The notes beneath the pieces were generated by a model, which was not told where the DNA came from, searched no databases, and saw only the letters and a list, made by a program, of their open reading frames with translations. Shown in pieces: positions 1 to 64,000 of a stretch of DNA of 64,000 nt. The stretch lies in assembly GCF_058153355.1 (NCBI RefSeq), contig NZ_CM177019.1. One strand, given 5' to 3'. The position numbers and the translations under genes are program-made. Each line of letters opens with the position of its first letter. Within the stretch, counting starts at the first letter, position 1.

Positions 1-318
<318 letters not shown>

Positions 319-386
319 CCTTAAAGAACTGTGCTTTGCAGTGCTCACACAGATTGTCTGATGAAAATGAGCAGTAAAACCTCTAC

Positions 387-463
<77 letters not shown>

Positions 464-505
464 AATTTGCACCGCAAATTTGAAGAGGTTTTAACTACAT
501 GTTAT

Positions 506-581
506 GGGGCTATAGCTCAGCTGGGAGAGCGCCTGCTTTGCACGCAGGAGGTCTGCGGTTCGATCCCGCATAGCTCCACCA
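506..581 (+). tRNA. alaU: tRNA-Ala (anticodon UGC) in 16S-23S spacer
   Basis: 76 nt ggggctatagctcagctggg...tagctccacca, anticodon loop ttTGCac; typical Ile/Ala spacer type. Confidence 0.95.
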
Positions 582-764
582 TCTCTGTAGTGATTAAATA
601 AAAAATACTTCAGAGTGTACCTGCAAAGGTTCACTGCGAAGTTTTGCTCTTTAAAAATCTGGATCAAGCTGAAAATTGAAACACTGAACAACGAAAGTTG
701 TTCGTGAGTCTCTCAAATTTTCGCAACACGATGATGAATCGCAAGAAACATCTTCGGGTTGTGA

Positions 765-3669
<2,905 letters not shown>

Positions 3670-3762
3670 ACAACGCCGAAGGTGTTTTGGCGGATTGAGA
3701 GAAGATTTTCAGCCTGATACAGATTAAATCAGAACGCAGAAGCGGTCTGATGAAACAGAATT

Positions 3763-3882
3763 TGCCTGGCGGCCTTAGCGCGGTGGTCCCACCTGACCCC
3801 ATGCCGAACTCAGAAGTGAAACGCCGTAGCGCCGATGGTAGTGTGGGGTCTCCCCATGCGAGAGTAGGGAACTGCCAGGCAT
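3763..3882 (+). rRNA. rrf: 5S ribosomal RNA (copy 1)
   Basis: 120 nt tgcctggcggcc...gggaactgccaggcat, canonical E. coli 5S. Confidence 0.95.
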
Positions 3883-3894
3883 CAAATTAAGCGT

Positions 3895-3970
3895 GCTGAT
3901 ATGGCTCAGTTGGTAGAGCGCACCCTTGGTAAGGGTGAGGTCCCCAGTTCGACTCTGGGTATCAGCACCA
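3895..3970 (+). tRNA. thrV: tRNA-Thr (anticodon GGU) distal to 5S
   Basis: 76 nt gctgatatggctcagttggtagagcgcacccttGGTaagggtg...atcagcacca; the distal tRNA-Thr plus second 5S arrangement is, as I recall, specific to rrnD. Confidence 0.93.
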
Positions 3971-4007
3971 CTTTTTAGGTTAAAGTTCGGCAAATTAGAA
4001 AAGAATT

Positions 4008-4127
4008 GGTCTGGCGGCAGTAGCGCGGTGGTCCCACCTGACCCCATGCCGAACTCAGAAGTGAAACGCCGTAGCGCCGATGGTAGTGTGGGGTCTCCCC
4101 ATGCGAGAGTAGGGAACTGCCAGACAT
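4008..4127 (+). rRNA. rrf: 5S ribosomal RNA (copy 2, variant ends)
   Basis: 120 nt, near-identical to copy 1 except 5' ggtctggcggcag and 3' ctgccagacat; exact 5' end uncertain by 1 nt. Confidence 0.9.
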
Positions 4128-4132
4128 CAAAT

Positions 4133-4174
4133 AAAACAAAAGGCTCAGTCGGAAGACTGGGCCTTTTGTTTTAT
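4133..4174 (+). terminator. rrn operon terminator T1-like hairpin
   Basis: aaaacaaaaggctcagtcggaagactgggccttttgtttt: GC stem-loop followed by T-run immediately after 5S. Confidence 0.85.
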
Positions 4175-4307
4175 TTGATGTTTGTCGGTGAACACTCTCC
4201 CGAGTAGGACAAATCCGCCGGGAGCGGATTTGAACGTTGCGAAGCAACGGCCCGGAGGGTGGCGGGCAGGACGCCCGCCATAAACTGCCAGACATCAAAT
4301 CAAGCGA

Positions 4308-4335
4308 AAGGCCATCCGAAAGGATGGCCTTTTTG
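4308..4335 (+). terminator. rrn operon terminator T2-like hairpin
   Basis: aaaggccatccgaaaggatggccttttt; perfect 8 bp stem, GAAA loop, T-run; preceded by a duplicated 5S 3' fragment (ctgccagacatcaaat at 4285-4300). Confidence 0.85.
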
Positions 4336-4356
4336 CGTTTCGAATCCATGTACAAT

Positions 4357-5115
4357 TTAATGGATCACCTGCGATAAAAATGCCCTCGTACGCTCTGATT
4401 TAGGATGCGCAAAAAACTCATCCGGTGCAGCTTGTTCCACTATCTCCCCACGATCCATAAAAATCACCCTGTCAGCGACGGTTCGTGCAAACCCCATCTC
4501 ATGTGTTACACACAACATTGTCATACCCGACTGCGCCAGCCCAATCATCGTATCCAGCACTTCTTTCACCATCTCCGGATCGAGCGCCGATGTGGGCTCA
4601 TCAAACAACATAATTTTCGGCTTCATACACAGCGAGCGCGCAATGGCAACGCGTTGCTGCTGACCACCAGAAATCTGTCCGGGAAACTTCTGGGCATGTT
4701 CGGCAATTCTTACTCGCTCAAGATAATGCATCGCCAGAGCTTCAGCCTCTTTCTTAGGCATCTTGCGTACCCAAATCGGTGCCAGGGTACAGTTCTGTAG
4801 AACGGTCAGATGAGGGAAGAGATTGAAATGCTGAAAGACCATTCCCACTTCCTGCCTGACACGCTCAATATTGCGGATATCTTCATTAAGCTCGATGCCA
4901 TCTACCACGATTCGTCCCTGTTGATGTTCTTCCAGATGATTAATACAGCGAATGGTTGTCGATTTCCCCGAACCAGAAGGGCCACACAGAACGATTCGTT
5001 CTCCCGGTTGTACGGTTAAATTAATATTTTTCAGAACATGGAATTGTCCATACCATTTATTGACGTTTTCCAGCGTAATCATCGCGTTAGCAGGTTGCAG
5101 TAAAATTTGGCTCAT
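4357..5115 (-). CDS. yhdZ: Polar amino-acid ABC transporter ATP-binding protein
   Basis: 252 aa; Walker [10 protein letters not shown], signature [13 protein letters not shown], Walker [12 protein letters not shown]; K-12 synteny next to rrnD. Confidence 0.9.
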
Positions 5116-5122
5116 AGTGTCC

Positions 5123-6226
5123 TCAATGCGGTGTACGCCCGGTGTTAAAACGTTTTTCCAGATGTTGGCTATAACGTGACATGCTGAAACAGAAGATCCA
5201 GTAAATCAGTGCGGCGAAAACATAACCTTCCGTCGACATACCCAACCAGGCGGGATCGACAGTTGCCTGCTGCACACTACTGAAGAGATCGAACAGGCCG
5301 ATAATGATCACCAGACTGGTATCTTTAAAAAGTGCGATGATGGTATTCACCAGCCCAGGAATCACCAGCTTCAACGCCTGTGGCAGAATAACCAGCCCCT
5401 GGGTTTTCCAGTAACCCAACGCCAGAGACTCTGCCGCTTCATATTGCCCTTTAGGTAGCGCCTGTAATCCGCCTCGCACGACTTCCGCAACATATGCTGA
5501 CTGAAACAGGATCACGCCAACCAGCGCGCGGATCAATTTGTCGATACTGGTGCCTTCTGCCATAAACAACGGCAGCATGACCGAAGACATAAACAGAACG
5601 GTAATCAGCGGCACACCGCGCCAGAACTCGATAAAAATGACCGATAAGATACGCACAATCGGCATATGGGAGCGGCGACCTAACGCCAACAGGATCCCCC
5701 ACGGTAGCGCCCCCGCAATCCCAACTGATGCAATAATTAAAGTGAGCGTCAGCCCGCCCCATTGCCTGGTTTCAACCCGTTCAAGACCAAGAAACCCGCC
5801 ATACATCAGCCACCAGACAATCAGTGGGTAAATCACCGCCCAGACCGCAATATAGCGACCGCGATGCGGGAGTATTTTCCAGAACATTGGTGCGATAGAA
5901 ACAAGGCCAATCAGTAATGCCAGGTTAATTCGCCAGCGTTGGTCGTGTGGGTAAAGCCCATACATAAACTGACCAAATCGTTCGTGGATGAAGACCCAAC
6001 AGGCACCTGCTTTTGTGCAGTCGGCACGCGTTGAGCCAACCCAGTTAGCCTGCAAAAATGCCCAGTTCAGCAATGGTGGGATCAGTTCCCACATCAACCA
6101 TATGCAGCCAATAGTCAGCAGGCTATTGCTCCAGCTGGAGAACAGATTTTTCCGCACCCACACCATCGCGCGGCTTGTGTTATGGCTCGCCGGGCGCGGG
6201 GGATGAGACAGCAATACTTTTGTCAT
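5123..6226 (-). CDS. yhdY: Amino-acid ABC transporter permease
   Basis: Multi-TM protein with EAA-like loop; start set at second ATG (AAGGAG 5 nt upstream) giving 367 aa. Confidence 0.85.
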
Positions 6227-6235
6227 CATGACTCC

Positions 6236-7417
6236 TTAGCGTTCAACGATCGCGATGCGGCGGTTATAGATATTCATCAGCAGCGAGATAGTCAGGCTGA
6301 TAATCAGATAGACCGACATGGTCATGGCTATAGTCTCGATGGCTTGCCCCGTCTGGTTTAGTACGGTGCCAGCAAACAGCGAAACCATATCCGGATAGCC
6401 AATAGCGGCGGCAAGAGAGGAGTTTTTGACGATGTTGAGATACTGGCTGGTTAATGGAGGAATAATCACTCGCAGTGCCTGAGGAATAATGACCTGGCGT
6501 AGCGTAACCGGGTTGGGCAATCCCAGTGACCTGGCAGCTTCATGTTGACCATAAGGCACCGCCTGAATCCCGGCGCGGATAATCTCGGCGATAAATGCAG
6601 AGGTATAAACCGAAAGCGCCAGCGTTAAGGCTGCCAGTTCAGGAATTAAAACCATCCCGCCGCGGAAATTAAAACCTTGTAGGGCTGGAACATCCCAGTG
6701 CAGTGCCGCGCCAAAAAGCCATTGCGCCAGTAAAGGCAAGCCAATGATTAATCCAACGGCGAACGGCCAGGTTCGGCGCAGTTGTCCGGTCTTTATCTGG
6801 TGTTTTTTATTAAAGCGATATAGCCCAACAGAAAGGGCTATAGCCATAACAACAGCCAGGATAAATGCAAGGAACCCGTCTCCCAGCTGCGGCGACGGAA
6901 TATAAAGCCCACGATTGCTTAAAAAGGCCAGATCAAACGCACTCACTGCCTGGCGTGGTCCGGGCAAATTGCGCAACACGGCAAAGTACCAGAAGAAGAT
7001 TTGCAGTAGCGGCGGAATATTACGGAAGATCTCAATATAAATTGTGGAAAGCTTTCGTAGCAGCCAGTTATCCGAAAGTCGTGCCAGACCGATAAAGAAG
7101 CCCAGAACAGAAGCGAATACAATACACAATGCAGAAACCAGCAGCGTATTGAGTAAGCCAACAATGAAAACGCGTCCGTAGGTATCACCCTGCTGGTAAT
7201 CGATCAAATGCTGGACAATACCGAAGCCAGCGCCGCGATCCAGAAAGGCAAAACCCGAAGTAATGCCACGATTACTGAGATTCGTCACAGTGTTGTGAAA
7301 TAGCCAACCAACAATGCCGACAACAGCAACAACGGCAAGGATCTGGAATAACCAGGCGCGAACCGTAGGGTTGGCAAAGGAGAGTGAGCCTTTAACGGTT
7401 GAGCGGCGATGAGACAT
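6236..7417 (-). CDS. yhdX: Amino-acid ABC transporter permease
   Basis: Hydrophobic permease; start trimmed to ATG at 7417 (GAGG 6 nt upstream), 393 aa. Confidence 0.85.
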   Translation of the reverse strand: MSHRRSTVKGSLSFANPTVRAWLFQILAVVAVVGIVGWLFHNTVTNLSNRGITSGFAFLDRGAGFGIVQHLIDYQQGDTYGRVFIVGLLNTLLVSALCIVFASVLGFFIGLARLSDNWLLRKLSTIYIEIFRNIPPLLQIFFWYFAVLRNLPGPRQAVSAFDLAFLSNRGLYIPSPQLGDGFLAFILAVVMAIALSVGLYRFNKKHQIKTGQLRRTWPFAVGLIIGLPLLAQWLFGAALHWDVPALQGFNFRGGMVLIPELAALTLALSVYTSAFIAEIIRAGIQAVPYGQHEAARSLGLPNPVTLRQVIIPQALRVIIPPLTSQYLNIVKNSSLAAAIGYPDMVSLFAGTVLNQTGQAIETIAMTMSVYLIISLTISLLMNIYNRRIAIVER

Positions 7418-7484
7418 AGAAACCTCGGAAAGCATAACGCTGAAGAGAGCGCCGCCGTAGCGACGCTCGTTACCTCACACCGAC

Positions 7485-8510
7485 TTAACGCACGGGCGGC
7501 GCGTACTGAATACCGCCGTTATTCCAGAGATTATTTTGCCCACGTTTAATCTTCAGGGGGCTTTCTGAACCTACGTTACGCTCAAAAATTTCCGAGTAAT
7601 TACCCACCTGTTTGATGATGTTGTAAGCCCATTTATTATCCAGCTTCAGATCTTTACCGTAATCGCCCTCTTTACCCAGCAGATGCGCCATATCAGGCGT
7701 TGCAGGATTAGCCGCTTTTTCATCAACGTTTTGCGAATTAACGCCCATCTCTTCAGCATTCAGCATGGCGAAAAGCGTCCAGCGCACTATAGAGAACCAT
7801 TCATCATCGCCACGACGAACTACCGGCCCAAGCGGTTCTTTAGAGATAACTTCCGGTAAAACAATCCATTCAGCTGGGTTGCTTAATTTGATGCGCAGGG
7901 CATACAGTTGTGATTGATCCGAGGCCAGCGTATCGCAGCGGCCAGATTCCAGTGCCTTCGCGGATTCGTCAGAGCGATCGAAAGTCACTGGTGTGTACTT
8001 CATATTGTTTGCCTTGAAGTAATCGGCGACGTTGAGTTCGGTATCAGTACCCGCCTGAATACAGACTGTTGCGCCATCCAGTTCTTTCGCGCTTTTTAAT
8101 CCCGCTTTATCGTGCGTCAGGAAACCAATGCCGTCATAATAAGTGACGCCAGTAAATGCCATTCCCATACCGGCATCGCGAGAGGAAGTCCAGGTCGTAT
8201 TACGGGAGAGCAAATCCACCTCCCCTGACTGTAAAGCCGTGAAGCGTTCTTTTGCAGTGAGCGGGGTATATTTCACTTTCGTGTCGTCACCAAATACAGC
8301 TGCCGCAACACCACGACAAACATCTACATCAATACCTGAAAACTTACCGTCAGCATCGGCATAAGAGAACCCAGGTAATCCATCACTGATCCCGCATTGC
8401 ACAAAACCTTTTTTCTGAACGGCATCAAGCGTCGCGCCAGCATGCGCCTGATTTGCAACGGCAAGCAGCACGCTGGCGGCAGCCAGTGTGGCTATCATCA
8501 TCTTTTTCAT
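7485..8510 (-). CDS. yhdW: Periplasmic amino-acid binding protein of ABC transporter
   Basis: 341 aa with N-terminal signal peptide MKKMMIATLAAASVLLAVANQAHA; operon with yhdXYZ. Confidence 0.88.
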   Translation of the reverse strand: MKKMMIATLAAASVLLAVANQAHAGATLDAVQKKGFVQCGISDGLPGFSYADADGKFSGIDVDVCRGVAAAVFGDDTKVKYTPLTAKERFTALQSGEVDLLSRNTTWTSSRDAGMGMAFTGVTYYDGIGFLTHDKAGLKSAKELDGATVCIQAGTDTELNVADYFKANNMKYTPVTFDRSDESAKALESGRCDTLASDQSQLYALRIKLSNPAEWIVLPEVISKEPLGPVVRRGDDEWFSIVRWTLFAMLNAEEMGVNSQNVDEKAANPATPDMAHLLGKEGDYGKDLKLDNKWAYNIIKQVGNYSEIFERNVGSESPLKIKRGQNNLWNNGGIQYAPPVR

Positions 8511-8939
8511 AATGCTTCCTGTGAGGCGAAAATTATCGTTATAGGACGTTTGGGAAACGTCTTTTACCTGTCTGTGGCCATCCTCTTATAAGCAAAAGTA
8601 GTGCCAGCTTTTGCGCACGATTTCGCGTCGCAATAAGCTGAGTGTAGACAGGAAATAATAAAAACAGCGCCCCGCAATGGTGCGAAAATGAAACATGCGC
8701 CACATTTTGGCGCAAAATATTTACGCATTTTTACTAAGCAGAATAATGATTGTTAGCGTGAGTATATTTCTGGTAGGAATTGTGAAAATTAAATTGATGC
8801 GTTATTTCGAAAGCAGCGAAATAACGCGATATAACATGCTAAATCAGCAGGGAATTACACAGCAGAATATAGCAATATTTTATCTTATGGAGAGATACTG
8901 TATCGTTAAACAGAGCGCAGTACTCCGCGCCCTGTTCAG

Positions 8940-9161
8940 TTATTTCGACAGAGCGATGATCCCCATCGTCAGGCCAGCAACAGCTGCTGCCCCGCCAGCA
9001 ATAGCCCCAGCCGTTTCCCAGTTATCCTGAGTCGTGCCTTTCATACAGATATTGGTGTGAACCAGTTGACCCTGATCGTCATAAACCGGAACGCAGGGCG
9101 AATCGTGAGCACAGCCCGCCAGCAATGCGGTGAGCAATGCTACAGGAATTAATCTTTTCAT
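8940..9161 (-). CDS. yhdV: Small lipoprotein
   Basis: 73 aa; lipobox LLAGC in signal peptide MKRLIPVALLTALLAGC; Gly/Ala-rich C-terminus. Confidence 0.75.
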   Translation of the reverse strand: MKRLIPVALLTALLAGCAHDSPCVPVYDDQGQLVHTNICMKGTTQDNWETAGAIAGGAAAVAGLTMGIIALSK

Positions 9162-9413
9162 GGTGTTACCTCAGTAATAAACGCTAACGCTTAATAAGTT
9201 AACTCTCTTATTAACGAGCTGAATGCCATTTTATCACTGGAGGTTATAAATCTTGCGGCATGAATAATGACAAATTATGTGAATTGTAAAAATAGTGAAG
9301 GGAGCGGGAACTATAGAAAGTTTTTAAAGAGTGAGTAGAAGAATATCTTATTAATTTTTATGGGTTTCACTGAAAATAATAAAGGCACCCGAAAGCGCCT
9401 TTATGTTTCTGAT

Positions 9414-12400
9414 TTATCCTTTAAAGCAACGGCGGATAACCACAAAGAACACCGGCACGAAGAAGATTGCCAGCAACGTTGCAGAGACCATCCCGCCCAT
9501 TACCCCGATACCCACTGCGTTCTGCGCGCCACTGCCGGCACCGTTACTGATAGCTAGCGGTAATACGCCGAGAATAAAGGCGAGAGAGGTCATCAGGATA
9601 GGACGCAGACGCATACGTACTGCCACCAGTGTCGCTTCAACAACACCTTTACCCTCTTTCTCCATGAGATCTTTAGCGAACTCAACAATCAAAATAGCGT
9701 TTTTGGCCGACAAGCCAATTGTCGTTAGCAAGCCCACCATAAAGTAGACGTCATTTTTTTGATTAAAGAGTGTCGCCGCCAGTAGCACGCCGACAATCCC
9801 TAACGGCACGACTAACATAACCGAGACAGGAATTGACCAGCTTTCATAGAGTGCAGCAAGGCACAGGAAAACAACCACAAAGGAAATTGCTACCAGAGCG
9901 GGAGCTTGGTTTCCCGATAAGCGTTCCTGATATGACATACCCGTCCAGTCATAACCAATGCCAGCTGGTAATTGTGATGCAAGGTTTTCCATCAACGCCA
10001 TGGCATCGCCGGAACTGGTTCCTGGCGCGGCTTCCCCCTGAATCTCCATTGACGGCAGACCGTTGTAGCGCTCCAGTCGCGGAGAGCCATACACCCAATG
10101 TGCAGTGGTAAAGGCAGAGAATAGCACCATTTCGCCGTTGGCGCTGCGGACATAAAGTTTATCGACATCTTCTGGCAGCATACGGAATTTGGCATCCGCC
10201 TGAACATACACCTTTTTCACGCGACCACGGTCAATGAAGTCGTTAACGTAAGTCCCACCCAACGCCGTTGAAATGGTCTGATTGATGTCAGAAAGTGAAA
10301 CACCTAATGCCTGCGCCTTTTCCTGGTCAACTTCCAGTTTAAACTGCGCGGTGTCTTCCAGACCATTAGGACGCACGCTGACTAAGCTGGCAGGATGTTG
10401 CGCCGCCATGCCAAGCAACTGGTTACGGGCCTGGGTCAGGGCATCGTGACCCAGCCCAGCCTGATCAATTAACTCAAAGTCGAAACCCGTTGCCGTGCCC
10501 AGTTCAACAATGGCTGGCATATTGAATGGAATGACAAAACCGTCGCGGATCTTGCCCAATTCCATTTTGGCACGATGGATTACCGCTTCCGCACTGTTTT
10601 CGTCACCACTACGCTCTTCCCACGGTTTCAGACTGACGAAAGCCATACCGGCATTTTGTGCCTGGCCGCTGAAGCTAAAGCCGTTAACCGTAAAGACACT
10701 TTCTACGTTCGCTTTCTCGTTCTTCAGATAGTAATCCGTCACTTGATCCAACACTTTTTGCGTCCGCTCTTGCGTCGCGCCAGCGGGTAACTGAATCATA
10801 GTCAGAAAGACACCCTGATCCTCTTCAGGTAAGAAGGAAGACGGAAGACGTAAAAACAACACCACCATTCCAGCAACAATTAGTGCATAGATCAGTAAAT
10901 ATCGTCCTGTGGAACCGAGGATTTTGCCGACGCTGTTGGTGTAGTGGTTAACGCTATGATCGAAGGTGGTATTAAACCAGCCGAAGAAACCGCCCTTATT
11001 TTCGTGATGCTCAGCAGAGACGGGTTTGAGCAGTGTTGCACATAACGCTGGGGTAAGAATCAATGCCACCAGAACAGAAAGCGCCATTGCCGAAACGATG
11101 GTGATAGAGAACTGGCGGTAAATTGCCCCAGTAGAACCGCCGAAGAATGCCATTGGAATAAATACCGCTGACAGCACCATCGCGATACCCACCAGTGCGC
11201 CCTGGATTTGCGACATTGATTTTTCCGTCGCTTCTTTTGGCGGGAGCTTATCCTCCATCATCACGCGCTCGACGTTCTCCACCACCACTATCGCATCATC
11301 GACGAGCAGCCCGATGGCAAGCACCATCCCGAACATAGTTAGTGTATTGATGGAGTAACCAAAAGCGGCGAGGATGGCAAACGTCCCTAACAACACCACG
11401 GGTACCGCAATGGTGGGGATCAGCGTTGCTCGCATATTCTGCAAGAACAGATACATCACCAGGAACACCAGCATAATGGCTTCGAACAGCGTTTTTACCA
11501 CTTCGTGAATAGAAAGCTGGACGAATGGTGTGGTGTCATAAGGGTAGAGAACCTTCATTCCCTGCGGGAAGAATGGCTGTAATTCCGCCAGTTTTGCCTT
11601 AATGGCTTTCGCGGTATCGAGAGCATTCGCGCCGGTTGCCAGCTTAATACCCAGGCCCGCCGCCGGTTTACCGTTGATGCGAGCGATAACGTTATAGTTT
11701 TCACCGCCAAGTTCAACCCGTGCGACATCTTTCAGGCGTACCACCGAGCCGTCACTGTTTACGCGCAGGGTCACTTTGCCGAATTCTTCCGGATTTTTTA
11801 ACCGCGTCTGAGCAATAATCGAGGCGTTCAACTGTTGCCCTGGTAACGCTGGCGTTCCGCCCAACTGTCCGGCAGCGATCTGATCGTTCTGTACCTTCAA
11901 CTGGTTAATCACATCAACCGGCGTCAGTTTATATTTGTTTAGCAGATCGGCGTCCAACCAGATACGCATCGCATACTGTGCGCCGAAAAGCTGTACGTCA
12001 CCGACGCCATTCAGACGGCTAAGCGTATCTTTAACGTTAGAGGCCACATAGTCCGAGATATCGTCCTGTGTGGTGCCTGGGTTATCAGAGACAAAGCCCG
12101 CCACCATCAAATAGCTGCTACTGGACTTTTCAACACTGATCCCCTGCTGCTGTACCTCCTGCGGCAGCAACGGCGTGGCGAGCTGGAGTTTGTTCTGCAC
12201 CTGCACTTGCGCGATATCTGGATCGGTCCCGGACTGGAAGGTAAGGGTAATTGTCACGCTACCGGCGGAATCGCTGGTGGAGGACATATACATCAGGTTA
12301 TCGATACCATTCATATTCTGTTCGATAACCTGCGTCACCGTATCCTGCACGGTCTGCGCATCAGCGCCCGGATAGTTTGCCGAAACAGAAACTGCAGGCG

Positions 12401-12518
12401 GCGCAATGGTTGGGTATTGGGCGACGGGCAATTGTAGGATCGCCAGTACACCCGCCATCATCAGAATAATGGCCAGCACCCATGCAAATATCGGTCGTCG
12501 AATAAAAAAGTTTGCCAT
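9414..12518 (-). CDS. acrF: RND multidrug efflux pump inner-membrane transporter AcrF
   Basis: 1034 aa, 12-TM RND architecture, begins [23 protein letters not shown]; follows acrE. Confidence 0.95.
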
Positions 12519-12529
12519 GTCAGATTGCC

Positions 12530-13687
12530 TTACTTCGATGCAGTATCTGCGGGGGTATCGGTAGTGGCTTTAACCTGCTCTCCCGGACGCGCTTTTTGCA
12601 GGCCGCTGACAATGACTTGATCGCCAGATTTCAGCCCTTCGCTAATCAACCATTTATCGCCAATCGCCTGGCTGGCAACGACAGGGCGCGCTTCAACCTG
12701 ACTTTTATCGTTAACAATCAGCACGGTTGCATCACCACGCGGTGTGCGGCTAACGCCTTGTTGCGGGATAAGAATGGCATCAGGTTGGACGCCTTCATCA
12801 ATCCGTGCGCGCACAAACATACCAGGTAAAAGCGTATGTTGCGGGTTAGGGAAGACGGCACGTAGGGTTATGGAGCCGGTGCTTTCATCAACGGTAACAT
12901 CGGAGAATTGCAGCGTACCTTTCAGGGGATAGGTTTGACCGTTCTCCATGACCAACTCTACGTTGCTGGTGGCGTTCTCCTTATGCAAATTTCCTTGCTC
13001 TACGGATTGCTTCAGCCTCATAAAATCGTTGCTGGATTGGGTCACATCAACGTAGATAGGATCGAGCTGCTGGACAGTCGCCAGTTCAGTCGTTTGCCCA
13101 TTAGTGACAAGAGCGCCTTCGGTCACAGTAGATTTGCCGATACGTCCGCTAATTGGCGCAGTCACTTTGGTATAAGCGAGATTGATGCGAGCGCTTTCGA
13201 CCGTGGCTTTTGCGGCAATCACGGCGGCATCGGCCTGGCGAGCATCAGCAATGGCCTGGTCGTACTCCTGCTGACTGATGTATTTCGTACCCACGAGCGG
13301 AACGTAACGTTTTACCGTCAAATGCGCGATGGCGGCGGCGGCTTCACTTTTCGCCAGTTCGCCTTTCGCGCTGTCATAACTTGCCTGATAGGTCGCGGGA
13401 TCGATCTGGTACAGAGACTGGCCTGCTTGCACATCGCTGCCTTCAGTGAAATCGCGACTCAGTACGATCCCGCTAACCTGTGGGCGAACTTCGGCTATAC
13501 GGTAAGCATTGGTGCGGCCTGGTAATTCAGTCTTAACTTCTAACGGGGCCGTTTTCACAATATGAACGGTAACCTGCGGTTCACCGACGTGAGCTTTCTC
13601 TTCTCCCTTATCGTTACAACCGGCGATTAAAGCCGCGGAGATCAGAATAAAGGAGGGCAGGAGGAAAAACCTGGCATGTTTCGTCAT
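12530..13687 (-). CDS. acrE: RND efflux periplasmic adaptor (membrane fusion protein) AcrE
   Basis: 385 aa, lipoprotein signal (LIAGC), coiled-coil adaptor region; immediately upstream of acrF. Confidence 0.93.
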
Positions 13688-14085
13688 TACTATTCCTCAA
13701 AAAACCAAAAGCGCGTTATTTACCTAAAAAGGCAACGCGTTAACTCGCAGAAAGAAAAATACAGTTCGCTATCCTACAAATTATCATTCGTCGATGTAAG
13801 GAATAGTTATGAATACTGGCGTCTCAAGGCACATAAACACAAAAAAAGATTAATATTTTACTGTTTTATTTTGACGCGGGTTGAAAGAGGTAGAATCAAA
13901 TCCTCGTAAATTGAAATATATATTGATAGAGTGAATGTATTTTAGGTAAATAATAAACGTTATTTATTTGACGATTTATAGCAACTCAATATTAGTCTCT
14001 CGTATAAATATACATTAGGTGATAGATTAACCTTCGCTATTTTCTCATCCTGTGTCGAATATATTTATTTCCTGAATAATTAATC

Positions 14086-14748
14086 ATGGCAAAAAGAACC
14101 AAAGCTGAAGCCCTGAAGACCCGGCAAGAACTGATTGAAACTGCCATCGCCCAGTTTGCGCAGCATGGCGTAAGCAAGACGACGCTCAACGACATTGCCG
14201 ACGCCGCTAACGTTACGCGTGGCGCTATCTACTGGCACTTCGAGAACAAGACCCAACTGTTTAATGAGATGTGGTTGCAACAGCCTTCATTGCGGGAGTT
14301 AATCCAGGATCACTTGACTGCTGGGTTAGAGCATGACCCGTTTCAGCAATTGCGTGAAAAATTGATTGTTGGCTTGCAATATATTGCCAAAATTCCCCGC
14401 CAGCAGGCGTTGCTGAAAATCTTATATCACAAATGTGAATTTAATGATGAGATGCTGGCAGAGGGAGTGATACGCGAAAAGATGGGCTTTAATCCGCAGA
14501 CTCTCCGCGAAGTATTGCAGGCATGTCAGCAACAAGGTTGTATAGCAAATAATCTCGATTTAGATGTTGTGATGATTATTATTGATGGTGCCTTCAGCGG
14601 AATTGTTCAAAACTGGTTAATGAATATGGCGGGTTATGATCTTTATAAACAAGCACCCGCACTGGTCGATAACGTATTAAGAATGTTCATGCCAGATGAA
14701 AACATAACGAAATTAATTCATCAAACGAATGAATTAAGTGTCATATAA
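14086..14748 (+). CDS. acrS: TetR-family transcriptional repressor AcrS (EnvR)
   Basis: 220 aa with N-terminal TetR HTH (TRQELIETAIAQFAQHGVSKTTLNDIADAANVTRGAIYWHF); divergent from acrEF. Confidence 0.92.
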   Translation: MAKRTKAEALKTRQELIETAIAQFAQHGVSKTTLNDIADAANVTRGAIYWHFENKTQLFNEMWLQQPSLRELIQDHLTAGLEHDPFQQLREKLIVGLQYIAKIPRQQALLKILYHKCEFNDEMLAEGVIREKMGFNPQTLREVLQACQQQGCIANNLDLDVVMIIIDGAFSGIVQNWLMNMAGYDLYKQAPALVDNVLRMFMPDENITKLIHQTNELSVI

Positions 14749-14750
14749 AT

Positions 14751-14930
14751 TCACATTCTGTCCTGAAAATTCAGTTCGTCACAGTTAACCAGTTTTAGTG
14801 GATTAACTGAGTTCATATTGCGGCATTTGTCTGTTTCTGTTGCCAGCAGTTCAATCCACTGCATCAGTAAAGTATCAAACAGAAAAACGAAGACAGCGAA
14901 AACGACGAGCCACCAATACTTGCGAATCAT
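14751..14930 (-). CDS. yhdU: Small membrane protein YhdU
   Basis: Hydrophobic small ORF (MIRKYWWLVVFAVFVFLFDTLLMQW...); start chosen at internal ATG (59 aa) rather than the TTG of the ORF track. Confidence 0.55.
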   Translation of the reverse strand: MIRKYWWLVVFAVFVFLFDTLLMQWIELLATETDKCRNMNSVNPLKLVNCDELNFQDRM

Positions 14931-15013
14931 TACCTGAGCCTGTGCATGTTTAACCAAGTCTGGCAGGAAATATACACGAAATGAATAATCTGAAAACCAG
15001 GCTTACACTTCCT

Positions 15014-15898
15014 TTACTTTGCAATGAGATCGGGGGCAACTTCGCTTAACCGGCTTCGTTTTGACAGGTTGCCGGTCTTTCTTTTTTTCACTTTCGCCAG
15101 TTCTTCCGCAGAGTAATGCGATGCGACATCCAGCCGTCGAAGCCCCATTTTGATGTACTCGCTGTTGATCTCAATACCAATGAATTTTCGCCCGCTGGCG
15201 GCGGCTACGGCACCGGTAGTAAAGCTACCGGCAAACGGGTCGAGAACGATATCGCCTGGGTTGGAAGAGGCGAGAATAATGCGTTTCAGTAAGGCTTCCG
15301 GTTTTTGCGTCGGGTGATTCTCATATTCATCCATCAAATAACGCACGCGCGGAAAATCCCAGACGTTACCCGGTACTTTTTGATGATTGTAAGGCCGTGG
15401 AGGATTTTTGCGATAATCGATCAACGCGCGCTGCGCTCCGGTTTTGGCTTCAACCAGAATAGCATCACCGTTGAATGTGTAGTTCTTTGCGTCTTTCACC
15501 ATCATCAGGATGGGTTCGTACATGGAGCCGTAGTGTTTTTTCGCCTGCACTCCAGAACTGTCATATGACCAGACGATGCGACTTTTGATGGTAAAAAGTT
15601 TGCGGCACTGGAGATCGATAAAGGGCATGTTTTCCGTGCTGTTCATGATGTACATGCTGCCCTGCTTTTTCAGAACGCGGTGGCACTCTGCAATCACTTC
15701 AAACAGCCAGTCGATAAACAGATCTTCTTTCCAGGCTTCGATCAGACCATCAAAATTTTTACCGATGTTATACGGTGGGTCGGCAAAGATTAGATCTACA
15801 CTTTCGGCGGGGATCTTTTTAAGTTCGGTTAATGCATCACCCTGGATGATGGTCTTTGCTTCATTACCAAATCGGGTCGGTTCACATCCTGTTCTCAT
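15014..15898 (-). CDS. yhdJ: DNA adenine N6-methyltransferase (orphan, no restriction partner in window)
   Basis: Motif IV DPPY (FADPPYNIG) and C-terminal FDPFAGSFTTG AdoMet motif; ATG with GGGAG SD; 294 aa. Confidence 0.9.
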   Translation of the reverse strand: MRTGCEPTRFGNEAKTIIQGDALTELKKIPAESVDLIFADPPYNIGKNFDGLIEAWKEDLFIDWLFEVIAECHRVLKKQGSMYIMNSTENMPFIDLQCRKLFTIKSRIVWSYDSSGVQAKKHYGSMYEPILMMVKDAKNYTFNGDAILVEAKTGAQRALIDYRKNPPRPYNHQKVPGNVWDFPRVRYLMDEYENHPTQKPEALLKRIILASSNPGDIVLDPFAGSFTTGAVAAASGRKFIGIEINSEYIKMGLRRLDVASHYSAEELAKVKKRKTGNLSKRSRLSEVAPDLIAK

Positions 15899-15921
15899 GG
15901 TCACTCCCTTTGTGACACCTA

Positions 15922-15959
15922 TAAAAAAGGCGCTTCCCCATGCCGAGTAGCGCCTTTTT
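15922..15959 (-). terminator. Rho-independent terminator downstream of fis
   Basis: Palindromic aaaaaaggcgc...gcgccttttt hairpin with flanking A/T runs between fis stop and yhdJ start. Confidence 0.7.
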
Positions 15960-15983
15960 AATCAAGCATTTAGCTAACCTGAA

Positions 15984-16280
15984 TTAGTTCATGCCGTATT
16001 TTTTCAATTTTTTACGCAGCGTACCACGGTTGATGCCCATCATCAGCGCAGCACGGGTCTGGTTACCACGGGTGTATTGCATCACCATGTCCAACAGGGG
16101 CTGTTCTACTTCAGCCAGTACCAGCTCATAGAGGTCATTCACATCCTGACCGTTCAGTTGAGCAAAATAGTTCTTCAGTGCCTGTTTAACCGAGTCACGC
16201 AGGGGTTTTTGGGTTACCTGATCCTGAGAGTTAACGGTAGAAACGGTCAGTACGTCAGAATTTACGCGTTGTTCGAACAT
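15984..16280 (-). CDS. fis: Nucleoid-associated protein Fis
   Basis: 98 aa [98 protein letters not shown]. Confidence 0.98.
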
Positions 16281-16305
16281 AGTTCTGTCAGCTCTTTATT
16301 TCTGT

Positions 16306-17271
16306 TTACGCAAAATTTTCGAAGTATGCCTCCAACGCCTCCAGCTGTTCGCTGGCATCCTCAATGGCGTTGAATGTGCGCCGAAACTGGTCATTTGGAG
16401 CGTGTTCCTGGAGATACCAGGAAACGTGTTTACGTGCAATTCGGTACCCTTTTGCCGGACCATAAAAGTCATGCAGTTCCCGAACGTGCGCGCAAAGCAA
16501 GCGCTTAACCTCTGCCAAAGGCAGCGGGGGCAGCAACTCCCCAGTGTCCAGATAATGCTGGATTTCCCGAAAGATCCAGGGTCTTCCCTGAGCTGCGCGG
16601 CCTATCATCAGGGCATCCGCCCCTGTATAGTCGAGCACAGCTCTGGCTTTAAGCGGGTCAGTAATGTCGCCATTCGCGATAACCGGAATGGAAACTTTCT
16701 GCTTAACTGCCCGAATACTGTCGTACTCAGCTTCTCCATTGAACAAACAGGCGCGTGTACGGCCATGAATGGTCAGAGCCTGAATGCCACAGTCTTCAGC
16801 CAGTTGGGCAATCTCTTCGCAGTTACGGTGTTCCGGCGCCCAGCCGGTGCGAATCTTCAGGGTAACAGGAACGTCCACTGCATTGACGACCTCGGTAAGG
16901 ATCGATTTAACGACATCCGGGTACTGCAAGAGGGCTGAACCTGCGAGCTTGCGATTCACTTTTTTAGCCGGGCAACCCATATTGATATCAATAATCTGGG
17001 CACCGCTTTCCACGTTAATACGTGCTGCATCTGCCATTTCTTTCGGATCGCTACCGGCAATTTGCACGGTGCGAATACCGGGTTCATCAATGTGCACCAT
17101 CCGTAAACGAGATTTGTCGCTTTCCCAAACCTGTGGGTTAGAAGACATCATCTCGGATACTGTCAATCCGGCTCCCATCTCGTAGCACAACGTCCGAAAA
17201 GGTCTGTCTGTAATGCCAGCCATGGGCGCTGCGATCAGGCGATTTCTGAGCTGATATTGTCCGATGCGCAT
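16306..17271 (-). CDS. dusB: tRNA-dihydrouridine synthase B
   Basis: 321 aa FMN-dependent Dus fold; operon partner of fis. Confidence 0.95.
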
Positions 17272-17599
17272 GAGTTAAGAAATGACCATACTGTGACTGC
17301 AAGGCGGCGTATATTACGCATTTTTTGCACGAGATGAAAGGCCAAACTTTGACCAATCCTCTGAGATGGATCAAAGAATTGCATTTAAAATGAGCTTGGC
17401 GCGATAATTACTCATAAAAATCATTATATTAGAAAATAGTGACTAAAATTTACACTCCAAGAAATTTGAGTAAGTTCTCAATTTTTCTTTATGAATGAAA
17501 ATTTTGGCACGCAAATTTGCGTAAATAATCGGCAAATTAACGTGCCTTTTGTGACCTTGCTCGCACTTCGCCTTGCGTCACCATACGGCGATGCGAAGG
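17272..17599 (-). promoter_or_regulatory. AT-rich dusB-fis promoter region
   Basis: 328 bp AT-rich intergenic region upstream of dusB; individual sites not resolved by eye. Confidence 0.45.
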
Positions 17600-18481
17600 T
17601 TAATTCTTACGACCGGTAATGCGGCACCACTCTTCTTTTTCCACGACCGGGTCCAGAGCGAAGCTGTCGGCATAAGCTTCACAAACGCTCTCTGCCTGGC
17701 TTGCCAGAATACCGGAAAGGCCCAGCAAGCCACCTGAAACCGGCAGGACGCTGATTAACGGTGCCAGTTCACGTAATGGGCCTGCAAGGATGTTAGCGAC
17801 CACCACGTCGGCTTTCATTTCTTCTGGCTGATCTTTAGGTAGGTAGAGTTCCAGACGGTCAGAAACGCCATTACGTTCGGCGTTGTCGCGGCTGGCCTGA
17901 ATCGCCTGCGGATCAATATCAATACCAATGGCTTTTGCTGCACCCAGTTTCAGCGCCGCGATAGCCAGAATGCCGGAACCACAGCCAAAGTCGATGACCG
18001 TTTTACCGGTTAAATCGAGGCTGTCGAGCCATTGCAGGCACAGAGAGGTGGTTGGATGAGTCCCTGTACCAAACGCCAGACCTGGGTCTAACATTACGTT
18101 GACGGCGTTTTCGTCCGGCACATCACGCCAGCTTGGGCAGATCCACAGTCGTTCACCAAAGCGCATCGGGTGGAAATTATCCATCCATTCGCGCTCCCAG
18201 TCTTTATCTTCCAGTTGTTCGATTTTATGCGCAAAGCCCGCGCCGAGCAGAGGATGGTTTTCCAGAATTGCCACCACGTCGTTCATATCGGTTTCAGCGT
18301 CGAACAGACCAATCACATCGGTGTCGCCCCACAGGCGCGTTTCGCCCGGCAGCGGCTCAAACACAGGCGTATCGTGGGTATCCTGAAAAGTGATAGAAAC
18401 GGCACCCGCTTCCATCAGCGCATCGCTAAGATCTTCCGCGTTCGCGCCGGTAGTGTTCAGTTTCAGTTGGATCCAAGGCAT
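17600..18481 (-). CDS. prmA: Ribosomal protein L11 methyltransferase
   Basis: 293 aa, AdoMet motif [18 protein letters not shown]. Confidence 0.95.
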
Positions 18482-18492
18482 GGCAAAACTCT

Positions 18493-19944
18493 TTATTTAT
18501 CAGTAGTCAAAACGGTAGCTTGCGGGACGGATGTACCGAAACGGTTTCCGACCAGGAAAGCCAGCAAACTTAGCAGCAACGAGGGCACGATAGGGTGGAA
18601 GCCCAGGTACTGAATATTCAGCGTCGCGAGTACGGCATACAGTACGCCGCCAACGATCATCGCACTTAGCGCGCCTTTGGCGTTGGCGCGTTCCCAGTAA
18701 AGACCCAGCACCAGCGGCCACAGGAAAACGGCTTCCAGCCCACCGAAGGCCAGCAAATTCAGCCAGATGATCATTTCTGGCGGCTTCCAGGCGGCAAGCA
18801 GCAGCAACGCACCGAGAACCAACGTGATCACCGCCGACATCCGCTTCAGACGCGTCTCGTTTTGCATTTGATCCGGACGGATATTCAGATAGAGATCTTT
18901 AATGATCGTAGCGGAACTTTGCAGCAACTGGGCATTGATCGTCGACATGATCGCAGCCATAGGTGCAGCCAGGAAGATCCCGGCAGCAAACGGTGGCAGC
19001 ACTTTTACCATCAACGTCGGGATCACCAGGTCCGGTACGGTGAGATCGGGGATCACCGCCCGACCTAACGCTCCGGCCAGGTGCATACCGAACATCAGGA
19101 TTGCGACCACAATCGTACCGATGATGATCCCCCGATGTACGGCTTTGCTGTCTTTATAAGAGATACAGCGCACCGCAGTATGCGGCAGGCCAATCACGCC
19201 AAAACACACCAGCACCCAGAACGACGTCATAAACGCAGGTGACAGAATATCGTCAGCGCCTTGTGGCGTAACCAGTTGCGGATCGATGGTTTGCAGCGTC
19301 TCTACCGCATTGCTTAAGCCGCCAGCAGCATGGACCACGCCAATAAGCAGCACAATGGTGCCAATCAGCATCACCAGCCCTTGCATGGTGTCGTTCAGCA
19401 CGCTGGCGCGAAAGCCGCCAAAGGCGGTGTAGAGCGCAATGCTGATGCCAAAAATCAGCAAACCTGTTTCATAAGGGATACCCGCCGCGGTTTCCAGCAG
19501 GCGCGCACCGCCGATAAACTGCACGGTCATCGCACCAACGAACGCAACCAGCAAACTCAAACTCGCCAGCCACACCAGCAGGCGACTCTGGTAGCGGGCA
19601 AACAGCATATCGTTCAGCGTCACCGCATTGTAGCGGCGCGCGAGAATCGCGAACTTCTTGCCGAGAATACCGAGCGAAAGCCAGACCGCAGGTAGCTGAA
19701 TCATTGCCAGCAATACCCAACCCAGGCCGTATTTATAAGCAGCTCCTGGCCCGCCGATAAACGAACTGGCACTGATATAGGTCGCGGTGAGCGTCATCGC
19801 CAGCACAATACCGCCCATAGAGCGGCTACCGAGGAAATACTCATTAAGGAAGGTGCCGGTGCTCCGTTTACGCATCGCATAAACAGAGATACCGAACACC
19901 ACCACCAGATAGGCGACCAGCGGTAGAATCACTTCAAGCTGCAT
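18493..19944 (-). CDS. panF: Sodium/pantothenate symporter
   Basis: SSS-family multi-TM protein; start set at second ATG (SD GGAGG 6 nt upstream), 483 aa. Confidence 0.93.
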
Positions 19945-20176
19945 CGTCATCCTCCAGTGGGATATCGCGATAGATAAATTTCACCATCGCCCAGCACAGT
20001 CCAATAAACAGCAGCGGCGTCAGGATGCAAGCCATCTCAAACCAGCGTGGAAAGCCGGTAAAACCGGGGGTAACGCCAGGTAAGTAAGCGGATACTAACC
20101 ATACCGCCAGATACAAAAGGGTCAGCCCCAGCGCCCAGCGCGCCTCTTTATGGGCCTGAACAAAACGAGTGTCCAC
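19934..20176 (-). CDS. yhdT: Small membrane protein YhdT (cotranscribed with panF)
   Basis: 80 aa from GTG start preceded by AGGAGG at 9 nt spacing; overlaps panF start by 11 nt. Confidence 0.8.
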   Translation of the reverse strand: MDTRFVQAHKEARWALGLTLLYLAVWLVSAYLPGVTPGFTGFPRWFEMACILTPLLFIGLCWAMVKFIYRDIPLEDDDAA

Positions 20177-20268
20177 GGAAGGGGTCCTCCTCATGGGGGG
20201 ATACGAGAAACGGGCAATTCTACGGCAACTCTTCAGGCAGGGAAAATAATCTGACAGAAAATTGCCGT

Positions 20269-21225
20269 TCAGTGCTGCTGCAAAAAGTCTTCAATGTCAG
20301 TCAGTGAGGATATCCCTTCCATCGGACCTTGCCGCATTACCGCGAGCGCGCCGCTGGCATTTGCATATTGCAGCGCCTTGTGTGCCGGGATACCGGATAA
20401 GAAAAGAGTGACAAACGTTGCGCCAAAGCAGTCGCCTGCACCCGTTGGATCGATTATTTCGATATCGTGGCCTGCAACATGCTTGGCGTGTAATGTTCCG
20501 TTTTTAATCTTGTAATAGCTGGCCCCACGCTGGGCGCGTTTTATCGCCACATGTTTTACGCCGCCGTGGAGAAGATCGCTAACAATCTGTTCTTCTGACA
20601 GATTTTTGTGACGCGCGAAGAAAGGGAGTTCGCTTTCGCTGGGGATAAAAATATCCGTATATTCAATCAAATAATCGAGAGCCTGCGCCATTTCAGGAAT
20701 ACTCAGCATCTCTTTGCGAATATTGGGATCGAAAGAAACGGTGCCGCCAGCCGATTTGATCGTCGTTATTGCTTTACGCATGACATCGATCATGCGAAAT
20801 GAGAACAATGATGAGCCCACAATATGCAGATGGTTACACTGTTTTAGCAGATCCTTATCAATGTGCTCGGCAGTAAACAAACCGCAGGCGCTGTTAGGGA
20901 TATTAAAGACGAAATCCCGCTGCTGGGGATTTTGATAACTCACGAATGCCGTACCTGTTACGGCATTGTTCATAACATGGATCCCATCGGTAATGACACC
21001 TTCATGACGGAGGCGCTCTATAATGAGTCGGCCAAAATCATCATTACCAACACATCCGAAGAAGATGGCCCGATGGGACAGTTTTGCCACCTGAGCAGCA
21101 AAAATTGCTGGTGCACCGCTGGGAAATGGCCCGATAAACTCCCCAGGCTGAGTGAATTTTTGATGTGGGTTGCGGGACAAAAACTCGGCCAGCAATTCGC
21201 CCATAGCGCAGATAGTTATTGTCAC
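20269..21225 (-). CDS. PfkB-family sugar kinase (island kinase 1)
   Basis: C-terminal DPTGAGDCFGATF and N-terminal GxxxGGAP-like PSGAPAIF motifs; paralogous to ORF 26760-27722; start set at GTG 21225 (GAGG 6 nt upstream; aligns with N-terminus of paralog) instead of ORF-track 21279. Confidence 0.8.
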   Translation of the reverse strand: MTITICAMGELLAEFLSRNPHQKFTQPGEFIGPFPSGAPAIFAAQVAKLSHRAIFFGCVGNDDFGRLIIERLRHEGVITDGIHVMNNAVTGTAFVSYQNPQQRDFVFNIPNSACGLFTAEHIDKDLLKQCNHLHIVGSSLFSFRMIDVMRKAITTIKSAGGTVSFDPNIRKEMLSIPEMAQALDYLIEYTDIFIPSESELPFFARHKNLSEEQIVSDLLHGGVKHVAIKRAQRGASYYKIKNGTLHAKHVAGHDIEIIDPTGAGDCFGATFVTLFLSGIPAHKALQYANASGALAVMRQGPMEGISSLTDIEDFLQQH

Positions 21226-21235
21226 AAAACCCCTC

Positions 21236-22066
21236 TCATTCCTGAAGCCTTTCGCGATTGGACCAGGTAAAGCACTCATTACTGGTATAAAGGATAACGA
21301 AATCAGCCGACTGCAATTGTTGCTGATATTGTTCGTTAATGCTGCGGCTGACGATCACATTTTCTGCCTGATGCAAATGCCCGATAGCAGCCGTTGATGG
21401 CGCAGGATCGGCGGCAACGATAACTGTCTTATTCTGGGCATGATCGAAACAGAGCTGCCAGGCAGCGGCAAGTCTGGGAACGTTGATATTTAAAGTACCA
21501 TCAGCATCCAGATGGCTGATTTCCAGAATGCTGTGTGTAATGGTGAAATGCTGAAGTGCCTGTTCGAGCGGTTTTCCGGCCAGTGCGGTGTCGGGGCGCA
21601 GCATTTCACTGCCAGCCAGTATTATTTCGCCATCAATAAACTGATTTGCCAGCAGCGCATGTTCGGGATCGTTGGTGATCAGACGCAGTTTTTTCACTTC
21701 GCTGAGCAATGGAATGATCTTACGGCAGATTGTCCCATGTCCAAGAAATAGCGTGTCACGATCCCGAATTAACCGTGCGCAATGTCGTGCTATTTCCATT
21801 TGTTGTGCCAGAGACAATGGCGCGATCGGTTGTATCGCTTCTGGTTCAGAGGAGAGTGGTGTCGCAATAGCACCGCCAAATGATCGCTTTAAATATCCCT
21901 GTTGCTCCAGATAACTGAGATCGCCGCGGATCGTCACGCCAGAGACACCAAGTTGCGCAGATAAGTCATCAACTTTGATTTCACCCTGGGCGGCAACAAT
22001 TTCTGCAATTTTTAATCTGCGTTTCAGTAGGTTAGACGATTTTCTCGGCACGTTAACACTCTTCAT
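21236..22066 (-). CDS. DeoR-family transcriptional regulator
   Basis: 276 aa; N-terminal HTH RRLKIAEIVAAQGEIKVDDLSAQLGVSGVTIRGDLSYLEQQGYLKR typical of DeoR/GlpR/AgaR, C-terminal sugar-phosphate sensor domain; stop is 10 nt before kinase 1 start. Confidence 0.85.
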   Translation of the reverse strand: MKSVNVPRKSSNLLKRRLKIAEIVAAQGEIKVDDLSAQLGVSGVTIRGDLSYLEQQGYLKRSFGGAIATPLSSEPEAIQPIAPLSLAQQMEIARHCARLIRDRDTLFLGHGTICRKIIPLLSEVKKLRLITNDPEHALLANQFIDGEIILAGSEMLRPDTALAGKPLEQALQHFTITHSILEISHLDADGTLNINVPRLAAAWQLCFDHAQNKTVIVAADPAPSTAAIGHLHQAENVIVSRSINEQYQQQLQSADFVILYTSNECFTWSNRERLQE

Positions 22067-22239
22067 TGGCCTTTAATGCGTAACACTATAGCCCCTTGTA
22101 TTTTTCTTTGAAAGTTACCCTTCAATAATATCGACAATTCGAAAATAAAAGCATAGGGCAAAAATTGCAGCAAAAATAGCTTAATGCATTGAAAATAAAT
22201 GAATATTTCCATATCTGTCCAAAGGCATCATTGGTTTCA

Positions 22240-22254
22240 TTTTCAAAGTGAAAA
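22240..22254. promoter_or_regulatory. Candidate operator palindrome TTTTCA-AAG-TGAAAA
   Basis: Perfect 6-3-6 inverted repeat in divergent intergenic region between DeoR gene and aldolase operon. Confidence 0.4.
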
Positions 22255-22337
22255 ATAAATTAAGTTATTTTTTGTAAGTTATTTTGATGATATTCGACAT
22301 GCGTCACGCTTTTTACCGCTTTTGCTGTGCTAGTTTG

Positions 22338-22352
22338 CTTTCAAAATGAAAG
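22338..22352. promoter_or_regulatory. Candidate operator palindrome CTTTCA-AAA-TGAAAG
   Basis: Perfect 6-3-6 inverted repeat about 55 bp upstream of aldolase ATG; related copy ttcattttgtaaggtgaa at 22368-22385. Confidence 0.4.
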
Positions 22353-22379
22353 TGAAGATTCTCTTTCTTCATTTTGTAA

Positions 22380-23261
<882 letters not shown>

Positions 23262-23296
23262 GACGTTGTACCCTACAAAAACAATGAGGATTGTTT

Positions 23297-24187
23297 ATGA
23301 AAAATATTAAATTACTTGGTTCCGCTATGATGGTGAGCCTGGCATTGTTCTCGCAAAGTTCATTGGCAAAAGAGTATAAAATTGGAGCTTCATTATTAAC
23401 ACAGCAACACCCTTTTTATATCGACCTCGCAAATGCAATGAAAGAAGAGGCGAAAAAAGACAATGTCAATTTAAGTGTCTCTATTGCCAATCAGGATTTA
23501 AACAAACAGCTTTCTGATGTTGAGGATTTTATTACTAAAAAGGTAGATGCCATTATTATCTCTCCGGTCGATTCGAAAGGTGTCCAGGCAGCGATAATTA
23601 AAGCCGATAAGGCTGGTATTCCCGTTATCACCGTTGACGTTGCCGCGGAAGGCGTTCCGGTCGTATCGCATGTTGCGACCGATAATTACGCGGGAGGCGT
23701 TGAAGCTGGTAAGTTAATGGGCAAACTTTTGAATGGTAAAGGTACTGTAGCCATTATTTCTTATCCTGCACTACAATCGGTGGTTGCACGCGTTGATGGC
23801 TTTAAGAAAGGATTAAGCGATACGCCGGATATTAAAATTGTTGCGGAACAGCCTGGTATTACGCGCGCTGAAGCGTTAACGACTACGCAAAATATTATGC
23901 AGGCCAACGCCAACCTGAATGGTCTGTTTGGCTTTGGTGATGATGCGGCGCTGGCGGCGGTTATAGCGGCGAAATCTGCGCATAACGACAACATCAAAAT
24001 CATTGGTTTTGATGGTATGAAAGAAGCGCGAGATGCCGTTGATAGTGAAAAAACGTTTGCGGCCGTGATTCGGCAATATCCCGATCAAATGGGTGCTAAA
24101 GCCATAGATGCCGCTGTTGATCACCTCAATGGTAAACCGGTAGAGAAAATGATCCCGGTACAACCCGGCGTTTATACAGGTAAATAA
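23297..24187 (+). CDS. Periplasmic sugar-binding protein (RbsB-like)
   Basis: 296 aa from ATG 23297 (GAGGA 6 nt upstream); signal peptide MKNIKLLGSAMMVSLALFSQSSLA; PBP type I fold similar to ribose-binding protein. Confidence 0.82.
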   Translation: MKNIKLLGSAMMVSLALFSQSSLAKEYKIGASLLTQQHPFYIDLANAMKEEAKKDNVNLSVSIANQDLNKQLSDVEDFITKKVDAIIISPVDSKGVQAAIIKADKAGIPVITVDVAAEGVPVVSHVATDNYAGGVEAGKLMGKLLNGKGTVAIISYPALQSVVARVDGFKKGLSDTPDIKIVAEQPGITRAEALTTTQNIMQANANLNGLFGFGDDAALAAVIAAKSAHNDNIKIIGFDGMKEARDAVDSEKTFAAVIRQYPDQMGAKAIDAAVDHLNGKPVEKMIPVQPGVYTGK

Positions 24188-24247
24188 TAAACATCTTCAT
24201 TTCACAACAAAACGTTATCGACGTTTTGTTGTGACACCGAGGTCATT

Positions 24248-25669
24248 ATGACGGATGTTATTCTTGATGTTTCGCATATTGCGAAGACATTTGGTCATGT
24301 TCAGGCATTAAAAGATATTACACTCTCTTTACGTAAAGGGCGGGTACATACTTTATTAGGTGAGAATGGTGCCGGTAAATCGACATTAATGAAAATATTG
24401 GCCGGTGTTTATCCGCCAACCCAGGGAACAATAAAACTACGTGGTGAAACTATCACAATTAATAATCCGCAGCATTCACGTCAGTTAGGGATTGCTATTA
24501 TTTTTCAGGAACTGAGCCTGAGTAATAATATGACCGTGGCGGAAAATATTTATGCCAATAATGAACCGCGACGTTTTGGCATTATTAACGATAAAAAAAT
24601 GCTCGCAGATTGCCAGAATCTCCTCGCGGAACTGGGCATCCCACTGGATCCGCTGGAAATGGTCGGCAATATGTCGATGGCACATAGGCAACTGGTAGAA
24701 ATTGCCAAAGCCTTAAGCTATGCAGCAGATGTCGTGATTATGGATGAACCGACATCTTCGCTAAGTGATAATGAAGCAGAGATTCTGTTTAACATTATTG
24801 AGAAATTAAAGCAGCGAGGTTGTGCGGTTATTTATATCTCTCATCGCATGGATGAAATTATGCGGATTTCAGATGATATTTCGGTGATCCGCGACGGTGA
24901 GTATATCGCTACGCATGAAAAGAAAAACAGTGATATCCAGCATTTGATTGCCCAAATGGTTGGTCGGGAAATGAAAAATATTTGGCCAGCACGTCTTGGG
25001 GAAAAGCCGGATGAAAATATTCCTGCAAAACTGGAAGTAAAAAACCTTTCCCATCCTTCGCTTTTTAAAGAGGTCAGTTTCGCTGTGCGTCCGGGGGAAG
25101 TCCTCGGATTTTTTGGCCTGGTGGGGGCCGGGCGTTCCGATGTGATGAAGGCGCTATTTGGCCTCATTTCGTATCACGGGACTGTGTTGATTGATGGTAA
25201 GGAAGTCAGGATCGCTAATCCCAAACAGGCCATTGATCATGGCATTGCATTTGTGACCGAAAACCGCAAGGAAGAAGGGTTAGTGCTGATGCACGACGTC
25301 AATATGAACACGCACCACGTGGCGTTTCAATATAACGCTTCGCGGATGGGACTCATCAATCACCGACAAGAAGAGACGAAGACGCTGCAATCTATTGCCA
25401 GAATGAATACTAAAGTGAGTTCTGTACATCAGGCTGTGGGGGCGCTAAGCGGCGGTAATCAACAGAAAATCGTGTTATCGAAGTGGCTGGAGAAAACCCC
25501 ACGTATTTTATTGCTCGATGAGCCTACGCGCGGAGTGGATGTCGGCGCAAAATTTGAAATCTATAACGTGATACGTCAACTGGCTGCGGCAGGAACAGCA
25601 ATTATTCTGGTGTCCTCTGAACTGCCTGAAGTCATGGCACTTAGCGATCGTCTGGTGGTTAATGCGTAA
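24248..25669 (+). CDS. Sugar ABC transporter ATP-binding protein, two-domain RbsA-like; apparent frameshift truncates C-terminus (remaining 28 codons continue in the next frame to 25748)
   Basis: Two nucleotide-binding domains (Walker A GENGAGKST and GLVGAGRSD, signature LSGGNQQK, Walker B LLLDEPTRGVD); ORF stops after ...LSDRLVVNA, while the next frame reads MRNKTIADIYSCENLTQTQVMTAATGVR and ends directly before the permease ATG. Confidence 0.8.
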   Translation: MTDVILDVSHIAKTFGHVQALKDITLSLRKGRVHTLLGENGAGKSTLMKILAGVYPPTQGTIKLRGETITINNPQHSRQLGIAIIFQELSLSNNMTVAENIYANNEPRRFGIINDKKMLADCQNLLAELGIPLDPLEMVGNMSMAHRQLVEIAKALSYAADVVIMDEPTSSLSDNEAEILFNIIEKLKQRGCAVIYISHRMDEIMRISDDISVIRDGEYIATHEKKNSDIQHLIAQMVGREMKNIWPARLGEKPDENIPAKLEVKNLSHPSLFKEVSFAVRPGEVLGFFGLVGAGRSDVMKALFGLISYHGTVLIDGKEVRIANPKQAIDHGIAFVTENRKEEGLVLMHDVNMNTHHVAFQYNASRMGLINHRQEETKTLQSIARMNTKVSSVHQAVGALSGGNQQKIVLSKWLEKTPRILLLDEPTRGVDVGAKFEIYNVIRQLAAAGTAIILVSSELPEVMALSDRLVVNA

Positions 25670-25748
25670 TAAAACGATTGCCGATATTTATTCATGTGAA
25701 AATTTAACGCAGACACAGGTAATGACCGCTGCAACAGGAGTACGTTAA

Positions 25749-26738
25749 ATGACAGAGAAAACTCTTGCCAGTCCGAAACCTTCGGAAATTCCCATTGCAA
25801 ATAATTTTAAAAAAGTCTTCAGGCAATATGGCGGTATCCTCAGTGGAATGGTGGTGTTAATCATTCTGTTCAGTTTTATTAATGACAGTTTTTTTACTGC
25901 CAATAACATTACTAATATTATTCTTCAGGTTTCGATAATTGCAATTACCGCCTATGGAATGACTTATGTACTTTTGCTTGGCGATATTGATTTATCGGTC
26001 GGTTCAACCATTGCATTGATTGGCACATTTGCTGCGCTTGGGGCTTCATGGGGAATTCCATTTATTTTATTGGTCCCATTATCCATTATTGTAGCCCTGG
26101 CTCTGGGGATGATAAATGGTGGCTTGACGGCTATAGCGGGTATCCCTTCGTTTATTGTCACCGTTGCTACAATGGGGATCTTCCGTGGTATCGCTTATAT
26201 AGTGACCGATGGTATGCCCATCATGATTAAAGATGATGCCTTTCTGGCGCTGGGGAATGGAGAATTTCTCTATATACCGATTCCTATCTGGATATTAATC
26301 ATCTTATTGCTGATTAACCACTTCATTCTTACTAAAACAACCTTTGGACGAAAAATTTATATCACTGGTGGTAATAAAGAAGCGGCAGTCTATTCAGGGA
26401 TAAATGTCACCCGCTTGAAAATTAAAGTCTTTATGATTACAGCCGTGCTGGCAGGTATCAGCGGGATGATCCTCGCCTCACGCCTCTATTCCGGGCAACC
26501 GAATTCCGCGTTGAGCTACGAACTGGATGCTATTGCCGCGGCTGTACTGGGAGGCACCAGCCTGAACGGCGGCTATGGAACCGTGGTGGGGACGGTGATC
26601 GGCGCATTAACCATCGGCGTTATTAATAATGGCATGAACTTAATGAATGTTCCCTATTTTTACCAGATGGTGGTTAAAGGATTAGTCATTCTTGTAGCCG
26701 TTTATTTTGACGTAAGAAATAAAAGAAAACGCAGCTAA
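25749..26738 (+). CDS. Sugar ABC transporter permease (RbsC-like)
   Basis: 329 aa, about 10 TM segments, start codon abuts the frame-restored stop of the ATPase. Confidence 0.82.
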   Translation: MTEKTLASPKPSEIPIANNFKKVFRQYGGILSGMVVLIILFSFINDSFFTANNITNIILQVSIIAITAYGMTYVLLLGDIDLSVGSTIALIGTFAALGASWGIPFILLVPLSIIVALALGMINGGLTAIAGIPSFIVTVATMGIFRGIAYIVTDGMPIMIKDDAFLALGNGEFLYIPIPIWILIILLLINHFILTKTTFGRKIYITGGNKEAAVYSGINVTRLKIKVFMITAVLAGISGMILASRLYSGQPNSALSYELDAIAAAVLGGTSLNGGYGTVVGTVIGALTIGVINNGMNLMNVPYFYQMVVKGLVILVAVYFDVRNKRKRS

Positions 26739-26759
26739 TCATTTCAAGGAATTAATCAT

Positions 26760-27722
26760 ATGAGTAAGGTCTTCACAATTGGAGAAATTCTTGTTGAAAT
26801 TATGGCGAGTAAAATCGGCCAGCCATTTGATCAACCAGGTATCTGGAACGGCCCTTATCCCAGTGGTGCGCCCGCTATTTTTATCGACCAGGTGACACGT
26901 CTTGGCGTTCCGTGCGGCATCATTAGCTGTGTGGGGAATGATGGCTTTGGTGATATTAATATACATCGTTTGGCTGCTGATGGTGTGGATATCAGGGGGA
27001 TTTCAGTCTTACCTCTGGAAGCCACCGGTAGCGCCTTTGTTACTTATCATAACTCTGGCGATCGTGATTTTATTTTTAATATCAAGAATGCCGCTTGCGG
27101 TAAATTATCGGCGCAGCATGTTGATGAAAATATTCTGAAGGACTGTACCCATTTTCATATTATGGGTTCATCCCTGTTTTCATTCCATATGGTAGACGCA
27201 GTAAAGAAAGCGGTAACCATTGTAAAGGAGAATGGTGGCGTTATTTCTTTCGACCCTAATATTCGGAAAGAGATGCTCGATATTCCAGAAATGCGTGACG
27301 CCCTCCACTTTGTTCTTGAGTTAACAGATATCTATATGCCCAGCGAGGGAGAAGTGTTGCTCTTGTCGCCACACTCGACACCGGAGCGTGCAATCGCTGG
27401 TTTTCTTGAAGAAGGTGTTAAAGAGGTGATTGTGAAGCGCGGCAATCAAGGTGCCAGTTACTACTCCGCGAATGAGCAGTTTCATGTTGAGAGCTATCCG
27501 GTGGATGAAGTTGACCCGACCGGTGCGGGAGACTGCTTTGGTGGCGCGTGGATTGCCTGCCGCCAGCTAGGGTTTGACGCCCATCGGGCATTACAATATG
27601 CCAACGCCTGCGGTGCACTGGCGGTAACCCGACGTGGCCCAATGGAGGGAACGTCTCGCCTTGCGGAAATCGAAGCGTTCATCCAGCGCCATGACATGTC
27701 CATTCGGGAAGCAGCACAATGA
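26760..27722 (+). CDS. PfkB-family sugar kinase (island kinase 2)
   Basis: 320 aa; DPTGAGDCFGGAW anion-hole motif, PSGAPAIF N-terminal motif; paralog of kinase 1. Confidence 0.82.
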   Translation: MSKVFTIGEILVEIMASKIGQPFDQPGIWNGPYPSGAPAIFIDQVTRLGVPCGIISCVGNDGFGDINIHRLAADGVDIRGISVLPLEATGSAFVTYHNSGDRDFIFNIKNAACGKLSAQHVDENILKDCTHFHIMGSSLFSFHMVDAVKKAVTIVKENGGVISFDPNIRKEMLDIPEMRDALHFVLELTDIYMPSEGEVLLLSPHSTPERAIAGFLEEGVKEVIVKRGNQGASYYSANEQFHVESYPVDEVDPTGAGDCFGGAWIACRQLGFDAHRALQYANACGALAVTRRGPMEGTSRLAEIEAFIQRHDMSIREAAQ

Positions 27723-28765
27723 AAAACGAAATTTGGTCGTGGATTGGCGATCTCTCGCAGGTTGCCGGAATTAAACACTATGAGTTACGTAGTGGCAGAT
27801 CAAAGGGGACAGAAGCGTTTGATGTCCGTACTGGTGCGGGATTGGCATTTACGGTGGTAAAAGATCGCGCGCTGGATATTGCATGGGCCAGCTACAAGGA
27901 CACTGCGCTCTCTTTTATCACCCCCAACGGCATTGTCGCGCCTGCTTTTTTTGAGCCGCAGGGCAATGGATTTTTGCGTAGCTTCTACGCGGGATTACTG
28001 ACCACATGCGGACTTAGCTACATTGGGACGCCCTGTGAGGATGAAGGAGAAACGCTGGGATTACCCGGACGTTTGGCTGCGACACCAGCGGAAGAGGTGG
28101 GATATCGCACAGAACGGACCGACGACGGCATTGAATTTGTCATCAATGGCAAATTACGGGAAACGCGATTGTTCGGTGAAAATCTGACGTTGGAAAGGAC
28201 CATTCGCTGCCGCTATGGCGAAAATGTGCTGCGCATTGAAGACAAGGTGACTAATCATGGTTTCACCCGCCAGCCGCTGCAAATTCTTTATCACTTTAAT
28301 TACGGCTGGCCTTTATTATCGCCACAGGCAGAAATCTTGCTGTCGGCTAAAAGCGTAACGCCACGAACCCCGCATGCGGCGGAAGGGTTAACCAGTCATC
28401 TGGAGATTTGTACCCCACAGCCCGGTTTTGACGAGCAGGTTTACTATCTCACGTTGAATAGCGACAGTCAGGGGATGAGTAAAGTTGCGCTGGTGAACGC
28501 CGAACTGGGGTGGGGAATTTACGAGAAATTCGACACCATGCAGCTACCCAACTTTATCCAGTGGAAAAATTTAGGCGCGGGTGAATATGTTATGGGGCTG
28601 GAGGTCAGCAATAGTTTTCCTGACGGTCGTGATAAAGAACGAGCGCAGGGGCGTCTGCCCTTTATAGAGCCAAGGGAAACAAAGACATACTGCTTTGAGC
28701 TGGGAATTGTTGATGGCGATGCTGAAATTAGCGCGTTGAAAGCGGAAATTGCAGGCTACCGTTAG
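27719..28765 (+). CDS. Uncharacterised protein, possibly aldose-1-epimerase/mutarotase-like (DUF-type)
   Basis: 348 aa, no recognisable catalytic motif by eye; start overlaps kinase 2 stop by 4 nt (ATGA), so translationally coupled; family assignment is a guess. Confidence 0.5.
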   Translation: MKNEIWSWIGDLSQVAGIKHYELRSGRSKGTEAFDVRTGAGLAFTVVKDRALDIAWASYKDTALSFITPNGIVAPAFFEPQGNGFLRSFYAGLLTTCGLSYIGTPCEDEGETLGLPGRLAATPAEEVGYRTERTDDGIEFVINGKLRETRLFGENLTLERTIRCRYGENVLRIEDKVTNHGFTRQPLQILYHFNYGWPLLSPQAEILLSAKSVTPRTPHAAEGLTSHLEICTPQPGFDEQVYYLTLNSDSQGMSKVALVNAELGWGIYEKFDTMQLPNFIQWKNLGAGEYVMGLEVSNSFPDGRDKERAQGRLPFIEPRETKTYCFELGIVDGDAEISALKAEIAGYR

Positions 28766-28775
28766 TTAACGGTAA

Positions 28776-28810
28776 TAAAAACGCCGGGCAGCCTTAACAG
28801 GCCCGGCGTT
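28776..28810. terminator. Bidirectional hairpin between convergent island operon and accC
   Basis: Perfect 10 bp stem aacgccgggc/gcccggcgtt with 11 nt loop; T-run on minus-strand side (accC terminator), A-run on plus side. Confidence 0.7.
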
Positions 28811-28856
28811 AATTACGTTCTTTGCTAAGCGCGATGAAAACACCGCGCGACACAAA

Positions 28857-30206
28857 TTATTTTTCCTGAAGACCGAGTTTTTTCTCCAGATAGTGGATGT
28901 TAGTGCCACCATGCTGGAAGTTCTCGTCATTCATGATGCGAATCTGCAGATCAACGTTGGTTTTGATACCATCGATGATCAGCTCCTGCAGCGCATTCTT
29001 CATGCGGGCAATCGCTACGTCACGGTTTTCACCGTAGCAAATCAGCTTACCGATCATTGAGTCATAGTACGGCGGTACGGTGTAGCCCGCGTAGATATGA
29101 GACTCCCAACGCACGCCAAAACCGCCAGGTGCATGGAAACGGGTGATTTTGCCCGGACTTGGCAGGAAGGTGTTCGGATCTTCGGCGTTAATACGGCATT
29201 CCACCGCATGGCCGCGAACGTGAACTTCTTCTTGCTTGATCGACAGTGGCTGACCAGCAGCAATACGCAGTTGTTCTTTGATCAGGTCAACACCGGTGAT
29301 CATTTCAGTAACCGGGTGTTCTACCTGAATACGGGTGTTCATTTCGATGAAATAGAACTCGCCGTTTTCGAACAGAAACTCGAAAGTACCTGCACCGCGA
29401 TAGCCGATATCAACACACGCTTTAGCACAACGTTCACCGATGTAGCGACGCAGTTCCGGGGTAATGCCCGGTGCTGGCGCTTCTTCGACCACTTTCTGGT
29501 GACGACGCTGCATAGAGCAGTCACGTTCCGCCAGATAGATAGCGTTGCCCTGACCGTCCGCCAGTACCTGGATCTCGACGTGGCGAGGATTTTCCAGGTA
29601 TTTCTCCATGTAAACCATGTCGTTATTGAAAGCGGCTTTCGCTTCCGCACGGGTCATGGAGATGGATTGCGCCAGTTCAGCGTCGCCGCGTACTACACGC
29701 ATACCACGACCGCCGCCGCCGCCGGAGGCTTTGATAATCACCGGGTAACCAATGCGTTTTGCAATGGCGCGGTTTTTATCCATATCGTCGCCCAGCGGGC
29801 CGTCAGAACCCGGTACGCAAGGAACGCCCGCTTTTTTCATCGCGGCGATTGCGGATACTTTGTCACCCATCAGGCGAATGGTGTCTGCTTTCGGGCCGAT
29901 GAAGATAAAGCCGGAGCGTTCAACCTGCTCGGCAAAATTGGCGTTCTCGGAGAGGAAGCCGTAACCCGGATGGATTGCTACTGCGCCGGTGATTTCAGCG
30001 GCGCTGATGATTGCCGGGATGTTCAGATAACTTTTTACTGACGGAGCAGGGCCGATACAGACCGTTTCGTCTGCCAGTAATACGTGTTTTAGATCGCGAT
30101 CCGCACTGGAGTGCACAGCGACAGTCTTGATGCCCAGTTCTTTACAGGCACGAAGAATACGCAATGCAATCTCGCCGCGGTTGGCAATAACAATTTTATC
30201 CAGCAT
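28857..30206 (-). CDS. accC: Biotin carboxylase subunit of acetyl-CoA carboxylase
   Basis: 449 aa starting [33 protein letters not shown]; ATP-grasp motifs; start trimmed from ORF-track extension (GAGG SD). Confidence 0.97.
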
Positions 30207-30216
30207 GTTCGCCTCG

Positions 30217-30687
30217 TTACTCGATGACGACCAGCGGCTCGTCAAATTCTACCGGTTGTCCACTTTCGACCAGAATTGCTTTCACGGTACCGGATTTGTC
30301 CGCTTCGATCTGGTTCATCATTTTCATGGCTTCAACGATGCACAGGGTATCGCCCACGTTGACTTTCTGCCCCACTTCGATGAACGCTTTTGCGTCCGGG
30401 CTTGGGGTGCGGTAGAAAGTACCAACCATCGGGGAACGTACGATGTGACCACTGATTTCCGCTGCTGCTGGCGCTTCCATGGAAGGAACGGTCGCCGGAG
30501 CGGCTGCGTTAGATTGAGCTGGCTGCTGCATCATTGGTGCAGCGTAAGCTTGTTGCATCACAGGGAAACTTGCGGCAGGAGCTGCACGGCTGATGCGTAC
30601 TGACTCTTCGCCTTCGGAGATTTCCAGTTCGGAGATGCCTGATTCTTCAACCAGCTCGATCAGTTTTTTAATCTTACGAATATCCAT
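30217..30687 (-). CDS. accB: Biotin carboxyl carrier protein of acetyl-CoA carboxylase
   Basis: 156 aa; biotinylation motif [10 protein letters not shown]; Ala/Pro-rich linker. Confidence 0.97.
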
Positions 30688-31696
30688 GAGTGGGTTCCGT
30701 ACTCTTTGTTTAGTGTGATTGTGACAGGCGTTTCACCGCCGTCTGTAAAGCGTATGCCCCGACAGCTGTATGCATAGCGATAAATTCCAGCAGGCCGGGA
30801 CGCCGGTCTATTTTGCCCCAGAGTGTCAATGTTTAGACTTGACGGACATTGTGCAGCGATCTGCTGCTATCCTCCGGCAAAAAACAAAATATACCTTCGT
30901 TGCGCCAATGTCACCTTTTCCGCAGCGCAAAAACTGCGTCAGGGAGGACGAGGTCGCACATTATAACGATTTCGTAGCAATTGGCAGCTAAATACTGGTC
31001 TTATCAGGGAAGATAATCAACAGCTAACATGTAAATAACCTTCAACACCGTGTAATTTGCAACAAGCCGCACAATTCACGAAATTAGCGCTATCGTCGAC
31101 GGAACTTCTTATAACGTAAGGCTAAAAGCTGTAAAGCTAGCTCTGCGAAGATGAGGGGCTGCAATGAGATGATCCTCACAGACCACAAATAATGTAGGGA
31201 TGTCAGGATCGCGGCAAGATAGACGACATTACGCAGCGGTTGCTGGTGATTACTCAATTTTCACGGCATCGTCCGGATAGACGTCTATGCTAAAGCACGC
31301 AAAATCAACAAACTGACAATGCTCAGCATCAAATAGTTTTGAGTGGTTAATTTATAATCAAATAAAATCAGATTATTCACCCCTGGGATCAGAGTTAAGA
31401 TACAGATTAAGCGTAGCGTCACCCAGGCAAAGCGCCTTAAACCTAACAGACGACGGGACGTATCAATAATGACTATTTAGTGGAGTATCAAGGGTGTTTT
31501 CCACCGTTTGGTGACCCGTATCAATGCGCATCAATTTATGGTCAGTCGAAATCATGACTTTCCAGTTTGGATGATGTTGTACAACTTCATGACCAAGATG
31601 TTCGACGAAAGCTGTCCGGCTAACCGCTTTTCCCGTTAACCGATTGAATAATGATTTCAAAATGAGTTCCCTCTCTTATTATTCCCTGATAAATGG

Positions 31697-32671
31697 TTAG
31701 TTAACCTTCACCAGCGTGCGACCCTGGATCTGGTTATTAATGATGGCCTCGGCAAATTTCGGTGCCTCTGCCAGAGATATCTCTTTTGCCGCCTGGGTAT
31801 AGAATGATTCCGGTAAATCGGCGACCAGTCGCTGCCAGGCTTGTGCGCGGCGTGCTGGTGGCGTCATCACTGAATCCACCCCCTGTAAACGGACATTACG
31901 CAGAATAAATGGCATGACCGTGGTTGGCAGAGTAAAACCACCCGCCAGACCACAGGCCGCCACGCAGCCGCCGTAATTCATTTGCGCCAGCACTTTCGCC
32001 AGCACTTTGTCGCCAACGGTGTCAATTGCCCCAGCCCAGAGTTGTTTTTCCAGAGGACGGGATTCGGCAAACTCATCGCGAGGGAGAATACGGCTGGCAC
32101 CTAAACTTTTCAGATATTCATGGGTACTTTCGCGACCGGAAACGGCAACGACCTGATAACCCAACTTATGCAGCAGCGCCACGGCGGTACTGCCGACGCC
32201 ACCACTGGCACCCGTTACGACAATCTCGCCGTCCTGCGGGCGAACACCGGCATCTTCCAGCGCCATCACACACAGCATGGCGGTAAAACCGGCAGTACCG
32301 ATAATCATTGCTTTACGCGCGTCCAGCCCTTGCGGCATGGCAACCAGCCAGTCACCTTTCACTCGCGCCTGCTCCGCCAGCCCACCCCAGTGGTTTTCAC
32401 CAACGCCCCAGCCAGTGAGTAACACGTCCTGACCGGCATGAAAACGCGGATCTTCGCTGGTGCGTACAGTTCCGGCAAAATCGATCCCAGGAATCATCGG
32501 AAAATTACGGATGATTTTTCCCTTACCAGTAATCGCCAGCGCATCTTTGTAGTTCAGGCTCGACCAGTGAACATCGACCGTGACATCGCCCTCCGGAAGG
32601 TGACTTTCGTCCAGAGTCTGTACCGATGCGAGAGTTTTGCCGTCCTGCTGTTCTAAAAGTAACGCCTGCAT
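31697..32671 (-). CDS. acuI: NADPH-dependent acryloyl-CoA reductase / quinone oxidoreductase-like MDR protein
   Basis: 324 aa medium-chain dehydrogenase/reductase fold with GASGGVGS nucleotide motif; K-12 yhdH position. Confidence 0.88.
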   Translation of the reverse strand: MQALLLEQQDGKTLASVQTLDESHLPEGDVTVDVHWSSLNYKDALAITGKGKIIRNFPMIPGIDFAGTVRTSEDPRFHAGQDVLLTGWGVGENHWGGLAEQARVKGDWLVAMPQGLDARKAMIIGTAGFTAMLCVMALEDAGVRPQDGEIVVTGASGGVGSTAVALLHKLGYQVVAVSGRESTHEYLKSLGASRILPRDEFAESRPLEKQLWAGAIDTVGDKVLAKVLAQMNYGGCVAACGLAGGFTLPTTVMPFILRNVRLQGVDSVMTPPARRAQAWQRLVADLPESFYTQAAKEISLAEAPKFAEAIINNQIQGRTLVKVN

Positions 32672-32822
32672 AAGTGGTCCTCATGTGCATGATGGATTGG
32701 AAAATAATTTCTGAAGACTATACTCGCTAATGGAAAAGCAAAGCCGATGAAGCGCAATAAATTGCGAGATAAATCTGATTTGCTAGTATGCCCGCTTCCT
32801 CACTATCGGAGTTAACACAAGG

Positions 32823-34763
32823 ATGAGATTAACGACGAAATTTTCGGCCTTTGTTACGCTGCTCACTGGGTTAACAATTTTTGTGACTTTGCTGGGCTGT
32901 TCGCTAAGTTTCTACAATGCCATTCAGTATAAGTTTAGTCATCGCGTTCAGGCAGTGGCAACGGCGATTGATACCCACCTTGTGTCGAATGACTTCAGCG
33001 CATTAAGGCCACAAATTACCGAATTAATGATGTCAGCAGATATCGTTCGTGTAGACCTGCTGCACGGCGATAAACAGGTATACACACTGACCAGAAATGG
33101 TAGTTATCGTCCGGTTGGCACCAGCGATCTGTTTCGCGAACTGAGCGTTCCGTTGATAAAGCATCCGGGGATGTCGCTGCGTCTGGTTTATCAGGATCCG
33201 ATGGGCAACTATTTCCATTCGTTGATGACCACCGCGCCGCTCACGGGGGCGATTGGCTTTATCATTCTTATGCTCTTCCTGGCGGTACGCTGGTTACAAC
33301 GGCAACTTGCCGGGCAAGAATTGCTGGAAACCCGGGCTACTCGTATCTTAAACGGTGAGCGTGGCTCTAATGTGTTGGGAACCATCTATGAATGGCCGCC
33401 CAGAACCAGCAGTGCGCTGGATACGCTGCTTCGTGAAATTCAGAACGCACGCGAACAACACAGCCGTCTTGATACGCTGATCCGCTCTTATGCCGCCCAG
33501 GACATGAAAACCGGCCTCAATAACCGACTCTTCTTCGATAATCAGTTAGCAACGTTACTGGAAGATCAGGAAAAAGTAGGTACCCACGGGATCGTGATGA
33601 TGATTCGTCTACCGGATTTCAATATGTTGAGCGATACCTGGGGGCACAGCCAGGTTGAAGAACAGTTCTTCACTCTGACGAATCTGCTGTCGACATTTAT
33701 GATGCGCTACCCTGGCGCACTGCTGGCGCGTTACCACCGCAGTGATTTTGCTGCGCTGTTGCCGCACCGGACGTTAAAAGAGGCTGAGAGCATAGCCAGT
33801 CAGTTAATCAAAGCCGTCGATACCTTGCCGAACAATAAAATGCTCGATCGCGACGATATGATCCACATTGGTATCTGTGCCTGGCGTAGTGGTCAGGATA
33901 CCGAGCAGGTAATGGAACATGCAGAGTCTGCCACGCGTAATGCGGGATTGCAGGGCGGCAATAGCTGGGCTATTTACGATGACTCGTTGCCTGAAAAAGG
34001 ACGCGGTAATGTTCGCTGGCGTACGCTTATCGAGCAAATGCTGAGTCGCGGCGGCCCGCGCCTTTATCAAAAACCGGCGGTTACTCGCGAAGGTCAGGTT
34101 CATCATCGAGAACTCATGTGCCGCATCTTCGATGGTAATGAAGAGGTTAGCTCGGCGGAGTATATGCCGATGGTCTTGCAGTTTGGCTTATCGGAAGAGT
34201 ATGACCGCCTGCAAATCAGCCGTCTGATTCCACTATTGCGTTACTGGCCGGAGGAAAATCTGGCGATTCAGGTTACCGTTGAGTCGCTGATTCGCCCGCG
34301 TTTTCAGCGTTGGCTGCGCGATACGTTAATGCAATGTGAAAGATCGCAACGAAAACGCATAATTATTGAACTTGCAGAGGCCGATGTAGGTCAACATATC
34401 AGTCGTTTACAACCTGTTATTCGTTTAGTGAATGCTTTAGGGGTACGGGTAGCCGTCAACCAGGCTGGTTTGACGCTGGTAAGCACCAGTTGGATCAAAG
34501 AACTTAATGTTGAGTTACTCAAGCTCCATCCGGGGCTGGTCAGAAACATTGAGAAGCGAACGGAGAATCAGCTGCTGGTTCAAAGCCTGGTGGAAGCCTG
34601 CTCCGGGACCAGCACCCAGGTTTACGCCACCGGCGTGCGTTCGCGAAGCGAGTGGCAGACCCTGATTCAGCGCGGTGTTACAGGTGGGCAAGGGGATTTT
34701 TTCGCGTCCTCACAGCCACTTGATACTAACGTGAAAAAATATTCACAAAGATACTCGGTTTAA
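32823..34763 (+). CDS. csrD: RNase E specificity factor CsrD (degenerate GGDEF-EAL protein)
   Basis: 646 aa; N-terminal TM segments, then GGDEF-like and EAL-like domains. Confidence 0.9.
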   Translation: MRLTTKFSAFVTLLTGLTIFVTLLGCSLSFYNAIQYKFSHRVQAVATAIDTHLVSNDFSALRPQITELMMSADIVRVDLLHGDKQVYTLTRNGSYRPVGTSDLFRELSVPLIKHPGMSLRLVYQDPMGNYFHSLMTTAPLTGAIGFIILMLFLAVRWLQRQLAGQELLETRATRILNGERGSNVLGTIYEWPPRTSSALDTLLREIQNAREQHSRLDTLIRSYAAQDMKTGLNNRLFFDNQLATLLEDQEKVGTHGIVMMIRLPDFNMLSDTWGHSQVEEQFFTLTNLLSTFMMRYPGALLARYHRSDFAALLPHRTLKEAESIASQLIKAVDTLPNNKMLDRDDMIHIGICAWRSGQDTEQVMEHAESATRNAGLQGGNSWAIYDDSLPEKGRGNVRWRTLIEQMLSRGGPRLYQKPAVTREGQVHHRELMCRIFDGNEEVSSAEYMPMVLQFGLSEEYDRLQISRLIPLLRYWPEENLAIQVTVESLIRPRFQRWLRDTLMQCERSQRKRIIIELAEADVGQHISRLQPVIRLVNALGVRVAVNQAGLTLVSTSWIKELNVELLKLHPGLVRNIEKRTENQLLVQSLVEACSGTSTQVYATGVRSRSEWQTLIQRGVTGGQGDFFASSQPLDTNVKKYSQRYSV

Positions 34764-34941
34764 CCTGCCGTTTAATCCGTTTTCACGTAGAATAACGCGC
34801 GCTGCGTCTCATGGGAGTGTGCTTGTCTGCTCGCCAGATTGTTGCAGCACATATGCAGATGAATGACCTTACGCGGTTGCAAACAGGCGAGGAATGCTGC
34901 TGATGCATTAAGCCTTTCTGGACTCAGGCAGAGATTTGTAA

Positions 34942-36111
<1,170 letters not shown>

Positions 36112-36176
36112 TCGGATACAGGCAGGGGAAGCGTCTGTTTACCCTGCTTGGTCTGATACGAGAATACGCATAACTT

Positions 36177-37768
<1,592 letters not shown>

Positions 37769-37776
37769 AGGTTTCT

Positions 37777-38370
37777 ATGACTTCTCTGTATTTAGCTTCC
37801 GGTTCTCCGCGTCGTCAGGAGTTACTTGCGCAACTTGGCGTGACCTTTGAACGTATTGTTACGGGCATTGAGGAGCAGCGTCAGCCGCAGGAGAGCGCGC
37901 AGCAATATGTTGTGCGTCTGGCGCGCGAGAAAGCACAGGCGGGTGTCACGCACACGGCGCAGGATCTCCCGGTGCTGGGTGCGGATACTATCGTTATCCT
38001 GAATGGAGAAGTGCTGGAGAAACCGCGCGACGCAGATCATGCGGCGCAGATGTTGCGCAAACTATCGGGTCAGACCCATCAGGTGATGACGGCAGTGGCG
38101 TTGGCCGACAGTCAGCACATTCTCGATTGCCTGGTGGTCACCGATGTGACGTTCAGAACGTTAACAGACGAAGACATCGCGGGCTATGTCGCCAGCGGAG
38201 AACCGTTAGATAAAGCAGGTGCATACGGTATTCAGGGGTTGGGTGGCTGTTTTGTCAGGAAGATAAATGGCAGCTATCACGCCGTAGTCGGCTTACCGCT
38301 GGTTGAAACGTATGAATTATTAAGTAATTTTAACGCACTGCGTGAGAAAAGGGATAAACATGACGGCTGA
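37777..38370 (+). CDS. yhdE: Maf-family nucleoside triphosphate pyrophosphatase
   Basis: 197 aa, begins [22 protein letters not shown] (Maf signature). Confidence 0.92.
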
Positions 38371-39829
38371 ATTGTTGGTAAACGTAACGCCTTCGGAAAC
38401 GCGAGTGGCGTATATTGATGGCGGTATTCTGCAGGAAATTCATATTGAACGTGAGGCGCGACGCGGAATAGTAGGCAATATCTACAAGGGTCGTGTAAGT
38501 CGTGTACTTCCGGGTATGCAGGCGGCTTTTGTAGATATTGGGCTGGATAAAGCCGCGTTTCTTCATGCATCCGACATCATGCCGCATACTGAGTGTGTGG
38601 CGGGTGAAGAGCAAAAGCAATTCACGGTGCGCGACATCTCGGAACTGGTCCGTCAGGGGCAAGATCTGATGGTGCAGGTGGTGAAAGATCCGCTTGGTAC
38701 TAAAGGTGCGCGCCTGACCACCGATATCACTCTGCCATCTCGCTATCTGGTTTTTATGCCAGGTGCTTCTCATGTTGGGGTTTCCCAACGTATCGAAAGC
38801 GAATCCGAACGTGAACGCCTGAAAAAAGTGGTCGCGGAGTATTGCGACGAGCAGGGCGGGTTTATCATCCGTACTGCAGCGGAAGGTGTTGGTGAGGCTG
38901 AACTGGCCTCCGATGCCGCTTATCTGAAACGTGTCTGGACCAAAGTCATGGAGCGTAAAAAGCGCCCGCAGACCCGTTATCAGCTATACGGCGAACTGGC
39001 GTTGGCGCAGCGTGTTCTGCGTGATTTCGCCGACGCCGAGCTGGACCGCATTCGCGTTGACTCGCGCCTGACTTACGAAGCATTGCTGGAGTTTACCTCG
39101 GAGTACATTCCCGAGATGACCAGCAAGCTGGAGCATTACACAGGCCGCCAACCGATTTTCGATCTCTTTGATGTTGAAAACGAAATCCAGCGGGCGCTGG
39201 AACGCAAAGTTGAACTAAAATCCGGTGGCTATCTGATTATCGACCAGACCGAAGCGATGACCACCGTGGACATCAATACCGGGGCGTTTGTCGGTCATCG
39301 CAATCTGGACGACACCATCTTCAATACCAATATTGAAGCGACGCAGGCTATTGCTCGCCAGTTACGGTTGCGTAACCTGGGCGGGATCATCATTATTGAT
39401 TTCATCGACATGAATAATGAAGATCACCGTCGCCGCGTGTTGCATTCGCTGGAGCAGGCGTTGAGCAAAGACCGGGTGAAAACCAGCGTTAATGGTTTTT
39501 CGGCGCTGGGGCTGGTGGAGATGACGCGTAAACGCACTCGCGAAAGCATTGAGCACGTACTATGTAACGAATGCCCAACCTGTCACGGTCGCGGAACGGT
39601 GAAAACCGTGGAAACGGTATGCTATGAAATCATGCGCGAGATTGTTCGTGTACACCATGCTTACGATTCCGACCGTTTCCTGGTCTATGCTTCTCCGGCA
39701 GTAGCCGAAGCCTTGAAAGGCGAAGAGTCACACTCGCTGGCGGAAGTGGAAATTTTCGTTGGCAAACAGGTTAAAGTACAAATTGAACCGCTCTATAACC
39801 AGGAGCAGTTTGACGTCGTAATGATGTAA
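38360..39829 (+). CDS. rng: Ribonuclease G
   Basis: 489 aa from ATG 38360 ([22 protein letters not shown]...), S1 domain and RNase E/G catalytic core; overlaps yhdE end by 11 nt. Confidence 0.95.
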
Positions 39830-39896
39830 ACAGATGCTGGGCCGCCATCCGGCAAAGGGTTTTTGAGTCACATTTTTAGCAGACAAGGAGTGACGG

Positions 39897-42800
39897 GTGA
39901 GGCGATTGCCGGGGATTTTACTGCTTACTGGAGCCGCGCTCGTTGTGATCGCTGCCCTGCTGGTTAGCGGCCTGCGTATTGCTTTACCGCATCTTGACGC
40001 CTGGCGTCCGGAAATCCTCAACAAAATAGAATCCGCGACTGGCATGCCGGTAGAAGCCAGCCAGCTCTCAGCCAGCTGGCAGAATTTTGGCCCGACGCTT
40101 GAAGCGCGCGACATCCGTGCAGAGCTAAAAGATGGCGGCGAATTTTCGGTTAAACGCGTTACGCTGGCGCTGGATGTCTGGCAGAGCTTGTTACATATGC
40201 GCTGGCAGTTTCGTGACCTCACTTTCTGGCAGCTGCGCTTTCGCACCAACACTCCTATCACCAGCAGCGGTGGTAATGATAGCCTGGAAGCCAGTCACAT
40301 CAGCGATCTGTTTCTTCGTCAGTTCGACCATTTCGATCTCCGTGACAGCGAAGTCAGTTTCCTGACGCCATCCGGTCAGCGTGCTGAGCTGGCGATTCCA
40401 CAACTCACCTGGCTAAACGATCCACGTCGACACCGTGCGGAAGGCCAGGTAAGCCTCTCCAGCCTTACCGGTCAGCACGGCGTGATGCAGGTGCGCATGG
40501 ATTTGCGCGATGATGAGGGGTTGTTAAGCAATGGTCGAGTCTGGCTCCAGGCGGATGACATCGACCTGAAGCCGTGGCTCGGTAAATGGATGCAGGACAA
40601 TATTGCGCTGGAAACGGCACAGTTCTCCCTTGAAGGCTGGATGACGATCGACAAAGGCGATGTAACCGGCGGTGACGTCTGGCTGAAACAGGGCGGTGCC
40701 AGCTGGTTGGGCGAGAAGCAAACGCATACGCTGTCGGTGGATAATCTGACCGCGCATATTACGCGTGAAAACCCGGGCTGGCAGTTCTCTATTCCCGACA
40801 CACGGATCACGATGGACGGCAAACCCTGGCCGAGCGGAGCATTGACGCTGGCCTGGATACCGGAACAGAACGTTGGCGGCAAAGACAATAAACGCAGTGA
40901 CGAACTCCGGATTCGCGCCAGTAATCTGGAGCTGGCAGGCCTGGAGGGCGTACGCCCGCTGGCCGCGAAACTTTCACCTGCACTTGGTGATGTTTGGCGC
41001 TCCACACAACCGAGCGGCAAGATTAACACTCTGGCGCTGGATATCCCGCTTCAGGCGGCAGACAAGACCCGTTTTCAGGCATCGTGGAGCGATCTGGCCT
41101 GGAAGCAATGGAAATTATTACCGGGTGCGGAACACTTCTCCGGGACGCTTTCCGGCAGCGTAGAAAATGGTTTGCTTACCGCGTCGATGAAGCAGGCAAA
41201 GATGCCTTACGAAACGGTATTCCGTGCGCCACTGGAAATCGCAGACGGCCAGGCTACGATAAGCTGGCTGAACAATGACAAAGGTTTCCAGCTGGATGGG
41301 CGTAATATTGACGTTAAAGCCAAAGCCGTCCATGCGCGCGGCGGTTTTCGTTACCTGCAACCTGCTAACGATGAACCCTGGCTGGGTATTCTGGCTGGCA
41401 TCAGTACCGATGATGGTTCACAAGCCTGGCGCTATTTCCCGGAAAACTTGATGGGTAAAGACCTGGTTGATTACTTAAGTGGCGCGATTCAGGGCGGTGA
41501 AGCGGATAACGCGACGCTGGTTTATGGTGGTAATCCGCAACTCTTCCCCTATAAACACAATGAAGGTCAGTTTGAAGTGCTGGTGCCGCTGCGCAACGCG
41601 AAGTTTGCCTTCCAGCCGGACTGGCCTGCGTTAACGAACCTCGATATTGAACTGGACTTTATTAACGACGGTTTATGGATGAAAACCGATGGCGTTAATC
41701 TGGGCGGTGTGCGGGCCACTGATCTCACCGCAGTGATCCCTGACTACTCGAAAGAAAAACTGCTGATTGACGCTGACATTAAAGGTCCGGGTAAAGCCGT
41801 TGGCCCTTACTTTGATGAGACACCGTTGAAAGATTCTCTGGGTGCGACCCTGCAAGAACTCCAGCTCGACGGCGATGTGAATGCTCGCTTACATCTCGAT
41901 ATTCCGCTAAACGGCGAACTGGTTACCGCGAAAGGTGAAGTGACGCTGCGTAACAACAGTCTGTTTATCAAACCGCTTGATAGCACACTGAAAAATTTGA
42001 GCGGTAAATTCAGCTTTATCAATGGCGATCTGCAAAGCGAACCACTGACAGCAAGCTGGTTTAATCAGCCATTGAACGTGGATTTTTCCACCAAAGAAGG
42101 GACGAAAGCCTACCAGGTCGCGGTGAATCTCAACGGTAACTGGCAACCCGCGAAAACTGGCGTTCTGCCTGCAGCGGTGAACGAAGCATTGAGTGGCAGC
42201 GTGGCGTGGGATGGTAAAGTGGGCATTGAGCTGCCTTATCAAGCTGGCGCGACGTATAACGTAGAGCTAAACGGCGATTTGAAGAATGTGAGCAGTCACT
42301 TACCTTCACCGTTAGCCAAACCTGCGGGTGAACCACTGCCGGTAAACGTTAAGGTTGATGGCAATCTCAACAGTTTTGATTTAACCGGACAGGCTGGTGC
42401 GGATAACCATTTCAATAGCCGCTGGTTGCTTGGTCAAAAGCTGACGCTCGATCGTGCTATTTGGGCGGCAGACAGTAAAACGCTCCCGCCGTTGCCGGAA
42501 CAAAGTGGCGTTGAACTCAATATGCCGCCGATGAATGGTGCCGAGTGGCTGGCCCTGTTCCAGAAAGGTGCGGCGGAGAGTGTCGGTGGTGCAGCGAGTT
42601 TCCCACAACACATAACGTTACGTACGCCTATGTTGTCGCTGGGAAATCAGCAATGGAATAACCTGAGTATTGTTTCGCAACCGACGGCAAATGGCACCCA
42701 GGTTGAGGCGCAAGGGCGTGAAATCAACGCCACGCTGGCGATGCGTAATAACGCGCCGTGGCTGGCGAATATCAAATATCTTTATTACAACCCGAGCGAG

Positions 42801-43697
42801 GCGAAAACTCGTGGTGATTCAACGCCGTCATCACCTTTCCCGACAACGGAGCGCATTAACTTCCGTGGCTGGCCGGACGCACAAATACGATGCGCAGAGT
42901 GCTGGTTCTGGGGGCAAAAATTCGGTCGTATTGACAGTGATCTCACCATTTCTGGCGATACATTAACGCTGACCAATGGACTGATTGATACCGGTTTCTC
43001 GCGGCTCACTGCCGATGGTGAATGGGTTAATAATCCGGGGAATGAACGTACCTCGCTGAAAGGAAAACTGCGCGGGCAGAAAATTGATGCCGCCGCAGAA
43101 TTTTTTGGTGTCACGACGCCCATACGCCAGTCGTCATTTAATGTGGATTACGATTTACACTGGCGTAAAGCACCGTGGCAGCCAGATGAGGCGACGTTGA
43201 ATGGCATCATTCATACTCAACTGGGTAAAGGCGAAATTACCGAAATCAATACCGGACATGCCGGGCAATTGCTGCGCTTATTGAGCGTAGATGCCCTGAT
43301 GCGTAAGCTGCGTTTTGATTTCAGAGACACTTTTGGCGAAGGGTTCTATTTTGACTCCATTCGCAGCACCGCGTGGATTAAAGACGGCGTTATGCACACC
43401 GACGACACGCTGGTGGATGGCCTGGAGGCGGATATCGCCATGAAAGGGTCGGTAAATCTGGTACGTCGCGACCTGAATATGGAAGCGGTTGTCGCACCAG
43501 AGATTTCTGCGACGGTGGGCGTGGCTGCGGCTTTTGCGGTTAACCCCATTGTTGGAGCGGCAGTATTTGCAGCCAGTAAAGTGCTGGGGCCGCTGTGGAG
43601 CAAAGTCTCCATTTTGCGCTATCACATTTCGGGTCCGCTGGACGATCCGCAAATCAACGAAGTGTTGCGCCAACCGCGTAAAGAAAAAGCGCAATGA
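39897..43697 (+). CDS. yhdP: AsmA-like large envelope protein YhdP
   Basis: 1266 aa, N-terminal TM anchor, GTG start with AAGGAG SD. Confidence 0.92.
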   Translation: MRRLPGILLLTGAALVVIAALLVSGLRIALPHLDAWRPEILNKIESATGMPVEASQLSASWQNFGPTLEARDIRAELKDGGEFSVKRVTLALDVWQSLLHMRWQFRDLTFWQLRFRTNTPITSSGGNDSLEASHISDLFLRQFDHFDLRDSEVSFLTPSGQRAELAIPQLTWLNDPRRHRAEGQVSLSSLTGQHGVMQVRMDLRDDEGLLSNGRVWLQADDIDLKPWLGKWMQDNIALETAQFSLEGWMTIDKGDVTGGDVWLKQGGASWLGEKQTHTLSVDNLTAHITRENPGWQFSIPDTRITMDGKPWPSGALTLAWIPEQNVGGKDNKRSDELRIRASNLELAGLEGVRPLAAKLSPALGDVWRSTQPSGKINTLALDIPLQAADKTRFQASWSDLAWKQWKLLPGAEHFSGTLSGSVENGLLTASMKQAKMPYETVFRAPLEIADGQATISWLNNDKGFQLDGRNIDVKAKAVHARGGFRYLQPANDEPWLGILAGISTDDGSQAWRYFPENLMGKDLVDYLSGAIQGGEADNATLVYGGNPQLFPYKHNEGQFEVLVPLRNAKFAFQPDWPALTNLDIELDFINDGLWMKTDGVNLGGVRATDLTAVIPDYSKEKLLIDADIKGPGKAVGPYFDETPLKDSLGATLQELQLDGDVNARLHLDIPLNGELVTAKGEVTLRNNSLFIKPLDSTLKNLSGKFSFINGDLQSEPLTASWFNQPLNVDFSTKEGTKAYQVAVNLNGNWQPAKTGVLPAAVNEALSGSVAWDGKVGIELPYQAGATYNVELNGDLKNVSSHLPSPLAKPAGEPLPVNVKVDGNLNSFDLTGQAGADNHFNSRWLLGQKLTLDRAIWAADSKTLPPLPEQSGVELNMPPMNGAEWLALFQKGAAESVGGAASFPQHITLRTPMLSLGNQQWNNLSIVSQPTANGTQVEAQGREINATLAMRNNAPWLANIKYLYYNPSEAKTRGDSTPSSPFPTTERINFRGWPDAQIRCAECWFWGQKFGRIDSDLTISGDTLTLTNGLIDTGFSRLTADGEWVNNPGNERTSLKGKLRGQKIDAAAEFFGVTTPIRQSSFNVDYDLHWRKAPWQPDEATLNGIIHTQLGKGEITEINTGHAGQLLRLLSVDALMRKLRFDFRDTFGEGFYFDSIRSTAWIKDGVMHTDDTLVDGLEADIAMKGSVNLVRRDLNMEAVVAPEISATVGVAAAFAVNPIVGAAVFAASKVLGPLWSKVSILRYHISGPLDDPQINEVLRQPRKEKAQ

Positions 43698-43771
43698 TTT
43701 GACGAGGGCGCGTAATTGCCCCAATCTCATATGATAATCGTTGCCAAAGGCCAACGAGCCGGAACATAACC

Positions 43772-43806
43772 GTAGGCCGGATAGGGCGTTCACGCCGCAT
43801 CCGGCA
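43772..43806. repeat. REP (repetitive extragenic palindromic) element
   Basis: gtaggccggatagggcgttcacgccgcatccggcag matches E. coli REP consensus. Confidence 0.8.
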
Positions 43807-43837
43807 GCCGTAAAAAATCCTCTACTGCAGTAACTAA

Positions 43838-45298
<1,461 letters not shown>

Positions 45299-45425
45299 TA
45301 ATTTCAGTATTTTCAGAAGGATAATTAATCCTTCTCCGTGTACGAACGGTCCCCTTGCCCCTCTGTGGAGAAGGTTAGGGGAACCCGTTGGCACAGGTTT
45401 GTACAACGTAACAGTACAATATGAA

Positions 45426-46355
45426 TTACTTCTCTTTCCCGCGCCCGTGCATTTCCTGAAACAATTTACCGACCTCAACAAAATAATCCGTCAGTGAGTT
45501 GATCACGACCTGTACCTTCAGCGGCAGCTTATCTTTTTCGGTATACAACGCATAAACCGGGCGTGGATCTGACTGGTAACGTGGCAGCAGGATCTCGAGT
45601 TCCCCGCGATTGATCTCGTTGATCACCCACATCAGCGGCACGTAGGCGATCCCAGCGCCTGCAGTCAGCCAGCGCACCAGCGTCATCGGATCATTAGTCA
45701 CAAATCTCCCTTGCGGGATCAGGCGAGTCGAGATCCCTTCCGGTGCGATCAGTTCAAATTCATTGTCGGGCCGCACGCTGTATTCAAGCCATGAATGGCT
45801 ACTTAAATCGGCGGGTTTTTCCGGTATGCCGTATTGTGTGAGATAGCTTTTTGCGGCGCACACCACCATTGGCATCGCGCCCAGACGGCGGGAAAACAGG
45901 CTGGAATCTTGCAACGCGCCGACGCGGATCACCACATCCAGACCGTCGGCAATCAGGTCGGGGGCAGGAATTCCGGTAACCAGATTAACGCTCAAACCTG
46001 GGTATTCTTTCAGCATTTTGGCTGTTAGCCCGGCGAGAACATTTTGTGCCATAGTTGAAGAACAGCCAATGCGCAGCGTCCCGATGGGGGTGTTATTGAA
46101 GGCATACAGTTGCTCATGAACATCCTGCACTTCATGAAGCATCCGACGGCAGCCCTGGTAGTAAATTCTACCGGCTTCGGTCAGGCCAATGCTGCGTGTG
46201 CTACGGTTTAACAGCTTTACCTGCAACTCATCTTCCAGTTTTGACACCGTCTGACTGATGGACGAAACGCTCATCTGTAGCTGTCTGGCGGCGGCGGTAA
46301 AAGAGCCAAATTCAACTACTTTGGCAAACACCGACATGCGTTTTAGTCGTTCCAT
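45426..46355 (-). CDS. aaeR: LysR-family regulator AaeR
   Basis: 309 aa with N-terminal LysR HTH; divergent from aaeXAB. Confidence 0.92.
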   Translation of the reverse strand: MERLKRMSVFAKVVEFGSFTAAARQLQMSVSSISQTVSKLEDELQVKLLNRSTRSIGLTEAGRIYYQGCRRMLHEVQDVHEQLYAFNNTPIGTLRIGCSSTMAQNVLAGLTAKMLKEYPGLSVNLVTGIPAPDLIADGLDVVIRVGALQDSSLFSRRLGAMPMVVCAAKSYLTQYGIPEKPADLSSHSWLEYSVRPDNEFELIAPEGISTRLIPQGRFVTNDPMTLVRWLTAGAGIAYVPLMWVINEINRGELEILLPRYQSDPRPVYALYTEKDKLPLKVQVVINSLTDYFVEVGKLFQEMHGRGKEK

Positions 46356-46536
46356 TATTCACTCTGACTTAAAAGTGATTTAGATCACATAATATAGATA
46401 ACAGCATAACAGTTACGTTAATATATTAAATATCAATCTACAGCAATGTGCTCTCGCCCGGCTTTCCATGCCCTTCTCTGCGGCGACAGATGCTGAAAAT
46501 AATAACGCCTGCTCTCTCTATACAACCAAGGTCAAC

Positions 46537-46740
46537 ATGAGTCTGTTTCCCGTTATCGTGGTGTTTGGGCTGTCCTTCCCACCGATATTTTTCGAATTGC
46601 TTTTATCACTGGCGATTTTCTGGCTGGTGCGCCGGGTACTTGTGCCAACAGGTATCTACGACTTTGTCTGGCATCCGGCGTTGTTCAACACCGCGCTCTA
46701 TTGCTGCTTGTTTTATTTGATATCGCGACTGTTCGTTTGA
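46537..46740 (+). CDS. aaeX: Small membrane protein AaeX
   Basis: 67 aa from ATG 46537 ([31 protein letters not shown]...); ORF-track upstream extension rejected. Confidence 0.85.
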
Positions 46741-46747
46741 GGTTGAA

Positions 46748-47680
46748 GTGAAAACACTAATAAGAAAATTCTCCCGTACGGCCATCACGGTCGTATTAGT
46801 CATTCTGGCCTTCATCGCAATTTTTAATGCCTGGGTCTATTACACCGAATCCCCGTGGACGCGTGACGCGCGCTTTAGCGCTGACGTCGTTGCGATCGCG
46901 CCGGACGTTTCTGGACTCATTACCCAGGTGAATGTTCATGATAACCAGCTGGTGAAAAAAGGACAGGTACTGTTCACCATCGACCAGCCGCGTTATCAAA
47001 AGGCGCTTGAGGAAGCGCAAGCCGATGTTGCTTATTATCAGGTACTGGCACAGGAGAAACGCCAGGAGGCCGGACGTCGTAACCGTCTCGGTGTGCAGGC
47101 GATGTCTCGCGAAGAGATCGATCAGGCCAACAACGTACTACAAACGGTTCTGCATCAGTTAGCGAAAGCGCAGGCGACCCGCGATCTGGCAAAACTGGAT
47201 CTTGAACGCACGGTGATCCGCGCGCCAGCAGATGGCTGGGTGACCAACCTCAACGTCTATACCGGTGAGTTTATTACCCGTGGATCAACGGCGGTTGCGC
47301 TGGTGAAACAGAACTCCTTCTATGTACTGGCCTATATGGAAGAAACTAAGCTGGAAGGGGTGCGCCCTGGGTATCGTGCAGAGATCACGCCGCTTGGCAG
47401 TAACAAAGTGCTGAAAGGGACTGTTGATAGTGTTGCCGCTGGGGTCACCAACGCCAGCAGCACGCGTGACGACAAAGGGATGGCGACCATCGACTCTAAC
47501 CTTGAATGGGTGCGTTTGGCGCAACGTGTTCCGGTTCGTATTCGTCTCGACAACCAGCAAGAGAACATCTGGCCTGCGGGCACCACTGCTACAGTGGTGG
47601 TCACTGGCAAACAAGATCGCGACGAAAGCCAGGATTCGTTCTTCCGTAAAATGGCCCATCGCCTGCGTGAGTTTGGTTAA
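46748..47680 (+). CDS. aaeA: p-Hydroxybenzoic acid efflux pump subunit AaeA (membrane fusion protein)
   Basis: 310 aa HlyD-like adaptor, GTG start. Confidence 0.92.
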
Positions 47681-47685
47681 TCACG

Positions 47686-49653
47686 ATGGGTATTTTCTCC
47701 ATTGCTAACCAACATATTCGCTTTGCGGTAAAACTGGCGACCGCCATTGTACTGGCGCTGTTTGTTGGCTTTCACTTCCAGCTGGAAACGCCACGCTGGG
47801 CGGTACTGACAGCGGCGATTGTTGCCGCCGGTCCGGCCTTTGCTGCGGGAGGTGAACCGTATTCTGGCGCTATTCGCTATCGTGGCTTTTTGCGCATCAT
47901 CGGCACATTTATTGGCTGTATTGCCGGACTGGTGATCATCATTGCGATGATCCGCGCACCATTATTGATGATTCTGGTGTGCTGTATCTGGGCCGGTTTT
48001 TGTACCTGGATATCCTCGCTGGTACGAATAGAAAACTCGTATGCGTGGGGGCTGGCCGGTTATACCGCGCTGATCATTGTGATCACCATTCAGCCGGAAC
48101 CATTGCTTACGCCGCAGTTTGCCGTCGAACGTTGTAGCGAGATCGTTATCGGTATTGTGTGTGCAATTATGGCGGATTTGCTCTTTTCTCCGCGATCGAT
48201 CAAACAAGAAGTGGATCGAGAGCTGGAAAGTTTGCTGGTCGCGCAATATCAATTAATGCAACTCTGTATCAAGCATGGCGATGGTGAAGTTGTCGATAAA
48301 GCCTGGGGCGATCTGGTGCGACGCACCACGGCGTTACAAGGTATGCGCAGCAACCTGAATATGGAATCTTCCCGCTGGGCGCGGGCCAATCGACGTTTAA
48401 AAGCGATCAACACGCTATCGCTGACGCTGATTACCCAATCCTGCGAAACTTATCTTATTCAGAATACGCGCCCGGAATTGATCACTGATACTTTCCGCGA
48501 ATTTTTTGACACGCCGGTAGAAACCGCGCAGGACGTCCACAAGCAGCTCAAACGCCTGCGGAGAGTTATCGCCTGGACCGGGGAACGGGAAACGCCTGTC
48601 ACCATTTATAGCTGGGTCGCGGCGGCAACGCGTTATCAGCTTCTCAAGCGCGGCGTTATCAGTAACACAAAAATCAACGCTACTGAAGAAGAGATCCTGC
48701 AAGGCGAACCGGAAGTCAAAGTAGAGTCAGCCGAACGTCATCATGCGATGGTTAACTTCTGGCGAACCACACTTTCCTGCATTCTGGGGACGCTTTTCTG
48801 GCTGTGGACGGGCTGGACTTCCGGCAGTGGTGCAATGGTGATGATTGCGGTAGTGACGTCACTGGCAATGCGTTTGCCGAATCCACGCATGGTGGCGATC
48901 GACTTTATTTATGGGACGCTGGCGGCGCTGCCGTTAGGGCTACTCTACTTTTTGGTGATTATCCCTAATACCCAACAAAGCATGTTATTGCTGTGTATTA
49001 GCCTGGCAGTGCTGGGATTCTTCCTTGGCATTGAAGTACAGAAACGGCGATTGGGCTCGATGGGGGCGCTGGCCAGCACCATAAACATTATCGTGCTGGA
49101 TAACCCGATGACTTTCCATTTCAGTCAGTTTCTCGACAGCGCATTAGGGCAAATCGTCGGCTGTGTGCTCGCGTTCACCGTTATTTTGCTGGTGCGGGAT
49201 AAATCGCGCGACAGGACTGGACGTGTACTGCTTAATCAGTTTGTTTCTGCCGCTGTTTCCGCGATGACTACCAATGTGGCACGTCGTAAAGAGAATCACC
49301 TCCCGGCACTTTATCAGCAGCTGTTTTTGCTGATGAATAAGTTCCCAGGGGATTTGCCGAAATTTCGCCTGGCACTGACGATGATTATCGCGCACCAGCG
49401 CTTGCGTGATGCGCCGATCCCGGTCAACGAGGATTTATCGGCGTTTCACCGGCAAATGCGCCGCACAGCAGACCATGTGATATCTGCCCGTAGCGATGAT
49501 AAACGTCGTCGGTACTTTGGCCAGTTGCTGGAAGAACTGGAAATCTACCAGGAAAAGCTACGCATCTGGCAAGCACCACCGCAGGTGACGGAACCAGTAC
49601 ATCGGCTTACGGGTATGCTCCATAAGTATCAACATGCGTTGACCGATAGTTAA
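47686..49653 (+). CDS. aaeB: p-Hydroxybenzoic acid efflux pump subunit AaeB
   Basis: 655 aa FUSC-type membrane protein. Confidence 0.92.
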
Positions 49654-49656
49654 GTC

Positions 49657-49686
49657 AAAACCGACGCCAAAAGCGTCGGTTTTTTC
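49657..49686 (+). terminator. Rho-independent terminator after aaeB
   Basis: aaaaccgacgccaaaagcgtcggttttttc. Confidence 0.85.
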
Positions 49687-49744
49687 ATGGCTATACTTAG
49701 CAATGAACGGCAGAACTCGCCGCGAAACGTGACGGTGGCAACAG

Positions 49745-50017
49745 ATGAATATTTATACCTTTGATTTTGATGAGATTGAGAGTCAGGAGGATTTTTATCG
49801 CGACTTTAGCCAAACCTTTGGTCTGGCAAAAGATAAAGTACGCGATCTCGACTCTCTATGGGATGTGTTAATGAACGATGTCCTGCCGCTACCACTTGAG
49901 ATTGAATTTGTTCATCTGGGAGAGAAAACGCGTCGCCGTTTTGGCGCATTAATATTGCTGTTTGATGAGGCAGAGGAAGAGCTGGAAGGGCATTTGCGTT
50001 TTAATGTTCGTCATTAG
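49745..50017 (+). CDS. yhcO: Barstar-like small protein YhcO
   Basis: 90 aa [27 protein letters not shown]... Confidence 0.85.
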
Positions 50018-50072
50018 CGCAAAAAAAAGCCCCCGAACCGGGGGCAATATCGTCGGACAAGACGATGAGGGT

Positions 50073-50336
50073 TTATTTGTACAGTTCAGCCGTAGCGTGC
50101 CAGGTGTCACCGCTACGAGCTTCAGTAATCTGGTAGGCCGTTGCGCCTTTCTCTTCCGCTTTTTTGTTCAGCATTTCACGCATATCCATTGGCGAAGACG
50201 CCACACCACTTACGGATACGGTCCCGATTGCTTCACGATTTTGTGCTTGTGCAGCATCAATGGAGTCGGCAGCGAATGCACCGAAAGAGAGAACAGAAAG
50301 TACGCTTAATGCAGCAACAGTGGTTTTGATTTTCAT
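50073..50336 (-). CDS. yhcN: Periplasmic stress-induced protein YhcN (DUF1471)
   Basis: 87 aa from ATG 50336 with signal peptide MKIKTTVAALSVLSVLSFGAFA; GAGG SD; hairpin 50032-50056 followed by T-run on minus strand acts as its terminator. Confidence 0.85.
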   Translation of the reverse strand: MKIKTTVAALSVLSVLSFGAFAADSIDAAQAQNREAIGTVSVSGVASSPMDMREMLNKKAEEKGATAYQITEARSGDTWHATAELYK

Positions 50337-50700
50337 GATTTTTACCTCGACATAATCTTTTAGCTGGGCCTTTGTTTCGTGACCCATATCACAAAATCAA
50401 GTATACACTAATTATTGAACTAATTAATACCACGCTAACTGTTTCAGTTGATACTAAGTGTTAAAAGTGTGAGTTTTAATAACAAAAAAGAATTAAAAAC
50501 ACGGTTATTTATTATTAATTCTATTATTTTCAATTAGATAATGAATTTTGCATAATGTGCTTTTTTTAACTCATGTATTCATTATGTGAATGATGTGTCG
50601 CGCTAAAACGCACTATCCGTTAAATTAATCGTAGGAGAAAGCAGGGGGATGAGAGGGAAAAGCAACATTTTCCCCGCCGCCAGAAGCGACGGGGCAGAGA

Positions 50701-51174
<474 letters not shown>

Positions 51175-51530
51175 TCACCCGATATGGTGGTTGATACAAC
51201 ATTATTGTGCATACAGATGAATTTTTATGCAAACAGTCAGCCCTGAAGAAGGCTGAAATAATGTTATGAAAGAGCGGGATTTTATCAAATTTCGTTATTG
51301 AGAAACATGCCTGCGTCACGGCATGCAAATTCTGCTTAAAAGTAAATTAATTGTTATCAAATTGATGTTGTTTTGGCTGAACGGTAGGGTATATTGTCAC
51401 CACCTGTTGGAATGTTGCGCTAATGCATAAGCGACTGTTAATTACGTAAGTTAGGTTCCTGATTACGGCAATTAAATGCATAAACGCTAAACTTGCGTGA
51501 CTACACATTCTTGAGATGTGGTCATTGTAA

Positions 51531-52544
<1,014 letters not shown>

Positions 52545-52569
52545 TTGATTAGCGGATAATAAAAAACCG

Positions 52570-52581
52570 GAGCACAGACTC
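52570..52581. repeat. IS4 target-site duplication, left copy (gagcacagactc)
   Basis: Identical 12 bp directly flanks both IS ends (other copy 54008-54019). Confidence 0.85.
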
Positions 52582-54007
52582 TAATGCCAGTCAGTTAAGC
52601 AACTGACTGGCTCTTTTTCGGGGCTGTGGGGTATTTCCAGGGCCTCTCCTTTACCACTCTCGGGAAGGCCCTTTCCCTTCTTGTCGGTAATTTCACAAGT
52701 TGTCCCATACTTGCAAGATCGCGCATCAGCTCCGGTATACGTCCCGGTGAAGCGCCCTGCAATGTCATCAGCATTCTCATCACCATTCCGCATGATTCTG
52801 AGAAACTCAGTTGATTCGGCCAGTAACCTTTCAGATGTTCCGCCATTTTAATCATCTGATATCTCACCAGATTATAAGCCAGTAAGACACCCCACAGCTC
52901 TTGCTCCACAAGCTCCGGCTTTTTACTTCTCAGCGTCAGCCTGCTCAGTTGCATCGTCTGTTTTATCTCCCTGTATCCCAGTTCGATTTCCCAGCGATGA
53001 CTGTACAGATCCGCCATTTCTCCTCCGGGGAAGCGCATGGCGTCCGTCATCGACGTCAGCAGATGGCAGACTTTTCCTTTGCGCGTCACGGTCAGCAGGC
53101 GGGCTGTCACTTCATTTCCCAGTCCCGGCCACTTTTTTCGTGCCTGCGGGCTGGTTTTCAGCTTCACCAGATGATCGCCTTTACCCAGTTTTCTGATCTC
53201 TTCATATTGCGCTCCCTTTCTGAGAGGTATCATCCAGTGGCGGTGTTCTCCCGCCAGGCTCCAGGCATTTAACAGTCCCAGTGAGTAATAACCTTTATCC
53301 ATTAACGTCAGAGTGTTATCGCCGGTTTGTTCTATAAGTTGCTCAGCAAGCTCATTTTCGCTGTTCTTCATCGTGCCGAAGGCTGCAGCCGTCAGCAGAT
53401 GGCTGGTCAGTTCCATCTGGCAGACCATTTTGACCTGCGGGTAGAGCGCCGGGTTCCCGGCATGTGTCTGGCGGGGGAAGGCTGCATCGTTCTCTGGTGT
53501 ATCCGGTGTGCGCCAGAACACACCATCGATGGCCAGCAGGGTCAGGCCGCACCAGTGCGGATGCGGCGTGGCGTTATGCCAGAGCTGCGCTGTTTTCGTG
53601 AACACGCGGCGGACAGCCTCACTTCCCAGGCGCTGGCGGGCCTGAATAACGGCACTGGGGGCAACGAAGGGGCGATTGCCCGGCAGCATGATGTCCAGGC
53701 GATTCACAATCTGGTGAAGAGGTTCTTTACGCTCAAGCGCCATGCCAACAATACACCAGACCATCATTTCGAGGGGAAGACGGCGCTTGCGTAGCGTTAC
53801 AGTACCTGATTCGGCAAGGCAACGAGAGATGAGTTCGGGGTCGAGGTAATCCCCCAGAGAAGTCAGTGGGTTACGCAGAGAATCGTAACGGGATACCAGA
53901 TCAAGAGCCTGTCCAATGTGCATAAAAAAATCCGGAAACAAGTGAGCGTTTCCGGATTCTTACACAGCCACTGGATCGGTCAACTGATCCTTAACTGATC
54001 GGCATTA
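52582..54007 (-). mobile_element. IS4 insertion sequence, complete (1426 bp)
   Basis: Terminal 18 bp inverted repeats taatgccagtcagttaag (left) / reverse complement of cttaactgatcggcatta (right), 16/18 match; single DDE transposase ORF; flanked by 12 bp direct repeats. Confidence 0.9.
52595..53923 (-). CDS. IS4 transposase
   Basis: 442 aa from ATG 53923 ([40 protein letters not shown]...), DDE transposase; length and N-terminus match my recollection of IS4 InsG. Confidence 0.88.
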
Positions 54008-54019
54008 GAGCACAGACTC
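54008..54019. repeat. IS4 target-site duplication, right copy (gagcacagactc)
   Basis: See left copy; joining the flanks rebuilds aaaaaaccggagcacagactccggtttttt, the mdh/degS bidirectional terminator. Confidence 0.85.
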
Positions 54020-54044
54020 CGGTTTTTTGTTTTGAGCGCACGAC

Positions 54045-55112
54045 TTAATTGGTTGCCGGATATTCCTGAATGGTGACCTGCAGCGTTAACTGCTTATCAT
54101 CACGCATCACGACAACCGGGATCACCGAGCCAGGGCGAATTTCCGCCACCTGATCCATCGTCTCCAGAGCAGAGATGGCCGGTTTGTTATCCACCGAAAT
54201 AATCAAATCATTGACCTGTATACCCGCATTCGCCGCCGGGCCGTCAGGTGACACTTCATTAACCACGATCCCTTGCAGTTGATCTATACCACCGCCCTGC
54301 GCGTGCAGTGGTGCGATCTCACGTCCGCCGATACCAATGTAGCCGCGGATCACGCGACCATCGCGGATCAGCTTATCCATAATTTTGGTTGCTAACTGGA
54401 AAGGAATCGCAAAGCCGATGCCTTCCGGCGTTTCGCCATCGTTACTCTTATCAAACGACAGCGTGTTAATGCCCATCAGTTCGCCCAGCGAGTTCACCAG
54501 TGCGCCGCCAGAGTTACCGTGGTTAATGGAAGCATCGGTTTGCAGGAAGTTTTGCCGCCCGGTCGGGTTCAGACCAATTCGACCCGTGGCACTAATAATC
54601 CCCTGGGTAATGGTCTGCCCGAGGTTGTACGGGTTACCGATCGCCAGTACCACGTCACCAATGTGCGGTACGCGACGTGCATTGATTGGAATGGTAGGTA
54701 AACCGCCAGTGGCATTAATTTTAAGTACCGCCAGATCGGTTAGAGAGTCAGATCCCACCAGCAATGCTTCAAATACACGTCCATCTTGTAAGGCGACGAT
54801 GATCTGATCGGCGTCGTTGATGACGTGTTTATTGGTGATGATATAACCGCGTTGATCCATGATTACACCGGATCCCAGGGTGCGGATCTCAAGCTGGTTG
54901 TGAGAGTTGGTGTTCAAACCACGGTTGTAAACGTTAACCACCGCTGGCGCGGCGCGGCGAACCGCCAGATTATAGCTGGCAGGCGTCTCATCGGTACTGT
55001 CAAATTGCGGAGTGGAAAGCGGGTTAAGGCTGCGCAGTGAAGGCATGGCAACCAGCAGAATAGCGCCGACAATTAATCCAATCGCAACGGAACGTAAGAG
55101 CTTCACAAACAT
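54045..55112 (-). CDS. degS: Periplasmic serine endoprotease DegS
   Basis: 355 aa, N-terminal TM anchor, trypsin-like domain (GNSGGAL), single PDZ. Confidence 0.95.
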   Translation of the reverse strand: MFVKLLRSVAIGLIVGAILLVAMPSLRSLNPLSTPQFDSTDETPASYNLAVRRAAPAVVNVYNRGLNTNSHNQLEIRTLGSGVIMDQRGYIITNKHVINDADQIIVALQDGRVFEALLVGSDSLTDLAVLKINATGGLPTIPINARRVPHIGDVVLAIGNPYNLGQTITQGIISATGRIGLNPTGRQNFLQTDASINHGNSGGALVNSLGELMGINTLSFDKSNDGETPEGIGFAIPFQLATKIMDKLIRDGRVIRGYIGIGGREIAPLHAQGGGIDQLQGIVVNEVSPDGPAANAGIQVNDLIISVDNKPAISALETMDQVAEIRPGSVIPVVVMRDDKQLTLQVTIQEYPATN

Positions 55113-55201
55113 GATGGAGGCGTCATTAAAAAAGGGAACGGCAGCAGCATACCACGAGTTAACCGGACATCACACGTCAGCCTGATGCCCGGTTTACGAC
55201 A

Positions 55202-56569
55202 TTAACGCATCAGCAAATAGATGCTTTCATTGCCGCGTACAATTTGCAGGGCGATGATGGCCGGTTTTGCCGCCAGCACTTTACGCATTTCAGCAATCGA
55301 GTTCACCCGATCGCGGTTGACGCCAATGATCACATCGTCTTTTTGCAAGCCTGCCTGAGCAGCTGGGCTTCCTTTGACAACCTCATCGATCTTAATACCT
55401 TTGCCGCCATCTTTTAGCTGACCATCGCTCAACGTTGCACCTTCCAGCGCTGGCGTGATCATTTCAGCGCTGGCCGACGAAGAGGTGCTGGTATCGAGCG
55501 TCACTTCTACTTCCAGTGGTTTGCCGTTACGCAGCAGGCCAAGCTTCACTTTCGTGCCCGGCTCGGTGGTTGCGATACGAGAGCGCAACTCAGCAAAGCT
55601 ATTCAGCGGTTTGCCGTTGAGGCTGGTAATAATATCGCCCGCTTTGATGCCCGCTTTTGCCGAGCCAGAACCTGGCAACACTTCGCTGACAAACGCGCCA
55701 CGCTGCACGTCAAGGTTGAAGGCTTTGGCGATATCGGCACTCATCTCGGTGCCTTTGATGCCTAACAGACCGCGTTTGATTTCACCAAAGTCGATAAGCT
55801 GCTGCGCCAGTGTTCGCGCCATATTACTGGGGATGGCAAATCCAATCCCGACGCTCCCACCGCCAGGCGCAAGGATTGCAGTGTTGATGCCAATTAACTC
55901 ACCGTTAAGGTTTAACAGTGCACCGCCGGAGTTACCGCGGTTAATGGAAGCATCTGTCTGGATAAAGTTTTCAAGACCTTCAAGATTCAACCCGCTGCGG
56001 CCTAATGCGGAAACAATGCCAGAGGTGGCGGTTTGCCCAAGGCCAAATGGGTTACCGACTGCCACGGCAAAATCACCGACGCGCAGTTTGTCTGAGTCGG
56101 CAATGGCGATTTGCGTTAATTTACTCGGGTTTTGAATTTGCAAAAGGGCGATATCGCTTTGGTCATCGCTACCAATCAGTTTTGCATCAAACTCGCGCCC
56201 ATCATTGAGTTGAATACTGATTTTCTGTGCCTGTTTAATTACATGGTTGTTGGTCAGAACATAGCCTTTACTGGCGTTGATGATGACACCGGAGCCTAAA
56301 CCTTCGAAAGGTTGTGCAGGTTGATCCGGTAAATCATCACCAAAAAACTTTTTGAATTCTTCCGGGATTTTCTGTCCCTGACTGGCCGTTCCTTCCACTC
56401 GTACGCTCACCACTGCCGGAAGCACTTTTTCCAGCATTGGGGCCAGACTGGGGAGAGGGGCCTGATCGGCAACCTGGCCTGGAATCGACGCAACGGCCTG
56501 AAATGACGCCGAGAGAGTTAACCCGACACTTAACGCTAATGCACTCAACAGCTGGGTTTGTTTTTTCAT
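55202..56569 (-). CDS. degQ: Periplasmic serine endoprotease DegQ
   Basis: 455 aa from ATG 56569 (MKKQTQLLSALALSVGLTLSASFQAVA signal peptide), GNSGGAL catalytic motif, two PDZ domains. Confidence 0.95.
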   Translation of the reverse strand: MKKQTQLLSALALSVGLTLSASFQAVASIPGQVADQAPLPSLAPMLEKVLPAVVSVRVEGTASQGQKIPEEFKKFFGDDLPDQPAQPFEGLGSGVIINASKGYVLTNNHVIKQAQKISIQLNDGREFDAKLIGSDDQSDIALLQIQNPSKLTQIAIADSDKLRVGDFAVAVGNPFGLGQTATSGIVSALGRSGLNLEGLENFIQTDASINRGNSGGALLNLNGELIGINTAILAPGGGSVGIGFAIPSNMARTLAQQLIDFGEIKRGLLGIKGTEMSADIAKAFNLDVQRGAFVSEVLPGSGSAKAGIKAGDIITSLNGKPLNSFAELRSRIATTEPGTKVKLGLLRNGKPLEVEVTLDTSTSSSASAEMITPALEGATLSDGQLKDGGKGIKIDEVVKGSPAAQAGLQKDDVIIGVNRDRVNSIAEMRKVLAAKPAIIALQIVRGNESIYLLMR

Positions 56570-56722
56570 TATTCCTGCTCTCGTACCTGAATGATAAGAA
56601 AAGAGATTCAAAACAGTTTGATGTTATTGAATTTTCAGACGGCTAACAATGAGACACCAGATTAAATGATAGTCGGGGAGGGAAAGAAGAGGAGGGCGCA
56701 ATGGCTGCGCCCGAAAAATAAA

Positions 56723-57121
56723 TTAGTCGCGCTTCGCGCCAGTACGCAGCAGGCCTGACGCGCCTTCAGAATAGTCGCGTGGCATTTGCACCGGTGCCTG
56801 ATCGTTGCTGGCTTCGGACTCTGCCAGACGATTACGGAACGGGTTTGCTTCAGCAGACAGTTCCGGCAGCAGGCTGCTGGAGCTTTTCGCCATGTGTTGA
56901 TACAGCTGGCGATAGTCGTGCGCCATGGTATCCAGTAATTCCGCGCTGCGGGCAAAGTGGCTAACCAGCTCTTCGCGATACTCGTCCAGTTCAGCTTTAT
57001 TCTTTTCCAGTTCGTACTGCAACGCCTGTTGCTGGCGTAGTTTACGATTACCAAAACGCATGGCCACAGCACCAATAATGATGCCGACGACTAACCCAAT
57101 TAGCGCATATTCCCAGGTCAT
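56723..57121 (-). CDS. yhcB: Inner-membrane cell-division-associated protein YhcB (ZapG)
   Basis: 132 aa from second ATG (GGGAG SD 6 nt upstream), N-terminal TM helix then coiled coil. Confidence 0.9.
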   Translation of the reverse strand: MTWEYALIGLVVGIIIGAVAMRFGNRKLRQQQALQYELEKNKAELDEYREELVSHFARSAELLDTMAHDYRQLYQHMAKSSSSLLPELSAEANPFRNRLAESEASNDQAPVQMPRDYSEGASGLLRTGAKRD

Positions 57122-57314
57122 GAACATCTCCCGTTGTCTTTTGTTTCCGTAGGGTGTTGGCTTCAGGCTCCATGCCTGCGGCTGATTATGCCACTATAAC
57201 CGTTAATTCCACAGAAGTGGAATCCCGACTGCATATCGCGTAGTGTAGAACGGCCTTTTTTTCGTCAACCGTGAACAACGGCGCACCGATTATTCAAGGA
57301 ATAACAATAAGATC

Positions 57315-58442
57315 ATGCAAAGCGTTACCCCAACATCGCAATACCTGAAGGCGCTCAATGAAGGCAGCCATCAACCCGACGACGTTCAAAAAGAGGCCGT
57401 CAGCCGCCTGGAAATTATTTATCAGGAACTCATCAATAGCACGCCTCCAGCCCCCAGGACGAGTGGGCTAATGGCGCGGGTCGGTAAGCTGTGGGGTAAA
57501 CGCGAAGACACACAGCATACGCCAGTGCGTGGCTTATATATGTGGGGCGGGGTAGGACGCGGGAAAACCTGGCTGATGGACCTTTTCTATCAAAGCCTGC
57601 CGGGAGAGCGGAAACAGCGTCTGCACTTTCACCGTTTTATGCTGCGGGTACATGAAGAGCTAACTGCTTTGCAGGGGCAGACCGATCCGCTGGAAATTAT
57701 TGCCGATCGCTTTAAAGCAGAAACTGACGTGCTCTGTTTTGACGAATTTTTTGTTTCTGATATTACCGATGCCATGCTACTTGGCGGCCTGATGAAAGCC
57801 CTGTTCGCCCGCGGTATTACCCTGGTAGCGACGTCAAATATTCCGCCGGACGAACTTTATCGAAATGGCCTGCAACGTGCGCGTTTTTTGCCTGCAATCG
57901 ATGCCATTAAACAGAATTGTGATGTAATGAACGTGGACGCCGGTGTTGATTATCGACTGCGTACGCTCACTCAGGCGCACCTGTGGCTTTCGCCACTCAA
58001 CGATGAAACCCGGACGCAAATGGACAAACTATGGTTGGCGCTGGCGGGGGCGAAACGAGAAAATTCACCGACGTTAGAAATCAACCATCGGCCATTGGCG
58101 ACAATGGGCGTCGAGAACCAGACGCTGGCGGTCTCTTTTACTACGCTGTGCGTCGACGCCCGCAGTCAGCATGACTATATTGCGCTCTCACGCCTCTTTC
58201 ACACGGTCATGTTGTTTGATGTACCAGTTATGACGCGGTTGATGGAGAGCGAAGCGCGGCGCTTTATTGCGCTGGTGGATGAGTTTTACGAGCGCCATGT
58301 CAAATTAGTGGTGAGTGCAGAAGTGCCGCTGTATGAAATTTATCAGGGCGATCGGCTGAAGTTTGAGTTCCAGCGTTGCCTGTCACGTCTGCAAGAGATG
58401 CAAAGCGAAGAGTATCTGAAGCGCGAGCATTTAGCGGGTTAA
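57315..58442 (+). CDS. zapE: Cell division AAA-family ATPase ZapE
   Basis: 375 aa, Walker A GGVGRGKTWLMD. Confidence 0.92.
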   Translation: MQSVTPTSQYLKALNEGSHQPDDVQKEAVSRLEIIYQELINSTPPAPRTSGLMARVGKLWGKREDTQHTPVRGLYMWGGVGRGKTWLMDLFYQSLPGERKQRLHFHRFMLRVHEELTALQGQTDPLEIIADRFKAETDVLCFDEFFVSDITDAMLLGGLMKALFARGITLVATSNIPPDELYRNGLQRARFLPAIDAIKQNCDVMNVDAGVDYRLRTLTQAHLWLSPLNDETRTQMDKLWLALAGAKRENSPTLEINHRPLATMGVENQTLAVSFTTLCVDARSQHDYIALSRLFHTVMLFDVPVMTRLMESEARRFIALVDEFYERHVKLVVSAEVPLYEIYQGDRLKFEFQRCLSRLQEMQSEEYLKREHLAG

Positions 58443-58573
58443 AACCTGCCACAAATCACAAAAAGGGGTCGATCTTTGACCCCGACTTCTCTATAATCCT
58501 GCGACCCCACGTTACAAGAAAGTTTTTTTCCCAAAACTTTTTGTGTGCTGGCATAGGCTATTCGAAGGGGTAG

Positions 58574-59089
<516 letters not shown>

Positions 59090-59101
59090 TCGGGATTATA
59101 G

Positions 59102-59497
<396 letters not shown>

Positions 59498-59529
59498 TTG
59501 GTTTCTGCTCCGGCAGAAAACAATTTGCG

Positions 59530-59557
59530 AAAAAAACCCGCTTCGGCGGGTTTTTTT
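59530..59557 (+). terminator. Rho-independent terminator of rplM-rpsI operon
   Basis: aaaaaaacccgcttcggcgggttttttt. Confidence 0.9.
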
Positions 59558-59890
59558 ATGGCTAAAATCTGAATCAGCGTAAAAAAAGGAATGTTGATTT
59601 TTGCTGTCGCCTGACAGACAGAAAACAAAAACCACATCGCCGATAAGGGACTAAGTCAACCATTTCAGACTAAAGCGCATCTCTTTTTCCCCATTTCCGG
59701 CATCGACTCACCACAAAGGTCACAAAATCTGGTAAACTATCATCCAATTTTCTGCCCAAATGTCGGGTATTGCTCATTTTTTGTTTGATTTTCGAACAAA
59801 GAGAGTCGTTCCTTACTGGGTAACACAACTTCTGACTGGCCACCTGGTGGCTGGTAGCAGTAAAAATTCTGACTATACCTGGAGGTTTTC

Positions 59891-60529
59891 ATGGCTGTCG
59901 CTGCCAACAAACGTTCGGTAATGACGCTGTTTTCCGGTCCTACTGACATCTATAGCCATCAGGTCCGCATTGTGCTGGCTGAGAAAGGTGTAAGTTTCGA
60001 GATCGAACACGTGGAAAAGGACAATCCGCCTCAGGATCTGATTGACCTCAACCCGAATCAGAGCGTTCCGACCCTGGTGGATCGTGAGCTGACCCTGTGG
60101 GAATCTCGCATCATTATGGAATATCTGGATGAGCGTTTCCCGCATCCGCCACTGATGCCTGTTTACCCGGTAGCTCGCGGTGAAAGCCGTCTGTACATGC
60201 ATCGCATCGAAAAAGACTGGTACACGCTGATGAACACCATCATCAACGGTTCAGCTTCTGAAGCAGATGCCGCACGTAAGCAACTGCGCGAAGAACTGCT
60301 GGCGATTGCGCCGGTCTTCGGTCAGAAGCCGTACTTCCTGAGCGATGAGTTCAGCCTGGTCGATTGCTACCTTGCTCCGCTGCTGTGGCGTCTGCCGCAA
60401 CTGGGTATCGAGTTCAGCGGTCCGGGTGCGAAAGAGCTGAAAGGCTATATGACCCGCGTCTTTGAACGTGACTCTTTCCTTGCTTCTTTAACTGAAGCAG
60501 AACGTGAAATGCGTCTGGGCCGGAGTTAA
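59891..60529 (+). CDS. sspA: Stringent starvation protein A
   Basis: 212 aa GST-like fold MAVAANKRSVMTLFSGPTDIYSHQVRIVLAEKGV... Confidence 0.97.
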   Translation: MAVAANKRSVMTLFSGPTDIYSHQVRIVLAEKGVSFEIEHVEKDNPPQDLIDLNPNQSVPTLVDRELTLWESRIIMEYLDERFPHPPLMPVYPVARGESRLYMHRIEKDWYTLMNTIINGSASEADAARKQLREELLAIAPVFGQKPYFLSDEFSLVDCYLAPLLWRLPQLGIEFSGPGAKELKGYMTRVFERDSFLASLTEAEREMRLGRS

Positions 60530-60534
60530 TCTGT

Positions 60535-61032
60535 ATGGATTTGTCACAGCTAACACCACGTCGTCCCTATCTGCTGCGTGCATTCTATGAGTGGTTGCTG
60601 GATAACCAGCTCACGCCGCACCTGGTGGTGGATGTGACGCTCCCTGGCGTGCAGGTTCCTATGGAATATGCGCGTGACGGGCAAATCGTACTCAACATTG
60701 CGCCGCGTGCTGTCGGCAATCTGGAACTGGCGAATGATGAGGTGCGCTTTAACGCGCGCTTTGGTGGCATTCCGCGTCAGGTTTCTGTGCCGCTGGCTGC
60801 CGTGCTGGCTATCTACGCCCGTGAAAATGGCGCAGGCACGATGTTTGAACCTGAAGCTGCCTACGATGAAGATGCCAGCATCATGAATGATGAAGAGGCA
60901 TCGGCAGACAACGAAACCGTTATGTCGGTTATTGATGGCGACAAGCCAGATCACGATGATGACACTCATCCTGACGATGAACCACCGCAGCCACCACGCG
61001 GTGGTCGACCGGCATTACGCGTTGTGAAGTAA
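60535..61032 (+). CDS. sspB: ClpXP adaptor / stringent starvation protein B
   Basis: 165 aa MDLSQLTPRRPYLLRAFYEWLLDNQLTPHLVV..., acidic tail ending RGGRPALRVVK. Confidence 0.97.
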   Translation: MDLSQLTPRRPYLLRAFYEWLLDNQLTPHLVVDVTLPGVQVPMEYARDGQIVLNIAPRAVGNLELANDEVRFNARFGGIPRQVSVPLAAVLAIYARENGAGTMFEPEAAYDEDASIMNDEEASADNETVMSVIDGDKPDHDDDTHPDDEPPQPPRGGRPALRVVK

Positions 61033-61036
61033 AAGG

Positions 61037-61062
61037 AAAACAGGCCCTGGCGGCCTGTTTTG
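61037..61062. terminator. Bidirectional terminator between sspB and dcuD
   Basis: aaaacaggccctggcggcctgttttg; A/T runs on both sides. Confidence 0.8.
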
Positions 61063-61075
61063 TCTTCTTTATCGC

Positions 61076-62443
61076 TTAATAAAATAGCGTGATTGTGGCA
61101 ATCATATTCACCACGAAACCGACTGCCATGGGGATCGCTGTCCGCTTCACCACTGCAAAAGGCGAAACACCTGCAATTCCTGATGTAACGACCACCACCG
61201 CAGTAATCGGCGAAACAGCGCGCGCTAGCGTCGTGGCAAAATGCATCGGCATAATCATTACAACCGCTGGTACATGTAGTCCGGCTGCGATATTCGGAAT
61301 AAGACTGGCAAATGACATAAATGGCGCATTGCCTGAGCCCATCACAATGGCACAAATGGCAATGACCAGCGCCATAATAATCATCACGCCAATACCGCCC
61401 AGACCAGAATGCTCCGCACCCCTGATAACCGCATCGACAGTGCCAATCGTCGTTAAGCCTTTCGCAAATATTTCACCCGCGACCACCAGCGTTACCACGT
61501 TGGCAAACTGCGTACCCATGCCGTCAAAAAACGCCTGCACATCGTCCATTGTTTCGCGCAAGTTATGCTTGCGGAAGAACTCAACAAACATCGTCACCGT
61601 CAAACTCAGTAACATCACCACCACCAGATGCAGTTCTGACTGCATCAGCCCGACGTGGGCGAGGAACAGCGAGCCGAGCATCAGGATTAACGGCATCACC
61701 GGTAAAATGGCGTAATAGAGCGGCGGGACATTATCGAGAGCTTTTTGCTCTGCCTGTTCGTGATTGATATTTTTATCTTTTTTGTCGAAAGCGCGTTGCA
61801 CGAAAAAGTGAGAGATCGCTACCGAGATAATGACGCAAGAGGCGACCGGAAGCTGGTAGTGGAAGAAGTAAGTGGCAATTTTCATTCCTGCCACCTGGGC
61901 CGCAAAAATAGAGTTCGTTTCCAGAATCCCCCACTCAATGGACATCGTGGTTGCGATAACTGCCACCGCAGAGAGTCGACTTACTCCCAGACTCACTAGT
62001 GTTGGAAATAAGGTGACCATCAGCAACATACCCAGACCGGAGGCGCTGGTAATAAACTGCGCCATGATTTGGCCGATAACGTAAGTTGCCGACAGAATAA
62101 GATACGGCGAGCGAATGAGTTTTAACGGGCGGCTTAACAAGCTCACCATCGCCCGACTGGCTCCTATGCGCTCCATGTAGCGGGCATACCCGCCCACCGC
62201 CATAATCGACAACCCTAACCCGGCAATGCGGTTGGACAGCATGCGCAGGATTTCATTATAAATATCGACGATCAAGTAGCCGCTGCTTTTGGCGGGATCG
62301 AGCACACCACCGAACCCTAACCAGACACCGCACATCATCAGGAAGATACCTGCGGCAGCCAGCACCACCTGAGGTTTGTAGTTTTTCAGGATCAAATAGC
62401 CCATCGTAATTAATACGATGACAGATATAATTATGCCGAACAT
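61076..62443 (-). CDS. dcuD: DcuC-family anaerobic C4-dicarboxylate transporter homolog
   Basis: 455 aa polytopic membrane protein from ATG 62443 (GGAG SD 7 nt upstream). Confidence 0.85.
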
Positions 62444-62823
62444 TGTTGAACTCCGTGTCAAAAGAAAACGGTCAATCCCATAAACGGCAGATTGAAAACA
62501 GTGATGTTATATTTTTTGCAAGGCTATTTATGGTGTTGGTGTCGTATTTTTTAATTCTGGATGAGGCAATTTTTCATTATAAAATATGCATTTATGATTA
62601 TTTTGTAAGAACATGTTCGTAATATTCATAATGCTTGTGAATAGTCTTATGAATAATTCATTCAGGATGTTTTTATCTGCGTTACACTAATTTTTCGCAA
62701 TAGTTAATTATTCAGTTAATTATAGTAATGATGAGGCACAAAGAGAAAATCCCGCCATTTCCCCCTACTTTCAATCCTGTGATAGGATGTCACTGATGAT
62801 GTTAATCACACTGACCTTACAGA

Positions 62824-63615
62824 ATGGGCCTTATGAACGCATTTGATTCGCAAACCGAAGATTCTTCACCTGCAATTGGTCGCAACTTGCGCAGCCGCCC
62901 GCTGGCGCGTAAAAAACTCTCCGAAATGGTGGAAGAAGAGCTGGAACAGATGATCCGCCGTCGTGAATTTGGCGAAGGTGAACAATTACCGTCTGAACGC
63001 GAACTGATGGCGTTCTTTAACGTCGGGCGTCCTTCGGTGCGTGAAGCGCTGGCAGCGTTAAAACGCAAAGGTCTGGTGCAAATAAACAACGGCGAACGCG
63101 CCCGCGTCTCACGTCCTTCTGCGGACACCATCATCGGCGAGCTTTCCGGCATGGCGAAAGATTTCCTTTCTCATCCTGGCGGGATTGCCCATTTCGAACA
63201 ATTACGTCTGTTCTTTGAATCCAGCCTGGTGCGCTATGCGGCTGAACACGCCACCGATGAGCAAATCGATTTGCTGGCAAAAGCACTGGAAATCAACAGT
63301 CAGTCGCTTGATAACAACGCGGCATTCATTCGTTCAGACGTTGATTTCCACCGCGTGCTGGCGGAGATCCCCGGTAACCCAATCTTCATGGCGATCCACG
63401 TTGCCCTGCTCGACTGGCTGATCGCCGCACGTCCAACCGTGGCTGATCAGGCTCTGCACGAGCATAACAACGTTAGCTATCAACAGCATATTGCGATCGT
63501 TGATGCGATCCGCCGCCACGATCCCGATGAAGCCGATCGCGCGTTGCAATCGCATCTCAACAGCGTCTCTGCTACCTGGCACGCCTTCGGTCAGACCACC
63601 AACAAAAAGAAATAA
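62824..63615 (+). CDS. nanR: GntR/FadR-family repressor of sialic acid catabolism NanR
   Basis: 263 aa [76 protein letters not shown]... Confidence 0.95.
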
Positions 63616-63678
63616 TGCCACTTTAGTGAAGCAGATCGCATTATAAGCTTTCTGTATGGGGTGTTGCTTAATTGATCT

Positions 63679-63701
63679 GGTATAACAGGTATAAAGGTAT
63701 A
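63679..63701 (+). promoter_or_regulatory. NanR operator: three direct GGTATA repeats in nanA promoter
   Basis: GGTATA at 63679-63684, 63688-63693 and 63696-63701 (ctGGTATAacaGGTATAaaGGTATAtcg), about 40 bp upstream of nanA ATG. Confidence 0.85.
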
Positions 63702-63736
63702 TCGTTTATCAGACAAGCATCACTTCAGAGGTATTT

Positions 63737-64000
63737 ATGGCAACGAATTTACGTGGCGTAATGGCCGCACTCCTGACTCCTTTTGATCAACAACAAGCAC
63801 TGGATAAAGCGAGTCTGCGTCGCCTGGTTCAGTTCAATATTCAGCAGGGCATCGACGGTTTATACGTGGGTGGTTCTACCGGCGAAGCCTTTGTACAAAG
63901 CCTTTCCGAGCGTGAACAGGTACTGGAAATCGTCGCCGAAGAGGCGAAAGGCAAGATTAAACTCATCGCTCATGTAGGTTGCGTCAGCACTGCTGAAAGC
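63737..64000 (+). CDS. nanA: N-acetylneuraminate lyase, N-terminal 88 codons (partial; runs off window)
   Basis: [88 protein letters not shown]; not in ORF track because no stop within window. Confidence 0.93.

Follow-up and report, generated by a model that had tools for sequence, protein, structure and literature searches.

The interval between acuI (yhdH) and accB of Escherichia coli K-12 is already annotated, and it contains the closest described relatives of the feature studied here. In MG1655 (NC_000913.3), two pseudogenes lie between yhdH and accB, namely yrdF (b4697) at 3404495-3404637 and yrdE (b4646) at 3404638-3405031, and the map of a published plasmid gives the order 'acuI - yrdF' - yrdE - accB' (PMC7648144). 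Full-text literature searches for yrdF found no expression study. Across genomes, PGAP presents the corresponding frame, of 65 or 54 amino acids, as a "hypothetical protein" in some cases and omits it in others, and the protein collection contains the 65-aa sequence studied here, in identical form, on 527 contigs, likewise as a 'hypothetical protein'. A second relative is an intact gene of 276 codons (WP_000838295.1 and variants) found at the same position in other strains.

We analyzed a stretch of DNA of 64,000 nucleotides (hereafter the window), in which acuI (31697..32671, minus strand) and accB (30217..30687, minus strand) enclose a gap of 1009 nt, in agreement with the ~1 kb given in a first-pass annotation of this DNA. 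The region is of the E. coli type, with accC at 28857-30245 (minus strand) and csrD at 32823-34763 (plus strand). The program-made ORF list places a frame of 65 codons in this gap at 31463..31660 on the minus strand, with the same coordinates, start and translation as first described, and in the window sequence its TTG start codon occupies 31660-31658, 36 nt past the acuI stop. A Shine-Dalgarno-like AGAGGG (31669..31674, minus strand) is separated from the TTG by an 8-nt spacer (AACTCATT), close to the ~9 nt estimated earlier, and the peptide is indeed rich in histidine (7 of 65 residues). By its length the frame is not above chance, as other ORFs of 30–73 aa occur in various frames of the same gap, and Pfam and NCBIfam searches with the 65-aa peptide returned no family match. 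The earlier description of the ORF as unannotated did not hold, since MG1655 yrdF begins at the same base and PGAP calls a 'hypothetical protein' here in several genomes.

Comparison with K-12 identifies the frame. Nucleotides 1–143 of MG1655 yrdF align to window positions 31660-31518 with 97.2% identity, without gaps and from the same first base. Like K-12 yrdF', the window ORF starts with TTG 36 nt after the acuI/yhdH stop and crosses the same junction into an msrQ-like remnant; it differs in that the window allele keeps 33 bp (11 codons, a GHQTVENTLDT-type segment), so that the frame has 65 codons rather than 54. Position after acuI and before yrdE'-accB, identity and start, and truncation of a gene that is intact elsewhere all place the window ORF with yrdF'. 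We consider it very probable (~0.93) that a decayed gene has left the 65-codon ORF as its 5' stump, equivalent to the annotated K-12 pseudogene yrdF' (b4697). The feature is in this sense already known, as an annotated pseudogene fragment whose 3' end is chimeric with yrdE'.

Homology to the intact gene, and not length, is what raises the 65-codon ORF above chance. Strain DG343-1 encodes an intact 276-aa protein whose N-terminus agrees with residues 1–58 of the ORF at 57/58 positions (E=2e-40), and past residue 58 the two sequences diverge completely. The intact gene of DG343-1 has 276 codons and starts 36 nt after acuI at the same TTG, and in the DNA alignment the window appears as a clean deletion relative to this full-length allele, with the deletion junction at 31486/31487. 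Codons 1–58 (31487..31660, minus strand) are the 5' remnant of a DUF1444-like gene, the yrdF' equivalent, homologous to the N-terminus of WP_000838295.1. Codons 59–65 and the stop (TPLNSHY plus stop; 31463..31486, minus strand) are an out-of-frame read of the msrQ-like remnant. The DNA beyond codon 58 is homologous to MsrQ in another frame (...IVIIDTSRRLLGLRRFAWVTL...GVNNL...HYLWSV...LRYKK), and in a three-frame translation this MsrQ-like frame, ...IVIIDTSRRLLGL, overlaps the ORF tail, so that TPLNSHY and the stop are an accidental read. In all homologues aligned (51–88% identity to the 65-aa ORF), conservation of this N-terminal segment of 58 residues sets in at residue 2; this confirms the TTG as the start and marks the stump as genuine former coding sequence. 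The suspicion that the ORF may be spurious can be kept insofar as it is perhaps no genuine gene, but it is not a chance ORF, being the 5' stump of a gene of 276 codons.

A single deletion in the window lineage took everything from codon 59 of the DUF1444-like gene through about codon 65 of an msrQ paralogue. The 58 original codons, with the TTG and the ribosome-binding site, were left behind, and the frame now enters the yrdE' remnant and stops after seven more codons. The AGAGGG is inherited from the intact gene and is the same in every strain sampled (upstream 25 nt, 20 sequences). Of the ~240 residues covered by the DUF1444 profile alignment in the intact protein (29–270), the stump retains only ~30, and with so little of the domain left it would be unable to carry out the function of the parent protein or to fold like it. 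The stump is probably still transcribed on the acuI mRNA, because no terminator lies between acuI and the stump and its initiation signals are intact, and residual translation from the intact start codon and ribosome-binding site may yield a short peptide, presumably without function.

The parent gene is a minority allele of the species. A megablast search with the gap as query hit 5425 of 5426 complete E. coli genomes, and a minority of records have a gap that is ~720 bp longer and holds a gene labelled "DUF1444 domain-containing protein" or "hypothetical protein". Among the 5426 genomes, 667 (~12%) have the deleted segment, O26, O111, O121 and O145 strains among them, and E. albertii also carries the intact gene between acuI and accB. 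The intact gene is under purifying selection with an omega of about 0.1, as Nei-Gojobori estimates range from 0.10 to 0.14 between E. coli and E. albertii and from 0.08 to 0.28 among E. coli alleles. It shares with the window its promoter-proximal context, ribosome-binding site, start and first 58 codons; it differs in having 218 further codons, an intrinsic terminator and purifying selection, all of which the window has lost.

The DUF1444 label of this parent gene is weak. Pfam DUF1444 (PF07285) scores 17.1 bits against an intact homologue, below the cutoff of 23.8 (E=0.004), with residues 29–270 of the intact protein aligning end to end with profile positions 15–254 of 264, and NCBIfam PRK13668 scores 22.6 against a threshold of 221 bits. 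The stump itself falls outside the family, with no Pfam match and with only residues 1–58 of an incomplete domain. A sequence search of the Protein Data Bank with the intact protein gave no meaningful match, and a protein search returned only Escherichia proteins and three divergent homologues (62–78% identity, from Logan assemblies). The family is very narrow, as a scan of species-representative genomes with the intact protein returned E. albertii only. The 62%-identical homologue (Logan ERR11172932 contig L021, 3898-4731) lies among genes of plasmid or mobile-element type (KfrA_N, Aca2_YdiL and a ResIII fragment). This context, taken from the sole one of the three divergent homologues with enough flanking sequence to judge, hints that the DUF1444-like family also travels on mobile DNA.

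Divergence between the full-length alleles of E. coli and E. albertii is uneven along the gene. Codons 2–58 have a dS of 0.03–0.085, compared with 0.32 for codons 59–268, and the spacer between acuI and the ORF together with the first ~150 codons differs by 2–3%, compared with 11% for the acuI 3' end. This low-divergence tract (gene-strand positions 405-900 of L001 compared with L005, corresponding to window 31487-31696 onwards) could result from inter-species recombination or from constraint at the nucleotide level.

The msrQ-like remnant adjacent to the stump is a pseudogene. It is the equivalent of yrdE' (31093..31484, minus strand), a copy of an msrQ/yedZ paralogue that covers MsrQ residues from about 66 to 193, lacks the N-terminus and has two in-frame stops. 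With MG1655 MsrQ as the tblastn query, residues 76–193 match the remnant at 59% identity (E=4e-31) across both stops, and the NCBIfam MsrQ profile aligns over positions 76–195 of 212 with 73.4 bits (E=1.7e-20), below the cutoff of 130. Scoring below the NCBIfam cutoff, partial and interrupted by two stops, the remnant does not qualify as full-length MsrQ/YedZ, a heme-binding membrane subunit, and PGAP also calls it a pseudogene in other genomes. Like the K-12 yrdE' (b4646), it is the 3' neighbour of the stump, and in the window it supplies the last seven codons and the stop of the ORF; it is a separate decayed gene in a different reading frame. MG1655 yrdE aligns to window 31484-31093 at 87.6% identity, i.e., the two copies differ by about 11–12%. 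Window-type and K-12-type sequences diverge by a mean of 10.6% in yrdE' (window 31093-31484), compared with 2.5% in the stump and 0.1% in the stretch upstream of accB; the yrdE' value reflects deep haplotypes inside one species, in a pseudogene of 400 bp. We also noticed that the MsrQ C-terminus, KKLRSLFNRLRKQV, resembles (M)KSLFNRLTGKAV at the DUF1444-like N-terminus (window 31622-31657, minus strand; MG1655 msrQ 3' end, L025 about 6060-6119). A rearrangement behind this SLFNRL motif, shared by the MsrQ C-terminus and the ORF N-terminus, was considered and rejected, as the nucleotide similarity is weak and the resemblance is probably due to chance.

The order of genes before the decay can be read from a Logan contig (SRR33454298_114260, L023), which carries acuI, then a DUF1444-like gene (78% identical to the intact E. 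coli protein), and then an msrP-like ORF. The first 66 residues of this ORF are 74% identical to residues 4–69 of MG1655 MsrP (tblastn); an NCBIfam search with the 50-aa MsrP N-terminal fragment of the contig was uninformative. Given this arrangement, the ancestral order is acuI, the 276-codon DUF1444-like gene, msrP, msrQ and accB. In the full-length Escherichia allele, the intergenic region and the start of msrP survive as a relic of 70% identity (98/140 columns, with an alignment score of 98 versus 19 +/- 3 for shuffles), after which the sequence jumps to MsrQ residue about 97. The window/K-12 allele keeps MsrQ residues from about 66 to 102, which are absent from the full-length allele, and is without the spacer of the full-length allele. 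Because the full-length and the deleted alleles hold different remnants, they represent non-nested deletions from a common ancestor, and the full-length allele is not simply the parent of the deleted one. The msrP 5' relic occupies 1115-1248 (plus strand) of L001, or 1277-1410 on the gene strand, where the terminator hairpin and T-run overlap the region in which msrP used to start. K-12 has its functional msrPQ elsewhere, beside hiuH/hprRS.

Decay has continued along several routes since. Two 7-bp direct repeats, GTATCAA, lie at 31485-31491 and 31518-31524 in the window (span 31485..31524; alignment columns 1611-1643), and K-12-type alleles (K-12, O157, APEC and others) have a further deletion of 33 bp between them, which leaves 54 codons. 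This in-frame deletion of 11 codons is the majority form. The longer junction of the window type occurs in at least 5 of the 5426 complete genomes, a lower bound from an exact-word search. Strain HS-02 has a frameshifted, partly deleted copy, strain 23AR0998 has an IS1 insertion, and called proteins of 64–133 aa fall into the same cluster as the 65-aa protein.

The stump could have been retained because it serves some purpose itself, a reading that we regard as improbable. The translated frame of 54–65 codons might set the point at which Rho stops acuI read-through before the accB promoter, or the peptide might have gained a function. The Rho version builds on the lost terminator and on the about 400 nt of untranslated yrdE' RNA that follow the stump frame, and weak hints towards own use come from the start, ribosome-binding site and frame, which are intact in all deletion strains sampled, and from the low 5' divergence between E. 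coli and E. albertii. A narrower version, in which the stump was co-opted as an independent functional small protein of 54–65 aa made from the acuI transcript, seems to us very improbable. In its favour, the TTG, the Shine-Dalgarno sequence and the open frame are kept in all 14 of the deletion-allele sequences sampled, the diversity of the stump is below that of yrdE', and the point estimate of pN/pS is about 0.4, which is less than 1. At the observed diversity, only ~0.5 stop-creating substitutions and ~1 indel are expected in 141 nt, so an intact frame in 14/14 sequences is not significant; it would fit continued translation and, weakly, retention.

Polymorphism within the stump leans towards relaxed constraint, in a small sample. 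Across 12 aligned deletion alleles, 10 sites segregate in codons 1–47, of which 6 are nonsynonymous and 4 synonymous, where ~7.8:2.2 is expected under neutrality and ~2.6:7.4 at an omega of about 0.1. The observed proportion is indistinguishable from the neutral one (binomial P about 0.17) and unlike that of the parent gene, and several of the polymorphisms are common to full-length alleles. The synonymous-biased conservation proposed earlier as a check was accordingly not seen at the level of the intact gene (omega about 0.1), with the reservation that 10 sites are a small sample. Nucleotide diversity (pi) is threefold lower in the stump (0.022) than in yrdE' (0.069). Constraint on the stump at the nucleotide level was considered as an explanation and set aside, as most of the contrast disappears after the sequences are split into haplotype groups, within which pi is 0.019–0.021 for the stump and 0.024–0.037 for yrdE'; the contrast mostly results from two deeply diverged yrdE' groups (10.6% between groups). 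Further points against a small protein are that its out-of-frame C-terminal tail is accidental and varies among strains (TPLNSHY, TPPNSHY and TPLNSYY), that loss of 11 codons is tolerated and is the majority form, that variants of many other lengths exist while ~12% of genomes have the full gene, and that the peptide has no family match. We found no positive evidence of stump retention.

The proximity of accB raises a further alternative, which we find hardly credible: that the ORF or its DNA acts in accBC regulation as an upstream ORF, a leader element, or an insulator against acuI read-through to the accB promoter. The ORF lies 776–973 nt upstream of the accB ATG. The best and only strong match in a promoter scan is a sigma-70-like -35/-10 pair, CTGCCA-16-TATAAT (10/12; 30960..30987, minus strand), ~475 nt downstream of the ORF stop and at the distal edge of an invariant block upstream of accB. 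In the 300 nt upstream of accB, pi is 0.001 with 2 segregating sites, and this upstream region is the same, and invariant, in strains with the full gene and with both deletion types. In agreement with this, Li and Cronan reportedly located the accBC promoter about 300 nt upstream of accB, and the region around 30960..30987 is likely to be the accBC promoter region. The promoter scan and the conservation profile, together with the reported mapping, are the basis for this placement of the leader. The ORF had first been placed within or upstream of the accBC leader, and of these two options upstream stands and within does not: its end is 776 nt from the accB ATG, with the promoter-like site and the conserved block confined to the proximal 300 nt. 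The stump would thus have no part in the accBC leader.

What speaks for a regulatory role is the loss of a terminator. In full-length alleles, an intrinsic terminator (hairpin and T-run, L001 1191..1163) follows the intact gene, and the deletion removed it. Terminator prediction over window positions 30600-31800 gave none, including between acuI and the stump, so that acuI transcripts may cross the remnants towards accB, presumably until Rho acts. Such read-through would be the sole route to a regulatory side-effect. Against this role stand the distance of the ORF from accB, the identity of the accB upstream region whichever allele is present, and the behavior of an insertion at this site: in K-12, a Kan cassette just downstream of yrdE left growth rate and cell dimensions indistinguishable from those of the wild type, and the space 3' of yrdE served as a neutral marker site (bioRxiv 10.1101/359208). 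An RNA element at the ORF was also considered and ruled out, since the predicted fold of the stump RNA does not stand out (z = -1.9) and none of the Rfam families lies on the ORF. Finally, the other ORFs of 30–73 aa in the gap and the lack of a family match for the peptide might suggest a frame that arose by chance in AT-rich intergenic DNA, without any coding ancestry. This reading is already refuted to our satisfaction and has next to no probability left, as 57/58 residues match the N-terminus of an intact 276-aa gene, under selection, that other strains and E. albertii carry at this locus.

With the ORF taken as the stump of a decayed gene, the 65-codon frame represents ordinary gene decay, not a new small gene, and brings little new biology. 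It is a worked example of how a good short ORF with a ribosome-binding site, beside an essential operon, can be the head of a gene that segregates for presence and absence, and false "new small protein" calls commonly arise from such heads of decayed genes. The locus further preserves the trace of a former msrP-msrQ pair of Escherichia beside accB, and its two non-nested deletion alleles are of minor relevance to work on E. coli gene decay and recombination.

Three observations concern the surroundings of accBC in the window. Rfam gives a match below threshold to the Yersinia sRNA Ysr190 (window 30886-30985, minus strand; 25 bits versus a gathering score of 66, E=0.27) in the conserved stretch upstream of accB, and this match may do no more than reflect the conserved accB 5' UTR. 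At about position 30833, the window has one extra T in the otherwise invariant accB upstream region, compared with four other strains (alignment column 233). Directly downstream of accC, on the plus strand at 24248-28765, lie genes for an ABC ATPase, a BPD_transp_2 permease, a PfkB sugar kinase and a DUF4432/aldose-1-epimerase-family protein, the last of which is annotated in strain 24A16CRGN010 too. In K-12, yhdT-panF follow accC immediately, so this four-gene block looks like an accessory sugar-utilization island.

Follow-up and report, generated by a model that had tools for sequence, protein, structure and literature searches.

The 64-kb window, by which we mean the whole stretch of DNA that was analysed, is collinear with E. 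coli across an rRNA operon, acrEF, yhdP, aaeB, argR, mdh, degS and degQ, and no extra insertions relative to E. coli were found within its positions 1-50000. The convergent genes mdh and degS, both intact and of the same length as in K-12, are separated by an insertion sequence that occupies the centre of the hairpin between them (Table 1). The insertion point lies exactly 37 nt from each stop codon (52544 for mdh and 54045 for degS), and the ancestral hairpin is placed symmetrically within its 62-nt spacer. The window is only 98.7-99.6% identical to the nearest of 5,426 complete RefSeq E. coli genomes, which indicates that its lineage lies outside this set; its closest flank matches are bovine and food isolates.

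Table 1. Coordinates of the features discussed, given as window positions unless another record is named.
Feature	Position	Strand	Details
mdh CDS	51606-52544	+	intact, 939 nt (K-12 length)
mdh-side remnant of the ancestral terminator	52561-52581	+	six A, CCG, duplicated 12 bp
Target-site duplication, mdh-side copy	52570-52581		GAGCACAGACTC
IS4 element	52582-54007	- (strand of the transposase gene)	1426 bp
Terminal inverted repeat near the transposase stop	52582-52599	+	TAATGCCAGTCAGTTAAG
Inward terminator-like hairpin, mdh side	52586-52618	+	GCCAGUCAGUU-AAGC-AACUGACUGGC, then UCUUUUU; 11-bp stem, 4-nt loop, -18.7 kcal/mol
IS4 transposase CDS	52595-53923	-	442 aa plus stop; ATG 53923, stop 52595-52597
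Inward hairpin, degS side	53924-53961	-	UCCGGAAAC-GCUCACUU-GUUUCCGGA, then seven U; core stem 53956-53931, U-run 53930-53924; -23.5 kcal/mol including A:U extension
Promoter-like site	53983-53956	-	TTGACC-16 nt-AAGAAT, TG before the -10; consensus scan only
Terminal inverted repeat near the transposase start	54007-53990	-	TAATGCCGATCAGTTAAG
Target-site duplication, degS-side copy	54008-54019		GAGCACAGACTC
degS-side remnant of the ancestral terminator	54008-54028	+	duplicated 12 bp, CGG, six T
degS CDS	54045-55112	-	intact, 1068 nt (K-12 length)
raiA/bamD IS4 hot spot, terminator downstream of bamD	2501-3978 of L001 (E. coli NZ_OZ040539.1)		13-bp duplication CAGCTCAAGGCTG

The inserted element is IS4 itself, the well-known E. 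coli insertion sequence, present as an intact copy. An earlier reading made from the sequence only had described a 1426-bp element with imperfect 18-bp inverted repeats and a flanking 12-bp direct repeat, and had taken it to be IS4 unless its identity to that element proved poor. The structure was borne out in full, and comparison with the K-12 IS4 gave 1423/1426 identical nucleotides (99.8%), with 3 substitutions and no indels, so that poor identity no longer speaks against the assignment. The possibility that the element is merely IS4-like was rejected on the same figure. The two terminal repeats match each other at 16 of 18 positions and are identical to the ends of the K-12 IS4; they are the only inverted-repeat matches in the 64-kb window, where 0.03 would be expected by chance, and no further IS4 ends were found there. 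The direct repeat is identical at all 12 positions and both of its copies abut the element, the chance of an exact 12-mer abutting both ends being ~6e-8. Its length falls within the 11-13 bp of the ISfinder definition of IS4, and the duplications at the other IS4 sites examined measure 12 or 13 bp. The window's element carries 1 substitution relative to an IS4 copy located between raiA and bamD. The K-12 IS4 (insG, annotated at NC_000913.3 4502090-4503515), which is the founding member of both the IS4 family and the IS4 subgroup, has the same length, terminal repeats and 12-bp duplication and differs only in its location, between yjgZ and nanX; the earlier statement that K-12 carries its IS4 elsewhere is correct. 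With intact ends and ORF, a perfect duplication and several natural independent insertions, the IS4 copy is apparently transposition-competent.

The 442-aa DDE transposase that had been noticed in the open reading frames holds up equally well: it differs from the K-12 IS4 transposase at 2 of 442 residues and matches the Pfam models Nterm_IS4 (3e-33) and DDE_Tnp_1 (9e-32). Its catalytic residues, assigned by motif, are D133, D209 and E314, separated by 75 and 104 residues, and a Y(2)R(3)E(6)K signature spans residues 307-321. De Palmenaer et al. (2008, PMC2266710) define the IS4 family by one ORF for a DDE transposase, in which the catalytic residues are spaced D(60-110)D(100-150)E, and by Y(2)R(3)E(6)K; the single ORF, the DDE spacing and the signature are all found here. 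An in-frame TTG lies upstream at 53941 and yields a 448-aa form in some RefSeq annotations; in public annotation, the ATG (442 aa) is used for K-12, NCTC10973 and E4, and the TTG (448 aa) for IAI39, VR50 and GN25. We favour the ATG because the TTG falls inside the loop and 3′ arm of a conserved hairpin, with a U-run between the TTG and the ATG.

When the flanks are joined, they give AAAAAACCGGAGCACAGACTCCGGTTTTTT, which is letter for letter the mdh/degS intergenic sequence of K-12 MG1655, where the spacer is uninterrupted (...ATAAAAAACCGGAGCACAGACTCCGGTTTTTTGTTTTGAGC...). The earlier proposal that the joined flanks rebuild a terminator-like hairpin is thereby confirmed. The ancestral site, AAAAAA-CCGGAG-CACAGA-CTCCGG-TTTTTT, combines a 6-bp GC stem and a 6-nt loop with an A:U extension, and its folding energies including this extension, read in the mdh and the degS sense, are -15.4 and -16.6 kcal/mol, respectively. 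It has the anatomy of a bidirectional intrinsic terminator, namely a GC-rich hairpin with an A-tract and a T-tract, placed between convergent genes and near both stops, and is accordingly a predicted bidirectional Rho-independent terminator shared by mdh and degS. The supplements of one Term-seq paper (PMC12207403) held no entry for mdh or degS. We envisage that IS4 entered through the usual cut-and-paste mechanism of DDE transposases, with the target cut at a 12-bp stagger, and that it landed at the exact centre of the intrinsic terminator common to the two genes. Each side of the insertion now keeps only a 3-bp GAG/CUC stem, and the 6-bp GC stem is destroyed.

The choice of this site is explained by the target preference of IS4 rather than by chance. 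Other IS4 copies match the junction query for 24-25 nt beyond the IS ends, and at raiA/bamD the arrangement reads AAAAAAACGG, a first copy of the duplication CAGCTCAAGGCTG, IS4, the second copy of CAGCTCAAGGCTG and then CCGTTTTG, which again amounts to a terminator built of A-tract, hairpin and T-tract. The site of the K-12 IS4 has a 12-bp duplication and AAA-N20-TTT spacing and lacks a hairpin, from which it follows that a hairpin is not strictly required; the mdh/degS, raiA/bamD and K-12 sites all fit AAA-N20-TTT, and at mdh/degS the 12-bp duplication occupies the middle of this motif. A search of single genomes representing each bacterial species for the exact 29-nt end of IS4 returned 69 loci (L009-L077) with no E. 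coli record among them, and we derived the target pattern from 64 non-redundant IS4 flanks of E. coli and other Enterobacterales. Adenine occupies positions -19 and -18 in 55 and position -20 in 51 of the 64 flanks, positions -15 to -9 are GC-rich, and guanine stands at -4 in 43/64 and at -1 in 50/64. The ends of the 12-bp duplication are complementary in 43 of the 64 flanks, against 16 expected. For the sites represented by both flanks (L019, L036, L065, L010, L045 and raiA/bamD, with one mismatch in the repeat at L010 and L045), the empty site, whether reconstructed or joined by hand, forms a hairpin with a T-run behind it, as in AAAAAACACCCGCCTGAAGCGGGTGTTTTTTTT for L065. Moreover, 41 of 58 insertion points lie 18-96 nt past a stop codon, compared with 7.9% of random positions in the same loci, when open frames of at least 120 codons reading towards the IS are considered. 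At mdh/degS the duplication has G as its first and C as its last base, the usual arrangement being C...G, and its fit to the consensus is therefore imperfect.

A preference of this kind has a history in the literature. Mayaux et al., in 1984, are said to have described IS4 in the pheST attenuator together with a pseudo-palindromic 5′-AAA-N20-TTT-3′ target consensus and 11-13 bp duplications, and Mahillon and Chandler, in 1998, reportedly gave the same consensus and duplication lengths. For the IS4 subgroup, a 'spectacular' specificity for the target arms has been noted (De Palmenaer et al. 2008, PMC2266710). The pattern in our 64 flanks agrees with, and extends, both the AAA-N20-TTT consensus and this arm specificity. 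Relative to the published consensus, what is added here is that the arms mostly coincide with the A- and T-tracts bordering a GC-rich hairpin, that the sites lie just past stop codons and that the element itself bears predicted inward terminators. Within the collection of papers searched, nothing directly relevant was found on the IS4 target consensus or on IS4 in combination with terminators. Targeting by IS4 of sites composed of an A-tract, a GC-rich palindrome and a T-tract is well supported, and what the element prefers would then be the anatomy of a two-way Rho-independent terminator.

Both ends of IS4 carry an inward-facing hairpin followed by a U-run, beginning 5 nt inside the element on the mdh side and 52 nt inside it on the degS side. 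The plus-strand hairpin was flagged by a terminator scan (52586-52611). The minus-strand hairpin, which directly precedes the transposase ATG, was not listed by that scan, likely because greedy A:U stem extension consumed the U-run, and rests instead on folding and on a comparison among relatives. Its conservation extends to IS4 relatives of only 75% identity, with 98.5% of cells paired and with compensatory double changes at 2 of 10 pairs (G-C to A-U; C-G to U-A), while the loop varies freely and the U-run is retained; in a covariation test on a small sample of 7 sequences, the observed score was attained in 8 of 500 shuffles. This end of the element contains a single promoter-like site, whose -10 hexamer directly adjoins the 5′ arm of the hairpin, so that the native transposase transcript would start inside the arm. 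On this arrangement, the 3′ end of mdh transcripts would move downstream by ~30 nt, into the end of the IS, and that of degS transcripts by ~90 nt, to a point immediately ahead of the transposase ATG. A native transposase transcript, being without a complete arm, would escape termination and degS read-through would be stopped, so that the hairpin may keep external transcription from reaching the transposase gene. We infer from folding and consensus scanning both that the IS4 hairpins terminate transcription and where the transposase promoter lies.

A comparable design is known from IS10 and IS50, in which read-through transcripts fold so as to hide the transposase start and the native transcript starts inside the structure. 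IS4 resembles them in that its predicted -10 abuts the 5′ arm and only transcripts from outside would contain the whole hairpin. Unlike in IS10 and IS50, however, the hairpin of IS4 is followed by seven U, which gives it the look of a true, albeit predicted, terminator and not just of a fold masking the ribosome-binding site.

Among the 5,426 complete E. coli genomes sampled, to which the window's genome does not belong, a query spanning both junctions is fully covered in 9 (AR_0013, IAI39, N32, OZ546943, CE10, GN25, VR50, NCTC10973 and E4). The flank-joined query, which represents the empty site, aligns over at least 80% of its length in 5,425 genomes, the best matches being single uninterrupted pieces, and the site is empty in about 99.8% of the genomes, including the strains with flanks closest to the window's. 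The insertion is therefore derived and rare, and the caveat that the IS-bearing arrangement might be ancestral is settled by the uninterrupted spacer of K-12 and by these counts. It is also already known as such, in that it represents a known element at the expected kind of site and the same insertion is present and annotated in IAI39, CE10 and VR50; in RefSeq, the element at mdh/degS is labelled IS4-like or as an IS4 family transposase, for instance in IAI39 and VR50. IS4 is found between raiA and bamD in 318 of the 5,426 genomes, far more commonly than at mdh/degS.

The window and the five carriers compared with it agree in their junctions, 12-bp duplication and orientation, and differ in both the flanks and the element. 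VR50 and NCTC10973 both have the K-12 sequence for 1.69 kb to either side of the element, and even so their IS4 copies are 11 positions apart. GN25 combines a K-12-type IS4 with flanks of another haplotype, E4 an NCTC10973-type IS4 with those of a further one, and IAI39 and the window each have a flank/IS4 combination of their own. The flanks of the window differ from those of the carriers at 14-24 positions per 1.69 kb and the IS4 variants at 3-9 positions, except that the degS side of E4 is not comparable, as a 1-bp deletion in a T-run shifts the ungapped comparison and its 1,252 apparent differences are an artefact. The same insertion on different flank haplotypes and with different IS4 variants indicates that IS4 has entered this hot spot recurrently, and the sequences are most simply read as the outcome of at least four separate insertions at a single nucleotide position. 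The orientation is the same in all carriers, but the perhaps 4-6 independent events are too few for this to be statistically decisive. Part of this pattern may stem from recombination, or from gene conversion between IS4 copies, but the whole is not readily explained in this way. Since the insertion is homoplasic, it makes a poor lineage marker across phylogroups. The earlier suggestion that this copy is a strain marker needs qualifying, as the site combines unrelated flank haplotypes with different IS4 variants.

Taken together, we consider it highly probable that a canonical IS4 inserted by target preference into the mdh/degS terminator, a recurrent hot spot that would have been struck independently in several E. 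coli lineages, and that the element brings predicted replacement terminators of its own. The view that a single ancient insertion passed between lineages through homologous recombination, or was retained by descent and lost in the other lineages, appears distinctly unlikely. It draws on the junction, the 12-bp duplication and the orientation being exactly common to all carriers, and on the near-identical scores of IAI39, CE10, AR_0013, N32 and OZ546943, which may be one clone. Identical junctions are, however, readily explained by the strong target specificity of IS4, and a single event sits poorly with the 11 differences between the VR50 and NCTC10973 copies within identical flanks, with the K-12-type IS4 of GN25 on a different haplotype and with the near-universal empty site. 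That the IS-bearing arrangement is ancestral and IS4 was precisely excised elsewhere is a formal possibility of negligible probability, which we rejected as effectively refuted by the rarity of the insertion and the prevalence of the empty site; the presence of different IS4 variants at the site and the perfect 12-bp duplication, as expected of a fairly recent insertion, also stand against it.

A separate question is whether the insertion matters for its neighbours. The sequence-only reading had argued that each gene keeps only half of the terminator followed by IS sequence, and that 3′-end formation, mRNA stability or read-through antisense to the transposase might change. The stem is indeed split, but the description omits the inward hairpin and U-run, i.e. 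the predicted terminator, that IS4 adds at each end. As for antisense transcription, the orientation is right for mdh, whereas read-through from degS would be sense to the transposase. It is unlikely, in our view, that terminator loss alters the stability of the mdh or degS mRNA or leads to convergent read-through with antisense effects. Such an effect would be in keeping with the loss of the 6-bp GC stem, of which only GAG/CUC is left in each copy, and with the IS sequence that the 3′ UTRs necessarily gain, that of degS being predicted to grow from ~45 to ~120 nt. Against it stand the strong hairpins and U-runs only 5 and 52 nt inside the element, one of them conserved with compensatory changes, and the intactness of both coding sequences, together with the persistence of the same insertion in several natural lineages. 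A scan of positions 50000-57000 at the Rfam gathering threshold matched no RNA family and hence gives no sign that a known small RNA was disrupted. With an inward hairpin and U-run at each IS4 end, we do not expect 3′ ends or read-through to change greatly; the insertion is predicted to cost mdh and degS little, and the net phenotype is probably near neutral.

The preferred reading, insertion by target preference with replacement of the terminator, invites a more general proposal, which we put forward tentatively as possible: IS4 and its close Enterobacterales relatives may be dedicated terminator-seeking elements that cut the centre of a hairpin and bring inward terminators at both ends, so that the neighbours keep terminators and the transposase is insulated. 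Whether the terminator swap works as predicted is uncertain. If the proposal is true, terminators would serve as near-neutral safe havens, which would explain the recurrent same-site, same-orientation insertions at mdh/degS (9 genomes) and raiA/bamD (318); IS4 would then be a compact natural example of a transposon that minimises damage to its host, with a predictable list of hot spots. There are also practical consequences, as mdh is a classic MLST and phylogeny locus, and an IS4 located 37 nt past its stop can break an mdh-degS PCR or assembly.

Other mobile elements approach the ends of genes in a similar manner. IS231A, which targets GGG-N5-CCC flanked by A/T tracts, insertion sequences that target REP elements (PMC1525189) and class C group II introns, which insert after intrinsic terminators, all resemble IS4 in using harmless intergenic palindromes at gene 3′ ends. 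The transposase lineage or the mechanism of all these elements is unlike that of IS4, which, in contrast to them, cleaves the hairpin at its midpoint and generates duplications of 11-13 bp. Within E. coli, IAI39, CE10, VR50, NCTC10973, E4, GN25, AR_0013, N32 and OZ546943 are the closest counterparts of the window, with the same mdh/degS IS4 insertion on differing flank haplotypes and in differing IS4 variants.

The exact 29-nt IS4 end occurs in many Enterobacterales, with at least 16 copies in Kosakonia oryziphila and 8 in Budvicia diplopodorum, and also in Silvania, Buttiauxella, Dryocola, Pectobacterium, Yersinia thracica and Rosenbergiella, which makes the distribution of IS4 much wider than E. 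coli and Shigella. Some of the matches look like cross-contamination or mis-binning and not like true host range: the IS4 flank is identical in Citrobacter sp. 18056 (L066) and Chryseobacterium sp. 18061 (L077), which come from the same project, and a bare IS4 contig of 1403 bp (L046) is part of an Oscillospiraceae MAG (Firmicutes). MITE-like, internally deleted derivatives of IS4 that keep both ends were also encountered, in Salmonella enterica subsp. arizonae (L010, 594 bp), Erwinia endophytica (L036, 566 bp) and Pantoea agglomerans (L044, 452 bp). No duplication was found at L044. The Salmonella derivative corresponds to IS4 positions 1-403 plus 1236-1426 at about 91% identity and has a near-perfect duplication, that of Erwinia has a perfect 12-bp one, and both lie in terminator-like hairpins.
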